Source: Clostridiales bacterium (GTDB lineage: Bacteria > Bacillota > Clostridia > Saccharofermentanales > Saccharofermentanaceae). From it: 64,000 nucleotides of DNA. This document shows, piece by piece, positions 1-64,000 of this stretch. Within the stretch, counting starts at the first letter, position 1; every line of letters begins with the position of its first letter. The stretch spans positions 703 through 64,702 of the forward strand of contig JAFRST010000062.1 of the NCBI GenBank assembly GCA_017427465.1, in the 5' to 3' direction. The notes beneath the pieces were generated by a model. That model was not told the origin of the DNA. It saw only the letters and a program-made list of their open reading frames with translations, and did no database searches. The translations under genes and the position numbers were made by a program.

Positions 1-41
1 AAAGCTGTAACGATGCAGATTAATCTCTTCTTCCAATTCAT
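1..41 (-). CDS. 5' end of a probably secreted protein (MNWKKRLICIVTA...), runs off the window
   Basis: GGAGG RBS then ATG at 41; basic N-terminus followed by hydrophobic residues; preceded by an ECF-type promoter. Confidence 0.65.
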   Translation of the reverse strand, partial: MNWKKRLICIVTA

Positions 42-86
42 TTTAAGTACCTCCTGTGGTTCGATGATCTCTCATCTTTTACCCAT

Positions 87-113
87 AGGACGATACGAAA
101 AAGGCGAAGGTTC
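87..113 (-). promoter_or_regulatory. ECF-sigma-type promoter GAACC-N16-CGTCCT
   Basis: Same boxes and 16-nt spacer as the two copies at 56609-56683. Confidence 0.7.
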
Positions 114-141
114 TCTCCGCAATAAAATTTTTCGAAATATA

Positions 142-169
142 ACAGGCTGCCCCAAAAGAGGCAGCCTGT
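142..169 (-). terminator. Intrinsic terminator after the LRR gene plus peptide
   Basis: ACAGGCTGCC/GGCAGCCTGT 10-bp stem. Confidence 0.7.
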
Positions 170-195
170 AAGCCGTGATTTTCAAGCAAACAATA

Positions 196-294
196 TCAGT
201 TTATAGGTCCTTCCGTATTACTGTCAGTGATTATGTCAATGTTCTCGAAAGCAATCACTTCGATGTCTAATTCCTTATATTCTTCCTTAACCAT
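196..294 (-). CDS. Small acidic peptide, 32 aa: MVKEEYKELDIEVIAFENIDIITDSNTEGPIN
   Basis: GGAGG RBS; start overlaps the LRR gene stop; clearly homologous to 14668-14778. Confidence 0.8.
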   Translation of the reverse strand: MVKEEYKELDIEVIAFENIDIITDSNTEGPIN

Positions 295-3100
295 TTGAAG
301 ATCCCTCCTGATAGATTCTTGCAAAGTGTGATAAAGCATAAAGGCTGCAAGCTGTCTCGGCAAATCCCTGTTCGTATTTCTTTGCTATACACTGCTGAAT
401 ATAAAACCTGAAATCGTAGGTATATGTACTACCATTGATCGTTACTGTGATCGGCTGCTCGATTTCTCCTGCAGCCAAGCCCGGTGTCTCGATGTATACG
501 AGCTTCACGCCATTAACTGTTCTGGTCTTGAAAGTGAGACCCTGTGACTTGTAAGAAGCAGTCAGACTATTGATCTTAGCCGGATCCTTTATCTCGAAAT
601 AGAATCTTACCTTATTCTGAGAGCCGCAGAGTACTGATGCGCCATAGTACTTGATGCCGAGTTCATCTGAATCGATGCCCATTATCGTCAGGAAGGCCGG
701 ATCAGGATAATCATTTTCAAGACTGAACAAGTAATTCCAAATCGCACTGTTGTAGAAATAATCCGTATTCGTCTGATCATTAACAAGGTTATCTGTACGA
801 TACTCAAAATATAACTGAGAATAATAACCGTAGAAGACCATAGCTGCAAGCAGGTTCTGAAGATCTTCGTAATCATCCGGATTACTGAGAACATTTATGT
901 ATTGAACTACAGAATACGTATCTGTAATCAGTTCTTCGTTACCGGCCTTTACCACCATGGTGATCTCATCGACCATTTCACATGATGCTACGCCGCAGGT
1001 AACCTTGTAGTTGGCACCATACTGATTGATCGCAACAAGCTTGCCTTTGGCAGTATGAGCTCTGTCACCGTAGCCCCATGTAAATGTTACTTCCGTGTTG
1101 TTGCTGTCATATCCTTTCGGAAGCCTTATAAAGAAATTAACTCCGATGTCAGCTGAGAGTGTAATCGAGTGGCCTGTAATACGTGCATCACTGATCGTTC
1201 CGTCTACGAATGTGACGTTAACATTAGGATACCATTCAGCAAAATCATCCGCCAGACCTTCGCCGACATGACAGAACGTCGACTTAAGCCCCGGGTCTTT
1301 AAAATCATCACGGTAATCATCCCAATTAAATCCTACCAAAGCATCGCAATATATATCATTCACATTAGTGCAACCGTAGAAGGCCTGATAGCGAATATCT
1401 ACAATAGTGCTCGGCAGAATGATAGTCTCTAATGAAGAGCAGTTGGAAAAAGCTTCTTTATGTATTTCTTCAATGCCTTCACCAAGCTCAAGATATCTCA
1501 GATTATAGCAATTGGAGAACAATGAAGGTTTCACGATCTTGACAGTTCCCGGAATGGCTATTGATTCCAGCTTTTTGCATTCAAAGAAAGCCTGTTCACC
1601 TATTGTTTCAACACCTTTACCGATAGTTGCTGAAGATAAGTTATAGCATCCGTAAAAAGCATAATCACCGATTTCTTTAACTGAGCCCGGTATTACAACA
1701 GATTCTATGCTGCTTTCTGTAAAAGCCGAAATACCAATGTAGGTAACAGTGTCAGGTATGTTCACTGTTTTCAAGGATGTGCAGCCTACAAAAGCATAAT
1801 TCGGAATGGAAGTAATACCCTCAGCAAATGTTACGCTCTGAAGCTTCTCACAACCTGAAAAGGCGTCTTCGCCCAAAACAACTTTTGCAGGAATGGTAAC
1901 AGAAACAAGGCCTGAATTGGAGAATGCATAGTTGCCAATAACCTCTAATGTGTCAGGAAGAACGATTGATTTGAGGTTTGTGCAGTCTGCAAAGCAATTT
2001 GAACTGATCTCTTTCAGACCGGATGGAAGTGTGATGTTCTCAAGACTGCTGCAATTCCGGAACGTATAAGAATATATTTCCTCAATGGAATCAGGAATCG
2101 TAACTGACGTAAGATTCACACAACTATTGAACGTGTTGTAGCCCAAACTCTTAGGGTTGCCCTTAATTGTTACAGTTTCGAGATTGGTACACCAAGCAAA
2201 AGCGCCGGATGTCTGCGAATTTTCATCCAGGGTTATGCTGGCCGTCTTAAGAGCGTCACAATATGCAAAAGCCTGTTCACCAATACTGACTGCTGAATCA
2301 GGTAAAACAACTGAAGTTAAAGCGGAATCATAAAAAGCATAGTATTCTATACTCGTCAATGTGTCAGGGAAATCTACGGTAGTCAGGCTGTCGCAATATG
2401 CGAAGGCATAAGATCCTATCGTTGTAACTCCTTCGCTGAGAGTCACAGAAGTAAGGCCGTCGCAATTTCTGTACGCACTTTGTCCGATCTTTGTAACGTT
2501 TGCAGGAACAGTCAGGTCCGTAAGCTCATAACAATCATTAAATGCATAACCGCCGATAGTTGTAACATTGCTTGGAATGTTGACCAAAGACAGCTTATAA
2601 CAATATGAAAAACACTCATAAGGAATCTCGGTCAAAACACTATGCTCAGCAAATGTTACAGTGGTCAATACTGAACAGTCTCCGAACACTCCGTAACCCA
2701 TAGTTTCGACTCCGGCAGGAATGTAAACAGATGTCAGGGAAGTATTATATTTGAAAGCATAATCTCCGATACTTTTTACGCCACTGCCGATGGTTACAGA
2801 TGTAACACTTTCCAGAGAGCTGAATGAATTCTGGCCGATATATGTTATTCCGTCACCGACAACGATTTTCTTAATGACCGTTGAAGTTGAAAACCAAGGG
2901 GCTGATTGATACCCGAAGTTATCCATATCACCGGTTCCACTGATGGTCAGCGTGCCGTCACTGTCAAGCGTCCAGGTAGCATTAGTTCCGCATTCGCCTT
3001 CAGCGACGGTGTCAGCTGATACCGTGATCCCGCCGAAAATAAGCGCTGAGACCAAGACTACGATGAGCGCTATCGGTGCGCTCCAGATCTTTTTGTTCAT
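287..3100 (-). CDS. BspA-like (LRR_5/TpLRR) leucine-rich-repeat secreted/surface protein with conserved C-terminal domain
   Basis: Signal peptide; many LxxIxIPxxVxxIGxxAFxxC repeats; C-terminal GHSITL..IGVNF domain shared with 11532-14651. Confidence 0.92.
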   Translation of the reverse strand: MNKKIWSAPIALIVVLVSALIFGGITVSADTVAEGECGTNATWTLDSDGTLTISGTGDMDNFGYQSAPWFSTSTVIKKIVVGDGITYIGQNSFSSLESVTSVTIGSGVKSIGDYAFKYNTSLTSVYIPAGVETMGYGVFGDCSVLTTVTFAEHSVLTEIPYECFSYCYKLSLVNIPSNVTTIGGYAFNDCYELTDLTVPANVTKIGQSAYRNCDGLTSVTLSEGVTTIGSYAFAYCDSLTTVDFPDTLTSIEYYAFYDSALTSVVLPDSAVSIGEQAFAYCDALKTASITLDENSQTSGAFAWCTNLETVTIKGNPKSLGYNTFNSCVNLTSVTIPDSIEEIYSYTFRNCSSLENITLPSGLKEISSNCFADCTNLKSIVLPDTLEVIGNYAFSNSGLVSVTIPAKVVLGEDAFSGCEKLQSVTFAEGITSIPNYAFVGCTSLKTVNIPDTVTYIGISAFTESSIESVVIPGSVKEIGDYAFYGCYNLSSATIGKGVETIGEQAFFECKKLESIAIPGTVKIVKPSLFSNCYNLRYLELGEGIEEIHKEAFSNCSSLETIILPSTIVDIRYQAFYGCTNVNDIYCDALVGFNWDDYRDDFKDPGLKSTFCHVGEGLADDFAEWYPNVNVTFVDGTISDARITGHSITLSADIGVNFFIRLPKGYDSNNTEVTFTWGYGDRAHTAKGKLVAINQYGANYKVTCGVASCEMVDEITMVVKAGNEELITDTYSVVQYINVLSNPDDYEDLQNLLAAMVFYGYYSQLYFEYRTDNLVNDQTNTDYFYNSAIWNYLFSLENDYPDPAFLTIMGIDSDELGIKYYGASVLCGSQNKVRFYFEIKDPAKINSLTASYKSQGLTFKTRTVNGVKLVYIETPGLAAGEIEQPITVTINGSTYTYDFRFYIQQCIAKKYEQGFAETACSLYALSHFARIYQEGSSNG

Positions 3101-3256
3101 GATAATTCCCCCGAATTAAATGCGCGCAGTTCCTAATTATCCTCACCTGAGGACCCTACTTCGAACAATATTATTAGAAATTGCTTAATAAATATATAAA
3201 ATCTCAAAGAAAAATAATATTTTCGACTAATTGCATAAAAACAGAGCAGCAAACTA

Positions 3257-4108
3257 TCAAACTTTAACAGACACACCGAGCAGATGTCCGGACAGTCCCA
3301 GTATCTCCTCATGGCCGTCCAGGAGCCTTACGGTGTTCATGATCGCCTCGCGCGAAGTCTCGTTCTCCCACACGGCATCGAGGTCGTGAACCAGCCACGC
3401 TCCGCCCATGATGCCGTGAACTTCGGTATCCATAAATCCGCCTTCGGAAAGCTCCTCTGTCAAGGTCTTAGCCGAATGGAAATGTGCGCTCCCGATGCCG
3501 CTGTAGACTTCCCTGCCCGGATTGACGTGGCACCCGTCATCAAGCTCTCTTTCGATCATGTTTAAGAAGCCGGGATCCTCTATCCAAGTGTTCTTATTCT
3601 CGCCAAAAGGCGAATAAACGGTGATGTTGTGGAGCAGGCACGAGAACGGCGTAAGCGTTGCTGTGTATAGCTTTCCGCCTTTTCGAAGAAGACGGAAACA
3701 CTCTCTTATCGCCTTGATCCGTTCATCGTGATCGGTGATGTGATAAAGGGGCCCCATGAACAACACCGCATCGCAGCTTGCGTCATCTCTCGGGACATTT
3801 CTGGCGTCACAGGCTTCTGCGGCGGCAAGCTCCAGACCGGGGTATTCATCTTTCAGAAGTCTGCTCATCTCGATGTTTCTTTCCGACAGATCAAAAAGAT
3901 GCACTTCATAACCCAGCGACGTAAGCCACCACGCATATTCCCCGTACGCACCTCCGATGTCATAGATGACTGAAGGCGGCTTCGGAAGCGTGCCAAGCAG
4001 GATCTCCTTCGTCCTTGCAAATTCTATCCGGCCTATACCCGTGCGCAGCCGGTTAAACTCTGATCCGGCATCGTAGAATGCCGTAGCTGAACTGTCTATA
4101 GCTTTCAT
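3257..4108 (-). CDS. Class I SAM-dependent methyltransferase
   Basis: IYDIGGAYGEY motif I; DAVLFMGPLYH. Confidence 0.88.
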   Translation of the reverse strand: MKAIDSSATAFYDAGSEFNRLRTGIGRIEFARTKEILLGTLPKPPSVIYDIGGAYGEYAWWLTSLGYEVHLFDLSERNIEMSRLLKDEYPGLELAAAEACDARNVPRDDASCDAVLFMGPLYHITDHDERIKAIRECFRLLRKGGKLYTATLTPFSCLLHNITVYSPFGENKNTWIEDPGFLNMIERELDDGCHVNPGREVYSGIGSAHFHSAKTLTEELSEGGFMDTEVHGIMGGAWLVHDLDAVWENETSREAIMNTVRLLDGHEEILGLSGHLLGVSVKV

Positions 4109-4207
4109 TTTGTTCTCCTTTCAAATCGCAAATACACTGTCGGTACTTTTCCTGGTGATCTTCATTTGACTGCTGCGTCATAACGATGCCTCCTTTCCTC
4201 GCGAAAT

Positions 4208-4244
4208 AAAAAACGGCCAGTGCCTTTGGGGCTACTGACCGTTT
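4208..4244 (-). terminator. Attenuator terminator in the methyltransferase 5' leader
   Basis: AAACGGTCAGT...ACTGGCCGTTT stem followed by a T-run on the minus strand. Confidence 0.75.
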
Positions 4245-4284
4245 GAACTCTTTTCTTAAGTGCGCAACAAACTAAGCCGGTGCC

Positions 4285-4341
4285 CTATTTGGCAATGGCC
4301 TGCTGCTGAACCATCATTGATGCTACAAATGACTTCAGCAT
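4285..4341 (-). CDS. Putative leader peptide, 18 aa: MLKSFVASMMVQQQAIAK
   Basis: GGAGG RBS; lies between a sigma-A promoter and the terminator; stop codon abuts a potential antiterminator strand. Confidence 0.6.
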   Translation of the reverse strand: MLKSFVASMMVQQQAIAK

Positions 4342-4370
4342 TGATGCGTACCTCCTGTTTGGTTTTCGAG

Positions 4371-4399
4371 ATTGTACTACGCGCATGAGGCTGCGTCAA
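4371..4399 (-). promoter_or_regulatory. Sigma-A promoter TTGACG-N17-TACAAT
   Basis: Near-consensus hexamers with a 17-nt spacer. Confidence 0.75.
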
Positions 4400-4421
4400 A
4401 TTGTTTTTTTTGAGCGCCTTC

Positions 4422-4652
4422 TCAGCCCTTGTATCCGCAGTCGGATTTGACGGGGCCGTCCAGGCCGGATTCGTAATGCGCCCTGAACTCCATGTTGATC
4501 TCGCGGATCTCCTTCTTGCCGTCGATGTAATCCTGGTACATCTCGACAAGCCCGGACATGCAGCCGTCGCATGAACCGCTGATATTACCGATGGACTCGG
4601 CCACGATCTTCTCGCGCTCTTCTCTTGTCGTGTCTTTGATAAGTATGCTCAT
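4422..4652 (-). CDS. Small hypothetical protein with CxxC (CDGC), probably leaderless
   Basis: ORF track; TATAAT 6 nt before ATG; no RBS. Confidence 0.75.
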   Translation of the reverse strand: MSILIKDTTREEREKIVAESIGNISGSCDGCMSGLVEMYQDYIDGKKEIREINMEFRAHYESGLDGPVKSDCGYKG

Positions 4653-4670
4653 GCGTTAATTATAGCCCAA

Positions 4671-5396
4671 TCAGCCTATTCCGCCACCGTCTTTGATGAG
4701 GCAGACTGCCGTCTGAGTATCAGGATCGTAAGTGAGCTCATATGTAAGGTAGCGCGCACTGTCAGAGTCTAAGAGCTTAAGCTCCGGCTCAGGTCCTGTC
4801 CACGAACCCGTGTAAACGATGTTGCCTTCACCGTCAACGTCCTTCGTCCACAACTCATCGAAAGTTACCTCTTCCTGGTCGTGACCTCTTCTCTCATAGT
4901 TGATCCTTGTGAGCTGGTAGTCGAGGAAATTCTTGAGCTGCTCTTCGTCTGCCTTGAAAACACAAGTCGACTCAGTATGTCCGTAAGCATTGTCGCCGAC
5001 CTGAACGTTTATCGTAAATCCCTTGCTGAACCACTCCTTGGCCGCGTAGTTTTCCACATAATCGATCTGGGCGCCCTTACCGAGATCAAAGAGCGTGCAT
5101 CCCTGCTGCTCATAGTCGATCGCATCGATCGCGTCTTCAGGCACTTCTTTCGCGAAAAGCGCTCTTACTCCTGCAACTATGATATTCCTCGCAGACGGGA
5201 TGCAGAAAACTGTTCCCAGTGCGATCACGCCGGCTGCAGCGACCGCGAGGCCGGCCTTCCTGCCGCTCGTTAAACGTGTTGTCTTTGCAGGCTTCTTTGC
5301 AGAAGCCATCTCATTTTCCAATGCCTTTCTCATTTCTGATTTCCTATCATCACTCATGCGGATATTTTCGAAAGTTCTCTTGTATTCATCCTGCAT
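4671..5396 (-). CDS. Putative anti-sigma factor (short cytoplasmic N-terminus, one TM helix, extracellular domain)
   Basis: Directly downstream of and overlapping the ECF sigma gene; single hydrophobic segment. Confidence 0.7.
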   Translation of the reverse strand: MQDEYKRTFENIRMSDDRKSEMRKALENEMASAKKPAKTTRLTSGRKAGLAVAAAGVIALGTVFCIPSARNIIVAGVRALFAKEVPEDAIDAIDYEQQGCTLFDLGKGAQIDYVENYAAKEWFSKGFTINVQVGDNAYGHTESTCVFKADEEQLKNFLDYQLTRINYERRGHDQEEVTFDELWTKDVDGEGNIVYTGSWTGPEPELKLLDSDSARYLTYELTYDPDTQTAVCLIKDGGGIG

Positions 5397-5879
5397 ATCT
5401 GCTTCCTCCCTCGAAATATTTCTTAAGGATTTCTTTTGCTCTGGTAAGTCTCATGGAGACCGCCGATGTAGCAATGCCGAGGATGTCCGCTATTTCCTTA
5501 ATTGAATATCCTTCGTAATAATGAAGATGTATTGCGATCCTGAGTTTCTCGGGGAGCTCTGCGACTGCCGCAAGCATTTCCGTATCCCCGTCGTCACCGT
5601 CATTGGTGTCGTCAGTTCCGACCTCAATCGCGTCGTCAAACGGCTCTATAAAGACTATCCTGCCAGACTTGAGCACGTCCCTTGATGCATTCGCAGTCAT
5701 GGTTAACAGGTACGTTTTTCTTTTCCCTTTGTAATTGCAATATCCGATCTTATAAGCTTCAAGAAAACATCCTGTACGACGTCTTCAGCTTCTTGCCGCG
5801 ACCCGAGATACAAGTACGCCAGACGAAACATGTCGTCCGCATACATATCAAACAAGCGCAACACGGCTTCATTTTCCAT
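5386..5879 (-). pseudogene. ECF sigma-70 factor interrupted by a 1-nt frameshift in an A-run near 5715
   Basis: Region 2 (EAEDVVQDVFLKL) and region 4 (LHYYEGYSIKEIADILG) are in different frames; one extra A restores ...KEKTYLLTMTANASRD... Confidence 0.8.
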
Positions 5880-6122
5880 CGAGTGGTGTCCTTCCTTTCC
5901 TGAGATTTTTTGAGATCTCACCTATAAGACGAACGGGAGTGCGATTTTTACACATTTTGCCGCGGTGTTTTTATTCACCGGTTGCCGCGGTATTTTTCTT
6001 CGCCTGTGATTATAGTGCTTTTCCGGGGGTGATTTTGGGGAAAGGAGTAAGAAAGAAGGGGGTGGGGCGTAGTGGGGCGCGTGCGGCGTAGAAGTGGCGA
6101 GAGCGGGGCGTAGAAAGAGCCC

Positions 6123-6234
6123 GTGCGTAAATTGTGCGTAAAAGTGGCCGTTTTGCGCACGGTTTTACGCATTTTTCTTCAAACTAGCGTGAATCCGTGC
6201 CTAAAAGTGCCCCAAATACGCACGTTTTACGCAC
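6123..6234. repeat. Long gapless imperfect inverted repeat (48-bp arms, 36/48 complementary, 16-nt loop)
   Basis: Manual alignment of 6123-6170 with the reverse complement of 6187-6234. Confidence 0.85.
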
Positions 6235-6315
6235 TCGCCATCCGGAAAAGCATCACTAGCAGTTTCAGCCGTCAAAACACGGCAAGCCTTGCCTCCGGCA
6301 GATACGACAGCCCGC

Positions 6316-7095
6316 TTATTTGCTAATGATCACTGTTCCGTAGATCGCAGCGTTCAGTTTGGCAGAAAAGTGTCTCGGATCGAATGTTGTGTCATCGTTG
6401 CTCGTGGTAAAAATCACGTCGAGATCCTGGACGAGGCCTGCATTTGCAAAGTTGCCGAACTTGATCTTGCTCGTTTTGTAGTAATCCGAATAATCACTCA
6501 TTCCAAAGTGTTCGTGAAACTTACAGTTGTCGATTTCTTTGAAGTACGGCACAAAGTCAGGGTATGTTGCCTTGGGCATTCCCTTTAGGAAGACTTTGGG
6601 TTCGTACTTGAACGGGATGCCGGATTCGGTATAAAAGATCGCTATCTCGCGCTCAGCAGCAGAACGGTATTTGATACCGTTGAATTCATAGTTGTCGGGC
6701 TTAGGGTAACTGGTGTTGGCATCGTTTTCAAGACTGTCAAAGTAGGCCTTGTTCATGAAAACCGGTTTGTTGGTGTCAACATAGATAACGCGACCAGCCG
6801 GATGCGGATCGCAATCCTTGGGAGGGTCGCTTTTGAAGTTGCTGTCCCAGATGGCTTGGTAGACGTTAAGTTCACGAGTGAGGGTGTCGCGGGTTTTCAG
6901 TATTTCGTAATAGTATTTACCCTTTTCGGTAGAGAGATTATACCTATGGTTGTTAACTATTATTTTCATTGGGTCAGAATCTGCTTTGGAATATTTCTGC
7001 AGCATAACAACTGGCAGTTTACCGAGTTGTTGCCAAATGTAGTTTATCTTGAGGGCCAGGTACTCCCTCGGGATGTAAGTATTGAATAATTCCAT
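6316..7095 (-). CDS. Hypothetical protein with C-terminal Vsr/DUF559-like (restriction-endonuclease fold) motif; paralog of 33218-33997
   Basis: YRSAAERE..GIPFKYEP..YPDF..EHFG; leaderless start. Confidence 0.8.
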   Translation of the reverse strand: MELFNTYIPREYLALKINYIWQQLGKLPVVMLQKYSKADSDPMKIIVNNHRYNLSTEKGKYYYEILKTRDTLTRELNVYQAIWDSNFKSDPPKDCDPHPAGRVIYVDTNKPVFMNKAYFDSLENDANTSYPKPDNYEFNGIKYRSAAEREIAIFYTESGIPFKYEPKVFLKGMPKATYPDFVPYFKEIDNCKFHEHFGMSDYSDYYKTSKIKFGNFANAGLVQDLDVIFTTSNDDTTFDPRHFSAKLNAAIYGTVIISK

Positions 7096-7116
7096 GGCTC
7101 GATTATACTGCGGGTC

Positions 7117-7157
7117 TTTGTCGGTTTTTCACGACAAAACTCGACAAAACCGACAAG
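7117..7157 (-). promoter_or_regulatory. Phased TTGTCG repeats plus one inverted copy over the -35 region
   Basis: TTGTCGGTTTTGTCGAGTTTTGTCGTGAAAAACCGACAA on the minus strand, nearly identical to 33157-33195. Confidence 0.7.
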
Positions 7158-7220
7158 CGGCTGGTAATTAGGAAAAACAGGGCTTACGTATAGAATTAGA
7201 AATTGATCGCCAGGGACAAC

Positions 7221-7246
7221 AAAAAGCCGTCTCACGGGGAGGCGGC
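7221..7246 (-). terminator. Intrinsic terminator
   Basis: GCCGCCTC/GAGACGGC stem plus T-run on the minus strand. Confidence 0.65.
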
Positions 7247-7443
7247 AAACAGCTTTAACAATGTTACATCCCTTATATTACGAGACTTTCTTGCCGAGGG
7301 CGGTCACCTTGACTGTGTGGTTCAGAGGCTCGCTCTTGGAAGCAAAAGAGCTGACGAAGGAGGCGCTTTTGACCTTGACGAAGTATCTGATGAGCGCGAA
7401 AAATCCGCTGATGAACCAGGTCAGGCGCGGCTGAACAGGACAT

Positions 7444-7473
7444 AAAAAAGGCCGCCTCACAGCTGAGACGGCC
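7444..7473 (-). terminator. pheT terminator
   Basis: GGCCGTCTCA/TGAGGCGGCC stem plus T6. Confidence 0.8.
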
Positions 7474-7495
7474 CGTGAACCAAAATTAAAAAGCT

Positions 7496-9913
7496 TTACG
7501 CTCTCAAAGTAATACCGTACTTCTCCTCGAGGTTCTTGAGGATGGAAGCAACGAAGCCGTCGATGACTTCGGGCTTGAACTCCTCGTCCTTCGGAGTGAA
7601 GACGACGCTGAATGCGAGGCTCTTTTTATTCTCGCCGAGCTGTGCGCCTTCGTAGATATCGAAAAGCTCGATCCTCGTGATGTAGTCGCAGGAAGCTTCA
7701 ATCTCCTTCTCGACTGTTGCGCATGTGACGGACTTGTCCATGACGAAGCAGAAGTCGCGCTTCTCTTCCAGATACTTCGGAAGCGGTGTGAACTTTCTGT
7801 CCTTGCCGTAGTACTTGCTTAAGGTGCGCAGGTCGATCTCTGCAACGTATGCGGGAACTCTCATGTCGAGCTCATCACAGATTTCATAGAGGACCTGGCC
7901 CAGGTAGCCTACGCACTCGCCGTTGCAGATGACCTTTGCTGTTCTGCCCGGGTGGAGGAATGTCTTGGAATCCTTCTCGTAATCGAACTTAACGTCCAGC
8001 GCGGAAGCGATAACATCGACAAGACCCTTAAGTGAGTAGAAATCCTCGTCCTCACCGAAAACACCGATGCAGATGGTCTCGCGCTCGTCAGGATATTCCG
8101 TGAGAGGCAGGCTCTTGGGAAGGAACTTGTTGCCCATCTCGTAGATGCGGCCTGAGAGGATAGCGTTCTTCTGATTCCTTGCCATTGCCTTGATCATCTG
8201 GGGCGCTAACGTCGTGCGCATCAGGGACAGATCGATGTTGATCGGGTTTACAAGCTGGATCGCGAATCTCTCGGGTGCATCCTCAGACAGACGAAGAAGA
8301 TCGAAGTCTGAAGGCGAGAAGAATGAATAGTGCACACCTTCGGAAGCGCCTGCTGCGCAGAGCGCGTTCTTGATCTTGAGCTCTGAACGCTGCTTTAAGT
8401 TATAGCCGCCGGAAGTAACCTTTGCCGTAGGAATGAATGTAGGCGTGATGTGATCGTAGCCGTACATACGGATGACTTCTTCAGCGACATCCTGATAGGA
8501 CTCCATGTCTACACGGTAACCCGGGATATAGATCGTAAGCTCATCGCCGTTAAGCTCGGGCGCGAAGTTGAGGCCTGTCAGAATGCGGACGATATCCTCA
8601 TCAGGCACCGTGATTCCGAGAACGCCGTTAACTCTTGCAACGCTTACGGTAAGCTTTCTGGGCTCGATCGAGTTGCCGGTGTTAACATCGAAAGATGTTT
8701 TCGATACCTTGCCGCAGCCGAGCTCTTCGATAAGGTGCAGAGCTCTCTTCATTGCCATGACAGTCGTATACTCATCGACGCCCTTGGAAAATCTCATCGA
8801 GGAATCGGATACCTGCCCCAATGCCTTGGAGCTCTTGCGGATATTGTCGTGAGCGAACTTTGCAGCTTCGAACATGACTGCATTTGTCGTATCCAGAATC
8901 TCAGAGTTAAGACCGCCCATGATGCCTGCCAGAGCAACGGGCTTTACGCCGTCGCAGATAACGAGGTTATCGCTTGTAAGAGCGAATTCCTTCTCGTCCA
9001 AAGTAACGATCTTCTCGCCGTTTTCGGCGCGGCGCACATGGATCTCACCGCCCTCTAAGTAAGAGAAATCGAAGGCATGCATCGGTTGGCCGAGCTCGTA
9101 AAGCACGTAGTTCGTGATGTCTACGACATTGGAGATCGCGGAGCAGCCGACAAGAGCTAGACGGCGCTTCATCCAGGCAGGTGACTCACCGATAGTAACA
9201 TCAGAAACATAATGACCGATGTATCTCGGGCAGAGATCGGGAGCTGATACACGGATGTTGAAATCGATCGCAACATCACTCTCCGTGTAGTCCAGAGCGG
9301 GCTCCTTAATATCCTTGCCGAGAACTGCGGCAACCTCACGGGCGATGCCGAAGATCGACTGGCAGTCAGGTCTGTTAGCCGTGATGGAAACGTCGAAAAT
9401 ATAATCGTCCAGACCAAGGATGGGCTTAACATCTGCGCCCGGTACTGAATCTGCGGGAAGCACGAGAAGTCCGTTATATCCTGCGCCCGGGAACATGTCC
9501 TCGGTAACGCCGAGCTCAACACCGGAGCAGAGCATACCGAATGAGTCATAACCTCTGAGCTTGCCCTGGCCGATCGTCATGAGGCCTTCAACAGTGACAT
9601 GATCTTTTGCCGTTGCGTATACCTGAGCACCGATAAGAGCTAACGGATACTTGCCGCCTGCTTCAACGTTATCGGCGCCGCAGCAGATCTGGAGTACGCC
9701 GTTCTCGCCTGCATCAACAGTGCAGAGGTGAAGGTGCGTACCTTCGATAGCCTCACAAGTCTTTACTTCACCGACAACGACCTTGCTGATGTCCTTGCCT
9801 ACCTGATATTTTTCTTCTACTTCGAAGCCGCAGCTGAAGAGCTTCTCTTCGAGCTCATCAGGTGTGACATCGATATCTACATAATCTTTAAGCCAACTTA
9901 AAGGTACTAACAT
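7496..9913 (-). CDS. pheT: Phenylalanine--tRNA ligase beta subunit
   Basis: MLVPLSWLKDY, ITANRPD, tRNA-binding, B3/4 and FDX-ACB domains; follows pheS. Confidence 0.97.
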   Translation of the reverse strand: MLVPLSWLKDYVDIDVTPDELEEKLFSCGFEVEEKYQVGKDISKVVVGEVKTCEAIEGTHLHLCTVDAGENGVLQICCGADNVEAGGKYPLALIGAQVYATAKDHVTVEGLMTIGQGKLRGYDSFGMLCSGVELGVTEDMFPGAGYNGLLVLPADSVPGADVKPILGLDDYIFDVSITANRPDCQSIFGIAREVAAVLGKDIKEPALDYTESDVAIDFNIRVSAPDLCPRYIGHYVSDVTIGESPAWMKRRLALVGCSAISNVVDITNYVLYELGQPMHAFDFSYLEGGEIHVRRAENGEKIVTLDEKEFALTSDNLVICDGVKPVALAGIMGGLNSEILDTTNAVMFEAAKFAHDNIRKSSKALGQVSDSSMRFSKGVDEYTTVMAMKRALHLIEELGCGKVSKTSFDVNTGNSIEPRKLTVSVARVNGVLGITVPDEDIVRILTGLNFAPELNGDELTIYIPGYRVDMESYQDVAEEVIRMYGYDHITPTFIPTAKVTSGGYNLKQRSELKIKNALCAAGASEGVHYSFFSPSDFDLLRLSEDAPERFAIQLVNPINIDLSLMRTTLAPQMIKAMARNQKNAILSGRIYEMGNKFLPKSLPLTEYPDERETICIGVFGEDEDFYSLKGLVDVIASALDVKFDYEKDSKTFLHPGRTAKVICNGECVGYLGQVLYEICDELDMRVPAYVAEIDLRTLSKYYGKDRKFTPLPKYLEEKRDFCFVMDKSVTCATVEKEIEASCDYITRIELFDIYEGAQLGENKKSLAFSVVFTPKDEEFKPEVIDGFVASILKNLEEKYGITLRA

Positions 9914-9934
9914 TTTTACTTGCCTCCTTTTCGC

Positions 9935-10978
9935 TTAGTCATCGATCTGTTCAAGCACTCTGAGATCAGACTCAAAAAGGAGCTTGATGTTGTTGATGCC
10001 GTACTTGAGCATGGCAATACGGTCGATGCCGATTCCGAACGCCAGACCGCTGTACTTGTCACTGTCGATGCCGCAGCCTTCAAGGACCTTCTTGTTGACT
10101 ACGCCTGCGCCGAGGACTTCGATCCAGCCTGTTCCCTTGCAGAGCTTGCAGCCCTTGCCGCCGCACTGGAAGCATGATACGTCGACTTCGACGGAGGGCT
10201 CAGTGAACGGGAAGTATGAAGGTCTCAAGCGTGTTCTTGTCTCTTCGCCGAAGATCTTCTTAACGAATACGTCAAGCATTCCCTGAAGGTCGCAGAGCGT
10301 GATGCCCTCATCTACAACGAGTCCTTCCATCTGGGAGAACATCGGTGAGTGTGTGGCATCGTCATCTGAACGGAAGACTTTGCCGGGTGAGATGATCTTT
10401 ATAGGCGGCTGCTGGGATTCCATAACGTGGACCTGGCCTGCCGAGGTCTGTGTCCTCAGAAGGAACTCAGGGCTTAAATAAAAAGTATCCTGCATGTCGC
10501 GCGAAGGGTGATCCTTCGGGATATTCAAAGCCGTGAAGTTATAGTGATCTGTCTCGATCTCGTTGCCCTCGTAAACGGAGAAACCCATTGAGCCGAAGAT
10601 ATCGACGATCTGGTTCCTTACCTGGGTATTCGGGTGGAGATAGCCCTTCTTAAGCTTCTTGGAAGGGAGCGTGACATCGATGGACTCCGCTTCATAGCGT
10701 GCCTTCTGCTCCTCTGCTTTAAGCTTGCTGTCCAAAGCATCGAACTGCTCTGTTGCCCAGCCTCTGATCTCGTTGACCATCTTGCCGTACTCGGCCTTCT
10801 GCTCCTTCGGGATCTTGCCCATCTCCTTCATGAGAGATCCGATCGTGCCTTCTTTAGAATCCATGACACTTTTCCTGTATTCGAAAACTGCCTTTGAACT
10901 CGTAAGTCCTGTCAGGTCAGACTCGATCTGACTCTTGATCTGTGATAACTTTGCGCTTAATTCACTAAGTTCAGCCAT
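9935..10978 (-). CDS. pheS: Phenylalanine--tRNA ligase alpha subunit (true start MAELSEL; the ORF-track extension lies in the T-box)
   Basis: [26 protein letters not shown] motifs; AGGAGG RBS. Confidence 0.97.
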
Positions 10979-11009
10979 GTTTTCCTCCTTGTTCTTCGTC
11001 GCCTCTTGC

Positions 11010-11290
11010 AATAAAAAATCCCGCGGCAACTTGTCATTGCCACGGGACGAATTCGCAATTATCTGCACCTTCGCGGTACCACCCATGTTCGGAAAACCAT
11101 TATAGCTTTCCGCACTTAAATCGCGCTGTTTTGCCGCGCATCGCATCTGCTTAGTCAGCGTATCAGACGCCGTTTCCGACAGAAGCTCCGGTGTTGAAAT
11201 TCATCCTGATGCCCTTCGGATCGTGCTTTCAGCCCAAGACACGACTCTCTTTCCCGGCAGCAAAAAGACTACTTACGCACCTTCATTGCA
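11010..11290 (-). promoter_or_regulatory. T-box riboswitch (Phe specifier)
   Basis: AGAGA and GCTGAAA stem-I motifs, GAAT-TTC specifier, T-box AACATGGGTGGTACCGCG (~11072-11089), terminator 11013-11048. Confidence 0.92.
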
Positions 11291-11531
11291 GGCTTTATTT
11301 ATAATATGCACCCGGCGAAAAGTCAAGCAAGATAACCGGCCGGATCCTGCCGAATTCCGGCTCCCGTTTGTGTCATCCGCATGCCGGGCGCTTCCGGATT
11401 AGTGAAAATTAGACAAATAATTTACAAAATATCAAAAAGTGTTTATTTATTAGAACGCGTGTAATATTATAACTTTTGGAGTGTTCTCAGCTGGAGGACT
11501 TAAGTATTTTTTTTGATACGCGGGGTTTAAC

Positions 11532-14500
11532 ATGAAAAAGAAAAACATTTGGGGCATTATGCTCTCACTCGTTGTTACCATTGCCGTTCTGACCGTCCTT
11601 GGCGGAATTGCCGTTTCTGCGGACGCTTCTGTTCTCGAAAGCGGTAACTGCGGTGCCAACGGTGACAACGTTACTTACACGCTTTATGATGACGGTTTGC
11701 TCGTAATAACGGGTACCGGTGATATGAACAGCGATTTTGAATATTCTTCCGGTGTTCCGTGGATCGACCATGGAAAATCCGACAAAATTAAGCAGGTAGT
11801 CATTGAATCCGGCGTAACAAGTATCGGAAGATATTCATTCTTTTACTGCAGCAATCTTACATCAATAACTATTCCCGAATCCGTGACAAAGATCGATTAC
11901 CGGGCTTTTTACGGAAGCGGCATAGAATCAATAACTATTCCCTATGGCGTAACCACTATTGGAGATGAGGTTCTTTACAATTGCGATTCTCTTACAACTG
12001 TTGAGATCTCTTCAACCATTAAAAGTATCGGAAATAAAGTCTTTGAGGCATGCGATAACCTTACCACCGTCACATTTGCATCGACAGGTGACATTGAAGT
12101 TATCCCGGCTGAAACATTTAAAGAATGCAAAAAGCTTACCGCAGTATATCTCCCCAGCGGTGTTACCACCATCGGAGACAATGCCTTCTCATATTGTTAT
12201 GAACTTAAGACCGTAACTATTCCTGATACTGTCACAAGTATCGGTGACCGTGCTTTTTACAACTGCTACATCCTTACTGATGCAGCTCTTCCTAACAGCA
12301 TTTTATCGATCGGAGACGAAGCATTTTATTATTGCCAAAAGCTTAATTTCCCTAACTTCCCTAACAAGATCAAGACTATCGGCAATTATGCTTTCTATAA
12401 CTGCACCGGAATGACAACGGCATTGGTCATCCCTGATACAGTTGAAAGCCTCGGTGCATACGCATTCCATTACTGCGAGAATATAGCTTCACTTACTTTG
12501 CCTGCATCTGATAAGCTTCAGTTTGATTCCATACCTGTCGGTTGTTTTAGCTATTTAAAGAATATCGAGTCGGTAAATATCCCTTCGGGCATAACAAGCA
12601 TAGAAGCTAATGCATTTTCGGGTTGTTATGAGCTCGAATCCGTTTCGCTCCCTGCCGGTCTTAAATCCATAGGGGATTATGCTTTCAGCAGCTGTTCCGT
12701 TCTTGAGACCATTGATCTTCCTGACTCCTTATCAAGCATAGGAATGGGCGCGTTCTACAGTACAGATCTTAAGACCATAACCATTCCGGATAATGTAACA
12801 AAGATTGCGAACAATACGTTCGGTTATTGTAAAAATCTCAAAACTGTAAATCTTCCGGAAAATGTAACAGAGATCGGGGACGAAGCGTTCTACTATTGCC
12901 AAGCTCTGGAAACAATAGATCTCCCTGACAGCGTAACAACTATCGGGGAGAATGCATTCGAACAATGCAGGCTGCTTGAATCGATCGATCTTCCTGCCGG
13001 TCTCACATCCCTTGGAGAGGAAGCTTTCCGTGAATGCCGCGCACTTAAATCGATCGTTATACCGAATGGAATAACATCTATCAATGCTGCCACTTTCATG
13101 TATTGTACTGTTCTTGAATCAGTAACGCTTCCCAATAACTTGGAATATATCGGGGCCAGTGCATTCTATGGCTGCTATAAACTGACATCCATAGATCTTC
13201 CCAACAGTTTAAAAACTCTTGGTATTAGTGCATTTGGTATCAATTTTACTGACGACTCAGCCGGTCTTGAGTCAATAAACCTTCCGGAAGGAGTAACATT
13301 TGAATCGGATACTTGGGGTAATGGTGCCGCAACATTCGAGAATACGAATATCACAAGTTTAACGATTCCCGGATCTATTACTACAATTCCGGAAAATACA
13401 TTCTGGTATAGCAGTAAACTTCAGTCCGTAACTTTTGGTGAGGGCGTGAAGACCATTGAATTCGGTGCTTTAAGATACAGTAACAATATCAAAACTGTAG
13501 TAATACCAAGCACTGTTACCAAGATCGGCATGTACGCTTTGGGCAGCGGTAAGAGCATGACTGACGTCTATTGCTATGCTAATCCTGCTAATTTGGATAT
13601 GAGCTACGGCAACAATAATAACTTCAATTCCAACACCAAGTTCCACGTTCCTGCCCAGTATCTTGATATTTACAAGGAAAAGTTCCCGGGCTTGGCAGAT
13701 AACTTCATCGGCGATGCAGACGGCGAGATCGCTGTCGGCAGCAGCACACACCTTTGCGGTCACTCTGTCACTATCGACGGATCGATCGGCGTTAATTTCT
13801 ACATGACACTCGGAGAGGACGTACTTAATAATGCCGATACTGCATATATGCAGTTTACTATCAACGGCAAGACTCAGAATGCCAAGGTCAGCGAAGCTTC
13901 CAGAGACGGCATTTACTACATCTTCCGCTGTAACGTCGTAGCAAAGGAAATGACAGATACTATCTCAGCACAGATGTATCTGTCCGAAGGCAATCCCGAC
14001 GGCGATGCTTACACTTACACTGTAAGAGACTATGCGGTCTACATCCTTAACCACAAGGCCGACTATTCCACTGCAGTAGTAAATGTTGTAAACGAGATGC
14101 TCAACTACGGTGCAGCAGCGCAGATCTATTTTAATTACAATACATCTGACCTTGCTAACTCTGTAGTAAATGATTCCAATAAGCCTTCATTGACTGAAGG
14201 TTCTTACAAGGTTATAGACGTAATTGGTCGTATTACTTACCGTGATTTTGGTACATATAATGACGAGTTCGTTACTACCGTAGGAGACGTTAAGCTCTCA
14301 ATGACAAGCCTGTCACTCAAGTCAACTCTTACCTTAAAGCTTTACTTTGAGAACGTTCCGGAGGGTACGGCATTCACGTATAATGGTCAGACTCTTACGG
14401 CATCCAAGTCAGGCAAATACACTGTCGTAACGATCGAAGGCATCAACCCTTACTATATCAATGCCTGGGTTGAGATCGGTGTCAGCTATGGTGAAACAAA

Positions 14501-14651
14501 CGGAACAATAATATATAATCCTCTGAAATACGTTTATAACGTTATGAAGGCAGATTATGATACAAAGGTAACATGGCAGCTCAAGCAGGTATTGTCTTCT
14601 ATGATAGAATTCCAATTTGCTCTGAGTGAATATTATAATCCTCAGATATAA
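11532..14651 (+). CDS. BspA-like LRR secreted/surface protein with conserved C-terminal domain
   Basis: Signal peptide; LRR_5 repeats; GHSVTIDGSIGVNFY...MLNYGAAAQIYFNYNT domain. Confidence 0.92.
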   Translation: MKKKNIWGIMLSLVVTIAVLTVLGGIAVSADASVLESGNCGANGDNVTYTLYDDGLLVITGTGDMNSDFEYSSGVPWIDHGKSDKIKQVVIESGVTSIGRYSFFYCSNLTSITIPESVTKIDYRAFYGSGIESITIPYGVTTIGDEVLYNCDSLTTVEISSTIKSIGNKVFEACDNLTTVTFASTGDIEVIPAETFKECKKLTAVYLPSGVTTIGDNAFSYCYELKTVTIPDTVTSIGDRAFYNCYILTDAALPNSILSIGDEAFYYCQKLNFPNFPNKIKTIGNYAFYNCTGMTTALVIPDTVESLGAYAFHYCENIASLTLPASDKLQFDSIPVGCFSYLKNIESVNIPSGITSIEANAFSGCYELESVSLPAGLKSIGDYAFSSCSVLETIDLPDSLSSIGMGAFYSTDLKTITIPDNVTKIANNTFGYCKNLKTVNLPENVTEIGDEAFYYCQALETIDLPDSVTTIGENAFEQCRLLESIDLPAGLTSLGEEAFRECRALKSIVIPNGITSINAATFMYCTVLESVTLPNNLEYIGASAFYGCYKLTSIDLPNSLKTLGISAFGINFTDDSAGLESINLPEGVTFESDTWGNGAATFENTNITSLTIPGSITTIPENTFWYSSKLQSVTFGEGVKTIEFGALRYSNNIKTVVIPSTVTKIGMYALGSGKSMTDVYCYANPANLDMSYGNNNNFNSNTKFHVPAQYLDIYKEKFPGLADNFIGDADGEIAVGSSTHLCGHSVTIDGSIGVNFYMTLGEDVLNNADTAYMQFTINGKTQNAKVSEASRDGIYYIFRCNVVAKEMTDTISAQMYLSEGNPDGDAYTYTVRDYAVYILNHKADYSTAVVNVVNEMLNYGAAAQIYFNYNTSDLANSVVNDSNKPSLTEGSYKVIDVIGRITYRDFGTYNDEFVTTVGDVKLSMTSLSLKSTLTLKLYFENVPEGTAFTYNGQTLTASKSGKYTVVTIEGINPYYINAWVEIGVSYGETNGTIIYNPLKYVYNVMKADYDTKVTWQLKQVLSSMIEFQFALSEYYNPQI

Positions 14652-14667
14652 TAACAGGAGAAGAAAA

Positions 14668-14778
14668 ATGAATACAAAAGACATTTACGAAGAATTGGAT
14701 ATGAGCGTTATCACATTTGAGAATGTGGACATTATCACCGACAGTGATCCTGACGGTTTGCCGCCTCAAGGCATATAA
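14668..14778 (+). CDS. Small acidic peptide, 36 aa: MNTKDIYEELDMSVITFENVDIITDSDPDGLPPQGI
   Basis: AGGAG RBS; 16 nt after the LRR stop; homologous to 196-294; lies before the terminator. Confidence 0.8.
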   Translation: MNTKDIYEELDMSVITFENVDIITDSDPDGLPPQGI

Positions 14779-14819
14779 CGCCACACAGCACTTGTCTTAA
14801 CAGGGACTGATTATCATTC

Positions 14820-14848
14820 AAAGGGTGCCTTACGGGGCACCCTTTTTT
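14820..14848 (+). terminator. Intrinsic terminator
   Basis: AAAGGGTGCC-TTACGG-GGCACCCTTT plus T-run. Confidence 0.85.
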
Positions 14849-14896
14849 ACCGCCTTTACTCAAATGTTATAATGTCTTTGAAAAAGGAGAGGCCCT

Positions 14897-15967
14897 ATGG
14901 CAAAAGTCTTAGTCGGAATGTCCGGCGGCGTTGACAGCGCGGTTACCGCATATCTTCTTAAACAGGAAGGTCACGAAGTGACCGGCGTTACGCTGCGCAC
15001 CTGGCAGGAAGAAGACGGCGGCGACAGCAGGTGCTGTGAGATCGATGAGGCCAGAAGGACATGCGAGGTCTTAGGTATCAAGTACCATCCGCACAACTGC
15101 CTGTCACTTTTCGACAACTGCGTGGTAAAGCCTTTTGTCGATGACTATTTGCGTGGACTGACCCCGAATCCCTGCATCGAGTGCAACCGCTATGTTAAGT
15201 GGGCGAAGATGTTAGAGCTCGCACAGGTCTTCGGCGCCGAATACATAGCGACCGGACACTACGCTTCCATAGTCGCCCTCCCTAACGGGAGATTTACCGT
15301 CCGCAAGTCTCCGCATGCAAATAAAGACCAGTCCTACATGATATACAAGCTCACCCAGGAGCAGCTTCAGCACACGCTGATGCCTCTTGGGGGATACACC
15401 AAGGACGAAGTAAGAGCCATCGCCGAGAAGGCAGGCATCCCCTGCGCTCATAAGGACGATTCACAGGAGATCTGCTTCGTTACCGACGGAAGATATACGG
15501 ACTTTATCAGAGAACACTCGGACAGGCCCGTCCCGGAGGAAGGCAAATTCGTTGATGAGGACGGTCGTGTTTTGGGAATCCACAAAGGCATCTACCAGTA
15601 TACTGTAGGACAGCGTAAGGGCCTCGGGATCGCCCTGGGATACCCCGCTTATGTCACTAAAATACTGGCAGATGAGAATAAAGTCGTGCTAGGAAGCCTT
15701 GAAGCGCTTAAGTCCAAGACGGTCTTATGCAGAGATGTTAACTTCATGAGCATAGAGGATCTTGCGCCCGGAGATAAGCTCACGTGCCTTGCCAAGACAA
15801 GATATCACCAGACAGAGCGCACGGCTGTCATTGAGAGGATCGATCCGGAACATATAAAGATCACCGCGGATGAGCCATTCCCGGGCGTATCGCCCGGACA
15901 GTCAGCCGTATTCTACGATGACGACGGATGTATCATTGGCGGCGGGATAATAGAGAGATCCTTGTAA
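14897..15967 (+). CDS. mnmA: tRNA 2-thiouridine(34) synthase
   Basis: MSGGVDS PP-loop, TPNPCIECN, ATGHYA, KDQSY, DSQEICF. Confidence 0.95.
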   Translation: MAKVLVGMSGGVDSAVTAYLLKQEGHEVTGVTLRTWQEEDGGDSRCCEIDEARRTCEVLGIKYHPHNCLSLFDNCVVKPFVDDYLRGLTPNPCIECNRYVKWAKMLELAQVFGAEYIATGHYASIVALPNGRFTVRKSPHANKDQSYMIYKLTQEQLQHTLMPLGGYTKDEVRAIAEKAGIPCAHKDDSQEICFVTDGRYTDFIREHSDRPVPEEGKFVDEDGRVLGIHKGIYQYTVGQRKGLGIALGYPAYVTKILADENKVVLGSLEALKSKTVLCRDVNFMSIEDLAPGDKLTCLAKTRYHQTERTAVIERIDPEHIKITADEPFPGVSPGQSAVFYDDDGCIIGGGIIERSL

Positions 15968-16123
15968 GATCAAATTTTCGAACTGATAAAAATGCGAGAA
16001 CGGGCACCTCAGATGAGAGGATACCCGTCCAACGCACATCCCAAGGATACCTCTAGCGAGGCCTTGAGTCCGTACGGATCCCCGCATAAAGAATCACCAA
16101 AAGCATGCGGGGTTCCGGAACGG

Positions 16124-16681
16124 TTACTTCTTAATATCAGCTCTCCATGTAGCAGGCTTGAACTCCTGTACGAGCGGGAGGAGACGCTGATCTACGTCGA
16201 TCTTGAAGACGGAGTTAAAGTTGTTTGTCGCGATCATCTGACCTGCGAAGCCTACGATAACTACGAGTTCCTGATCAGTAAAGTGCTTCTTAAGTTCAGC
16301 GAAAAGTTCATCGGATACTGATGTAGGATCCTTAACGATGGACTCTGCAAGTGTAGTAAGAAGTGTTTCCTTCTCATCGTAAACGAGGTTAGCAGGATCT
16401 AAGCCAAGCCCCTTAACGTCGCTGATGAAGAAAAGGGAGCACAACTGGCAGGAGTTAGTTGTGGAGATCTTGTGTGCGTAGAGGATCGCATCCTTCTCAC
16501 CGATTACCTCAACCAATCTGTTCCAGGATGTGTACCATGCCATATAAGCATCGTATGTTGCTGCGTCATTGAGAAGGCCCTTCTTCATGTTCGTAACTGC
16601 GTTTCTGCCTGCAAGCTCGTCGTAACGTACCTTCTCTGCGCCTGTTGCCTCTGACTGTTCTACCAATTTAATTCGTGCCAT
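16124..16681 (-). CDS. Carboxymuconolactone decarboxylase/AhpD-like protein
   Basis: STTNSCQLCS CxxC; VSDELFAELKKHFTDQELV. Confidence 0.75.
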   Translation of the reverse strand: MARIKLVEQSEATGAEKVRYDELAGRNAVTNMKKGLLNDAATYDAYMAWYTSWNRLVEVIGEKDAILYAHKISTTNSCQLCSLFFISDVKGLGLDPANLVYDEKETLLTTLAESIVKDPTSVSDELFAELKKHFTDQELVVIVGFAGQMIATNNFNSVFKIDVDQRLLPLVQEFKPATWRADIKK

Positions 16682-16717
16682 GTTGTGTTTCTCCTTTTTC
16701 TGTGCGTTTTTTGTTTT

Positions 16718-17878
16718 TTAAAGTGCGATCTTAAGTATGTCTATGATCTTTTTGCTGTCGAGCGGAACGTAGTGGCCTACATTGCCACCGGCCGTAGCAC
16801 GCTCTGCCATTGTCTTAAAGTCCTTGTCTGTTATGCCGAGTTCGCTTAATCTCGTCTTGAGTCCCAGGCTCTTGAAGAACTCCTCGAGTTCTTCAGATAG
16901 AAGAAGCGCTCTTTCTTTCTCACTAAAATCGTAAGCGTCTTTGCCATAGACTCTTGAAGCTAACTGAGCCAGCCTCCAGGGCTTTTCTTCCGCCATGTAC
17001 TTCGTCCATGCGACAAAGACTATGGCCATTCCTTCACCGTGGGTGATGTTGTATTGTGCGGAAAGCTCGTGCTCGATACGGTGCGATCCCCAGTCTGCCC
17101 TTCTGCCGGCATCGAGGAAATTATTGTGCGCTACTGATGCGAGCCACTGTATCTCCGCTCTGGCGTTGATGTCCTTTGGGTCTTCAATAAGTCTTCTTGC
17201 GTTGACCTGAAGTGCCCTTATGGCTCCTTCGATGAGATAGTCTGTCGTATCCGAATTCTTCTCATCGGAGAAGTATCTTTCGAGAAGGTGCGATAAGACA
17301 TCCGCGATACCGACGTAAGTTTGGTATTCGGGAAGGTTTACTGTGTACCGCGGATTCATTATCGCGAATCTCGGAATGATACGGTCATCTTCAAAGCCTT
17401 TTTTCCACTCTCCATATGAGAGGATGGCGGCATTAGAGGTCTCAGATCCTGAAGAAGCCGTTGTGGCGATAACGCCGATTCCTAATACCTTTTCCGGTAC
17501 GGCGCCATTTGAGAAAAAGTCCCAGACGTCATCTTCGTAAGGTATTCCGATTGCTATTGCCTTGGCTGTGTCGATGGAGCTTCCTCCGCCTACTGCCAGG
17601 ACAAAATCGACTTCGTCTTTCTTACCCTGTTCTACGAGCTTTCTTACGAGCTCGATGGACGGATTCGGCACTACTTCCCTGCTCTCGGAAAACTTTATAT
17701 CCAGTTCTTTTACAGCGTCCCTGATAACGTCGTAAATGCCGAGTGTCTCTACAAAATCTCCGCTGGTTACTAATAGGAGTGACTTTACGTTGTTTTGCTT
17801 AAGGAGTTTTGCGAGACTCTTCTCGCTTCCTTCACCGAATACGATCTTCGCAGGGTTGTAGTACTCAAATCCGATCAT
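16718..17878 (-). CDS. Iron-containing alcohol dehydrogenase (butanol dehydrogenase-like)
   Basis: AVGGGSSIDTAK; HRIEHELSA; HGEG. Confidence 0.9.
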   Translation of the reverse strand: MIGFEYYNPAKIVFGEGSEKSLAKLLKQNNVKSLLLVTSGDFVETLGIYDVIRDAVKELDIKFSESREVVPNPSIELVRKLVEQGKKDEVDFVLAVGGGSSIDTAKAIAIGIPYEDDVWDFFSNGAVPEKVLGIGVIATTASSGSETSNAAILSYGEWKKGFEDDRIIPRFAIMNPRYTVNLPEYQTYVGIADVLSHLLERYFSDEKNSDTTDYLIEGAIRALQVNARRLIEDPKDINARAEIQWLASVAHNNFLDAGRRADWGSHRIEHELSAQYNITHGEGMAIVFVAWTKYMAEEKPWRLAQLASRVYGKDAYDFSEKERALLLSEELEEFFKSLGLKTRLSELGITDKDFKTMAERATAGGNVGHYVPLDSKKIIDILKIAL

Positions 17879-17891
17879 GGGTTATTGCTCC

Positions 17892-18773
17892 TTATCCGAA
17901 AAGGGGAACTACTGCTCCGTCGTAAGTAGCGTTGATGTATGCTGCTACTTCAGGTCCCTGGAGGACTTCAACGAGCTTAGCGATTGCGGGATCGTTTGCC
18001 TTGTCAGCAGATGTGGCGATGATGTTGCCGTATGTCTGAGCTGCAAGACCGTCGTTAGCTTCAACTGCGAGTGCCTGGCTTACGTGGAGGCCGCCCTCGA
18101 TTGCGTAGTTGCCGTTGATGACTGCTACTTCAACGTCAGGAAGTGCTGCAACGAGCTGCTCGGGTGCGAGTTCCTTGAACTGGATGTTCTTGGGGTTGTC
18201 GATGATATCTTCTACGGTAGCTGTGATGCCTGCGCCGTCCTTAAGCTTGATGATGCCTTCCTGCTCAAGAAGAAGGAGTGCTCTTGCTTCGTTTGTTACG
18301 TTATTAGGAACTGCTACGATAGCGCCTTCGGGAAGCTGGCTAAGGTCTGTTGTCTTGCCTGCGTAAACACCGAAGGGTTCATAGTGTACTGCGCCAACGG
18401 ATACGAGGTCGGAATTGTTTTCCTTATTGAACTGGTCAAGGTAAGGAACGTGCTGGAAATAGTTTGCGTCAAGGCTTCCCTCGATTACGCCTGTGTTAGG
18501 TGTGATGGAATCTTCGAGAACTACGATCTCCAATGTGATTCCCTGCTCTGCGAGGATCGGCTTTGCAACTTCGAGGATCTCAGAGTGAGGTGTTACGTTA
18601 GCGCCTACCTTGATCGTTACGTTAGCCTGTACGTCAGCCTGTGCTTCTGTCTGGGTATTGCTGCCTGTGCCTGTATCAGCGGATGTGGGATCTGCCTTTC
18701 CGCACGCTGCGAGAGCGCCGATTAAGCTGAATGTAAGTACTGAAGCGATTGCTTTCTTAAATGTGTTTTTCAT
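17892..18773 (-). CDS. metQ: MetQ/NlpA-family ABC substrate-binding lipoprotein (start MKNTFKK)
   Basis: Lipobox LAAC; DANYFQHVPYL; VPNNVTNEARAL. Confidence 0.9.
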   Translation of the reverse strand: MKNTFKKAIASVLTFSLIGALAACGKADPTSADTGTGSNTQTEAQADVQANVTIKVGANVTPHSEILEVAKPILAEQGITLEIVVLEDSITPNTGVIEGSLDANYFQHVPYLDQFNKENNSDLVSVGAVHYEPFGVYAGKTTDLSQLPEGAIVAVPNNVTNEARALLLLEQEGIIKLKDGAGITATVEDIIDNPKNIQFKELAPEQLVAALPDVEVAVINGNYAIEGGLHVSQALAVEANDGLAAQTYGNIIATSADKANDPAIAKLVEVLQGPEVAAYINATYDGAVVPLFG

Positions 18774-18834
18774 AATATGTTTTCTCCTTTGAATGTGTTT
18801 GGTTTTAAGTTTTGTTTCCTTGTTCAGGGCCAAG

Positions 18835-18869
18835 AAAAATGCCCGAGGGTCAGATTTAACTCCCGGGCA
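18835..18869 (-). terminator. Attenuator terminator upstream of metQ
   Basis: TGCCCGGGAG...CTCGGGCA-TTTTT. Confidence 0.8.
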
Positions 18870-18899
18870 CATGGCATGTCATTTCAGCGCATCAAAGCT

Positions 18900-19022
18900 T
18901 TAACATCGTCTCGCAAGGCGTGAACTTACAGAGCTCATCGCCGTGGCCATCTTGTGTGCCCGGGAGCTAAGCATTCGACAACACATCATGCTGTTTACTG
19001 TGTTAGTGATCGAGTTGTACAT
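18900..19022 (-). CDS. Cys/Met leader peptide, 40 aa: MYNSITNTVNSMMCCRMLSSRAHKMATAMSSVSSRLARRC
   Basis: AAGGAGG RBS; between promoter and terminator; contains CTCCCGGGCAC complementary to the terminator 5' arm; homologous to 25612-25689. Confidence 0.78.
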   Translation of the reverse strand: MYNSITNTVNSMMCCRMLSSRAHKMATAMSSVSSRLARRC

Positions 19023-19053
19023 TTTTCACGCCTCCTTTCGAGTTGATGGTGAA

Positions 19054-19087
19054 AGTATAACGGTACTAACCTACTATGTCAATAGGT
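19054..19087 (-). promoter_or_regulatory. Promoter TTGACA-N17-TATACT overlapped by palindromic Rrf2 operator ACCTATTGACATAGTAGGT
   Basis: Same motif occurs at 25745 and 27400. Confidence 0.85.
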
Positions 19088-19189
19088 AATTTGATATTTT
19101 TTCGAAAATCTTGAAATGCCTGATTTCATTGGGTTTGAGGGTTGTTTAAGGCCTTTTGCAAAGCGAAAATTAAGCAGATCGTCTTCAGA

Positions 19190-19945
19190 TCAGAGCTGCG
19201 AATACTCCATTAAGAGCATATTCATCTGCTTCTCATCGTGAATATAAGTATGCTCGTGGACGGTGCCTTCATAGACGAGTTTTCCGTCCCTATAGACGAG
19301 AAGACGGTTAAGCGGGACTTCCTCCCATGCGCCGTCATCTAACGGCCTGGTAGCGAAGAAGACAGAGCCGTCATTATTCTTGCGGTACAAAGTACCGGCT
19401 TCATTCTTATGAACGTAGAGATCCTCTCCGTCAAATATAAGAAGATTCAGCTTGTTCTTATCAGAAAGCTTTACCGTTACCGAATCCATGATCTTAAAGC
19501 GCTCTGCCTCGTCCCTGATCCCCTTGTTCTGATCAAGGATATAAAGCAGTATCCGCTCGCTGTCCGTAGATCCGCTCTGGATATCCTTATAAGGAAGGAG
19601 TTCATCAGACTCAAATATTGTTCCGTTGTGGGCTAATACCCATTCGCGCCAGTTGGGATCGTGCGCAATGAACGGATGTGTGTTCTTGTGCTCGACGTAG
19701 CCGATGGTGGCCTTGCGGATATGTGCGATGATCCCGCGGCATGAGACGCCGGAAGATAAGAGCTTGACGATCTTCGCGCTTCTGGTCGAATCTACAGGCT
19801 CTTTATCGATGGTGATCCTGCCTGTATCATCCCATGTGGCAATGCCCCAGCCATGCGGGTTATATTCGCCGTGCCTGAAGAACGCTTTAAGCTCACGGGT
19901 AACATCGATTGTCCTGTCGGATGATACTCCGAACATCTCACACAT
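19190..19945 (-). CDS. Class II glutamine amidotransferase family (EgtC/YafJ-like Ntn hydrolase)
   Basis: N-terminal MCE nucleophile; HGWG; AHIRKAT; NTHPF; HNG; TDSE. Confidence 0.88.
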   Translation of the reverse strand: MCEMFGVSSDRTIDVTRELKAFFRHGEYNPHGWGIATWDDTGRITIDKEPVDSTRSAKIVKLLSSGVSCRGIIAHIRKATIGYVEHKNTHPFIAHDPNWREWVLAHNGTIFESDELLPYKDIQSGSTDSERILLYILDQNKGIRDEAERFKIMDSVTVKLSDKNKLNLLIFDGEDLYVHKNEAGTLYRKNNDGSVFFATRPLDDGAWEEVPLNRLLVYRDGKLVYEGTVHEHTYIHDEKQMNMLLMEYSQL

Positions 19946-21158
19946 TATTCAGATACTCCCGTTCTTTTTCATCAAGAGAATTGCCTGCCAGTTCCAGGAG
20001 ATAGTTATACCACTCGCGGGCCGTCCGGTCACCATAGATCTTTGCATCTAATCCGGATACGATTACCGCGCCGACCGCATCCTCGATCTGTTCGATAGAG
20101 TTAATATCTTTAAGTTCAGTCTCCAGAATGGAGAGATTCTCATCCGAATAGATAAGACCTTTTATGAGGGCGACATAGCTAAGCGCGCGTCCGAGAGGAA
20201 CGCTGTCTGCCACTCTGATCTCGATGTATTTCTTGATGCGGAAATGGAAGAATCCCATAGAGATAAAATGCTCTATCAGATGCTTTTTGCGGGATTCCGT
20301 AAGGTCACTGCCGATCGTTCCGTCGTTAATAAGATCCAGGGCTGTAGAATCACCGACATAAGATGTCTCGCCTTCATCGGTAAGAAGGATCAAAGGAGTA
20401 TTGGATATTACGTCAGCGATCTTATCATAACCGAAATCCTCATCGAATGAATGCGGATAAAATCCTGTTCTCGAAGGATCGAGATCGCTCCATTCCTGTA
20501 TCCTCAGAAGGTGTGTCTTATTAGATTCCTTCTCAATGACGGAGTCTTCGTAAGTCTTGTTCTCGAGCGCGATCATGAGGATAGGAGAAATCTTCTGCAG
20601 TACAATGAGTTTGCGCACAAGGTCTTTCTCCGAACTGTAATCGACTGATATCTGGACCGATGAAGATGCCCTCATCATGTACTTGCCGTATTTTCCGCTT
20701 TTACGGAAATAAGCATCCATATACTTATAGCGCTTTTTACGAGACAGCGGGATATCATCAGGATCGATCTGGCCTGACTCAACGATGGGAAGATTGCCCT
20801 TGGTTATGATGTGATATCCGCGGGATTCGAAGATCGGGATCCAAAGCAAAAGGAATTCTTTATAGATGCTCTTGATCTCGTCGATACCGGACTTCGGATC
20901 AATGCTTATCTCAAACTGGCAGGCAGGCTCCAAAGTAACAGAATAACCGGTCGTAACGTAGCCGACCGGATATCCGTCCATGTATATCACTTCCGCAGAA
21001 AGATCTTCTGCTACTTCGCCGATAAGTTTTGTAACTTCATCAAAACCTATCTGTATGCCTTTATCGTTCACGACAAAGTGTTCTATCTCAAGCCCCAGCT
21101 CCTGACCGGACGTCTCGCCTGAACGTATGTAATCTACTATGGCTGAATGTAATGACAT
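19938..21158 (-). CDS. Glutamate--cysteine ligase family protein (GCS2/EgtA-like)
   Basis: LGLEIEHF; VTLEPACQFEIS; MMRASSSVQISVDY; YIEIRVAD. Confidence 0.85.
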   Translation of the reverse strand: MSLHSAIVDYIRSGETSGQELGLEIEHFVVNDKGIQIGFDEVTKLIGEVAEDLSAEVIYMDGYPVGYVTTGYSVTLEPACQFEISIDPKSGIDEIKSIYKEFLLLWIPIFESRGYHIITKGNLPIVESGQIDPDDIPLSRKKRYKYMDAYFRKSGKYGKYMMRASSSVQISVDYSSEKDLVRKLIVLQKISPILMIALENKTYEDSVIEKESNKTHLLRIQEWSDLDPSRTGFYPHSFDEDFGYDKIADVISNTPLILLTDEGETSYVGDSTALDLINDGTIGSDLTESRKKHLIEHFISMGFFHFRIKKYIEIRVADSVPLGRALSYVALIKGLIYSDENLSILETELKDINSIEQIEDAVGAVIVSGLDAKIYGDRTAREWYNYLLELAGNSLDEKEREYLNNV

Positions 21159-21175
21159 ATATTATTTCTCCCTTA

Positions 21176-21739
21176 CTACGAGACTGCCGTCTTCTGCTTG
21201 TTCTTGTGAGCTTCGCCGTTTTGCGAGAGCTGATACCTGTCGAAAAGTTTCACGTACATAAGAGGCACTGCTCCGACTATTGCCGCACTTGCCTGGATGC
21301 CGTTGGGGATCACTGATCCCAAAGCAGCTTCCACACCGTACATAAACGGCAGTGATTCAAATGCAAAATAGCCGGCGATCATGATAAGTTCTGCAACGAA
21401 TGATCCTGATACCTTGCGTACAAGTGAGACCTTTCCCTTAGCGTTTCTCTTAAGAAGTGATCCTGCCACGAATCCCATCAGGCCCTTGATAAGGAATGTT
21501 GCTATAGCATACTGCGGATAGCCTGCCAAAAGATCGGCAAGTGTCGAGCCGATGGCTGCAGGAAGCAGTGCCAGAGGGCCTAAAATATATGAGCTTAACA
21601 GTATCACGAGGTCACCGAGATTTATGTATCCTATCGCGGTCGGGATATGAAGCTCGGTGCCTACAAATACCAGTGCTGCGAGCACTCCTGCGTATGCGAT
21701 CAGCTTTAAGTTGTTTTTGTTTCTATTTCTATTGCTCAT
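21176..21739 (-). CDS. ECF transporter S component
   Basis: AGVLAAL motif, GYINLGD, multiple TM helices. Confidence 0.85.
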   Translation of the reverse strand: MSNRNRNKNNLKLIAYAGVLAALVFVGTELHIPTAIGYINLGDLVILLSSYILGPLALLPAAIGSTLADLLAGYPQYAIATFLIKGLMGFVAGSLLKRNAKGKVSLVRKVSGSFVAELIMIAGYFAFESLPFMYGVEAALGSVIPNGIQASAAIVGAVPLMYVKLFDRYQLSQNGEAHKNKQKTAVS

Positions 21740-21770
21740 ATTTTGATTCTCCTTTATTTGTTACGGATCA

Positions 21771-22433
21771 TTAAGTTTTACGGGTCTTCTTAGACATTCG
21801 GATCCCGATCTCCTGGATCAGCATTACCATTGCGATGAGTAAGGCAACCGTCGTCCAGAGCACTTCTTTCTGATATCGGTAGTAACCGTACTGGAGTGCT
21901 ATGGCTCCGAGTCCGCCGCCGCCGATAACGCCGGCCATCGCAGAATATCCCAATACCGTTGCAACGTTGATCGCACCACCCTGCAAAAGCGAGGGTGTAG
22001 CTTCAGGAATAATGAAGTGGATTATCGTGTACAAAGGTGATGCACCCATTGAAGTTGCCGCTTCGATAATGCCCGGATTTACTTCATTCAGGGACGACTC
22101 TACCATTCGTGCTACGATCGGGATGGCACCGACGGTAAGAGGTACGATCGATGCGGTGGTTCCGATCGAAGAGCCGACTACAAGTCTTGTGAACGGGATC
22201 AGGAGCACCAGCAGGATCAGGAACGGGAGCGAACGCGCCACGTTTACGATGAATCCTATGATGCCGTTGACGATCTTGTTCTCGAGAAGGCGGCCCTTTG
22301 AAGTCGCATAGAGGATCACACCCAGAGGCATGCCTACGATGTATGAGAATAGTGATGCGAACAGCGTCATCTCGAACGTCTCAAAAATACCGCTGAGTAT
22401 CGCTTCTTTCATGTATTCACTCATTTGTTTCAA
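21771..22433 (-). CDS. metI: Methionine ABC transporter permease
   Basis: RSLPFLILL; EAA loop; SAMAGVIGGGGLG. Confidence 0.92.
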   Translation of the reverse strand: MKQMSEYMKEAILSGIFETFEMTLFASLFSYIVGMPLGVILYATSKGRLLENKIVNGIIGFIVNVARSLPFLILLVLLIPFTRLVVGSSIGTTASIVPLTVGAIPIVARMVESSLNEVNPGIIEAATSMGASPLYTIIHFIIPEATPSLLQGGAINVATVLGYSAMAGVIGGGGLGAIALQYGYYRYQKEVLWTTVALLIAMVMLIQEIGIRMSKKTRKT

Positions 22434-23424
22434 CCTCCGTTACGGAAAGTCCGCCCTTAGTAAAGAAACTGATAATAGTCTCTTGATCCTTTTCGGAAGG
22501 CGGGAGCTCAACGATCATCTGGCCGAAACCGATACCGCCGACGCTCTTTGTGTTAGCACTCAGGATATTGACCTTGAGACCGGTCTGTTCCACAAGATTC
22601 GCGATGAAAGGCTCGCTCGATTGCGTGCCGTCAAATACCAGACGGACGACTCTTCTGCCCTGCTCTGAAGGATCAAACGGATTGCTCGGGAAAACGAGCT
22701 TTTTCGCGGCCTTTGACTTAGGGTTTGAGAACACGTCTTTAACGTCTCCTACTTCGGCAAGCAGGCCGTCATCGATTATCGCCACGCGGTCGCAGATCTT
22801 CTCGACGACGCTCATCTCATGCGTAATGATGACTATCGTGAGCTTTCTCTCCTCGTTGATCTCTTTTAACAGATCAAGGATCTCTCCCGTAATCTTCGGA
22901 TCTAATGCGCTTGTTGCTTCGTCGCACAACAGGACTTTTGGGTCTGCAGTGAGTGCTCTTGCTATGGCGACTCTCTGTTTCTGGCCGCCCGAAAGACGTG
23001 CCGGGAAAACATCTTTCTTCTCCGACAGTCCTACTATCTTAAGCATCTGCAGAGCCTTCTCCCTGCGTTCTTTACGGGGGACTCCGGCGATCTTCAAAGG
23101 CTGTTCGACATTAGACAGGACGGTCCTCTGGTTAACAAGGTTAAAGCCCTGGAAGATCATTGAGATCTTTTGTCTTACTTCTCTAAGCTCCTTTGCTGAA
23201 AGCGCTGCAAGGTCCTTATCGTAGAATGTAACGCTGCCTGAAGTTACTTCCTCAAGGCGGTTTAGGGTGCGCACCAGAGTGGATTTGCCTGCACCGCTCA
23301 TGCCGATGATGCCGAAGATCTCGCCTTCGCGCACCTCAAGACTCACGTTCTTTAAGGCCTCGAATTCCTTGCCGTCGTTCTTATATGTTTTGTATACGTT
23401 TGTCAGTTCGAAAACGTTACCCAT
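22417..23424 (-). CDS. metN: Methionine ABC transporter ATP-binding protein with NIL domain
   Basis: GMSGAGKST; LSGGQKQRV; CDEATSALDP. Confidence 0.92.
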   Translation of the reverse strand: MGNVFELTNVYKTYKNDGKEFEALKNVSLEVREGEIFGIIGMSGAGKSTLVRTLNRLEEVTSGSVTFYDKDLAALSAKELREVRQKISMIFQGFNLVNQRTVLSNVEQPLKIAGVPRKERREKALQMLKIVGLSEKKDVFPARLSGGQKQRVAIARALTADPKVLLCDEATSALDPKITGEILDLLKEINEERKLTIVIITHEMSVVEKICDRVAIIDDGLLAEVGDVKDVFSNPKSKAAKKLVFPSNPFDPSEQGRRVVRLVFDGTQSSEPFIANLVEQTGLKVNILSANTKSVGGIGFGQMIVELPPSEKDQETIISFFTKGGLSVTEVETNE

Positions 23425-24338
23425 TAATCGAATAATCCTTTGCTCAAATATCTGTCTCCCCTGTCAGGGAAAACGGTTACTATGTTCCCGCTCTCTATTT
23501 CAGATGCGAGTCTGAGAGAAGCTGCGAGCGCCGCTCCTGATGAAGATCCTGCAAGGATGCCTTCTTCTTTTGCTAACCGCCTGCTCATCTCAAATGCTTC
23601 GTCGTCATTTACCTTAATGACTTTATCTACCAGTGTGATGTCCATCGTATCAGCGATGAAGTCATTGCCTATTCCTTCGATGTTGTAATCGAAATGCTCA
23701 CCGCCTCCGATCGTCGATCCGAAGGGATCTGCGAGTACTCCGGTGATATTAGGGTTTTGTTCCTTTAAGTACTTAACAACGCCCGTGAATGTTCCGCCGC
23801 TGCCTGCGCCTGCTACAAAATAATCGATCTTGCCATCCAACTGTGAATAGATCTCAGGACCGGTTGTCTCATAGTGTGCGAGAGGATTTGCAGGATTCCT
23901 GAACTGTCTTAAGGAAACTGATCCTTCGATCTCCTTTAGGATCTCTTCGGCTTTTCTCTCGGCTCCGAGCATTCCTTCTTCTCTTGATGTATGAATTATC
24001 TCCGCGCCCAAAGCGCGCATCACTTTCTGCTTCTCGATGGAAAATTTCTCAGGGACCGTGAAGATGACTCTAATACCCTGGTTCAGCGCCGCTACGGCGA
24101 TGCCGATACCTGTATTTCCTGCGGTGGCGTCAACGATCGTGCCGCCTTCTTTGAGGATCCCCCTCTTTTTCGCATCGTCGATCATGTAGACACCTACACG
24201 GTCTTTAACGCTTCCTGCGGGATTCATAAGTTCAAGTTTTGCATATACATTTACTCCGGGCTTAACGCCCATATGGTTGATCTTCAAGACCGGTGTATTG
24301 CCGATCATGCTTCTGATATCTTCATATACGTTATTCAT
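23424..24338 (-). CDS. Cysteine synthase family PLP enzyme (O-acetylserine-dependent cystathionine beta-synthase, MccA-like)
   Basis: NPAGSVKDR; TAGNTG; GAGSGGT; IEGIG; adjacent to a cystathionine lyase. Confidence 0.85.
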   Translation of the reverse strand: MNNVYEDIRSMIGNTPVLKINHMGVKPGVNVYAKLELMNPAGSVKDRVGVYMIDDAKKRGILKEGGTIVDATAGNTGIGIAVAALNQGIRVIFTVPEKFSIEKQKVMRALGAEIIHTSREEGMLGAERKAEEILKEIEGSVSLRQFRNPANPLAHYETTGPEIYSQLDGKIDYFVAGAGSGGTFTGVVKYLKEQNPNITGVLADPFGSTIGGGEHFDYNIEGIGNDFIADTMDITLVDKVIKVNDDEAFEMSRRLAKEEGILAGSSSGAALAASLRLASEIESGNIVTVFPDRGDRYLSKGLFD

Positions 24339-24353
24339 AGTTTTTACCTCTTA

Positions 24354-25517
24354 TTACTTTGCTGAATTCTCGATCGCCTGCTTGAGATCTGCGATGAGAT
24401 CATCAACGTCTTCGATGCCTACTGAGAATCTGATGAGTTCATCCACGATCCCGACTTTCTTACGGATGTCAGCGGGGATCGCTGCGTGAGTCATCGTAGC
24501 CGGGTGACATACCAGTGATTCGACGCCGCCTAAGCTCTCTGCCAAAGTAATGAGATTCAAGTTCTCAAAGAACTTCTTATAGTCGTATTTGTCGTTAAGT
24601 ACGAAGGAGATCATTGCACCTGCTCCGTCAGCCTGCTTCTTCTGCACTTCATAGCCGGGATCTGACTCGAGACCGGGGTAGTAGACCTTGCTTACAAAGC
24701 CGCTTCCTACGAGCCATCTTGCGATCTTCTCTGCGTTATCAACGTGTCTGTCCATGCGTACTCCCAAAGTCTTGATGCCTCTGATAATGAGGAAGCTGTC
24801 CCAGGGAGCGAGCACGCCTCCGATGGCATTCTGCAGATAGTAAAGGCGGTCTGCCAGTGCCTTGTCGTTTACCACTACGAATCCGGAAATAGTGTCAGAG
24901 TGGCCGCCCAGATACTTGGTGCCGCTGTGGATAACGATGTCGGCGCCGAGCGTCAAAGGGCGCTGCAGATAAGGTGTGAGGAATGTATTGTCTACGATCG
25001 TAAGCTTGTTGTGCTTTTTCGCGATCTTGGAAACTGCTTCGATATCAGTGATTGTAAGAAGCGGGTTTGCGGGAGTCTCGATGTAGATAGCCTTTACGTC
25101 GTCATCGATAGCGTTCTCAACTGCTTCAAGATCTGAAGTATTTACGATCTTGTATGTGATATTGAAGTTCTTGAATACGTTATCAAGGATGCGGAATGTT
25201 CCGCCATAGATGTTGTCTGATACAACGAGTTTGTCACCGCTCTTAAAGAGTGAGAGCACCGTGTTGATCGCTGCAAGTCCTGATGCGAACGCAAGGCCGT
25301 GTCTGCCATGCTCCAGGTCTGCAATGAGTTCCTCAAGAGCCGCCCTCGTCGGGTTGCCTGTTCTTGAGTATTCCCATCCTCTGTTCTTGCCAAGTCCGTC
25401 CTGCTTATATGTGGATGTCTGGTAGACCGGCACGTTTACTGCGCCTGTTATCTCATCTCCGTCGATGCCGCCGTGAATAAGTAATGAATTGATTTTGATG
25501 TTATGTGCGTTGGTCAT
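24354..25517 (-). CDS. Cys/Met metabolism PLP enzyme (cystathionine gamma-lyase, MccB-like)
   Basis: YSRTGNPTR; HSGTKYLGGHSD; AESLGGVESL. Confidence 0.88.
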   Translation of the reverse strand: MTNAHNIKINSLLIHGGIDGDEITGAVNVPVYQTSTYKQDGLGKNRGWEYSRTGNPTRAALEELIADLEHGRHGLAFASGLAAINTVLSLFKSGDKLVVSDNIYGGTFRILDNVFKNFNITYKIVNTSDLEAVENAIDDDVKAIYIETPANPLLTITDIEAVSKIAKKHNKLTIVDNTFLTPYLQRPLTLGADIVIHSGTKYLGGHSDTISGFVVVNDKALADRLYYLQNAIGGVLAPWDSFLIIRGIKTLGVRMDRHVDNAEKIARWLVGSGFVSKVYYPGLESDPGYEVQKKQADGAGAMISFVLNDKYDYKKFFENLNLITLAESLGGVESLVCHPATMTHAAIPADIRKKVGIVDELIRFSVGIEDVDDLIADLKQAIENSAK

Positions 25518-25546
25518 TTTGTTTTTCCTCTCGATCAGTTTTTACG

Positions 25547-25581
25547 AAAAATGCCCGGCGCTTTAATAGAGCTCCGGGCAT
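25547..25581 (-). terminator. Attenuator terminator upstream of the transsulfuration operon
   Basis: ATGCCCGGAGC...GCGCCGGGCAT-TTTT. Confidence 0.8.
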
Positions 25582-25611
25582 CTTAGAACAATTTCAGTCA
25601 GGATGATTCTT

Positions 25612-25689
25612 TCAACATCGAATCAAGTTAAGACAGCAATAGTCCATTGCCCGTGCGTTTGACATTCGACAACAACACATGAACTTCAT
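25612..25689 (-). CDS. Cys-rich leader peptide, 25 aa: MKFMCCCRMSNARAMDYCCLNLIRC
   Basis: AAGGAG RBS; 6 Cys and 4 Met; between promoter and terminator. Confidence 0.82.
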   Translation of the reverse strand: MKFMCCCRMSNARAMDYCCLNLIRC

Positions 25690-25730
25690 ATTGACTGTCT
25701 CCTTCCGTTATTTTCGTATGATGGGTGTGA

Positions 25731-25763
25731 TTATATTCCCATTTACCTACTGTGTCAATAGGT
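25731..25763 (-). promoter_or_regulatory. Promoter TTGACA-N17-TATAAT overlapped by Rrf2 operator ACCTATTGACACAGTAGGT
   Basis: Perfect consensus promoter; motif shared three times. Confidence 0.88.
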
Positions 25764-25771
25764 TTATTGAA

Positions 25772-26152
25772 TTACTTTTGTTCCTTCTTACTCTCGTAAT
25801 CCTGAAGGGCAGATTCGATGGCTTCCTGCGCCAGTACAGAGCAGTGCATCTTATAGTCCGGAAGTCCGTCCAGAGCCTCTGCTACTGCCTTGTTGGTAAG
25901 CTGTCTTGCTTCAGATACGGGCTTGCCTTTGATGAGCTCTGTCGCCATCGAGCTTGACGCGATGGCTGATCCGCATCCGAATGTCTCGAACTTAACGTCC
26001 TTGATGATGTCGTCTTCGATCTTCAAATACATCTTCATGATGTCGCCGCACTTCGCATTACCGACTTCACCTACTCCGTCAGCATCCTCGATGATTCCTA
26101 CGTTCCTGGGATTTCTGAAATGATCCATTACCTTCTCGCTGTATAAAGCCAT
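25772..26152 (-). CDS. nifU: Fe-S cluster scaffold NifU/IscU
   Basis: YSEKVMDHFRNPRNVG; CGD; GCGSAIASSS; KMHCS. Confidence 0.95.
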   Translation of the reverse strand: MALYSEKVMDHFRNPRNVGIIEDADGVGEVGNAKCGDIMKMYLKIEDDIIKDVKFETFGCGSAIASSSMATELIKGKPVSEARQLTNKAVAEALDGLPDYKMHCSVLAQEAIESALQDYESKKEQK

Positions 26153-26165
26153 TTTAAATGCCTCC

Positions 26166-27350
26166 TTATAAGATGAAATCTTTCTTGCCTGCGACCAGGT
26201 CGCGCCATACCGGTGAGAATCCTCTAAGATACTCGACCACTTCTTTTACCGACTTGATGATGTAATCAGCGTCTTCGTCAGTAATGTCTTCGCCGATGCT
26301 GAGTCTCAGTGAACCGTGTGCAACATCGTGAACTCTTCCGATAGCAAGAAGTACATGTGAGGGGTCCAAAGAACCTGACGTGCATGCGCTTCCCGAAGAA
26401 GCTGCGATTCCCTTATCGTCAAGGAGGAGCAGCAATGACTCACCTTCGATTCCTTCAAAACAGAAATTGATATTGGACGGTACTCTTGATACCGCGTCAC
26501 CGTTGAGTGCGGAATGCGGGATCTCCGAAATGCCGTTGATGATCTTATCTCTTAAGGGGAGAAGCTTAGCTTTGTAGCCGTCAAGATTTGCGACAGCGTC
26601 CTTAAGGGCTGTTGCCATTGAAGCGATGCCCGGAACATTCTCCGTGCCTGCTCTTCTGCCCTTCTCCTGGGCTCCGCCTTCAATGAGATTGAAGATCCTT
26701 ACTCCCTTTTTAACATAGAGGAAACCGACTCCCTTAGGTCCGTGGAACTTGTGTCCTGAAGCTGAAAGCATATCGATGTTGTCATCAACGACATTGACCT
26801 TGATGTGACCTACGGCCTGCACTGCATCAGTATGGAAAGTAACGTTATGCTTTCTGCATACTTCGCCGATCTCACGGATGGGCTGGATCGTTCCGATCTC
26901 GTTATTGGCATACATTATGGTAACGAGGCATGTATCCTCGCGGATCGCTTCCTCTACCTGCTCTGCGCTGACGAGCCCGTTCTCATGTACATCTAAGAGG
27001 GTTACTTCAAAACCTTCTTTCTTTAACTTGTTAAGCGTATGAAGCACTGCGTGGTGCTCGAAGGCTGTAGAGATGATGTGCTTTTTGCCTTTGATCTCTC
27101 CCAGCTTTGCTGCTGATAAGATCGCCTGGTTATCGGCTTCGCTTCCGCCTGATGTGAAGATAATCTCGTTAGGCTGGGCGCCGATGGCGTCTGCCACGTC
27201 TCTTCTTGCCTGCTCAAGTACTTCCTTGGCCTTCTGGCCGAATTCGTAAAGGCTTGAAGGATTTCCGTATGTGTCTGCCAAAAGGCTTGTTAACGTCTTG
27301 ACCGCCGCGTCGCTCATCTTTGTGGTTGCGGCATTATCTGCGTAGATCAC
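26166..27350 (-). CDS. nifS: Cysteine desulfurase NifS/IscS (GTG start)
   Basis: YADNAATT; SGHKFHGPKG; SSGSACTS. Confidence 0.95.
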   Translation of the reverse strand: MIYADNAATTKMSDAAVKTLTSLLADTYGNPSSLYEFGQKAKEVLEQARRDVADAIGAQPNEIIFTSGGSEADNQAILSAAKLGEIKGKKHIISTAFEHHAVLHTLNKLKKEGFEVTLLDVHENGLVSAEQVEEAIREDTCLVTIMYANNEIGTIQPIREIGEVCRKHNVTFHTDAVQAVGHIKVNVVDDNIDMLSASGHKFHGPKGVGFLYVKKGVRIFNLIEGGAQEKGRRAGTENVPGIASMATALKDAVANLDGYKAKLLPLRDKIINGISEIPHSALNGDAVSRVPSNINFCFEGIEGESLLLLLDDKGIAASSGSACTSGSLDPSHVLLAIGRVHDVAHGSLRLSIGEDITDEDADYIIKSVKEVVEYLRGFSPVWRDLVAGKKDFIL

Positions 27351-27385
27351 GGTGATTCTCCTTTTATACAAAAATGTCACCGCAA

Positions 27386-27418
27386 TCTTAAAACCTATTT
27401 CCTACTATGTCAATAGGA
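27386..27418 (-). promoter_or_regulatory. Promoter TTGACA-N17-TAAGAT overlapped by Rrf2 operator TCCTATTGACATAGTAGGA, between nifS and the regulator gene
   Basis: Third copy of the motif, in the divergent intergenic region. Confidence 0.85.
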
Positions 27419-27486
27419 ATTTGTTATTGATTTACCTATTCGCCTATGCGTATAATGGGTAAATCATCGAAAAGGGGTAATGCGAC

Positions 27487-27882
27487 ATGATCTCAACTAA
27501 AGGAAGATACGGTTTGCGCGTAATGATAGATCTGGCACAAAACGACAACGGCAGCTATATTCCTCTGAAGGATATTGCCGAGCGTCAGGAAATCTCCAAG
27601 AAATATCTTGAAATCATAGTCAAGCAGATGGTCGAAGGGGGCCTTATCAAGGGCTTAAGCGGCAAAGGCGGCGGCTACAGGCTCGTCAAAAAACCGGAGA
27701 AATATACCGTCGGTGAGATCCTTACACTTATGGAAGGCACCATCTCATCCGTAGCATGCCTCGCTGAAAAGGACTATAACTGTCCCAGACGCAAAAAGTG
27801 CGACACTCTTCCCATGTGGAAAGAGTTCGACAGCATAGTTCACGATTATCTGTACGGAAAGAAACTGAGCGACCTGCTCTGA
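27487..27882 (+). CDS. Rrf2-family regulator, IscR-like with three Cys
   Basis: MISTKGRYGLR; GGGYRL; C-x7-C-x5-C. Confidence 0.92.
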   Translation: MISTKGRYGLRVMIDLAQNDNGSYIPLKDIAERQEISKKYLEIIVKQMVEGGLIKGLSGKGGGYRLVKKPEKYTVGEILTLMEGTISSVACLAEKDYNCPRRKKCDTLPMWKEFDSIVHDYLYGKKLSDLL

Positions 27883-29814
27883 TCAGATCTTATACTGCTT
27901 GTGTTGTCTCTTTTCCTCATACATGGCCGAATCGGCGAGCTTTAAGTATTTAGAGAAAAGGTGATACTGGTCGAACCGCTCTTCCCTGTCTTCGCCCGAA
28001 GGATCTGCGATATGGACACCGGCACTTATAACAACATTGTAATGCTTGTTCTCGGTGCGGATCTTGGTCTCTATGTAAGCTCTGACGTTATTGATATAAG
28101 CCGTTGCTCTTTCCTGATCGTAGTTCTTGGCAAGGACGACAAATTCGTCACCGCCGGATCTTGTGCAGATCTCATCGTCACCTGATGATGCCATAAGAGC
28201 ATTAGCAATCGCCTTGATGCTGTAGTCACCTTCGTAGTGACCGTAGTTGTCATTTATCTTCTTAAGATCGTCCATGTCGAAAACCATGACAGCCATACCG
28301 GTCTGATTCTTGACACACTCATAAAAGTAATCCTCGAAAAACTTTTCGACGCCGTGCCTGTTATAAAGACCCGTGAGCATATCCCTGCTGTAAAGGAACT
28401 CCAGTCTGTTTACCGTCGACTGCAGGTCTCTTTGTATACGGCGGTTCTCGAAGATCATGCCGAGGTCAACGAGCCAGGACTGCTGCACTTCCTGCTCATG
28501 CATTTCGATATTGGGCGTCACAATGAGATAACCCATGTAGTACTGGAGATGGTGGATCGTGAAAATATAATAAGGATTCGGGTCTTCGAGCATATCCTGA
28601 GGCAGAATGTCCTTCTTGCGGAACGTACTGACAGGCACATCCTGATCGCCGCGGTAGCCGGTTACTATGGTCATGTCCTCATCAACTTTGGAGAAGTCGT
28701 CACCAACGATCCTCTGCTGGTCCCATCCGGGCGCAAGGCATAAGAGCATGTCCTTGAAGCCGGAATTCCATTTCGCGTTTCTCTTCACGGCATCAAAAAA
28801 CTCCGGCAGCGTCTCGGCGCTCGCGACGCTGAGCATAAGATTGGTCGTGGACTGGGCGATATCCGTTGTATTCCTTAATCTCTTAAGATAAATGCTTCTT
28901 ACATCCTGTATGTTGTCAGCATTCTTGTGCTTGCATCCGCAGGACTGGTTAGCCATGAACTCGCCCAATATCCTTATCGTACTCGGGATCTGCTTGCCTT
29001 CAAATATCTCATTAAGAGCCAGAACAGCCGAATAACCGGAATTATAGAAAGGCTGCCTGGATGTCGTCAGGGTAGGATAGCCGTTGATGGCATCATCGAT
29101 CCCGTCAAATCCCGTTACGATAACGTCTTCCGGGACTCTTATGCCTCTTTCCCTGCATGCGATAATAAGTCCTATAGCACTGTAATCGTTTGCGCATACG
29201 ATAGCTTCAGGAAGGTCCCTGCCCTGCTTTTTGCAGCTCCCGATAATGTAATCAAGAGCGGCATCTCCGCAGTCGCGCCACAGATTGCCGAAATACACCT
29301 TGCTGTCATCGTATTCGATGCCGTGCTCAATAAGCGAGCTCTTATAAGCTTCCAGTCTTTCGTGGGTAAACGGCTTCTCGGGAAGTCCTGCAAGATGATA
29401 GATATCCTTGCATCCGTGCACTTCGATAACGTGATCCACGATCTCTTTGAACGTATGCGTGTCATCGCAGACGATGTTCATGAATTTCTCATCGAAAGAA
29501 GCGCCGATGTTGATAACCGGTTTGTTTGACTTTAAAAGGATCTGCTCCAGATGCATTTTAACCGACTGGCTGAAATAGGTGCTGATCTTAATTACACCGT
29601 CAAAATCATCGAGATCGGGAATATCGAACGATACATTGTCGCCCTGGTCATACTTAATATATTCATCGTAGCTTCTGCCGGTATAAGAATCGCTGAAGCT
29701 CGCGAAATAAATGACCTTCACTCCGCAGTCCAGGGCAGCATCATTAATGCCTTTCTGCGTTATAACACACATCGGTTCGTAAACATGAGATGTAAAAACT
29801 GCAATCTTCTTCAT
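27883..29814 (-). CDS. LacI-type sugar-binding-fold sensor plus GGDEF diguanylate cyclase
   Basis: AIVCANDYSA, VTGFD; D-MLTGLYNR, RSGGDEF. Confidence 0.9.
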   Translation of the reverse strand: MKKIAVFTSHVYEPMCVITQKGINDAALDCGVKVIYFASFSDSYTGRSYDEYIKYDQGDNVSFDIPDLDDFDGVIKISTYFSQSVKMHLEQILLKSNKPVINIGASFDEKFMNIVCDDTHTFKEIVDHVIEVHGCKDIYHLAGLPEKPFTHERLEAYKSSLIEHGIEYDDSKVYFGNLWRDCGDAALDYIIGSCKKQGRDLPEAIVCANDYSAIGLIIACRERGIRVPEDVIVTGFDGIDDAINGYPTLTTSRQPFYNSGYSAVLALNEIFEGKQIPSTIRILGEFMANQSCGCKHKNADNIQDVRSIYLKRLRNTTDIAQSTTNLMLSVASAETLPEFFDAVKRNAKWNSGFKDMLLCLAPGWDQQRIVGDDFSKVDEDMTIVTGYRGDQDVPVSTFRKKDILPQDMLEDPNPYYIFTIHHLQYYMGYLIVTPNIEMHEQEVQQSWLVDLGMIFENRRIQRDLQSTVNRLEFLYSRDMLTGLYNRHGVEKFFEDYFYECVKNQTGMAVMVFDMDDLKKINDNYGHYEGDYSIKAIANALMASSGDDEICTRSGGDEFVVLAKNYDQERATAYINNVRAYIETKIRTENKHYNVVISAGVHIADPSGEDREERFDQYHLFSKYLKLADSAMYEEKRQHKQYKI

Positions 29815-29997
29815 GTTTTTTTGGGGTCCTTTATCCCGCCTGAAAAACTGCGCCTGCCATGCATCTTAATTCAAATTATAAATTCTTTTTATGACTTTTG
29901 AATTAAGCGTATGTTAATTCTGCCCTCTTTTCCGTTTGTCGATTCAGTCTCAAATTGATAGAATCGGTGTGAATATAAGTGATAGAGGTATATATAA

Positions 29998-31854
29998 ATG
30001 AAGCAGGTTATCAAACCTTTGATCGGCACAGTATGCGCTTTGTCCGTCCTCATGACGGGCGTTACTGTCTTCGCGGAAGAGAATAAGACGACTCCCTCAG
30101 GCATTGCCTACGGCGATATTGGCAATGCGATCGAGAACTGGGCGCAAGATAACCCCGGTGACTACTCATCATTTGTAACCGCGGTTTTTGACGGTGACGG
30201 GATCATATATCAGGGCGCGTTCGGATACGCCGACAAGGAGAACAATATCGCTGCCACGACCGATTCGGTCTACGAATGGGGCAGCATCACCAAGCTCACC
30301 GTATGGGTCAGTATAATGCAGCTCTACGAGCAGGGCAGGATCGATCTGAATGAAGACATACGCACATATCTGCCCGAAGGATTTCTCAAAAATCTCAAGT
30401 ATGATGACCCTGTAACAATGTTAAACCTCATGAACCACAACGCAGGATGGGGTGAAGGTACCTGGGCTCTGCAGACCGCAGATCCTGAGCAGATAGTGTC
30501 TTTAGGAGAAGTGTTGTCCCAGACAGAACCGCCGCAGATCTACCGTCCCGGTGAGGTGTGCTCGTACTCCAACTGGGGCGCCGCCCTCGCAGGTTATGTC
30601 GTCGAGTGCATCACGGGACAGTCGTTCGCTGACTATGTTCATGAGAATATTTTCGGAGTCCTGGGGATGGAACACACATCGATCCTTCCTGACCACAGCG
30701 ACAACGCCTGGGTACAGGAAAAGCGCAAGGAACTGGTCTCTTATACTTTTGACGGATCAGTCTGGAACCCCAACGGCCACCAGCTCATCTATATCAATAT
30801 CTATCCGGCAGGAGGCGCAACGGGAACTATCGAAGACCTCGCATTATTCGCGCAGAGCTTTGTAAGAGAAGACGATCCGCTGTTTAAAAAGCCCGGAACA
30901 AGAGAGCTTCTCCTCTCGCCCTCCCTCTGTCTCGGTGATACAGAATTTGTCGTAAACTGCCACGGCCTGTGGGCCGATGAGTACGAGAATGCCTCGGTCA
31001 TAGGACACAGCGGCGGCACCAACGCATGCTCATCTGACCTTAAATTTGATGTGGAATCAGGACTTGGCGTCGTCTACATGACCGCCGGCGGATGGCCTGC
31101 AGTTCCTTCTATCATATTCGGAGAATTGGCTTCTTATGACCTTTCATCCTACGGCGGAAGCATCACGGCTCCGGGCGCGCTCAAGGGCACCTATGCAGGC
31201 TGCAGATCCAACCGCCACGGTATCTATAAAGTAATGGGATTATTCAGCATGCTTCCGCTGACTTACAACGGCAATAACGAATATTCAGTCTCGAACATGG
31301 CCACATTAACGCAGATATCGGATAACATGCTCATTTTTGAACAGGACGGGAACTCCTATCCCGCTTATGTTTACAAGACCTCCGACGGCACGACGATAGT
31401 ATCGCTGGGTTCGCAGAGCTTTGCGAGCGAGAACTCGCTTAAGGTATCGCTCTACCTGCTCATCCTGATGGCCATAATAGCAGTCGCCGGAATATTCATG
31501 CTGTTCTACAGGGTCATCAGTATCTTTACCAAAAAACATATAAGCTACGAGGGCTCCTTGTTTGTCGCTTTCTCGCAGATCTGCAGGGTCGCATCCCTCC
31601 TGCCGCTTATCCTGCTTGCGACCAAGTATTCCGAACAATACGGCCTTACGCACACTCAGGGATATATCGTTTTCGCGATCGAGGCAGTATGCTTTGCGGT
31701 ATTTGCAATAAGCTTCATCTTATCCGGAAGGGGCCTGATAAAGAAGGATACGGAAAGCTTCTTAAGGCTCAAATATGCCCTGAGTGTCATCGGCAACGGC
31801 ATCTCCATTGCAACAATTCTGTCGCTTGAACTGTTAAATATATGGGGAGTGTAA
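29998..31854 (+). CDS. Serine hydrolase (beta-lactamase/AmpC family) with C-terminal TM helices
   Basis: SITK (SxxK), YSN, GHSGG; signal peptide. Confidence 0.88.
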   Translation: MKQVIKPLIGTVCALSVLMTGVTVFAEENKTTPSGIAYGDIGNAIENWAQDNPGDYSSFVTAVFDGDGIIYQGAFGYADKENNIAATTDSVYEWGSITKLTVWVSIMQLYEQGRIDLNEDIRTYLPEGFLKNLKYDDPVTMLNLMNHNAGWGEGTWALQTADPEQIVSLGEVLSQTEPPQIYRPGEVCSYSNWGAALAGYVVECITGQSFADYVHENIFGVLGMEHTSILPDHSDNAWVQEKRKELVSYTFDGSVWNPNGHQLIYINIYPAGGATGTIEDLALFAQSFVREDDPLFKKPGTRELLLSPSLCLGDTEFVVNCHGLWADEYENASVIGHSGGTNACSSDLKFDVESGLGVVYMTAGGWPAVPSIIFGELASYDLSSYGGSITAPGALKGTYAGCRSNRHGIYKVMGLFSMLPLTYNGNNEYSVSNMATLTQISDNMLIFEQDGNSYPAYVYKTSDGTTIVSLGSQSFASENSLKVSLYLLILMAIIAVAGIFMLFYRVISIFTKKHISYEGSLFVAFSQICRVASLLPLILLATKYSEQYGLTHTQGYIVFAIEAVCFAVFAISFILSGRGLIKKDTESFLRLKYALSVIGNGISIATILSLELLNIWGV

Positions 31855-31882
31855 TAACGCCCCGATACTAAGAGGACCTGTT

Positions 31883-32317
31883 ATGAACAAGAACTACGAG
31901 ATCACAAGGACCATAACACCCGGAGAGTACATGAAGATGCGTGAAGCTGTCGGCTGGGGACTTTTCCCGCTCGAAGAAGCCCAGGCAGGCCTCGAAAACT
32001 CTTACATCTGGTGCATAAGGGACAACGGCACGCCGATAGGCATCGGAAGAGTCATCTGGGACCACGGCTACGTGATGTACATCGCTGACATCATCGTTAT
32101 CCCGGAATACCAGGGTCAGGGGCTTGGCCGCGTACTTATGGAGAACGTCATGGACTTTATCCACGCGCAGCTTAAGCCCGGTTACCGCTTTATGGTGTCT
32201 CTGTGTTCTGCAAAGGACAAGCAGGATTTCTACAAGAAATTCGGTTTTGTCGAGAGGCCCAACGAAGATGTCGGCCCCGGCATGCACCAATGGTTCACGG
32301 GCGAAGAGGTCCTTTAA
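31883..32317 (+). CDS. GNAT N-acetyltransferase
   Basis: VIPEYQGQGLG; FYKKFGF. Confidence 0.9.
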   Translation: MNKNYEITRTITPGEYMKMREAVGWGLFPLEEAQAGLENSYIWCIRDNGTPIGIGRVIWDHGYVMYIADIIVIPEYQGQGLGRVLMENVMDFIHAQLKPGYRFMVSLCSAKDKQDFYKKFGFVERPNEDVGPGMHQWFTGEEVL

Positions 32318-32334
32318 AAAGGAGCGTGAAGTAA

Positions 32335-32907
32335 ATGAACAAATTAAGAAGATTATTGGTTTGTGTGTTACTGGCAGCTTTGTCGTTAACACTTTTCGCC
32401 GGATGCTCGAAAGCATCCAAAAAGAGCTGGCTCTACTCCTGCGATCCCGACAACATGCTCGGCCTGGAAGGCTACTATTATAAAGATGACCAGCTGCACA
32501 TAGTCTTCAATACGGATTACATAAGCAAGAAGAACAGACCGGAAGGTTTGTATTATGTAAAAAAGGAAGGCGAATTCGGTCCTTATAACAAGATCAGGGT
32601 TTATATCGAAGATGAAGACTCCTACGAACCCCGCATGAAAAAGGTCGATCTGGAAGAAAAAGGAGAGCAGCTGATCGTCAGCTTTAAGATGGACAAGGAT
32701 GATGCCAAAAATATCACCGGCTTTTCTTTCCATCTCGGCTTCGACTACTCGATAGACATTGATGAAGGCGAGATCGAAGCCGTCCAATGGGGCGGCGAAT
32801 GCGCCGATTACTACCGTCAGCATTACAATGCCAAAAAGGATAAATGGAGCGAAGTTGAAAACGAATTCGTAACATATCCGATGACGGAAAACGTGGAAGA
32901 TTATTAA
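32335..32907 (+). CDS. Hypothetical lipoprotein
   Basis: Signal peptide with FAGC lipobox. Confidence 0.8.
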   Translation: MNKLRRLLVCVLLAALSLTLFAGCSKASKKSWLYSCDPDNMLGLEGYYYKDDQLHIVFNTDYISKKNRPEGLYYVKKEGEFGPYNKIRVYIEDEDSYEPRMKKVDLEEKGEQLIVSFKMDKDDAKNITGFSFHLGFDYSIDIDEGEIEAVQWGGECADYYRQHYNAKKDKWSEVENEFVTYPMTENVEDY

Positions 32908-33006
32908 GCGGACCTCCGCACGTCTGTTTTGATGCTATGAGCGGAAGATGAGATCTCAACGGCAAATCTATGACTGACGGCCACAGCAGAGCTATCGTCA
33001 ATCGTG

Positions 33007-33113
33007 TGCAAATTTTGTGTAGTGTTTTGCGTATTTCTGCACGGAATTCGCAATTTTGAGCCTAAATTGCGAAAAACGTGCAGGTTTTCGCGATTTTCTG
33101 CACAAAATCCGCA
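33007..33113. repeat. Long gapless imperfect inverted repeat (50-bp arms, 35/50 complementary, 7-nt loop)
   Basis: Manual alignment of 33007-33056 with the reverse complement of 33064-33113. Confidence 0.85.
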
Positions 33114-33144
33114 ATCTCGAAAATTCCACAACAGTTTTTTCCGT

Positions 33145-33211
33145 TTTGTCGGACTTTGTCGGATTTTGTCGAGTTTTGTCGTGAAAAACCGACAAGCCGA
33201 GCCATTATAAT
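33145..33211 (+). promoter_or_regulatory. Four TTTGTCG repeats at exact 10-nt period, one inverted copy, then TATAAT
   Basis: Direct reading; conserved upstream of paralog 6316-7095. Confidence 0.75.
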
Positions 33212-33217
33212 GTGGCT

Positions 33218-33997
33218 ATGAAGATCCTTAATGCACGCATTCCGCAAGAATATCTTGCTCTAAAGATCAATTACTGCAGGCAGCAGCTCGAAAAACTGCC
33301 GAAAGTTAAGCTGCAGATCCATAATGAATCCGGTGTTCCCTCTATGAAACTGATAGTGGGCGATCACCGGTACAGGCCCGGTTCCGAGGCAGGGAAAGAG
33401 TATTACAAAATCTGGCTCATTCGTGATCCGTTAGAAAGGGAACTTCAACTTTGCGAGGCGATCTGGCACAGCTATTACAAAGGCTCTCCCTTCCCGGAAT
33501 GCGAGCCGCACAAGGTAGTCCGTACCCTGTTTACTGATACCGGCAAGCAGGTCATTCTTAACAAAGAATACTTCGACAGCCTGAAAAATGATGCCGATAC
33601 CAAACATCCGAAGCCGCTGGATTATAAATTTGATGGCATCTATTATCGTTCCGCGGCAGAGCGGGAGATAGCTATGTTCTACACCGAGATGGGTATCCCG
33701 TTTAAGTACGAGCCTGAAGTAATGATCAGAGGAGTAAACGGTTTTATCTATCCGGACTTTGTTCCTTACTTTAAAGAAATCGACAACTGCAAATTTCATG
33801 AACACTTCGGCATAAAGAACTCTGCGAACTATCTCAGGATTACCGGAATAAAATATACCAATTATTCAAATGCGGGTCTTGTACCGGAATTGGATATTCT
33901 GTTCACGCACGATGTAGAAGGAATGCCTTTTGATATTCGATATCTGTCTTCCAAATTGAATACTGCAATCTACAGCGCGGTTATCAGCACAAGATGA
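33218..33997 (+). CDS. Vsr/DUF559-like motif protein, paralog of 6316-7095; leaderless ATG at 33218
   Basis: EYLALKINY, YRSAAEREIA, GIPFKYEP, YPDFVPYFKEIDNCKFHEHFG shared. Confidence 0.8.
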   Translation: MKILNARIPQEYLALKINYCRQQLEKLPKVKLQIHNESGVPSMKLIVGDHRYRPGSEAGKEYYKIWLIRDPLERELQLCEAIWHSYYKGSPFPECEPHKVVRTLFTDTGKQVILNKEYFDSLKNDADTKHPKPLDYKFDGIYYRSAAEREIAMFYTEMGIPFKYEPEVMIRGVNGFIYPDFVPYFKEIDNCKFHEHFGIKNSANYLRITGIKYTNYSNAGLVPELDILFTHDVEGMPFDIRYLSSKLNTAIYSAVISTR

Positions 33998-34041
33998 TAT
34001 GTTGTTTTATACTATGCATATCATGACCTGAAGGAGAAGAT

Positions 34042-34488
34042 ATGAACTTCGCTTACGAGATGACATTTACCGGGCCTGTGACGGAGAAGTCAGACGTAGT
34101 GCTCGTGCCTTATTCAAAAGAATATCAGGAGCAGTACAAGAAGCTTTATAACGGGTGCTATCACGGGATGCGCGAGGCACTGGGAATAAAGCCTTTTGAC
34201 TTTATTCAGGACGATTCGTTTTTCGCGCAAGGAATGGAGAATGTGTATCTTCTCATAGAAGACGGCGAGCTCATCGGAAGCGTCGCACTTAAATGTAACG
34301 AGATTGACGACCTGCTGGTGGACATCGGTTATCAGGGGCAAGGCATAGGCAAACAGATCCTTCTCTGGGCACTCGGGAACATCGGTGCAGAAAGAGTCAT
34401 TCTGCACGTCGCTAAGTGGAACCAAAGAGCGGTCAGTCTGTATACAAAATGCGGTTTTGAAATCACTAAGACTTTCGAGATCAGATAA
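34042..34488 (+). CDS. GNAT N-acetyltransferase
   Basis: YQGQGIGK; NQRAVSLYTKCGF. Confidence 0.9.
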   Translation: MNFAYEMTFTGPVTEKSDVVLVPYSKEYQEQYKKLYNGCYHGMREALGIKPFDFIQDDSFFAQGMENVYLLIEDGELIGSVALKCNEIDDLLVDIGYQGQGIGKQILLWALGNIGAERVILHVAKWNQRAVSLYTKCGFEITKTFEIR

Positions 34489-34500
34489 GGGAGAAACACA

Positions 34501-35292
34501 ATGAAGACAGGCATTATCGGGTACGGAAGCATGGGCAGAATGCTGCTTTGGAAGTTCGCAGAGAGCGGTATCGCAAAGCAAGACCTTTATGCATTTAACA
34601 GGACGATCGAAAAGCTCGATGAGGCAAAAGACATAGCCAAGATAGTACCCGCAAAGGAACTCGCGGCATCGTGTGACATTACATTCGTCTGCGTCCGCCC
34701 TGCCGACATAAAGACCGTGCTCGAAGAGATCAAAGATGACATCAAAGAGGGCGCGCTAATCGTGTCATTGAATGGCAGTGTTTCTTTCGAAGCTATCGGC
34801 AGCATCACAGATACCAAGACCGCCAAAGTCATTCCGAGCCTCACTGCTGAGATCGGAAGATCGCAGACTCTCGTGTGCTATAACGGCAAGGTAAATGATG
34901 AAGATAAGACAGCACTCAAAGGACTTCTGTCCAGTATCGGCAACGTCATCGAACTGCCCGAGAACGAGATGGGCATGGGTTCTGAGCTCGTAAGCTGCAT
35001 GCCGGGATTCATTGCTTCTATTTTCGACGTAATCTGCAGCTCAGCAAAGAAACACACATCAATCCCTGACGATCAGATAGTACGCATGGTCCTTCAGACT
35101 ATGAGCGCGACCGGCGACCTGATGCTGCAAAAAGACATGACTTTTGAAGACGTCGTTAAGAGAGTCGCAACGCCGGGAGGAATTACCGAGGAAGGCACAA
35201 AGGTAGTATATGAAGGCTTCCCGGAGACTGCGGATCTGCTTTTTGAAAAGACCCTGGAGAAAAGGCGTCAGACAGCAGCTAAGAACAGTTGA
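34501..35292 (+). CDS. Pyrroline-5-carboxylate reductase family (ProC/ComER-like)
   Basis: GIIGYGSMG; VATPGGITEEG. Confidence 0.85.
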   Translation: MKTGIIGYGSMGRMLLWKFAESGIAKQDLYAFNRTIEKLDEAKDIAKIVPAKELAASCDITFVCVRPADIKTVLEEIKDDIKEGALIVSLNGSVSFEAIGSITDTKTAKVIPSLTAEIGRSQTLVCYNGKVNDEDKTALKGLLSSIGNVIELPENEMGMGSELVSCMPGFIASIFDVICSSAKKHTSIPDDQIVRMVLQTMSATGDLMLQKDMTFEDVVKRVATPGGITEEGTKVVYEGFPETADLLFEKTLEKRRQTAAKNS

Positions 35293-35370
35293 GCGCAACA
35301 ACGCGTTGCTTGTTTTCGCGATCAGGTGACAGGATAATGTAACCATCAACCAGACAAAGGAGTAAGCAAG

Positions 35371-35814
35371 ATGGAAACTAAAGACGTACTTAAAAAGATC
35401 CGCGAAGAGAATGGACTGACGCAGGACCAGATGGCCGAGAGGATCCTCGTCACAAGACAGGCGGTAAGCCGCTGGGAGATGGGCGAGACACAGCCTAATA
35501 CAGAGACACTAAAGATCTTGTCCAAAGAATTCAACGTGTCGATCAATACTCTTCTGGGGAGCCCCAGACAGCTCATCTGCCAGTGCTGCGGAATGCCTCT
35601 TAATGAAGATGCAAACATAAGCCGCGAGCCTGACAGAAGCTTTAACGAAGACTACTGCAAGTGGTGTTACACAGACGGCGATTTTGTCTATCAGTCAAAG
35701 GATGCGCTGCTCGATTTCCTTATCGCCCATATGCCGAATCCCGAGAACCTTACAGAAGACGAACTGCGCACTCAGTACGACGGATACCTCTCACTTCTCA
35801 AGCATTGGCAGTAA
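35371..35814 (+). CDS. XRE HTH regulator with C-terminal zinc ribbon
   Basis: LTQDQMAE..VTRQAVSRWE; CQCCGMP..YCKWCY. Confidence 0.9.
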   Translation: METKDVLKKIREENGLTQDQMAERILVTRQAVSRWEMGETQPNTETLKILSKEFNVSINTLLGSPRQLICQCCGMPLNEDANISREPDRSFNEDYCKWCYTDGDFVYQSKDALLDFLIAHMPNPENLTEDELRTQYDGYLSLLKHWQ

Positions 35815-36232
35815 GATGTAAAACAAGCCAAGAATAACAGCGGTAAGCCGAGGAAACAAAGCTCTTACCGCCGCTATTCCGATATTACTTTAACTCTTTG
35901 TTTTTTCTTAAGAAGCGCCAGCCCCTCTTGTATTTGGGACGGCGCTTAAAATTCTTTTTAGATATTTAAATTATACAATCACTAGCGGGCTTTGCTGTAA
36001 ATAGGATAATAGTTCAAAGGCTGTTTAGTAATCAAAACGTAATTAGTTTCTATTTTGTTTGTCGTTATTGACCTTGTCAGAATGGCTGAAAAGGACTTGA
36101 GATCAGCTTCCGCATAAGGGTTTGGGCCCCAGGTGGTATAATATTCAGGTCTTATGAGGGCTAATAGATCCCGGAACTGTCTAAGGCGCCGGTTGCGGCA
36201 GATACTGATATAAATGCGAGGATAAATTACAT

Positions 36233-37027
36233 ATGGATATTATTGATGAGAGGATAGATTCAGGCAAAGCTTTTGACTGGGGCAGGACCTCAGCCGAATA
36301 TGCGAGATTCAGAGATATCTACCCTGATAAGTTTTATCAGAAAATCGCTGACAGGGGCCTTTGCGTCAAGGGCCAGAAAGTCTTAGACCTCGGCACGGGC
36401 ACGGGCGTTCTGCCGCGCAACATGTATCACTATGGTGCCGACTGGGTAGGCACGGACATATCCCCCGAGCAGATAGAACAGGCCAGGTTACTGGCTTCAA
36501 AGGCAGGTATGAATATCGATTTCCAGGCGGTACCGGCCGAGCAGCTCGACTTCCCCAAAGGCACTTTCGATGTCATAACGGCGTGCCAGTGCTTCTGGTA
36601 CTTTGATCACGAGAAGGTGATGCCGGTGCTCGCAGACCTTTTGAAGCCCGGCGGAAAGATCGTGATCCTTTTCATGGCATGGCTCCCTTATGAAGACAAG
36701 ATAGCCGGCGAGAGTGAAAAACTCGTCCTGAAGTACAATCCGGTATGGTCCGGCGGCGGATGCACAAGAAAGCCCAACTGGGTACCCGACTGCGCGTATG
36801 AGTATTTCGAGATGGAAGATCATGAAGAATACGATCTGATGGTCCCTTTCACCAAGGAATCCTGGCACGGCAGGATGTTCGCCTGCAGAGGCGTGGGAGC
36901 ATCACTTTCACCTGAAGAGATCGCGAAGTGGGACAAAGAACACCGCGCCCTGCTTGACGCTATTGCGCCGGACAGCTTTGAAGTATTACACTATGCAGCG
37001 GTAACTGTGCTGCGCAAGAAAGACTGA
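36233..37027 (+). CDS. Class I SAM-dependent methyltransferase
   Basis: VLDLGTGTG; FDVITACQCFWYF. Confidence 0.9.
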   Translation: MDIIDERIDSGKAFDWGRTSAEYARFRDIYPDKFYQKIADRGLCVKGQKVLDLGTGTGVLPRNMYHYGADWVGTDISPEQIEQARLLASKAGMNIDFQAVPAEQLDFPKGTFDVITACQCFWYFDHEKVMPVLADLLKPGGKIVILFMAWLPYEDKIAGESEKLVLKYNPVWSGGGCTRKPNWVPDCAYEYFEMEDHEEYDLMVPFTKESWHGRMFACRGVGASLSPEEIAKWDKEHRALLDAIAPDSFEVLHYAAVTVLRKKD

Positions 37028-37051
37028 CACGGTTAATTCGGAGGTAGATTA

Positions 37052-38371
37052 ATGTTAGATGCGAAAAAGTTCATGACCGCGGTGCTTACCGGCATAATGC
37101 TCGTCTCTACATGCGGATGTTCATTTTCGAACAATCAGAAAAAGATAGATGAGATCGTCAGCGTCGCTGACACTTTCGCCAAGAGCGCCTGTTATCTCGA
37201 CAGCAATAAACTTCTCTCAACAGTCGGAGAAGTCAGCAATTCAAAGGCCGAAGAACTTAAATCGAAGCTTTCCATGACTGATCTGTCTTACGACGAATCA
37301 GTCGTAAAACTCGCGATTGCCGAGACCATGAGCTACGAAGTTAAGACTGAGACCGCACAGGTAGAGAAAAAGGAAGGCTCCGTTAATGTCGTCTTCACCA
37401 TTGACGATTACGAAGATGCCTTCGACGGCCTCGTAGGATATTCGGACGTTTTTGTAAAAGCAGTAAAAGCGAGAAAGAGCGTTAAGCAGTACACTGTTAC
37501 TCTTAATCTTTACAAGGGCGAAGACGGCTGGCTCATCACAGAAAGCAGCCTCGAAGGCCTTAATGAGCTCTATGCTTTCCTCGATTACGAGATAACTTTC
37601 TGCGCTGACACCAAGGATCTTTTTGACAGCTCAAAGTGGATGTACTGCACCGACGATAATTACGTTAATACTGACGTTATCGAGCTCGATATCTGGTTCG
37701 ATTCCGCCCCTGAAGAGAAGCTCTACTACACTGTCGGCAAAGACGGCGAGACTATTTACGCCAGCGAGCCTACTACATGCGGCACAAGCTTCAACGCCAT
37801 ATTCGATGTTGATTATCGCGGTGCTTCCAGGACGGGCGATTACTTAAGCGAAGGCGTTTATACCATTAAGCTGTTCGCGGTAAGAAAGACTGATGCCGTG
37901 ATCACAAGCGCAACAGTTACCGTGAGCATCTCTGATGAGATCGATCCGGATATACCGATGGAGACAAGCTACTATACGATCGAAGATGCTTCATTCGCTT
38001 CCATCGCCGATCTCGGCTGGTGGGACTACAACAGCACCATGATCGCCGACGACACTTACTGCGCCGACACCCAAACTCTCGCGTTCTCGATCCAGATCAA
38101 CGGCATCGGTCCCCAGCTTTATTACGCATACTACTACCTCGGCGAGAACGAAGGCAGCGGCACTCCCGATCTTGAAAACCCCGTATACGATTCCCAGATC
38201 GTCGTACAGAAATATAAGGACGGCACCGTCTACTACAACATGGATTACAGGCCCTCCGAGCTTAAGCCGGGCACTTACGCGATCTACATCGCAGCCGATG
38301 AGGACAGTCTCGAAACGCCTTTAATCACGGCGACCTGCATGGTCATCACGCAGACGAGCGCAGAGTTCTGA
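37052..38371 (+). CDS. Hypothetical lipoprotein
   Basis: Signal peptide ending TCGC; acidic extracellular domains. Confidence 0.8.
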   Translation: MLDAKKFMTAVLTGIMLVSTCGCSFSNNQKKIDEIVSVADTFAKSACYLDSNKLLSTVGEVSNSKAEELKSKLSMTDLSYDESVVKLAIAETMSYEVKTETAQVEKKEGSVNVVFTIDDYEDAFDGLVGYSDVFVKAVKARKSVKQYTVTLNLYKGEDGWLITESSLEGLNELYAFLDYEITFCADTKDLFDSSKWMYCTDDNYVNTDVIELDIWFDSAPEEKLYYTVGKDGETIYASEPTTCGTSFNAIFDVDYRGASRTGDYLSEGVYTIKLFAVRKTDAVITSATVTVSISDEIDPDIPMETSYYTIEDASFASIADLGWWDYNSTMIADDTYCADTQTLAFSIQINGIGPQLYYAYYYLGENEGSGTPDLENPVYDSQIVVQKYKDGTVYYNMDYRPSELKPGTYAIYIAADEDSLETPLITATCMVITQTSAEF

Positions 38372-38441
38372 TAACTTAATTGTTACGCTTTTCCGAGGCC
38401 TTCCCGCGTGGGTGGCCTTTTTTTGAGAGTATAATAGGCGC

Positions 38442-39356
38442 ATGAGACGAATCATAACCGAACAGGACAAGAAAATACTCGATAAATACAGCGATCATCT
38501 TATGACAAGGATGCCCGTTGCAAAGCGCATGCGCGCTGACCTCTTTAAAGCCGGTTACACTCAGATAAACGGGGGCACAGTAGTCATTGATAACGATGGC
38601 AATCCGCCTGAATATATTGAAGATGATCTGCTTGACGAACAAAGGCGCCCTTATAAGATACTTGTCCCTGAAGTATTGACGCCGTTACACTCCGGCACCA
38701 GACTTATCGTCATCATAAACGGCGACAATATTTATCTCTTGAAAAGAGAGAACGAACTTGAGAGTCTTGTCCCCGAAGAAGGACCGCAGCAGGCCTACAA
38801 AGACTCTCCTCATATCGGACACCAGAACCAGCTGAAGCATACTGACATGACCGTTCCTGACGGCGAAGTGCGGATTAGTAACTTCTTCAAGAACTACAAA
38901 AATATGGAAAGACACAGGAAGGATGCAATGCTCTTCGGAGCAGGCTTCTTCGGACTCCTGGGGTGGATCTTCATCGTGTTCGCGGCATACGGATACATCT
39001 TCCGCTTTACCACGCTCGGCGACGGATATTTTGCAGTCGGGCTTCCGCTCATTCCGATAATGACAATAGTTACGGTTGTCGTTGCAGACATCATGTACGG
39101 CAGAAAGATGAAGGAGAAATACAAGGGCCTCAAGAGCGTTACCAAAGTGATCCTTTTGTGTTCTCATCATGTATCCGGTCAGTCAAACCTGCGTGACTTC
39201 ATCGTGTGCGAGAAAAATGAAAACGGCGGCTTCGTGGCCCGCAGTTATGTCGGCACAAGCATGTTCGATGAGAGCGATGCTGCTACCATGTTGCCCGGGC
39301 AGATAATCTACAAGTATACTTACGGTAAAGACGAAGTATTTTTCGGAACAAAATAA
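38442..39356 (+). CDS. Hypothetical membrane protein (2 TM), leaderless
   Basis: TATAAT 6 nt before ATG; two hydrophobic helices. Confidence 0.78.
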   Translation: MRRIITEQDKKILDKYSDHLMTRMPVAKRMRADLFKAGYTQINGGTVVIDNDGNPPEYIEDDLLDEQRRPYKILVPEVLTPLHSGTRLIVIINGDNIYLLKRENELESLVPEEGPQQAYKDSPHIGHQNQLKHTDMTVPDGEVRISNFFKNYKNMERHRKDAMLFGAGFFGLLGWIFIVFAAYGYIFRFTTLGDGYFAVGLPLIPIMTIVTVVVADIMYGRKMKEKYKGLKSVTKVILLCSHHVSGQSNLRDFIVCEKNENGGFVARSYVGTSMFDESDAATMLPGQIIYKYTYGKDEVFFGTK

Positions 39357-39416
39357 GTCCTGCCGCCAAAACGGCATAATGCCATGCCAAATCAGATCAG
39401 GAAATCACCCGGCAAG

Positions 39417-42400
39417 TTATCTGTCTTCTTCGTAGCGGCGCTTTCTTGAGATCGTGAGAGTAAACACAAGACCTGCTGCCATTACAACGAGTATGCTCAG
39501 GCTGATGCTAAAGTCGGTCTCAAGACCTGTCGGGATCAGTCCATCGCGCGTGTTAACGAAGAGGACCCGGTTGTTATCGGCCGTATTGCCGGATACGGTT
39601 CCGTTCTCGCTCACGAGTACGCCGTCGAGATAGCCCTTGCTCTGATAGCCGTGGGCATCTTCGGTGATGGTGTATTTGGTGCCGTCATCAAGTCCCGTAA
39701 AGACTATCGTGTCACCATGTGCAAGGCCTAAAGTGATCACGCCCATATCAGCTGCTGAAAGAACGTGTTCTACGGGAGCTTCATTATTCTTCTTTGTATA
39801 GAAGGTTCCGATATAAGGCTGGTCTGTATCTGTCGTGAGAGTAATGGTCATCTGGAATTCTTCCGTCTTGTTTCCGAGATTACCTCTGACTTCCTTTGTG
39901 AGCATGAGATCGCCTTCAACAGGATCGTTGTAGATGAACAATGTGTAGACGACTTTGTCAGCCTGGATATCTTCATCGATCTCAACATCCGGATGAGTTC
40001 CGTTGAGCCTGATGTCACCGGTCTGTGTTACCGTGAACAATATGTAGTAATTAAGCTGCTGGTGCGTGCCGGGTGCGGAAACCTCTCTTAATTCATATGT
40101 GCCCGGAGCGAGCGTGGAATCGATTCCCGGAACTGTGCCGTCTGCGCCAGTCGTGAGGTGTTCATACCCGGGCATTGCCTGGAAGTCCACGACTGTAACG
40201 CCGCCAACGGTCTTCTGCTTGTGGAGCTCGAAAACAACTCCTTCGACAGGCTGATGCGTTACCTTGTCTCTCTTCGAGACGATGAAATCATAGCAGTTGT
40301 TCTTGATAGTGATCGAAGGATCCGTAGGACCTGCCTCATATGTAAATCTCGTCTCATCGATAGCGGCGGTTGAAGGATCAGCGGTTACCGTGATGGTTCC
40401 GTCATTTGCCATGTTTATGGTGAGAGGATTCTTAAGGCCCGCATGTCCTGCAGGTGACTTGATCTCGTTAAGGGTATAATCTACGCCCTTTCTCAGATAT
40501 GCGATGGTAACAAATCCGTCAGAATCAGACTCGAACGTGCCGATCATTGTCTGATTCTCTTCGTCGACCAGAGTGAATACGGCACCGGCGATCGGGTCGT
40601 TATTATTATCTACCTTATAAATAGTTATACCGTCACGAACGTTCCTGATGGTCTCAACACGCATGTTGTTGCTGATGAAAGTCGGGTTAGGATCGTAATT
40701 GACGTTATATGTGAACTGCGTGCTTGCGGAATCGCCCTTGAGTTTGCCGTTGAGCGTAATGGGATCGCCGTCAGCTACGGGAGTGATGGAACCGTAAGAA
40801 GTAACCTTGCCGTTGCCGTCGACGACGGGATTCGTCAGAATAACTTCTCTTACGTGATAGTTCTGAAGTGTTTCACCCTGCTCAAGTCTTTCGAAATACC
40901 AGTAAAGTGTATCCTTCCTGAATGCGAGCATGTAAATCGTATCATCAACCAGTTCTTCACCGTTTGCACCGTCCTTATAGATCGCGAAATAAGCGTTGTC
41001 GCGCTCTGATACGAACTTCTCGTCGGACCACTCCTTATATATTCTGATTCCGAAGCCCTTAAGGTTCTGAACCTCTACGTAAGGATCCTTATCCGTGAGG
41101 ATCGTGTTGACCGATTCTTCGTGCGAAGGTGTGTGGCGTGTGCTTGGATCACTGGAATCATCGTAAACGACATACTGATGTCTTGAGTATCCGTCAGGAA
41201 TCTCATTGTAGCGTTCTTCGATCTCGTATTGTGTTCCGGCCAGAAGCTCTCTGATCTCGACCGTATAGAATGCCGGGATCTTCGAGATGGAACCGTTCAT
41301 TGAAGTCGTGAAGCTTGCAGCTCTCTTCTCGCTGTCTGTCAGAGCAGAAAAATCAGTAACATTTGCTCTTACGGGAACAAATGACTGGTTTTCAGCATCC
41401 CATTTGCAATATACGCCGTCGGGATCCTTAACATGATACGTGTACATGTTGGCCAGCTTAAGTTCGCCTGCAGTCTCATGCTCGGTAGCCAGGTACAAAC
41501 GGAAGTTGAACTTCGTGTCGTCATCTCTTAACTCGTTTTCGAGAGTATTATCGTAAAGGACCTTCTTGAAAGTCAGTGTCCTGAGCGCAGATTCGTCTAC
41601 TTCGTTAACATACTTTACACTCGTGCGGTCCTTAGCAGACAATGCCGGAACGGCATAATCGAGTCTGCCGTCATAAGAAGGATCTGCGTTCTCAGGCTGT
41701 GCTCCGGTCAGTGTGTCCCCGTTGCATTTGACATTCAAATAAACGTTCGGATCAACGCCGCACTCCACGACATAGTACAGGATCGTCTCATCCGGGAGCT
41801 TGATCTCGGCAGATTCTCCGGGCTCCAAGAAATAAACATCTTCATACAGAATGCCGTCGATGTAGTATTCGTGCGCATACTTGACTTCCTTGTTGGTGCC
41901 TCTGTATACGACATTTATGAACTGATCGTGGTTCGTAAGTCTGCTGAATGAGTTCTCACCCTCTTTCTCGTACCAGATCTGGTAAGGGAACTCTGCATTG
42001 AACTTCTCGATATTGTCTACGCCCGTCAGCTCCTTACTGAGGATGACAGTGCCCGGCTTAACGGAAGACTGGTTGAAACGCATCTGGAGGTTGGATGCAC
42101 CGCCGCCGCGCTCCATGAAGAAGATCTTCATCTTGTGCGCGGTGTAATCTTTGAATACGTACTGCCCTGCCTCATTGGACTCGAAAATATCATCTACGTA
42201 AGCCTGTGCTTCCTCAGCTGTATGACCTCTGCCGATGTAGTTGTTATAGAAGATGTCACGCAGATTGTAAGTTACGATATCGCCCGGCTGGGGTGCTCCC
42301 GCACGGCCTCTCTCCTGTATCTTTACTTCACCGGTTGAATAGTTGATCGATCCGTACAGGGCGCTGTGCGTACCGCCCAAATCGATAACGAGTTCGTTGT

Positions 42401-45266
42401 CAACATAGAGCCAGAAGTCGTCGTCTCCCGTAAACTCGTAAATGATGTCGTGACCCCAGTCGTCAAGGCCGCTCGGTGTCTGTACGAACTGTGTCTCAAG
42501 CTCAACGCCGAACTGGTAGTTGGCGCTGTTCTTCGGAATTGAATACAGCTGCTCGTACTTACGCGGGTTCTCATCGGCGAGCTCTTCCTGGAGAGCGCTG
42601 TACATGTTGTAAGGACTGGTTGAAGATAACTTGGTCGGGTCGATATCATTGAACGGCATGAACTGACCATGCTGCAACGAAGGCTTCGTAGTATCTTCTA
42701 TCGTTGCAAGCTCCTGATATACGACAAAGTTGTTGTCGTCCTTAAGACTTGCGAAGTTCTGTGTGCTGTCATATACGAAATAACCTGAAGTATTGTATGT
42801 TGATTCAATAAACAGGTGATTTACCGTTCTGAGTCTGGCAGGATCGTAGAGTACGGAAAGCGGAGTGCCTGCATATGTACCCTGGGTTACATACGGATAA
42901 CCGTCAACCAGCTCTGTTGATAACAGACCCTGTGTAGGATTTGCGCCAAGTCCGCCGACCGTGCTGCCAAGGAATACGCTCTGTTCACTGTTCATCCAGT
43001 TCAGCTTCTGCGTGTTGAAGTCAATGATCTTCATGTTAATGCCATAAAGATTGTTATCGACTGTCTCGACCTCGTGAAGCGCTCCGTCGTATGTCGGCTC
43101 ATCGATGATCGCAAAGTAGAAATCAACGGATTCAGCTGCACTAACACCGTCAACATAAGGATAAGATACGATCTTCGGATGGTCAGGATCGCTCATATCC
43201 GTCTTGATTCCCGCATAAGCATAGTTCTTATCATCCCAGGCAACGATCGTAGTATAGTAATCACCTTCACGTCTGCCGTTAAGATTGATACCGGTTATGC
43301 TGTTACCCAAAGCCGTGGTGCTTCCCGCATCAGGTCTTATGTATTTTTCCGAATACTCGTTGTAGAGTTCATAGTAGTGGTTTTCGTTTTCGATCGTGTG
43401 CTCCTGGCCTTCATAGTAATAGACCGTGAGATCCCATAAGAGCGTGTTGATTCTGTCGCCGATCCACTTGATTTCGTCGCCCTCTTCGTAGCACTCCTGA
43501 AGCTCGCCCAAATGGTTTACAGCAAAGAATCTGTACTTCTTCTGATCGTTATCCCAAACACGCGTATAAACGATTACCTTCGATCCGTCCGTCAGGGACT
43601 CGTCAGATACGCTTATCTTCTTAGCTGAATAAGGCAAAATGTAATCGCTGGTCAATTCGGAAAGATCAACGAGATTTAGCCATTTATATGATGAGCTTGT
43701 TGAACTGCTTACCTTGTCAAATCCGACTTCGGGAACGCCGGAATACTCGATTGCGACATTGTCTGTTGTAAGTGATATCTTTCCTTCGTTGGTTCCCGTT
43801 CCAGGAACTACCGTTATCTCCTGAGGTGTGTCAGACATCGATACACCCGTTGAATTTATATTAAGGTACTTTGTCGTTCCGCCTATCTGGGCTGACAAAG
43901 TATATTTGTCTTTTCTAACCCAATTGAATGTCCACATCGTAAGATCGGTGTTGTTGGGTACGAATATCTTCTGCTGATGGTTGCTTTCCTGTGTCAGAAC
44001 AGGAAGATCAAGTTCAGCCAAAGTTCCTACATTGGCCGTATAACCCATCAGGCCTCTTCCTACAACTCCCGAGTTGTAGTAGATCAAACCCTTGGTTACA
44101 CCGTCAAGGTGATAAGGATCAACTATCTGGGTGCTGCTCTCATCGTACCAGAATGCAAGCTCGGCATTAGGATCGGTTGCGTTGTTATACGCTGCAAAAC
44201 CTTTACCGCCGGCGCCTCCCTGCTGGTTGATGTAGTATCCGCCCGTTCCTTCTGCTCTGAATTCATTTTCCTTATTCGGGAAATCCGAAAGGGTAAATAC
44301 CGTTGCCTGGCTTGAATCAGTAACAAGTGCCAGACTGTTACCTGACTGCTTGATATACTTCGTTACGCCGTCAACTACCGTATAGATACGGTACTGATCA
44401 TCCGTTCCCGCAGATTCGAAAACATAAGGAACTGCCAATGCCTGTGAATTAGTCTTCTGGATACCCGTTCTTGAACCGGAGATCGTGATCTGATTGCCGT
44501 TCATGTAGTAATTGCTGTTGGGATTTCCGATATAAACTTCAGAGCTGTGGGCGGCGAGTTCTTCTAAAGATTCTATCCTCTTCCAATTTGATGTGATCGT
44601 TGTTGATGAAGGTCCTTCAACGATCGCATATGCAGAGAAACCTTCTGCATAGAAACTTACTTCGGTTCCTTCGCCGTCAGATGCACCGCTGACCAAAGAA
44701 TTGCTGATAACCTTGGCTTCGGAATCGTCATTGATGTGAACGACACTTACGTCATCGTTAAGAGACTCAGCAAGTGTGATCTTGACGGATACTGAAGTGC
44801 CCTGGACAGGCTCAACTTCCACTCCGTCCTTCATGATGCAGATGTCAAATACTCTGATGCTGTTGATCTCAGTCTTGTCGAGAGCTTCAGAAGCTAAGCC
44901 GCAGTATTCATCGTAAACGTCGCCTCCCGGGATCTCACTTACAACGAGTGTACATCCGGAAGGTATTCCGGTCTCGGGTCCGTATGAAGCAGTTACAGAA
45001 TATGTATCGCCGTAATATTCGAGCGTTGTAATGCCCTGGGGCTCCGTGCTTCCGGCAACCTCTGTATCCGTTGTCTCTTCAGTCTCCGCATCCTGCGTGG
45101 CCTCTGTGTCATCAGCCATCTCGTCAGATATTATTTCCGATCCGATCATCTCATCAGTCTCTGCTTCGAAATCGAAAGGTTCGACAAACATGGCTCCGAG
45201 TGAACCGAAGAGGCTTGCCATAACGAGAACCAGTCCTATAAAGCGCTTGAATTTAGACATCCGCAT
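39417..45266 (-). CDS. Large pilus-associated adhesin with fibro-slime/PA14-like domain, SpaA-type Ig domains and IPTG sorting signal (start may be 45260)
   Basis: FTGDDDFWLYVDNELVIDLGGTH; YTLNEIKSPAG and YELREVSAPG; IPTG-TM-basic tail. Confidence 0.88.
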   Translation of the reverse strand: MRMSKFKRFIGLVLVMASLFGSLGAMFVEPFDFEAETDEMIGSEIISDEMADDTEATQDAETEETTDTEVAGSTEPQGITTLEYYGDTYSVTASYGPETGIPSGCTLVVSEIPGGDVYDEYCGLASEALDKTEINSIRVFDICIMKDGVEVEPVQGTSVSVKITLAESLNDDVSVVHINDDSEAKVISNSLVSGASDGEGTEVSFYAEGFSAYAIVEGPSSTTITSNWKRIESLEELAAHSSEVYIGNPNSNYYMNGNQITISGSRTGIQKTNSQALAVPYVFESAGTDDQYRIYTVVDGVTKYIKQSGNSLALVTDSSQATVFTLSDFPNKENEFRAEGTGGYYINQQGGAGGKGFAAYNNATDPNAELAFWYDESSTQIVDPYHLDGVTKGLIYYNSGVVGRGLMGYTANVGTLAELDLPVLTQESNHQQKIFVPNNTDLTMWTFNWVRKDKYTLSAQIGGTTKYLNINSTGVSMSDTPQEITVVPGTGTNEGKISLTTDNVAIEYSGVPEVGFDKVSSSTSSSYKWLNLVDLSELTSDYILPYSAKKISVSDESLTDGSKVIVYTRVWDNDQKKYRFFAVNHLGELQECYEEGDEIKWIGDRINTLLWDLTVYYYEGQEHTIENENHYYELYNEYSEKYIRPDAGSTTALGNSITGINLNGRREGDYYTTIVAWDDKNYAYAGIKTDMSDPDHPKIVSYPYVDGVSAAESVDFYFAIIDEPTYDGALHEVETVDNNLYGINMKIIDFNTQKLNWMNSEQSVFLGSTVGGLGANPTQGLLSTELVDGYPYVTQGTYAGTPLSVLYDPARLRTVNHLFIESTYNTSGYFVYDSTQNFASLKDDNNFVVYQELATIEDTTKPSLQHGQFMPFNDIDPTKLSSTSPYNMYSALQEELADENPRKYEQLYSIPKNSANYQFGVELETQFVQTPSGLDDWGHDIIYEFTGDDDFWLYVDNELVIDLGGTHSALYGSINYSTGEVKIQERGRAGAPQPGDIVTYNLRDIFYNNYIGRGHTAEEAQAYVDDIFESNEAGQYVFKDYTAHKMKIFFMERGGGASNLQMRFNQSSVKPGTVILSKELTGVDNIEKFNAEFPYQIWYEKEGENSFSRLTNHDQFINVVYRGTNKEVKYAHEYYIDGILYEDVYFLEPGESAEIKLPDETILYYVVECGVDPNVYLNVKCNGDTLTGAQPENADPSYDGRLDYAVPALSAKDRTSVKYVNEVDESALRTLTFKKVLYDNTLENELRDDDTKFNFRLYLATEHETAGELKLANMYTYHVKDPDGVYCKWDAENQSFVPVRANVTDFSALTDSEKRAASFTTSMNGSISKIPAFYTVEIRELLAGTQYEIEERYNEIPDGYSRHQYVVYDDSSDPSTRHTPSHEESVNTILTDKDPYVEVQNLKGFGIRIYKEWSDEKFVSERDNAYFAIYKDGANGEELVDDTIYMLAFRKDTLYWYFERLEQGETLQNYHVREVILTNPVVDGNGKVTSYGSITPVADGDPITLNGKLKGDSASTQFTYNVNYDPNPTFISNNMRVETIRNVRDGITIYKVDNNNDPIAGAVFTLVDEENQTMIGTFESDSDGFVTIAYLRKGVDYTLNEIKSPAGHAGLKNPLTINMANDGTITVTADPSTAAIDETRFTYEAGPTDPSITIKNNCYDFIVSKRDKVTHQPVEGVVFELHKQKTVGGVTVVDFQAMPGYEHLTTGADGTVPGIDSTLAPGTYELREVSAPGTHQQLNYYILFTVTQTGDIRLNGTHPDVEIDEDIQADKVVYTLFIYNDPVEGDLMLTKEVRGNLGNKTEEFQMTITLTTDTDQPYIGTFYTKKNNEAPVEHVLSAADMGVITLGLAHGDTIVFTGLDDGTKYTITEDAHGYQSKGYLDGVLVSENGTVSGNTADNNRVLFVNTRDGLIPTGLETDFSISLSILVVMAAGLVFTLTISRKRRYEEDR

Positions 45267-45840
45267 CCTCCTTCCTGCGTCTTAACGCCAGAATGAGGAT
45301 CGCACCGCCTGTAGCGAACGCTGCAAGAGCATAAAGCAAATAAGAGCTTGCCGATTCTCCGGTCGATACCATAGTTTTGACAGCTCTGTTTGCAAACGCA
45401 ACTTCCGTAGGCTTTATCATTCCGCCCTTGGACAGGATAACCTGATAATCAAGATTACCAGCGTCATCAGACGTAACAAACAGCGTTACGGTATAACTTG
45501 TGTCATCGTAGATGATCTTGGAATTTGTTCCGGCCTTCTCATAGATCCTGTATTGATATGTGCCGGGTTCATCGATCGTTATGGTAAAGAATCCGTCTCC
45601 CGAACCGTTGACCGTCTGCGTTAACGTGCCCGGTACAGGAGAAGCTTCATCGATCTTCTCTATAACGATCTCATAATCATTGGCCGTATTGGATTCAACT
45701 TTTGCACACGTGAACGGAACGATCGCTTCAATCTCAGGGTGCTTGAATTCCGCATCGACCCGGAAACCAAAGAAAAGGAGGACAGCGCACAGAGCTGCTG
45801 CCGCAGTCAGTAATTTTGACGCTGCACGGATCAACTTCAT
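45253..45840 (-). CDS. Minor/anchor pilin (Spy0128/Fct-like domain), VSTG sorting signal
   Basis: EPGTYQYRIYE..YDDTSYTV; TM plus RRRK tail. Confidence 0.8.
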   Translation of the reverse strand: MKLIRAASKLLTAAAALCAVLLFFGFRVDAEFKHPEIEAIVPFTCAKVESNTANDYEIVIEKIDEASPVPGTLTQTVNGSGDGFFTITIDEPGTYQYRIYEKAGTNSKIIYDDTSYTVTLFVTSDDAGNLDYQVILSKGGMIKPTEVAFANRAVKTMVSTGESASSYLLYALAAFATGGAILILALRRRKEDADV

Positions 45841-45859
45841 GGTCTGTCCTCCTTTCTCA

Positions 45860-46549
45860 TCAGTTTTCCAAAATATAGGCAAACACGACAGTTCTCGTAG
45901 AAGAAATATCGCCTGCGCAGGTGGAGAGACATAATATCCTGTCGTCTCTTACAAACCCTGCATTTTCGAGGAACTGTCTTAATTCCTCATAGTGTGTCGT
46001 ATCGAAAACCATTTCGTTCCTGGCGTCCGTCGACATCGCATAGAAAATTTCCAATCTGTACGTTTTTTCGCCGTTTCTTCCCACAATCAGGGTTCCTGTC
46101 CTGTGTGAAGAAAGGTATTGGTCATCAAGATAATCGTCGATTGCTCCGAACATCTTTCCGTATTCCATATGATGACCGTAGATTATGGAGTACGGGTCAG
46201 TGAAGTCCGAAGAGTTTCTGCTGTCGAGGAATATGCTTCCCGACAATGAATATTCACCGTAAGGATCCAGATTCAGGTACTGCGAATTGTCGTAGCCCTG
46301 CATGACCGGATAATCGATATTGGTATCATCAACAACGATCCAGCCGACCATGTCTGAAGTAATTGGAGAATCAATCTCGGCCGCATTTACGCTGTCCGGT
46401 CTGAATCTGCGGTACGAGTCATCGCTTGCGTGATCGTAAACATACCATGTGTCATACGCTGCATACATTACGATCAGAAGGATTACGACAAAGACCACCA
46501 TAATGATCTTCTCGTATACGATATTCATGATTTTCCAGAATTTCTTCAT
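45860..46549 (-). CDS. srtB: Class B sortase
   Basis: IDYPVMQG, GSIFLD, IIYGHHM, LSTC, R. Confidence 0.92.
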   Translation of the reverse strand: MKKFWKIMNIVYEKIIMVVFVVILLIVMYAAYDTWYVYDHASDDSYRRFRPDSVNAAEIDSPITSDMVGWIVVDDTNIDYPVMQGYDNSQYLNLDPYGEYSLSGSIFLDSRNSSDFTDPYSIIYGHHMEYGKMFGAIDDYLDDQYLSSHRTGTLIVGRNGEKTYRLEIFYAMSTDARNEMVFDTTHYEELRQFLENAGFVRDDRILCLSTCAGDISSTRTVVFAYILEN

Positions 46550-46585
46550 CCAGATGCCTTCTAACCAACGTGATAATCCTTAAGC

Positions 46586-47833
46586 TTATGCTTCTTCTTC
46601 GTTTTCTTCTGCAGCCTTACGCTTTGTATTTCTTACTGCAAGGAATACGATTCCGCCGACTACTGCAAGACCAACGATGACAATAGGACCAACCTTCATA
46701 AGGACACCCGTAGGAACAGTACCTTCCTTATCATTCGTAAAACCTGTATGGATGTCGGTCGTTATGCTGTCTCCGAATGTTGCGTCATTCAAAGCATCAT
46801 TGCCTGCTGCAGTATCGTCCCAATCAAGAGAAGAATCACCAACGACAATTCCGTCTGATGATGTGTACTCTTCTGCTTCTTCTGTGATCTCATAGCCGTA
46901 GTTCTCGGGGATGCCAAGGATGGTGATGTAATTTCCGTCCTGAAGGTAGAAATCATAGCCGGCCTTGAGCTGGGCGCCTGTCAACTCGGTAATGTCATTT
47001 GCAGCCTTCATGTCAGAAGCTGAATAAATCGTTGCTGCATTTGCCGTAGGTTCTTTAATTGCGTTTGTCATATCTACCGTGTAGACATCGTCATCTCTGA
47101 TAGATGCTCCGGAGAGTGTGACAGTAAACTTGAAGTACTTATCGCGTGAACCCTGGTTGCCCGTTACTTCTTTACCGAATGTAAGAGAGCATGCAGGATA
47201 TGTATTTGCGATACCTGTTGTCTTTCCTGTACCGTCGATGGCATCATCTTCCGTTGTAAGGAGATAGCCTGTGATATCCAGGTGATTGCCTGTGGTATCA
47301 GTAGCATCCTCAACGAAGACATAGAGATATCTCTCTGTTCCATTAACGGCAGCACTGCCTGTACCTGTAAGATCTTCTGTCAGCTTGTAAGCGTAGATAC
47401 CGGGTTCGGTAAAAGCAACTCCCGAGAAATCAAGAGTCATTGTGTCCTTGGCATACTGCTTACCTGCATCAAGAGTCAGATCATCAGAACCCTGAACGGT
47501 TGTGTACGTTGTGCTCTGGGTATCAAACGAAGCCGTAATGGCAGTTGTAGAAGAGCTTGCACCGTTCGTGAAAGTTACACCGTCCGTGATGCCGGCAACT
47601 GTACCCAAAGTATCGTCTGCAGCTACAGATGAGAGCTCGAAGACGAAATCAACATTAGGAACGTTAGTGGTAGTATCCAGGATCAGATACTTGTCGAATG
47701 AGACTGACGGCGCGGTTACCTGACTGATCAAGCCGTCATACTGCTTCTCGGCAGCAAAACCGGCTATGGCGGTAGTTGCTACCATTGCTGTTGTTATCAG
47801 CAAAGCCGATAACATTTTCCAAGTTTTCTTCAT
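46586..47833 (-). CDS. Major (backbone) pilin, VPTG sorting signal
   Basis: Signal peptide; FTEPGIYAYKLTE; KEVTGNQG; FTN..VPTG-TM. Confidence 0.85.
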   Translation of the reverse strand: MKKTWKMLSALLITTAMVATTAIAGFAAEKQYDGLISQVTAPSVSFDKYLILDTTTNVPNVDFVFELSSVAADDTLGTVAGITDGVTFTNGASSSTTAITASFDTQSTTYTTVQGSDDLTLDAGKQYAKDTMTLDFSGVAFTEPGIYAYKLTEDLTGTGSAAVNGTERYLYVFVEDATDTTGNHLDITGYLLTTEDDAIDGTGKTTGIANTYPACSLTFGKEVTGNQGSRDKYFKFTVTLSGASIRDDDVYTVDMTNAIKEPTANAATIYSASDMKAANDITELTGAQLKAGYDFYLQDGNYITILGIPENYGYEITEEAEEYTSSDGIVVGDSSLDWDDTAAGNDALNDATFGDSITTDIHTGFTNDKEGTVPTGVLMKVGPIVIVGLAVVGGIVFLAVRNTKRKAAEENEEEA

Positions 47834-47875
47834 GTGCTTTTCCTCCTATATTTTGAAAAATTTTGGAAAACAATT

Positions 47876-48511
47876 TCAGATTCCCCTTCGCCGAATCACG
47901 AGTATGATCTTTCCTTCGCAATCCCCGAGAGGTATGGCTCCGTATGTTCTGCTGTCCTTAACGTCTTTGCGGAAGTCATTCAATACAAAGACCGTTCCTT
48001 CCTGCACCACATATGGAAAAGATATAAGGGCACCGTCGGCAGTAGTCGGATAAATGACATCTTCCGACAGGCCGAATCCGTTTACCATGACATAGGTATC
48101 GTTGATTGTGATTTCATCTCCGGCCTTGGCAATGATGCGGCCATACCTGACTTCGCCGTTAACCTTGTAGCATATCTCATCACCTGTGTTCAGAGTGCCC
48201 GGTTTGAATGTGATGACAAGATCGCCGTCCTTGATCATGGGGTAGTTTGAATTGCCATGATTAACATGTATCCCGATAACGAAAATGCAAAGGATCAAAA
48301 CAACGGCAACGGTTATCACGATCTTGATCAAAAGTTCGATTGCGTAATCAAGAGCAGTCTTCTTGCGTTTCTTTGTTTTCGCAGCAGACTTGGAAGAAGA
48401 TCCGGTCTCCTTCTTGGAAACTTCAGCCGGAGATTCCAGGATCTCTTCAGCTTCAGCAGAATTCGATTCGTTTTGCTCTATGAATTCAAATGTCACCTTT
48501 TCGTCCGTCAT
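47876..48511 (-). CDS. Signal peptidase I-like protein (SipA/LepA-type pilus chaperone)
   Basis: GNSNYP, RYGRIIA (Gly where the catalytic Lys usually lies), DSRTYG; first gene of the pilus cluster. Confidence 0.85.
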   Translation of the reverse strand: MTDEKVTFEFIEQNESNSAEAEEILESPAEVSKKETGSSSKSAAKTKKRKKTALDYAIELLIKIVITVAVVLILCIFVIGIHVNHGNSNYPMIKDGDLVITFKPGTLNTGDEICYKVNGEVRYGRIIAKAGDEITINDTYVMVNGFGLSEDVIYPTTADGALISFPYVVQEGTVFVLNDFRKDVKDSRTYGAIPLGDCEGKIILVIRRRGI

Positions 48512-48800
48512 TCTTCTCCTTATATACGCGGCGCATACATATATATTCGCGCGTGTGAAACATTGGGGCATAATAACCTATTGTCAATGATACGCATCCG
48601 CTGCATTAAATAAAATTCTCTTGATAAAAAAATCACGCAATTGTCATTCACTCTGCCGTGAAATTGTCATACGCGTAACAAAAATATAAAATAATGATTA
48701 AATGATTATCGACATATACCATTAATCGGCAAAAAACAGCGGCAATAAGGCCGCAAACCCTGCGGTCTGAAAACCGATAAAACTTGAATACGGGTGAGAT

Positions 48801-50096
48801 TTACTCTTCGATATTCACCGTGCGCATATATCTGTTAAGCGCGTATTCGCCGTCATGGCATTCGCCCGGGAAATAAGCGCTCATATTGGCAGCCTTTGTT
48901 ACGCGGACCAGACCGCCCTTGATGAACGCATCTGTCAACTCTTTCCTGTCTTCTTCAGGACAGATAAGGCCTGCGGTCTGGAGATGATATCTTGACTCGT
49001 AGAGGACCCGGCCGATATTCTCGCGCGGCAGGGGCTTAACAAGGACGTTGCACATCATGGGTGATAATTCCAGACGGCTGTCGGAAGCGGGGATCACGCT
49101 TACGCCGCGTCCGCGTATAACATCGCCGGACTTATCTTCATTTCCGAGATAGCCCTTTAAACGCCTTGTATAGGCGCTCAGAGTGTCGCGTGCACGTATG
49201 CCTATCTCTTCTGTCGCATTCTCGTTCGCGGCCTTCTCAAGCAATGGCAGGAAGCGTTGCGCGAATGCGCGTACTTCATTCATGTCGGAAGTATCAAGAT
49301 AAATGATCTGACAGCTGCTGCAAAGAAGCTGCTTGGTGGTCGCGATATGCTTAGCGAGGCCTTCCAATTCACTGATGCTGTCAGGCACTTCAGCAAGCTT
49401 CGAGACATAACAGAATCCGAGCTTTTGACCCCACTCTATTATCTTCACACCTGTAGGCGCGAGACCCCGCACGGCTTCGATCGCCATGTCACTTCCCCAT
49501 ACGCTGACGGCGTTACTGAGTTCTGCCATCTTGCGCATGCCCTGGATATCCGTCGATGCGGTATCGAAAACATAGATAAAGTCCTTAAGTTCAGGCCGGT
49601 ACTCGATGAGCTGCATTATGAGCTTTAACGACAGGCCGTTGTCTGCCGAAGGAAGCTTTAGGATGTTGATGTTGCCTGTCAGAAGGCCCTCTGCGAGTGA
49701 GTATGCGGGAAGGAAATCCATGTTTCCCGCGGAGATGTGGAAGAGCACTCCCAGAGGCACTCTCTTTACCCGTATCTGTGAGAAACCATCGATGTGTTTT
49801 GTGACGTATTCTCCGGTGTCACCAAGCTCTGTCTTAAGCTTCATGTGCAGATGTTCCGGAGACAGGAGCGTCACAGCCTGCTCCTTGTATGACTCTGCGA
49901 CATCCTTGGGAAATTCTGTGAGAAGATCGTCGAATCTTCCTGAGATAGTATCGATGCGGAGTTTGTCGACAGCATCAATAACAACTTCGGGATCGAGCTT
50001 CTTAGTCGCGAGGATAACAGGTATCTTCTCCTCAAGTTCTTTAAGGAGCCTGTCCTGCTCCGAGCTCTCGTATGTCTTGCCGTCGAAAAGGATCAT
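48801..50096 (-). CDS. Acyl-CoA reductase, LuxC family
   Basis: PLGVLFHISAGN; ILKLPS; QLLCSS; coupled to the luxE-like gene. Confidence 0.85.
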   Translation of the reverse strand: MILFDGKTYESSEQDRLLKELEEKIPVILATKKLDPEVVIDAVDKLRIDTISGRFDDLLTEFPKDVAESYKEQAVTLLSPEHLHMKLKTELGDTGEYVTKHIDGFSQIRVKRVPLGVLFHISAGNMDFLPAYSLAEGLLTGNINILKLPSADNGLSLKLIMQLIEYRPELKDFIYVFDTASTDIQGMRKMAELSNAVSVWGSDMAIEAVRGLAPTGVKIIEWGQKLGFCYVSKLAEVPDSISELEGLAKHIATTKQLLCSSCQIIYLDTSDMNEVRAFAQRFLPLLEKAANENATEEIGIRARDTLSAYTRRLKGYLGNEDKSGDVIRGRGVSVIPASDSRLELSPMMCNVLVKPLPRENIGRVLYESRYHLQTAGLICPEEDRKELTDAFIKGGLVRVTKAANMSAYFPGECHDGEYALNRYMRTVNIEE

Positions 50097-51196
50097 ACCT
50101 TCACCCCCTTCAGTATGTCGGCAGCGCCTGCAGCGCATGTCTTGATGTCGTCAGGAGCGACACGCCCGATGATTTCCAGATAAGGCGACTTAACGCCGCA
50201 CGGACATGTCGAACCGTCGTGAAGAACGCCCAGATCGTCAGTCATTATCGATAAGATAGGCGTAGCCCTGCAGAGCGGCGAGATGAGATTTACCAGACCT
50301 GTCTGTCCAAGCTCCAGCGGCTCAAGGGTATCAGGATCGCGGATCACGATATTGCTGTAGACCGGTACGTGGAAATGATGCGCGGGGCAGGCGGTATAAA
50401 GGATCGGGTGCTCGACAGCGCCGTAGAATTCAACGATATTCTCTTCTTCAACGCCGAGCGTTTTCTTAGCAAGCTTATAGAAAGTCTCCTTGTCGGCAGC
50501 CTCTCTGTAGAACTGCTTCCATCCGCCTCCGAGCATGATCTTCGAGCCCTTCGGAAGATTAAAGGCCAGGCCTCTTTCCTCCAGGATCTTAAACAGGAAG
50601 AAGGTGTATGAAGGGAATCCCATGAAGCGCACGGGTGCCTTGCCCTTCTCGTATTTTTTGAGGGCTTCCACTATGCTGTCAAAGTCAGGCTGATAGCCGT
50701 CCTTTGTATGCTTCAGTATGAACCTGCGGCTGATGGCAGGAGCCAGGAACGTAGTGAGATAAGCTGTTTTCGCGACCGCAGTCTTATTGGAACGGTGAGG
50801 CTTATAGCCCATGACGATGTAACGGCAGGGCCTCATTGAGAGGATCCCGTGATATCTCGTGACCTTGATGGACATCTTAAGAGCTGCCCAGAGAGCGCCG
50901 AATTCAAAGCGCACATGACTCATCTTTCCGCTGGTTCCGGATGACGTCGCCATGATCATATAACGGCCCGATTTAAAGTCATGCTGCTTCATGAGCATCG
51001 TCGGAATAACAGGCAGATCTTCCACACGTTTAATGTCTCCGGAAGACTTGATACCAAGACCTGTCGCGATCTTTTTGTAGTCATCGCAATGCGTGATCAG
51101 ATAATCGTAATTTTCTTTACACGCGTCGAAAAACAACTGCGTCTTTCCGCAGTCATAAGGATCCTTACTGGCAAACAGTTTTCTGCGTAGCTTCAT
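50093..51196 (-). CDS. Acyl-protein synthetase, LuxE family
   Basis: TSSGTSG; GGGWK; FYGAVEH; TDDLG. Confidence 0.87.
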   Translation of the reverse strand: MKLRRKLFASKDPYDCGKTQLFFDACKENYDYLITHCDDYKKIATGLGIKSSGDIKRVEDLPVIPTMLMKQHDFKSGRYMIMATSSGTSGKMSHVRFEFGALWAALKMSIKVTRYHGILSMRPCRYIVMGYKPHRSNKTAVAKTAYLTTFLAPAISRRFILKHTKDGYQPDFDSIVEALKKYEKGKAPVRFMGFPSYTFFLFKILEERGLAFNLPKGSKIMLGGGWKQFYREAADKETFYKLAKKTLGVEEENIVEFYGAVEHPILYTACPAHHFHVPVYSNIVIRDPDTLEPLELGQTGLVNLISPLCRATPILSIMTDDLGVLHDGSTCPCGVKSPYLEIIGRVAPDDIKTCAAGAADILKGVKV

Positions 51197-51257
51197 AACT
51201 TAACCCCATCATGTTCAAAGCCCACTCCTCAATACCGACATTATAACATGAGCAAAC

Positions 51258-51282
51258 AAAAACCCCGGACAAATGTCCGGGG
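51258..51282 (-). terminator. Intrinsic terminator
   Basis: CCCCGGACA/TGTCCGGGG plus T-run. Confidence 0.8.
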
Positions 51283-51306
51283 CGAATAATCTTTACCGTA
51301 GCATGA

Positions 51307-51951
51307 TCACATCATCTTTTTGATTATTGCGTCAAACTGTTCCTGAGAGATAACTCCGTCGTCAACCAGCTGCTTGTACTTTCTGATCTCCTCAGCCTTA
51401 TCAACTACAGGAGCGGCAGGCGCTGCGGGAGCTGCTGCAACGGGTGCAACGGGTACTGCTACAGGAGCAGCTGCAGGTGCAGCGGGACCCGTAACGGCGC
51501 CGGAATAAGCAGCGATAAACGCGTTTACATTACTGACGATTTCAGCAGCCTGAAACGATACAAGGGTGAGTGTTCTTCCCGAGAAAACGATCTTAACAAC
51601 ATTTCCGCTCTGCATAGCCGCAGATACCTGGCCGGGCATCATTTCAAACTTCTCATATCCGCAGGAACTTACTATCCTGTCATCGTAGAAAGACAAAACT
51701 CCGTTCTGGGCGACACCTGACATTATCCAAAATGCGATTGCCAGAGCAACTAAAATGAACATGCCTCCAATAAACAGCATTATCTGGGTTTCAGTGAAAA
51801 AACGCCCGAACGAGATAGCCAAAAAAATAGCAGGAATAGTAAGAATGAATAATATCGTTCCTGCCCAGCTCAAGCCTCTTGCTCTGGGGGTTCTCCTCTT
51901 AATTCTATAAGTTGCACGTGGCGCCGCCGTATTGGTATTAGTGTTTATCAT
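51307..51951 (-). CDS. Membrane protein with Ala/Pro linker and C-terminal SHOCT domain
   Basis: Two TM helices; EEIRKYKQLVDDGVISQEQF. Confidence 0.82.
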   Translation of the reverse strand: MINTNTNTAAPRATYRIKRRTPRARGLSWAGTILFILTIPAIFLAISFGRFFTETQIMLFIGGMFILVALAIAFWIMSGVAQNGVLSFYDDRIVSSCGYEKFEMMPGQVSAAMQSGNVVKIVFSGRTLTLVSFQAAEIVSNVNAFIAAYSGAVTGPAAPAAAPVAVPVAPVAAAPAAPAAPVVDKAEEIRKYKQLVDDGVISQEQFDAIIKKMM

Positions 51952-51969
51952 TATATTGTCCTCCAAAAA

Positions 51970-52419
51970 TTAATTATCAAGTTTATTTCCGCAGCTGTAA
52001 CAGAAATTGTTCTCGCCTTTTGTGTATTGGCGGCCGCATTTGCTGCAGAATGCGATCTCATTTCCGACGGCTCCTGCAGGAGGAGTCTGTATGACGGGCA
52101 CAAGATTAGCAGGAACAACAGCAGATGCCACAGGAGCAGCAGCAATCGGTGTCCGTCTGGGGCCGCCTGCTAAAGGAGTAACAGGGGGCAGAGGAGATTT
52201 GCCGGGAGGAGTGACATTAGCAGGCTGACCGTTCGCATTTAGTGCAAATGTCTCACTGTGTCTGAGAGGTTCACGGCACTTGGGACAATATACAAAACCA
52301 TCCGGAAACCACGGCCTGAAGTCGAGATTTTCATCAGTATAATGGATAAGTGCGTGACAATTGCAACAGATCTGCTGATAAGTAAGTCCGCTGTGCCAAA
52401 GAGCTCTTTGAAACGCCAT
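51970..52419 (-). CDS. Double zinc-ribbon protein
   Basis: CCNC..CPKC; FCSKCG..FCYSCG. Confidence 0.8.
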   Translation of the reverse strand: MAFQRALWHSGLTYQQICCNCHALIHYTDENLDFRPWFPDGFVYCPKCREPLRHSETFALNANGQPANVTPPGKSPLPPVTPLAGGPRRTPIAAAPVASAVVPANLVPVIQTPPAGAVGNEIAFCSKCGRQYTKGENNFCYSCGNKLDN

Positions 52420-52675
52420 AGTACAAACCTCCTTTTCGCGAATAATTTATTATACCATTCGACAGCGTGCAGAAAGTTCAAAATGAAGAGTGACCCGATG
52501 TGCTACGGGTCACTCAGGTAAGAAAAATATTGAAGACTACACACTTTGAAACATGGGGGGATGGGAGGTACATGTTTCTTTTCTTGATTGCATTATAAAC
52601 ATCCGATAGGGACAGAAAAGGGACACTATCCGTTTGATCGTCTGATCCGGGAAAAGATGACGGCAGGATACCGGG

Positions 52676-53317
52676 TTAAATCTCAGGTGAGTATGTCCAG
52701 ACAGAATAACGCTGCGGCTCTCTGTGGATAAAAAGCCCTTTGACGAAAAAGATATTGTGGCGCTTCTCGAGGGTCCAGCCGGGACGGTCATTAAGATGAT
52801 ATCCGCTCTGCCCGTCAACATAGTAGTAGAGCCTGATGCTGTGCGTAAGCGTCATCTCAAGAAGATTGATGAACAGCTTGAACGTATCCGTCTCCATCGG
52901 GCGGTACATGAACAGCACATTATAGTCGTTATAATCGAGCCCGAAAGCGTCACCTTCAACAATCTCGACGTTATTATAATTTGCAGTCCAATCCTTGGCC
53001 ACGGAAGCGACTTCCGGATTGATCTCAATGCCGGTTATGCTGCATTGAAAACCGCGGCTCAGTAGATACGCAATGACGCGTCCCTTGCCGCAGCCGATAT
53101 CGACAAATGAATCATTCCTCGCAAGATAAAGTCCCTTCAAAACCTTGCCCAATCCGATATAAGGCGCGGACTGACTGCCGGTCGCGCCATGACTCTCCGC
53201 ATAAGGAGTCGGAACGAAGACCCCGAGCCTCTGCCCGCTGATCTTTTTGTCCTTCATATTATCAATTGCGCAGGAGATCTTATTCGAAAGTAATACAAAA
53301 GGGTTTATCACGTGCAC
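52676..53317 (-). CDS. Class I SAM-dependent methyltransferase
   Basis: FVDIGCGKGR; GIEIN. Confidence 0.85.
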   Translation of the reverse strand: MHVINPFVLLSNKISCAIDNMKDKKISGQRLGVFVPTPYAESHGATGSQSAPYIGLGKVLKGLYLARNDSFVDIGCGKGRVIAYLLSRGFQCSITGIEINPEVASVAKDWTANYNNVEIVEGDAFGLDYNDYNVLFMYRPMETDTFKLFINLLEMTLTHSIRLYYYVDGQSGYHLNDRPGWTLEKRHNIFFVKGLFIHREPQRYSVWTYSPEI

Positions 53318-53340
53318 CTCATATTTATGAATGCGTACTG

Positions 53341-53420
53341 AAATAATGCCTTCCTAAGCCACGAGTTCCGCAGATGCGTAAGCATCGAGGACTGTTCGAA
53401 GTGGCAGGAAGGCATTATTT
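53341..53420. repeat. 80-bp element with perfect 15-bp terminal inverted repeats and a nested hairpin
   Basis: AAATAATGCCTTCCT ... AGGAAGGCATTATTT; inner GATGC-GTAA-GCATC. Confidence 0.7.
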
Positions 53421-54331
53421 CAGAGCCACTTTTTCTTCTTAAAAAACAGCAAGCTTGCCACAACGATCACAACACTCGCGATGATTATCACAGGGTATCC
53501 CCAGTGCCACTCGAGCTCAGGCATGTAGCGGAAGTTCATTCCGTACCAGCCGACAATAAGAGTAAGCGGCATGAAGATCGTCGTAACGACCGTAAGCACC
53601 GTCATAATACGGTTCTGCTTAACGTCCAGGTGCGCTTTGTAAAGGTCGCGGATCTGCATTGTATAATCGCGCAAAGATGTCGATGTATCGTGAAGTCTTG
53701 AAGCGCGGTTTATAAATGTGGAGAAATATCTCAAGTTCTCGGGCTTGAAGAAATTATTCTCGTTCTCCTCGAACTCCTGTGCCAGATCCATGAGCTGCTC
53801 GTAGTGAATACGGAGATAGCGGATATCGCTTCTTATCTCATTCAGACGGCCCGTCGGAAGATCCCCTTCGCCGTCTATAATCGACTTCTCCATGCTATCG
53901 AGTTCGTCCTCATATTTTTCCATAAGTCTTAAGTCATCTTTAACGATCTGATCGAGGAAATCATATAAGAATCTCTCAAGGCTCGGCAGCTTCCACTTCT
54001 TGGTGCGCCGGATGCCTGTGATGATCTCATCGGCCTTGCCGGAATCATCAATAAACACGATTCCCTTCTCGTCCAGAACAAAAGCGAATTTGCTGTCGTC
54101 ACCTGACGGATTCTTTCTGTCGGGAATGGAGAATGAACCGGTAAGCGAGTCGTAGTTTACTTCCGCCTTGGTAAGGAATATCTCCGACATATCCTGCTCG
54201 ATATCAATGCCCAACTCGAAGCTTTCCTTCGTCCTGTTCCACTCTTCATAAGTCAGAACAGCAACGAACTGCTTGCCCTTGATATCCTCTCTGGCAACCT
54301 TCTGCAATGTCTCTTCAATTACGAAAAACAC
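53420..54331 (-). CDS. corA: CorA-family Mg2+/Co2+ transporter (GTG start likely)
   Basis: YGMNF..MPEL signature; two C-terminal TM helices. Confidence 0.9.
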   Translation of the reverse strand: MFFVIEETLQKVAREDIKGKQFVAVLTYEEWNRTKESFELGIDIEQDMSEIFLTKAEVNYDSLTGSFSIPDRKNPSGDDSKFAFVLDEKGIVFIDDSGKADEIITGIRRTKKWKLPSLERFLYDFLDQIVKDDLRLMEKYEDELDSMEKSIIDGEGDLPTGRLNEIRSDIRYLRIHYEQLMDLAQEFEENENNFFKPENLRYFSTFINRASRLHDTSTSLRDYTMQIRDLYKAHLDVKQNRIMTVLTVVTTIFMPLTLIVGWYGMNFRYMPELEWHWGYPVIIIASVVIVVASLLFFKKKKWL

Positions 54332-54493
54332 TTCTGTAACACCCCTCAACTCAGTTTTCGACATTATAACACGCATGTAAGAAATATTTTGGCCGCAAAA
54401 CATATGTTCTTTTGAATTATAATAAGATCGGGTGTTATCCACCGACAAAAGACGGTTACCTCCATCCCTCTTAGGAGAGAGGAGGTGGTGCAA

Positions 54494-54577
54494 ATGAGCA
54501 ACTATGAAATTCTTATTGTGGTTTTCACAGTAATTGCAATTATTGTAGGTATTCTCATTGAGTACATAAAAAAATGA
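54494..54577 (+). CDS. Putative type I toxin, 27-aa hydrophobic peptide MSNYEILIVVFTVIAIIVGILIEYIKK
   Basis: GGAGGT RBS sequestered by upstream ACCTCC; single TM helix with KK tail; convergent antisense promoter. Confidence 0.8.
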   Translation: MSNYEILIVVFTVIAIIVGILIEYIKK

Positions 54578-54652
54578 CCGTCACCCTACCAAAGTTACGG
54601 TCATTATTTTTTCCTAATCTGAGGTAACTGTCTGTGGGTAACACCCATTGAC
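54566..54652 (-). ncRNA. Putative antisense antitoxin RNA (~85 nt)
   Basis: TTGAAA-N16-TATAAT at 54686-54659; ends at hairpin AATGACCGT/ACGGTCATT plus T-run overlapping the toxin 3' end. Confidence 0.65.
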
Positions 54653-54851
54653 AATTCAATTATACAACTTGGGTTACTGTTTTCAAGTTGCGCACATCTT
54701 ATATCATTTTATTGGCCGCAAAAACATGATAAAGCCCGGGCACTAAATACTCGGGCCATTTTTAGGGGGGAGGGGTATGAACACTAACATGTTCTGTCAT
54801 ACGCACTTGATGGTATCTGATCCCATAAAACGCGTCTCTTTATGAAATGAA

Positions 54852-55610
54852 TTACAAGAATACTCTTGCTGCGCTAAAAACGGCAGCAGCTGTCGCACCA
54901 CTTGCAGCCTGCCTTGCTGACTGAGCAGTAAGCTCTGCCTGGAGTTCCATGCGTGTTTTGTGTGCATCATCAAGAAGAACATTAATGGCCTCTTTTATCG
55001 TATCCGCTCTTCCCTGGCGCAATGTGTTTCCGATTAATTCAAGTATCCTCGGATTTGAAAATTCCGCTCCTACAAGGCAAAGCTCACCATAATTGTTGTA
55101 ATAATCAGTAAGTTCTTTGGCCAATAGAATTTGCCTTTCAATACTTTGATTTAATTTCTTTTTTCTGTTAATTACTTCGATTATCCTTAATACAATAACA
55201 AGTGTGCCCAATAAAGCCGGGAGACAAAACACCAAATGCTCTTCTAAACCAAAGCGAGCAATTCCGGATATACCAAAAACACTTAAAACTGCAATGATGG
55301 GTAAATACCCACATGCGCATAGTATTATTCCAATTACAACCGGAGCTATTTTTAGTTTTCTGGTACAGTTATCAATTATTTCACTACACTGATCATATTC
55401 ATCGTATTGAGGTTGCATTGGCGAGAAATACTCGATCATACGAGCTACCTCATTAGCTGACTCGATTCTAGATGAGCGCTGTTGAGATATACTACTGACA
55501 TGCGTTGGTTTCTGAGCCACAATCTTCCTTTTCTCATCGATAGGATTGCCGCAATGCATACAGAACTTCTCGCCGATTTTGATCTCTGAACCACAACCAG
55601 GACAATACAT
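54852..55610 (-). CDS. Zinc-ribbon domain membrane protein
   Basis: MYCPGCG..FCMHCG; two TM helices; GRADTIKEAIN. Confidence 0.82.
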   Translation of the reverse strand: MYCPGCGSEIKIGEKFCMHCGNPIDEKRKIVAQKPTHVSSISQQRSSRIESANEVARMIEYFSPMQPQYDEYDQCSEIIDNCTRKLKIAPVVIGIILCACGYLPIIAVLSVFGISGIARFGLEEHLVFCLPALLGTLVIVLRIIEVINRKKKLNQSIERQILLAKELTDYYNNYGELCLVGAEFSNPRILELIGNTLRQGRADTIKEAINVLLDDAHKTRMELQAELTAQSARQAASGATAAAVFSAARVFL

Positions 55611-55714
55611 AGATACCCTCCTTTCTAAATGGGATCAACCCCATGTAACATTTAATAAACACCTATGGATAGAGTATAGCATATTCAGTTAATATAACCG
55701 CCTTATCGAAAACC

Positions 55715-56542
55715 TCATTCCACAAATCCCACGACCTTCGGACCGACCAGATGACCGTCAACATAACCGGTTCCGTAGCCCCAGACATAGCTGTAGGGAT
55801 ATACGGCATAAAAGTCGCTGTAAAGATCATCGGGATCTACCTGCAATCCGCATGGTTCATAATCACTTACGCTATATGAATGGTATTCCGTTCCATCCAG
55901 AGGCTGGCAGATGTATTCTCTGGTCACATTCACCTGAACAAAATCTCCATCTTCCCATGCAGTACCAAAACCACTGGTAATGTTGCACCCGCTTACAGTA
56001 TAAGTGACTCTTATAACAGCCGGAACAGGTGCCTTCTCCGGGACTTCGGTCGGAGATGGTGAAGGAATCTGTGTTGGAGTTGGTGACGGAATCTGTGTCG
56101 TTGTCGGCGTCACAGTCGGAACAGGAGTATTCGTCGATAAAGGCATGTCAGTCGGCATAGGTGTGCTTGTCACTTTTGGCGTGTCAGTCACTTTAATAGT
56201 TTCCGTCATCTCCTGTGTATCAGCCGGTTTGGTTGAAGGTATCGTTGTAGGATCAGCACCGGCCGGCTGAACGGGCGCGGGATCTGCAACAGAAGTGTTG
56301 GTATGATCCAACACCTTTTCGTCTGGATATACCGTTGAAACCGTTGTCTTATCATCCGTCACTGATGAAACTGAGGGAATTACGTCACTTTCAGTATAAG
56401 CATCACTCAACGTGCCGGTAGTCAGATCGACGATCGTATATAAATGCTTTTTCTGAGCATTTCGCAAGCACAAAATAGAAATTGTGATGAGCATCATGCT
56501 TCCTGCAATTGCAATAATTAATGTTACATTTGACTTTTTCAT
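55715..56542 (-). CDS. Membrane-anchored/secreted protein with Pro/Thr-rich linker (start MKKSNV)
   Basis: AAGGA RBS; N-terminal TM; TPTPT repeats. Confidence 0.78.
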   Translation of the reverse strand: MKKSNVTLIIAIAGSMMLITISILCLRNAQKKHLYTIVDLTTGTLSDAYTESDVIPSVSSVTDDKTTVSTVYPDEKVLDHTNTSVADPAPVQPAGADPTTIPSTKPADTQEMTETIKVTDTPKVTSTPMPTDMPLSTNTPVPTVTPTTTQIPSPTPTQIPSPSPTEVPEKAPVPAVIRVTYTVSGCNITSGFGTAWEDGDFVQVNVTREYICQPLDGTEYHSYSVSDYEPCGLQVDPDDLYSDFYAVYPYSYVWGYGTGYVDGHLVGPKVVGFVE

Positions 56543-56608
56543 TGCTGTATTCCTTTCATGTTCGCTTCGCATTTCCTGAGTCAATTGACTTGCTCTGCTT
56601 TTACCTAT

Positions 56609-56683
56609 AGGACGACACAAAAATCCGTAAGGTTCTTTTTCTGTGAAAAGATCAGAGAACCTCCGCAATTTTCATGTCGTCCT
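56609..56683. promoter_or_regulatory. Back-to-back divergent ECF-type promoters GAACC-N16-CGTCCT
   Basis: Minus copy 56635-56609, plus copy 56657-56683. Confidence 0.75.
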
Positions 56684-56926
56684 GTAAGTAAAGAAAGAGA
56701 CACAAAGACAGGGGTCATTTGCATGCTGATAAGAGAAGTTCCTTTCCTCACAAGGTTTTTCAGGGCTTTAGCAGAAGATATAAGAATACCTGAGACGAAG
56801 CCGCCCTTGCCGGAACCCGGGAAAACCTGTCAGAGGAGGTGTCCGGAAGGAAACGGCAATGAAAGCAGTTAGCGAAAGTTGCAGACACAGATAAATGAAT
56901 TAGAATTAAAATAGCGAGGTTTAATT

Positions 56927-58888
56927 ATGGATAGTCAGACAAATAATATTTTTGATCAGTATGCAGAACTCGTAAGACGCTATAAGACAGGTGATGAATC
57001 CGCCTTTACCGAGATCTACACGAGATCTAAGCAGATGGTGTATGTTACATGCTTCGGAATCCTTAACAATGAGCAGGATGCAGAAGATGCAATGCAGGAG
57101 ACGTACATAACCGCGTATAGCAAGATAGACACGTTGAGTGATGAGAACGCCTTTATCCACTGGTTAAAAACGATTGCCGCAAACAAAGCCCGCGATAAGT
57201 TCAAATCCAGGAAAAACCTTTCTTCAATCGACGATATCATACCTGATGAAACTGATATCGAAGGTGATGATAATCTTGAGAATCTTCCTGATGCACTTGT
57301 TCTCGAAAAAGACAAAAGAGACACTTTCTATAGAATAATGCGTAGCGAGCTCTCAGACGATCAATTCCAGACGATCCTCTTGTATTATTATGATGAACTG
57401 CCTGTATCAGATATCGCTAAGATCATGGACTGCCCTGACAACACCATTAAAACTAAGCTCAGGCTTGCCCGCGTCAAGATAAAGAACGGAATAGAGGCAT
57501 TCGAGAAGACTAATAAGATAAGCCTTATGGGAGGCGCCGCCGGTGCTCAGACGCTCGGCAACTTTTTCAAATCGTTCTATGGCCAGACAGGTGTTCCTGC
57601 ACTTAAAGGTCTTCCGTTCAGTACAGGCTTGGGAACGGTCGGAACATCCGGGACTGAAGTTGAACTTGCGGCCAAGACCGCAAGTGACGCAGGCGCTAAA
57701 GCCGGAAGCAAAGCTGCTGTCAAGGCAGCCACAGGAAAAGGTGCAAAGACAGCAGCAACAAGGACCACAGGCAAGATCCTGGCAATAATAGGATCTTCAG
57801 TATTGGGTGCTGCTTTGCTTGGTGGCGGAACCTATGCCGTTATTCAGACTGTCGCAAAAAAAGAACCGGAAGAGATAGATCTAAGTGATTATTTCTCCTA
57901 TGAGTTCTCCGGTTATGACGGTGATGGCATTGTAACTTACACTATTGATTATGAGAGTATCCTTGAAGATTACGATCGCCTGGATGAGCTAAGAGTCTCA
58001 AAGCTTGAGAAAAATATCAGTGGTGAATGGGACCGTTCCTCAGAACTCAGCAACGGAGAAACCATCGTTTTCAAGTGGGATACGGATCTTGAAGATGTTG
58101 AGGAAGAATACAATGTTATCTTCGTCTGTGAAAATATCGAAGCGGTCGTAAATGATCTTGAAGAACTTCCGGAGATCGATCCGTTTGAATCGTTTAATAT
58201 AAGTTTTTCAGGAATATCTTCCGAAGGTTACGTCGATAATTTCACCTGGTCAACAAGCACCGCCATCGGTGAAGTTTATTATGCTCTTTCATCTGATCAC
58301 GGATTGAGTAACGGAGATGTAATAACTGTTACTGCTTCCGGTTGGTTAACAGATATAGACGATATGGCAAAAGATGCCCATTACATGATATCCAGAAAAA
58401 CAATAGAAGTAACCGTTGAGGGTCTTGATGAATATGTAAAGAGCAGCAGCGAGATTACAGATAAGTTTGTGACTCAAATTCAGTCGAGAGCTTTCGATGT
58501 CTACAAGAGCGACCATACCTGGTACAGATACCATTCTCTTGAGGTTGAAGGAACCTATTTCCTTAGTAGCAATGGCAAAACTGATCATAAAAATATCTAC
58601 TTTGTTGTTCTTAAAGCAACAAGAGAACTAAGCTACCCGGATGCAGAAGTGGAACAATATTATTACGTATGTTTCTATGATTTGATCCGCCACTATGACG
58701 GAACGATGTATGATGCCGAACAGTTTGGCTATGAACGGTCTTACGGCACTGAATTATATTACATAGAGCCTTATGGCGCGACATTTGAGGCCGAAGGTCA
58801 TGTTATCATGGGTTATCCTGATCTGGACAGCCTTTACGCAGACGCTATCGAGCCTTTGCTGACTAATTATACATGCGAATCCGCATGA
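56927..58888 (+). CDS. ECF sigma factor fused to linker, TM helix and extracellular repeat domain
   Basis: DAEDAMQETY, WLKTIAAN, region-4 HTH; TM; two FSG..G...LSNG repeats. Confidence 0.88.
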   Translation: MDSQTNNIFDQYAELVRRYKTGDESAFTEIYTRSKQMVYVTCFGILNNEQDAEDAMQETYITAYSKIDTLSDENAFIHWLKTIAANKARDKFKSRKNLSSIDDIIPDETDIEGDDNLENLPDALVLEKDKRDTFYRIMRSELSDDQFQTILLYYYDELPVSDIAKIMDCPDNTIKTKLRLARVKIKNGIEAFEKTNKISLMGGAAGAQTLGNFFKSFYGQTGVPALKGLPFSTGLGTVGTSGTEVELAAKTASDAGAKAGSKAAVKAATGKGAKTAATRTTGKILAIIGSSVLGAALLGGGTYAVIQTVAKKEPEEIDLSDYFSYEFSGYDGDGIVTYTIDYESILEDYDRLDELRVSKLEKNISGEWDRSSELSNGETIVFKWDTDLEDVEEEYNVIFVCENIEAVVNDLEELPEIDPFESFNISFSGISSEGYVDNFTWSTSTAIGEVYYALSSDHGLSNGDVITVTASGWLTDIDDMAKDAHYMISRKTIEVTVEGLDEYVKSSSEITDKFVTQIQSRAFDVYKSDHTWYRYHSLEVEGTYFLSSNGKTDHKNIYFVVLKATRELSYPDAEVEQYYYVCFYDLIRHYDGTMYDAEQFGYERSYGTELYYIEPYGATFEAEGHVIMGYPDLDSLYADAIEPLLTNYTCESA

Positions 58889-58912
58889 TACTTCATTAAA
58901 AACGCAATACAC

Positions 58913-58947
58913 AAAGGGCTGTCTCAGCTGTTCTGAGACAACCCTTT
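58913..58947. terminator. Bidirectional terminator
   Basis: AAAGGGCTGTCTCAG/CTGAGACAACCCTTT between convergent genes. Confidence 0.75.
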
Positions 58948-58982
58948 TGTCATTCGAGAAAGATATAAAATAAAAACCTATA

Positions 58983-60134
58983 TCAGATCATCATCTTATA
59001 AATATTCGCACAGTCGTTCTCGTCGAGAGTGACAAATCCTGAGATCGTGCCGTCACGTCCATCGCCATAGCAGAGGTTCTTAACAAGTACAGGAATATCC
59101 TCTTCCTTGCCTCCGAGCTCGCCTAATGTTGAAGGCATGCCGATCGAGATGAGGAACTGCTTGAAAGCCTCGATGCCTTCTTCGGCTGTCTCAACGCCCC
59201 AGACTCTTTTCGCGACCTGCTCAAAGCGTGCAACGTCGTGATCCATTACATACTTGAAGACCGCGGGCATAGTGACCGCAAGGCCTGCACCATGGGCGCA
59301 GTCGTAGAGAGCTGATAACTCGTGCTCGATGTTATGGCTGTTCCAGTCCTGGGATCTGCCGACGCCGCAGGAATTGGTGTGAGCCATAGTGCCTGCCCAC
59401 ATGATGTTCGCGCGCGCCTGGTAATCATTGGGATCAGCTATGACCTTGGGACCTTCATTCTTCATAGTGATGAGGAGTGCTTCGATCAGTCTGTCGGTAA
59501 CTTCAACATCCTTGGAATTTGTGAGGTAACGCTCATAGAGGTGAGCCATGATGTCGGTGATGCCGCATGCCGTCTGATAAGCAGGAAGCGTCTGTGTGAG
59601 CTCAGGGTTAAGGATGCTGAACTTAGGCCTGATGCCCTCGCCGCTTGCGCCGCGCTTGTACATGCCTTCTTCCTTAGTGATGACCGAGTCACCGGAGCCT
59701 TCGCTGCCTGCTGCCGCTATCGTAAGAACTGTTCCTACAGGGAGAGCCTTTTCGATCGGCTTGCCGCAATAAAAATCCCAGAAATCACCGTCGTAAACGA
59801 CACCTGCAGCGATTGCCTTGGATGAATCGATGGAGCTTCCGCCGCCTACTGCGAGAATGAAGTCAACGCCTTCTTTCCTGCACAACTCAATGCCTTCGTA
59901 AACGAGGCCGCTCCTCGGATTCGGCTTTACGCCGCCAAGCTCAACATAAGGAATGCCCTCGCCATCAAGTGATTCTTTTACGCGGTCCAAAAGGCCAGAA
60001 CGGACAACGCTTCCGCCGCCGTAGTGGATCAATACCTTTGAGCCTCCGAAAGCTTTTACGAGCCTGCCGGCCTCAGCCTCCGTGCCCTTGCCGAAAACGA
60101 ATTTTGTAGGTGAATAGAATGTGAAATTTTCCAT
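58983..60134 (-). CDS. Iron-containing alcohol dehydrogenase
   Basis: AVGGGSSIDSSK; HNIEHELSA; HGAG. Confidence 0.92.
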   Translation of the reverse strand: MENFTFYSPTKFVFGKGTEAEAGRLVKAFGGSKVLIHYGGGSVVRSGLLDRVKESLDGEGIPYVELGGVKPNPRSGLVYEGIELCRKEGVDFILAVGGGSSIDSSKAIAAGVVYDGDFWDFYCGKPIEKALPVGTVLTIAAAGSEGSGDSVITKEEGMYKRGASGEGIRPKFSILNPELTQTLPAYQTACGITDIMAHLYERYLTNSKDVEVTDRLIEALLITMKNEGPKVIADPNDYQARANIMWAGTMAHTNSCGVGRSQDWNSHNIEHELSALYDCAHGAGLAVTMPAVFKYVMDHDVARFEQVAKRVWGVETAEEGIEAFKQFLISIGMPSTLGELGGKEEDIPVLVKNLCYGDGRDGTISGFVTLDENDCANIYKMMI

Positions 60135-60147
60135 GCATTATCTCCTT

Positions 60148-60873
60148 TTATTTGATACTTTTGACTGCTTCTTCGATCGTCATTCCCGCGAAGTCCTGCG
60201 CGTGGAAGATCTGCCCGTTAACGCTGTCGTCTGTGAATGCTCCGACAATGACGCCGGGGATAGCGCTCTCGGGTGCGTTGGGAGCATTGGGGCCGCCAAG
60301 GTCTGTCCTGCACCAGCCGGGATCGGTGAGGTTCATTGTGACACCTGTACCTCCGAGTCTTGAAGCCATGTCTTTAGTGATCTTATCGAGCGCTGCCTTA
60401 GCTGCGGAATATCCTGCCTGCTCGGGCTCTTTGTCGATGCCGCTCGTCGTGTTTACGATGCGTCCGAAGCCTCTGTCTATCATCTTTGGAAGGAAGTGAT
60501 AGCAGATCATGGCGGGAGCTATGGTATTGACATTGAAGCTTACGGTGTAATCTTCGGCAGGCGTTTTATAGTAGTCTGTTCTGTATGCGATCTGAAGTCC
60601 CGCATTATTCAAAATGATATCGACATCAACACCCAAAGCATCAATGTCCTCGCACATTTTAAGAACCGTAGGAATGTCATTTAAGTCAGCTGCAAAGGAC
60701 TTGCAGTCAGAACCCAAAGCCTTTATCTCCTCTTCAAGTGAAGCGGTGTGTTCCACGCTTCTGCTCTGCAGGATAAGGTTGCAGCCCTGCTCTGCCATCT
60801 TCTTTGCGGCAAGCCTTCCGATGCCTCTGGAAGCGCCTGTAACAAGTGCCCATTTGCCTTTAAGATCCAACAT
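60148..60873 (-). CDS. SDR oxidoreductase (start MLDLKGK)
   Basis: TGASRGIG; NNAG; YSAAK. Confidence 0.9.
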   Translation of the reverse strand: MLDLKGKWALVTGASRGIGRLAAKKMAEQGCNLILQSRSVEHTASLEEEIKALGSDCKSFAADLNDIPTVLKMCEDIDALGVDVDIILNNAGLQIAYRTDYYKTPAEDYTVSFNVNTIAPAMICYHFLPKMIDRGFGRIVNTTSGIDKEPEQAGYSAAKAALDKITKDMASRLGGTGVTMNLTDPGWCRTDLGGPNAPNAPESAIPGVIVGAFTDDSVNGQIFHAQDFAGMTIEEAVKSIK

Positions 60874-60886
60874 ATCCGGGCCTCCG

Positions 60887-61411
60887 TCAAGCGTAATAAA
60901 CGTAGTTGTCTTTGCGGGGTGCGGGATCGTTAGAAGGCTCTGCTGCATAGCCTAATGCGCAATGGCCGATGCCTTCGTAATTGCCGGCGATGCCAAGCTT
61001 TGCAAGAAGAGCCTTGCCGAAGTCAGATTCGAATTCTTCCTTTGCCCTGTGGATCCAGATGCTTGCGATGCCGAGGCTCTCAGCTGCATTCATCAGATTA
61101 CCCATAACAAGCGATCCGTCGTAAACATAAGTCGGGATATCCTTATTCGCGAGAACGATGAGGATCACTGGAGCGCCGTAGAAAGGATCGAATCCTTCGC
61201 CCCATCCGCCGATCTTACGGTTCTCTTCGGAGATCTCGTCACGCAGCTCTTTGGAGGTTACTGCAATGATGAGAGGGCTTTGTTTGCCCATGCCTGTAGC
61301 AGCATAAGTGCCTGCTTTGATGATGGCCTTGAGGTCTTCGTCTTTGACCATGCCGGGTTTAAAATTCCTGCAGCTTCTTCTGGTCTCAAGGACCTTCAGT
61401 GTCTCGTTCAT
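60887..61411 (-). CDS. Nitroreductase family protein (start MNETLK)
   Basis: RRSCRNF; AAESLGIASIWI; ALGY. Confidence 0.9.
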   Translation of the reverse strand: MNETLKVLETRRSCRNFKPGMVKDEDLKAIIKAGTYAATGMGKQSPLIIAVTSKELRDEISEENRKIGGWGEGFDPFYGAPVILIVLANKDIPTYVYDGSLVMGNLMNAAESLGIASIWIHRAKEEFESDFGKALLAKLGIAGNYEGIGHCALGYAAEPSNDPAPRKDNYVYYA

Positions 61412-61491
61412 CTGCTTAATCCTCCTTGTTACTCTGAACTGATTACTATTCTTCACGATAACGATTCGGATGTATATCAGATGGCTTGTTT

Positions 61492-62604
61492 TTATTCGCC
61501 CATCATTTCTTTTCTGTAGGGATTGTCCTCAGATGCGTCAAAGCCCGGAAGCAGATATTCGTCCTTCATATAATCGTGGACATCAAGATCTAAACTGTAG
61601 TTGCAGAACACGATCGCAACATATGTGATCTTTGTGTTGCCGTCAGAATTCTCAGGCACCATCGCGTAGACAAATCCGTTGTAGTCATCGGAGTCCATGG
61701 CGACAATATCGTAGCCGTCAGGCTCCTTGCCTGTTACGGTGTAAATATCTTTAAAGTCGTCCACTCCGATCGCCGTCAGACGGCCTATCTCTTCCTCAAA
61801 GCCGTCTTTATGATCCAGCGTCATGTAAACGATATACTGGCCGTCCCACGGATTATAGTAAGTGAGCTGGTATTCTGTGACTTCGGCGTTTGACGGTATC
61901 TTGTCAGGGAAAACATCGAACATCTCATAATCGCCCATCGCGTATTCGTTATTCTTGCCGCTGTGGATGTATTGGTTGTATTCATTTATGTTGGTGCTCA
62001 CTTCTACTTTGGCATTTGTGAAGATCGCATACATAATGGCAAACCCGAAAATCATAAACAGCACATAATGTGTAACTACTGCCAGAAGTACAATGGTCGT
62101 TACCTTTATGGCTTTTACGGCCTTCCTGTTCTTGCTTATCTTTTGGAGAACTCCCGTAACGTAGAGCGTAATTATGCACATTATCACAAATCCCACAAAG
62201 GTAGCGAAAACTGCTAATGCGCGCTTAAGATCCGGTTCGTACGACAGCGTCTGCAAAACCAGCGCAATTATCGTGATGACCACGCCTGCAATACTTGCAA
62301 CTTGTATTACCCTTAAAAGCTTGCTTTTCTCATTGCCGGCATAGGTCGCCATCTTGTCGGCAACCTCTTTTATTTCCTTATCCATCATCTCGCTTTTCCT
62401 TTCCCCGTCTATGATCTCCCTTACATCTACATCATAGAAATCGGCTATCTCGACCAGCAAAGAAATATCAGGCAGATTGGTTCCGGTCTCCCATCTTGAG
62501 ACTGATCTGTTACTGACATTAAATTGCTTAGCCAGCTGTTCCTGTGTGAGCTTCTTTTCATTGCGGAGCATCTTCAGGAACTGTCCTGTTTTCTTCTGAT
62601 CCAA
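61492..62604 (-). CDS. Membrane-tethered XRE regulator (HTH, 3 TM, extracellular domain)
   Basis: LTQEQLA..VSNRSVSRWETG; TTG start with AAGGAGG RBS. Confidence 0.85.
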   Translation of the reverse strand: MDQKKTGQFLKMLRNEKKLTQEQLAKQFNVSNRSVSRWETGTNLPDISLLVEIADFYDVDVREIIDGERKSEMMDKEIKEVADKMATYAGNEKSKLLRVIQVASIAGVVITIIALVLQTLSYEPDLKRALAVFATFVGFVIMCIITLYVTGVLQKISKNRKAVKAIKVTTIVLLAVVTHYVLFMIFGFAIMYAIFTNAKVEVSTNINEYNQYIHSGKNNEYAMGDYEMFDVFPDKIPSNAEVTEYQLTYYNPWDGQYIVYMTLDHKDGFEEEIGRLTAIGVDDFKDIYTVTGKEPDGYDIVAMDSDDYNGFVYAMVPENSDGNTKITYVAIVFCNYSLDLDVHDYMKDEYLLPGFDASEDNPYRKEMMGE

Positions 62605-62852
62605 TGTCCGGTACCTCCTTTCAGGCAGCTTCAGGATACGGCTTTGATTCGGGAATTAACACGACACAAAGCGAGAATTGCCGTGTTTTGGGGCCTTTGG
62701 ACACATCGTGTCCTGCCGTTTTCGAGATTATTATATCGCTAAACCGCTTCCAGTTCTGAAACTGCCCCCGGGTTCAAATAATCTTGATTTGACGCCCAAA
62801 TATATTAAGATATTGCGTAATGGAATAAGATTTTTGGGGAAGGGAAAGATAA

Positions 62853-64000
62853 ATGGCAACACTATGTAAAAATTGCAGCCACGCACTTGTTTTCGATCCG
62901 GCAACGCAAAAACTCTTCTGCTCATCGTGCGGAAGTTCTTACAGACCGGAAGACATCGAGGCTGAATCAAAAGAATACAGACAGGATCTCAGAGCAGAGT
63001 CCATGGAGAAGATCTATGACTCCAAGGACAAGGATCTCATGGACTGCTATGTATACTCCTGCAGCGAGTGCGGAGGCGAGATCATCATCAACGGTTCTGA
63101 AGCTTCAACGACCTGCGTATACTGCGGCAACCCGAACGTCGTGTTCAGCAGGATCGCAAAGCAGAAATGTCCCGAGTTCGTGCTGCCCTTCTCGATCACA
63201 AAAGAGCAGGCAATCGACCGTGTCCGCAAGAAGCTCAAGAAGGGCATCTTCATCCCAAAGGAGATAAAGAACTTTTCGATCGACTGCATCAGGGGAATCT
63301 ATATTCCGTTCTGGATCATTAATGCGGAATATACTAACGCAGTCGTCATCCAGGGACAGGTAAAGAGCGGCAAGAACTCCGTCACAAGATATTTCGGAAG
63401 AGCCGGCAGGATGCGCCTTAATAATCTTCCGATCGATGCCTCCCAGGCTCTTTCTGACGAGAGCAGCTCAAAGCTCGAACCGTTCGACTTAAAGATGCTC
63501 AAGCCTTTTGATGAAGACTATCTCGCAGGCTTCTATTCGAATGTCTCCGATGTCACTTACAGCGATCTGAAGTTCTCTACACTTAACAGGGCCAAGGAAT
63601 ACTTCGAAGAAGAGGCTATGGCTGATGTCCATGCCAGCAGAAAGACGGTCATATCGTCACAGCCGTCTCTCAAGATCCATAACAATATGGTCTATGCGAT
63701 GCTGCCCGCGTGGTTCATCACATTCAAATATAAGGGCAAACCCAACACCATTCTCGTTAACGGAGATAACGGAAAAGTCGTATGCGCGCTTCCCTGGAAC
63801 AAGGGTCTGTTCTACTCGCTCCTTTTCACAGTCGGAGCTGTCTTCACATCGGCGGCATACATCGCATTCAAGTATACACTGCCGATATTTTTCGCAGGCC
63901 GTTCGTCTTCATCAAGCAACGACAGCAGAGGCAAGATCATTGCAGTCCTCGTCGCGGGAATCATCGCTCTGTTCACCGTCGGCATCAAAAAGATGATAAA
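62853..64000 (+). CDS. Zinc-ribbon-containing membrane protein (MATLCKNCSH...), runs off the window; absent from the ORF track
   Basis: CKNC, CSSCG, CSECGG, CVYCG; LPFSITKEQA; GIYIPFW; C-terminal TM helices. Confidence 0.82.
   Translation, partial: MATLCKNCSHALVFDPATQKLFCSSCGSSYRPEDIEAESKEYRQDLRAESMEKIYDSKDKDLMDCYVYSCSECGGEIIINGSEASTTCVYCGNPNVVFSRIAKQKCPEFVLPFSITKEQAIDRVRKKLKKGIFIPKEIKNFSIDCIRGIYIPFWIINAEYTNAVVIQGQVKSGKNSVTRYFGRAGRMRLNNLPIDASQALSDESSSKLEPFDLKMLKPFDEDYLAGFYSNVSDVTYSDLKFSTLNRAKEYFEEEAMADVHASRKTVISSQPSLKIHNNMVYAMLPAWFITFKYKGKPNTILVNGDNGKVVCALPWNKGLFYSLLFTVGAVFTSAAYIAFKYTLPIFFAGRSSSSSNDSRGKIIAVLVAGIIALFTVGIKKMI

Follow-up and report, generated by a model that had tools for sequence, protein, structure and literature searches.

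Leader-peptide control has its classical examples in the transcription attenuators trpL, hisL and thrL. For Met and Cys genes in Bacillota the textbook regulators are SAM riboswitches and T-boxes, and attenuation under ribosome control is considered to be at a disadvantage when the RNA polymerase outruns the ribosome. Cases of leader-peptide regulation described in Bacillota are the His leader in bacilli (PMC2965389) and the Leu-rich attenuator of Staphylococcus aureus ilv-leu (PMC5794164). In Bacillus subtilis, where the RNA polymerase is reported to outpace the ribosome, the vmlR leader is an antibiotic-sensing uORF antitermination system with an anti-antiterminator and a NusG pause (PMC9226507). 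Closer to the genes considered here, ubiG-mccBA of Clostridium acetobutylicum is described as being under Cys T-box and S-box control (PMC2566862), and in mycobacteria stalling at the Cys codons of polycysteine leaderless sORFs controls several sulfur operons (bioRxiv 10.1101/834739; PMC1262725). In Rhodobacterales, uORFC-8-2 of cysS carries tandem Cys codons at about codons 14-15 and an intrinsic terminator, with read-through proposed to follow Cys-tRNA shortage (PMC8632094).

We analysed a window of 64,000 nucleotides from a Clostridiales bacterium, in which the original prediction had placed two homologous leader peptides, each within the order promoter, ribosome-binding site, short ORF and terminator. 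This order was borne out at both sulfur operons, and the two translations were reproduced exactly, on the minus strand, at 25689-25612 (leader ORF 1, 25 amino acids) and 19022-18900 (leader ORF 2, 40 amino acids). Both contain TGT TGT CGA ATG, CGG GCA three codons on and a terminal CGA TGT before the stop: in leader 1 the Cys codons lie at 25677-25669, CGA-ATG at 25668-25663 and the terminal CGA-TGT-TGA at 25620-25612, and in leader 2 TGT TGT lies at 18983-18978, CGA-ATG at 18977-18972 and CGA-TGT-TAA at 18908-18900. The ORFs are led by the SD sequences AAGGAG (25699..25704, minus) and AGGAGG (19031..19036, minus), and start about 30-40 nt downstream of sigma-70-type promoters, TTGACA-17-TATAAT for leader 1 and the mccB operon (25730..25758, minus, 12/12 matches) and TTGACA-17-TATACT for leader 2 and metQ (19054..19082, minus, 11/12 matches), the two best among 11 sites scored in 16000-28000. 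A simple terminator scan called neither leader terminator, but folding did give hairpins followed by U runs, upstream of the mccB-like gene (25547..25584, minus, -21.5 kcal/mol) and of metQ (18832..18870, minus, -18.7 kcal/mol). Of 22 RNA runs, 4 were compared with 17500-26200; all consist of contigs, which reveal neither transcript ends nor transcript levels and weigh on neither side as regards termination.

The genes at the locus, all on the minus strand, are a cystathionine gamma-lyase/synthase family gene, MccB-like (24354..25517; best model PRK07671, under its curated cut-off), a cysteine synthase family gene, CysK/MccA-like, that passes the cysKM subfamily cut-off (23424..24338), metN-like and metI methionine ABC transporter genes (21771..23424), genes for a TIGR04002-like membrane protein, a glutamate-cysteine ligase-like protein and an EgtC-like amidotransferase, all under curated cut-offs (19190..21739), and a MetQ/NlpA-family lipoprotein gene, also under its curated cut-off (17892..18773). 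Genes for mnmA and iscS/iscU adjoin the leaders.

The statement that neither a T-box nor a SAM riboswitch is present at the leaders held, with no Rfam family reaching the gathering score in the window. None of 8 leader loci matched an Rfam family at E<=1, 40 of 59 metY loci were scanned with no match to SAM-I (RF00162) or another Rfam family, and the T-box covariance model (RF00230) gave no match at the leaders, though it found 5 sites elsewhere in the genome (1 of them over the cut-off), where 3 SAM-I matches also lie. A known riboswitch as the identity of the leaders is ruled out by the absent Rfam matches. Literature searches found no description of this leader family, and no published Met-codon attenuator.

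Pairing of the CGGGCA segment with the metQ terminator arm, predicted over 11 bp, is present but longer: the antiterminator 5' strand of leader 2 (18955..18969, minus) can pair with the terminator 5' arm over 15 bp, to which a TGGC:GCCA helix adds 4 bp, at -34.3 kcal/mol. In leader 1 the corresponding strand (25648..25656, minus) is weak, with about 6 bp to the terminator 5' arm plus short helices (-16.6 kcal/mol by folding). The arrangement is that of a ribosome-controlled transcription terminator, and the name translational attenuation given to it before is to be abandoned. We consider it likely that the leaders are ribosome-controlled transcription attenuators, probably translated, in which a predicted stall at the Cys codons or at CGA-AUG frees the antiterminator and allows read-through into the sulfur genes.

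Judged by sequence, the window leaders belong to a large family of gut and rumen Clostridia. The pattern TGYTGYCGNATG-N9-CGNGC has only two sites in the 2.59-Mb genome, both of them the window leaders, and was found in 20/36 genomes of the same genus, with 0 matches to the reversed pattern across the 61 genomes searched; one survey left genome G154 unscored. A class-wide search with 3 mismatches returned mostly chance matches: of 21 loci examined beyond the genus, only 1 was a true leader, and the family is therefore patchy across Clostridia. From 168 candidate leaders 38 were dropped, some of them true leaders, and by eye 3 of 30 inspected loci were dropped as chance; the set of 152 leaders leaves out 8 of 160, among them the window mccB leader and L121, because of short spacing or <8 bp. 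Family leaders precede metY, metQ, mccB, cysK and amino-acid transporters, the downstream genes being mostly Cys/Met enzymes and transporters, and no clear link was seen between the Cys/Met content of the leaders and the Met or Cys class of the gene downstream. An SD-led ATG is in frame in 136/142 leaders with a start call (10/152 have none), and 147 of the 152 leaders have no stop codon in frame 0, whereas only 45 and 56 have none in the two remaining frames, a pattern that argues for translation as predicted. N-terminal length and core-to-terminator distance were not correlated (rho 0.11, p 0.20).

The alternative between antiterminator and terminator was likewise upheld in the search of Clostridia, with mutually exclusive helices and compensatory changes in the antiterminator. 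The antiterminator pairs 26:109 (top-ranked), 34:106, 36:104 and 19:116 are within the 30 top covarying pairs, with both sides changing. The evidence from 26:109 is in part circular, since its helix served as a filter in choosing members, which is not so for 34:106 and 36:104. When the MAFFT alignment of the 152 sequences was folded to a consensus, it yielded the antiterminator alone, the variable terminator loop being poorly aligned. AUG and the antiterminator strand are separated by a fixed 6 nt.

In a metagenome scan anchored on the antiterminator only, with the codons left free and matches with <80 nt upstream left out of the codon count, 73/126 strand-hits survived a filter for a terminator and an SD sequence, and every one of these 73 leaders (39/39 nonredundant) has CGA ATG. 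Cys occupies the two preceding codons in 30/39 and 33/39 nonredundant leaders. The conserved block Cys-Cys-CGA-ATG of the original prediction was therefore correct for CGA-AUG, which is invariant, but not for the Cys codons, in whose place Met, Trp, Ser, Gln and others also occur, and in one leader (L230) neither Cys nor Met stands immediately before CGA-AUG. The special status that had been suggested for CGA gains from this comparison. CGA is the rarest codon of this genome, with 2.3% of Arg codons, and before Met it was counted in 23/565 cases. In a gene-anchored test, CGAATG was found within 330 nt at 39/59 metY loci, its reverse complement occurring twice. Among unrelated metY leaders CGA precedes Met in 19/20, and in a leader type with the motif R-x-N-[YFW]-R-x-G-R-M CGA encodes the last Arg in 22/22 loci, the second in 3 and the first in none, many of these loci being close kin.

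Such invariance might also be expected if CGAAUG were a recognition site within the RNA, for a metabolite (riboswitch) or for an RNA-binding regulator, with leader translation secondary. The lack of any synonymous CGA change in 39/39, the preference for TGT in the core (236/263 Cys codons), the recurrence of a CGAUG repeat near the stop codon and a GU-tolerant downstream complement of CGAAUG, GCGUUCGAC-like, in 68/152 leaders are consistent with this explanation. Since the complement is there, pairing accounts for part of the CGAAUG conservation; as the sole reason for CGA it is insufficient, the complement being found in only 68/152 leaders and 25/53 metagenome members. RNA recognition is nevertheless unlikely: the proposed pairing partner is variable or missing where CGA is constant, there is no Rfam match, the flanking RNA is wholly different between leader types, and at the metY loci 39/42 occurrences of CGAATG, plus 2 more by eye, lie in the reading frame of a short, SD-led ORF, across unrelated leader types.

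Attenuation by a translating ribosome makes demands on geometry, which were followed by folding. With a blocked ribosome footprint and transcripts ending at the 5' arm (90 sampled leaders), the antiterminator was predicted in 90/90 for a ribosome between the first Cys codon and position +4, in 20/90 at +5 and in 0/90 at +6. The antiterminator would hence form by default and tolerate a ribosome about one codon past AUG, not two or three, with the assumed footprint shifting the predicted switch point by one or two codons. In full-length folds (132 leaders; 20/152 were not foldable) the antiterminator beat the terminator under a stalled ribosome in only 71-75/132, and the terminator won in 82/132 once the ribosome was placed at the stop codon; the window mccB leader folded as terminator in every equilibrium condition. 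With the ribosome on the stop codon and transcripts reaching the 5' arm, the antiterminator re-formed in 81/90, so that the OFF state calls for a kinetic or steric explanation. The complement that a 1:2 protector helix would use is present in 68/152 leaders. The proposed control of the terminator by the leader thus stands in that a stall is predicted to leave the antiterminator free, but equilibrium folding alone lacks an OFF state at the stop codon.

Ligand-dependent arrest by the nascent peptide is exemplified by TnaC and SpeFL. An arrest of this kind, in which codon identity would only help, fits the position of the first core Cys at codon 13 or 14 in 97/136 leaders and the amino-acid-level motif of the related metY type, with its synonymous variation. 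The tunnel-filling residues before the core are, however, unconserved, and some leaders have only 4-5; moreover, the geometry makes stalling the ON state, and peptide arrest would therefore have to require the absence of the ligand. We regard it as improbable, somewhat more so than RNA recognition.

In the attenuation model, shortage of Cys- or Met-tRNA would stall the ribosome on the Cys codons or on the CGA-AUG pair, and the antiterminator, left free, would let transcription run on into the sulfur genes. When the amino acids are plentiful, the ribosome would cross the antiterminator strand and its loop while the RNA polymerase makes the terminator, and the local hairpin would therefore win. 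The predicted fold in the absence of a ribosome is ON. Reading of CGA through an I:A pair is reported to be inefficient (PMC6103715). In two near-complete genomes that carry the leaders the Arg tRNAs are ACG, CCG, UCU and CCU, without UCG; CGA would be read by tRNA-Arg(ICG) alone, through slow I:A wobble, and this tRNA in the P site may sharpen the pause on the following Met codon. As a tentative extension, CGA-AUG could be a dedicated Met-sensing pair, in which the P-site CGA stalls AUG at low Met-tRNA and which at least three unrelated leader types of gut Clostridia would use rather than SAM riboswitches or T-boxes; a fold that is ON by default would get round the problem of initiation when Met is short. 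Such a fold would suit a Met sensor, because failed leader initiation would also give read-through. The types so united, with the same reserve, would be the terminator type described here, R-x-N-[YFW]-R-x-G-R-M, and a long Cys/Met-rich type ending in RM-stop.

A signal carried by CGA reading speed might also come from the modification of tRNA-Arg(ICG), for example the sulfur-dependent s2C32 or the SAM-dependent m2A37, charging then mattering less. Among the degenerate codons CGA alone is invariant, both modifications are reported to affect its reading (PMC6103715), and mnmA and iscS/iscU lie next to leaders. Both modifications are, however, reported to hinder CGA reading, and sulfur plenty would therefore bring about the stall and switch the genes on, which is the wrong sign. 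A TtcA-like gene was found in 3/5 genomes searched; the two without it are G005 (99% complete, two leaders) and G000 (85% complete). The Cys and Met codons are left unexplained. Sensing through s2C32 is ruled out by the wrong sign and the patchy TtcA-like gene, and modification in general is very improbable.

Beside attenuation, a second layer of control probably acts at initiation. An operator-like palindrome, missed by the original prediction, lies over both -35 boxes, at 25745..25763 (ACCTA-N9-TAGGT, mccB operon promoter) and 19069..19087 (metQ promoter), and is probably an Rrf2-family operator; a third copy lies between the divergent iscS and Rrf2 genes (27399..27419). The candidate binder is a CymR/IscR-like Rrf2-family regulator with three C-terminal Cys (27487..27882, plus), scoring under both the CymR and the IscR cut-offs, which would add repression to attenuation. 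The operator is matched in 112/152 family leaders and absent from 40/152, and it also stands 5' of cysE, metE and iscS, genes without a Cys/Met leader; Rrf2 homologues occur in 38/300 loci with short flanks, and the palindrome is also found at the Rrf2 gene's own promoter. That this operator alone controls, the terminator being a fixed dampener and the ORFs incidental or encoding small Cys-rich peptides, agrees with its wide occurrence, genes lacking this leader included, and with the terminator in all equilibrium folds of the mccB leader, but is the least credible of the alternatives, as 40/152 leaders have no operator match and the compensatory changes, fixed spacing and codon invariance are left without a role.

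If true, a large Cys/Met attenuator family in rumen and gut Clostridia would change the picture for abundant commensals, and the invariant CGA-AUG poses the question whether one wobble-read codon can tune the ribosome into a methionine sensor. The motif is useful for annotation, where it marks sulfur amino-acid genes and transporters.

Among the known systems, vmlR is similar in its uORF-controlled antitermination and in a host polymerase that outpaces the ribosome, but it is described as sensing antibiotics with a NusG pause; the pause motif TTNTTT is not conserved here, with only 13/152 Clostridia leaders having it. The ubiG-mccBA operon shares mccB- and mccA-like targets, antitermination logic and the class Clostridia, but its sensor is a tRNA- or SAM-binding RNA, and the window leaders have no T-box or SAM match. 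The mycobacterial sORFs are likewise a ribosome-directed sulfur regulon working through Cys codons; as described, they are leaderless, free a ribosome-binding site and have no conserved terminator, whereas the Clostridia leaders are SD-led with intrinsic terminators. Tandem Cys codons in a uORF and an intrinsic terminator are common to uORFC-8-2, which differs in belonging to Alphaproteobacteria and to cysS only (cysS was not among the classified genes downstream of family leaders), and in its dominant UGC, UGU being that of the Clostridia leaders; the available description, on which this comparison is based, mentions neither a Met codon nor CGA-AUG (PMC8632094). Unlike the classical attenuators, the Clostridia leaders would sense Cys and Met, include in the sensor a rare, unvarying codon whose amino acid is unrelated, and have the stop about 27 codons past the sensing codons and not on the antiterminator strand; they are predicted to be ON without a ribosome, and a start-codon mutant should therefore read through and not super-attenuate. 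With the classical attenuators they share uORF codons for the pathway products, the choice of antiterminator versus terminator and, as predicted here, read-through upon stalling, and they have the traits of a leader-peptide attenuator, namely an SD-led, frame-conserved ORF, end-product codons (Met in 39/39) and mutually exclusive hairpins.

Two leader ORFs lie on the minus strand of the window at 25689-25612 and 19022-18900, with translations as given in the original prediction, and the layout proposed for both is confirmed, each showing a near-perfect sigma-70-type promoter, a ribosome-binding site (RBS), the leader and, as terminator, a GC-rich hairpin that leads into a U run near 25548 and 18835, respectively. 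The first heads the mccB operon, which starts with genes for an MccB-like lyase and a cysteine synthase family member and goes on with metN-like, metI and three more genes; the second heads a gene for a MetQ-family lipoprotein. The mccB operon ends with glutamate-cysteine-ligase-like and EgtC-like genes (window 19190-21158, minus strand), and a 185-aa gene following metQ and an iron alcohol dehydrogenase (window 16124-16681, minus strand) is without Pfam or NCBIfam match. The leader family is real and conserved. Among its 152 nonredundant leaders, 136 have an SD-led ATG that shares the frame of the core and 6 have one that does not, with no call for the other 10; frame 0 runs through the core without a stop codon in 147/152, compared to 45 and 56 for the other two frames. 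In 97 of the 136 leaders in frame, the core's first Cys is encoded by codon 13 or 14; the median distance from leader stop to terminator is 30 nt.

The antiterminator strand starts 17 nt into the core and pairs with the 5' arm of the terminator; a second helix, AUGGC:GCCAU, lengthens the antiterminator. The top covarying columns include pairs of both helices, with changes on both sides, the members having been picked on the first helix and the second not having been used for picking. When the transcript is cut off at the 5' arm, the antiterminator is the predicted fold in 86/90 sampled leaders without a ribosome. It is predicted in 90/90 when the ribosomal A site lies anywhere from the first Cys codon to one codon past AUG, in 20/90 at the next codon and in 0/90 at the one after, and both window leaders obey this pattern in transcripts ending at the 5' arm. 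Against a simple model, the antiterminator is predicted to re-form in 81/90 leaders with the ribosome at the stop. In full-length transcripts with a stalled ribosome it is the favoured predicted fold for no more than 71-75 of 132 leaders, and never for the mccB leader. A protector complement was found in 68/152 leaders; no conserved polymerase pause motif was found (present in 13/152).

Under shortage of Cys- or Met-tRNA, the ribosome would be held at the core, the antiterminator would form as soon as the 5' arm is exposed, and transcription would continue into the genes. When the amino acids are plentiful, the ribosome would cross the antiterminator strand and the loop during terminator synthesis, and the local hairpin would win. 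The conserved lengths may set the timing of this race between ribosome and terminator synthesis; in B. subtilis, RNA polymerase is reported to be faster than ribosomes (PMC9226507). A Met sensor would need a fold that is ON by default, because Met shortage would also hinder initiation of the leader, and the predicted default-ON fold would suit this requirement. Ribosome-controlled attenuation in response to Cys and Met is probably the best explanation of the leaders.

A site for a ligand or a protein at the RNA level is an unlikely alternative. The Rfam searches gave zero family matches above the gathering score in the window, as expected from the earlier claim that neither a T-box nor a SAM riboswitch is visible at the leaders, and nothing at E≤1 in eight leader loci. 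Elsewhere in the window genome there were five T-box matches (one over the cut-off) and three SAM-I matches, so the models are able to detect such elements in this genome. A T-box match under the Rfam cut-off (78.8 bits) lies in the window at 11040-11295 (minus strand), upstream of a pheS-like gene; the ORF call for this gene begins at 11146, but its true start is probably located downstream of that position.

The codons were fixed in the initial scans and left free in a later metagenome pattern, which covered the antiterminator strands alone and gave at least 119 stretches; 126 strand-hits were examined, and 73 of them passed a filter for a terminator and an SD. In all 73 (39/39 nonredundant), CGA ATG stands exactly 6 nt 5' of the antiterminator strand. 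The two codons preceding CGA are Cys in 30/39 and 33/39 nonredundant leaders and otherwise encode Met, Trp, Ser, Gln, Arg or Gly, so that of the Cys pair and CGA, both originally claimed as kept, CGA-ATG holds whereas the Cys pair allows other residues. Among the 53 strand-hits failing the filter, CGAATG is present in 14 and absent in 39, and no Arg codon other than CGA was found ahead of ATG.

Leaders of a different build carry the same codon pair. The metY gene of the window genome (G000), located outside the window and reached by a promoter-palindrome scan, has a leader (L389, G000:C56 about 102950-102820, minus strand) that reads R-x-N-F-R-x-G-R-M with in-frame CGA-ATG, then Cys codons. 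It is without terminator and is predicted to pair with the metY RBS, whose predicted unpaired probability is 0.23 without a ribosome and 0.58 with a ribosome on AUG. CGAATG occurs within 330 nt upstream of metY in 39 of 59 loci gathered by protein similarity alone, its reverse complement having two occurrences; 39/42 occurrences belong to the reading frame of a short SD-led ORF, and 2 more do so by eye. The Arg preceding Met in 19 nonredundant metY leaders is CGA in 19/20 cases, against 10/45 for their other Arg codons and 23/565 for Arg before Met in the genome's long ORFs. The R-x-N-[YFW]-R-x-G-R-M type was found in 22/59 loci, many of them close kin, the last Arg being CGA in 22/22 and the first two Arg codons variable. 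These data point to the codon pair, as read by the ribosome, being under selection. Arrest by the leader peptide is a quite improbable explanation. No SAM or T-box match was found in the 40 of the 59 metY loci that were scanned. Long Cys/Met-rich metY leaders that end in or near CGA-ATG-stop, with F-S-C common, form a further type (L393, L394, L402-L406), and the metY leader of L399 contains a tandem duplication of N-F-R-C-G-R-M-C-C-S-C-S-N with the frame kept.

CGA is the rarest codon of the window genome (2.3% of Arg); it represents 9/112 Arg codons in the leaders' own N-terminal parts, and downstream Arg-Cys pairs are CGA-TGT in 69/77. Two near-complete carrier genomes contain no tRNA-Arg(UCG) gene, therefore CGA would be decoded via I:A wobble, described as inefficient (PMC6103715). 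That the leaders sense a tRNA modification is very doubtful. A34 tRNA genes, tRNA-Leu(AAG) and tRNA-Pro(AGG), occur in the Clostridia loci L320, L336 and L365.

A putative second layer of control is a palindrome, CCTATTGAC-N4-TAGG, which in 112/152 leaders extends over the -35 box. That an operator alone accounts for the control is hardly credible. Operator-like palindromes are also found at iscS/Rrf2 in the window (27399-27419), near the Rrf2 gene at 27487-27882, and, in other contigs of the genome, before genes named from translations read by eye as cysE-like (G000:C20 25374), metE-like (G000:C52 15002) and metY-like (G000:C56 103026). Downstream of a further copy (G000:C24 2438) lies a short transcript that lacks an ORF and has a strong terminator; this may represent a small RNA or an antisense promoter. 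Between promoter and cysE-like gene, the sequence at G000:C20 about 25310-25270 (minus strand) resembles a terminator, with a hairpin leading into a U run, and no leader ORF was found. Rrf2 homologues are present in 38/300 loci, and control by a CymR/IscR protein of the Rrf2 family has been proposed for cysteine genes of C. acetobutylicum (PMC3828012).

The core pattern was matched in 20/36 same-genus genomes, the reversed control pattern gave 0 matches in 61 genomes, and 27/30 loci were judged leaders by eye. A GTDB scan gave at least 121 stretches; among the matches listed (80 titled records), mainly from rumen or gut, are Lachnospiraceae (Butyrivibrio proteoclasticus), Ruminococcus, Saccharofermentans, Oscillospiraceae, Christensenellaceae, Anaerovibrio and one Aeromonadales assembly, together with chance matches in GC-rich taxa. 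In an even draw of 401 Clostridia, 1/21 loci inspected outside the genus was a true leader, hence the family range is wide but patchy. The Aeromonadales record (L082) has leader, metY and an Rrf2 gene together, which suggests horizontal transfer or a binning error; a similar leader with metY occurs in L155. Sorted by motif, 71 of the 152 leaders are upstream of metY and 35 upstream of lipoprotein binding proteins, the other genes being mccB, cysK, other PLP enzymes, ABC permeases, a symporter and JAB proteins, with 8 unclassed and 17 without gene in the locus. Pfam matched 21/25 downstream representatives (Cys/Met PLP, PALP, NlpA, SBP_bac_3, ABC permease, SDF and JAB), 4/25 being without match.

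The literature searched contains no account of the leader family or of CGA-AUG sensing, and subscription journals could still hold the motif. By term search, the family is absent from the main text of the motif surveys PMC6429828, PMC5737381, PMC11109978 and PMC8040213; supplements were covered for part of PMC8040213, and those of the other surveys could hold the motif. Bacillota amino-acid leaders are known for His (PMC2965389) and Leu (PMC5794164), the poly-Cys leaders of mycobacteria act at the level of translation (10.1101/834739; PMC1262725), and indirect sensing of Met via initiation has been proposed for the Streptococcus fthC uORF (PMC11109978). The leaders would work like a classical leader-peptide attenuator, whose testable defining features they show, the OFF-state feature apart, and the closest precedent is found upstream of cysS in Rhodobacterales, a Cys-Cys uORF with a terminator (PMC8632094).
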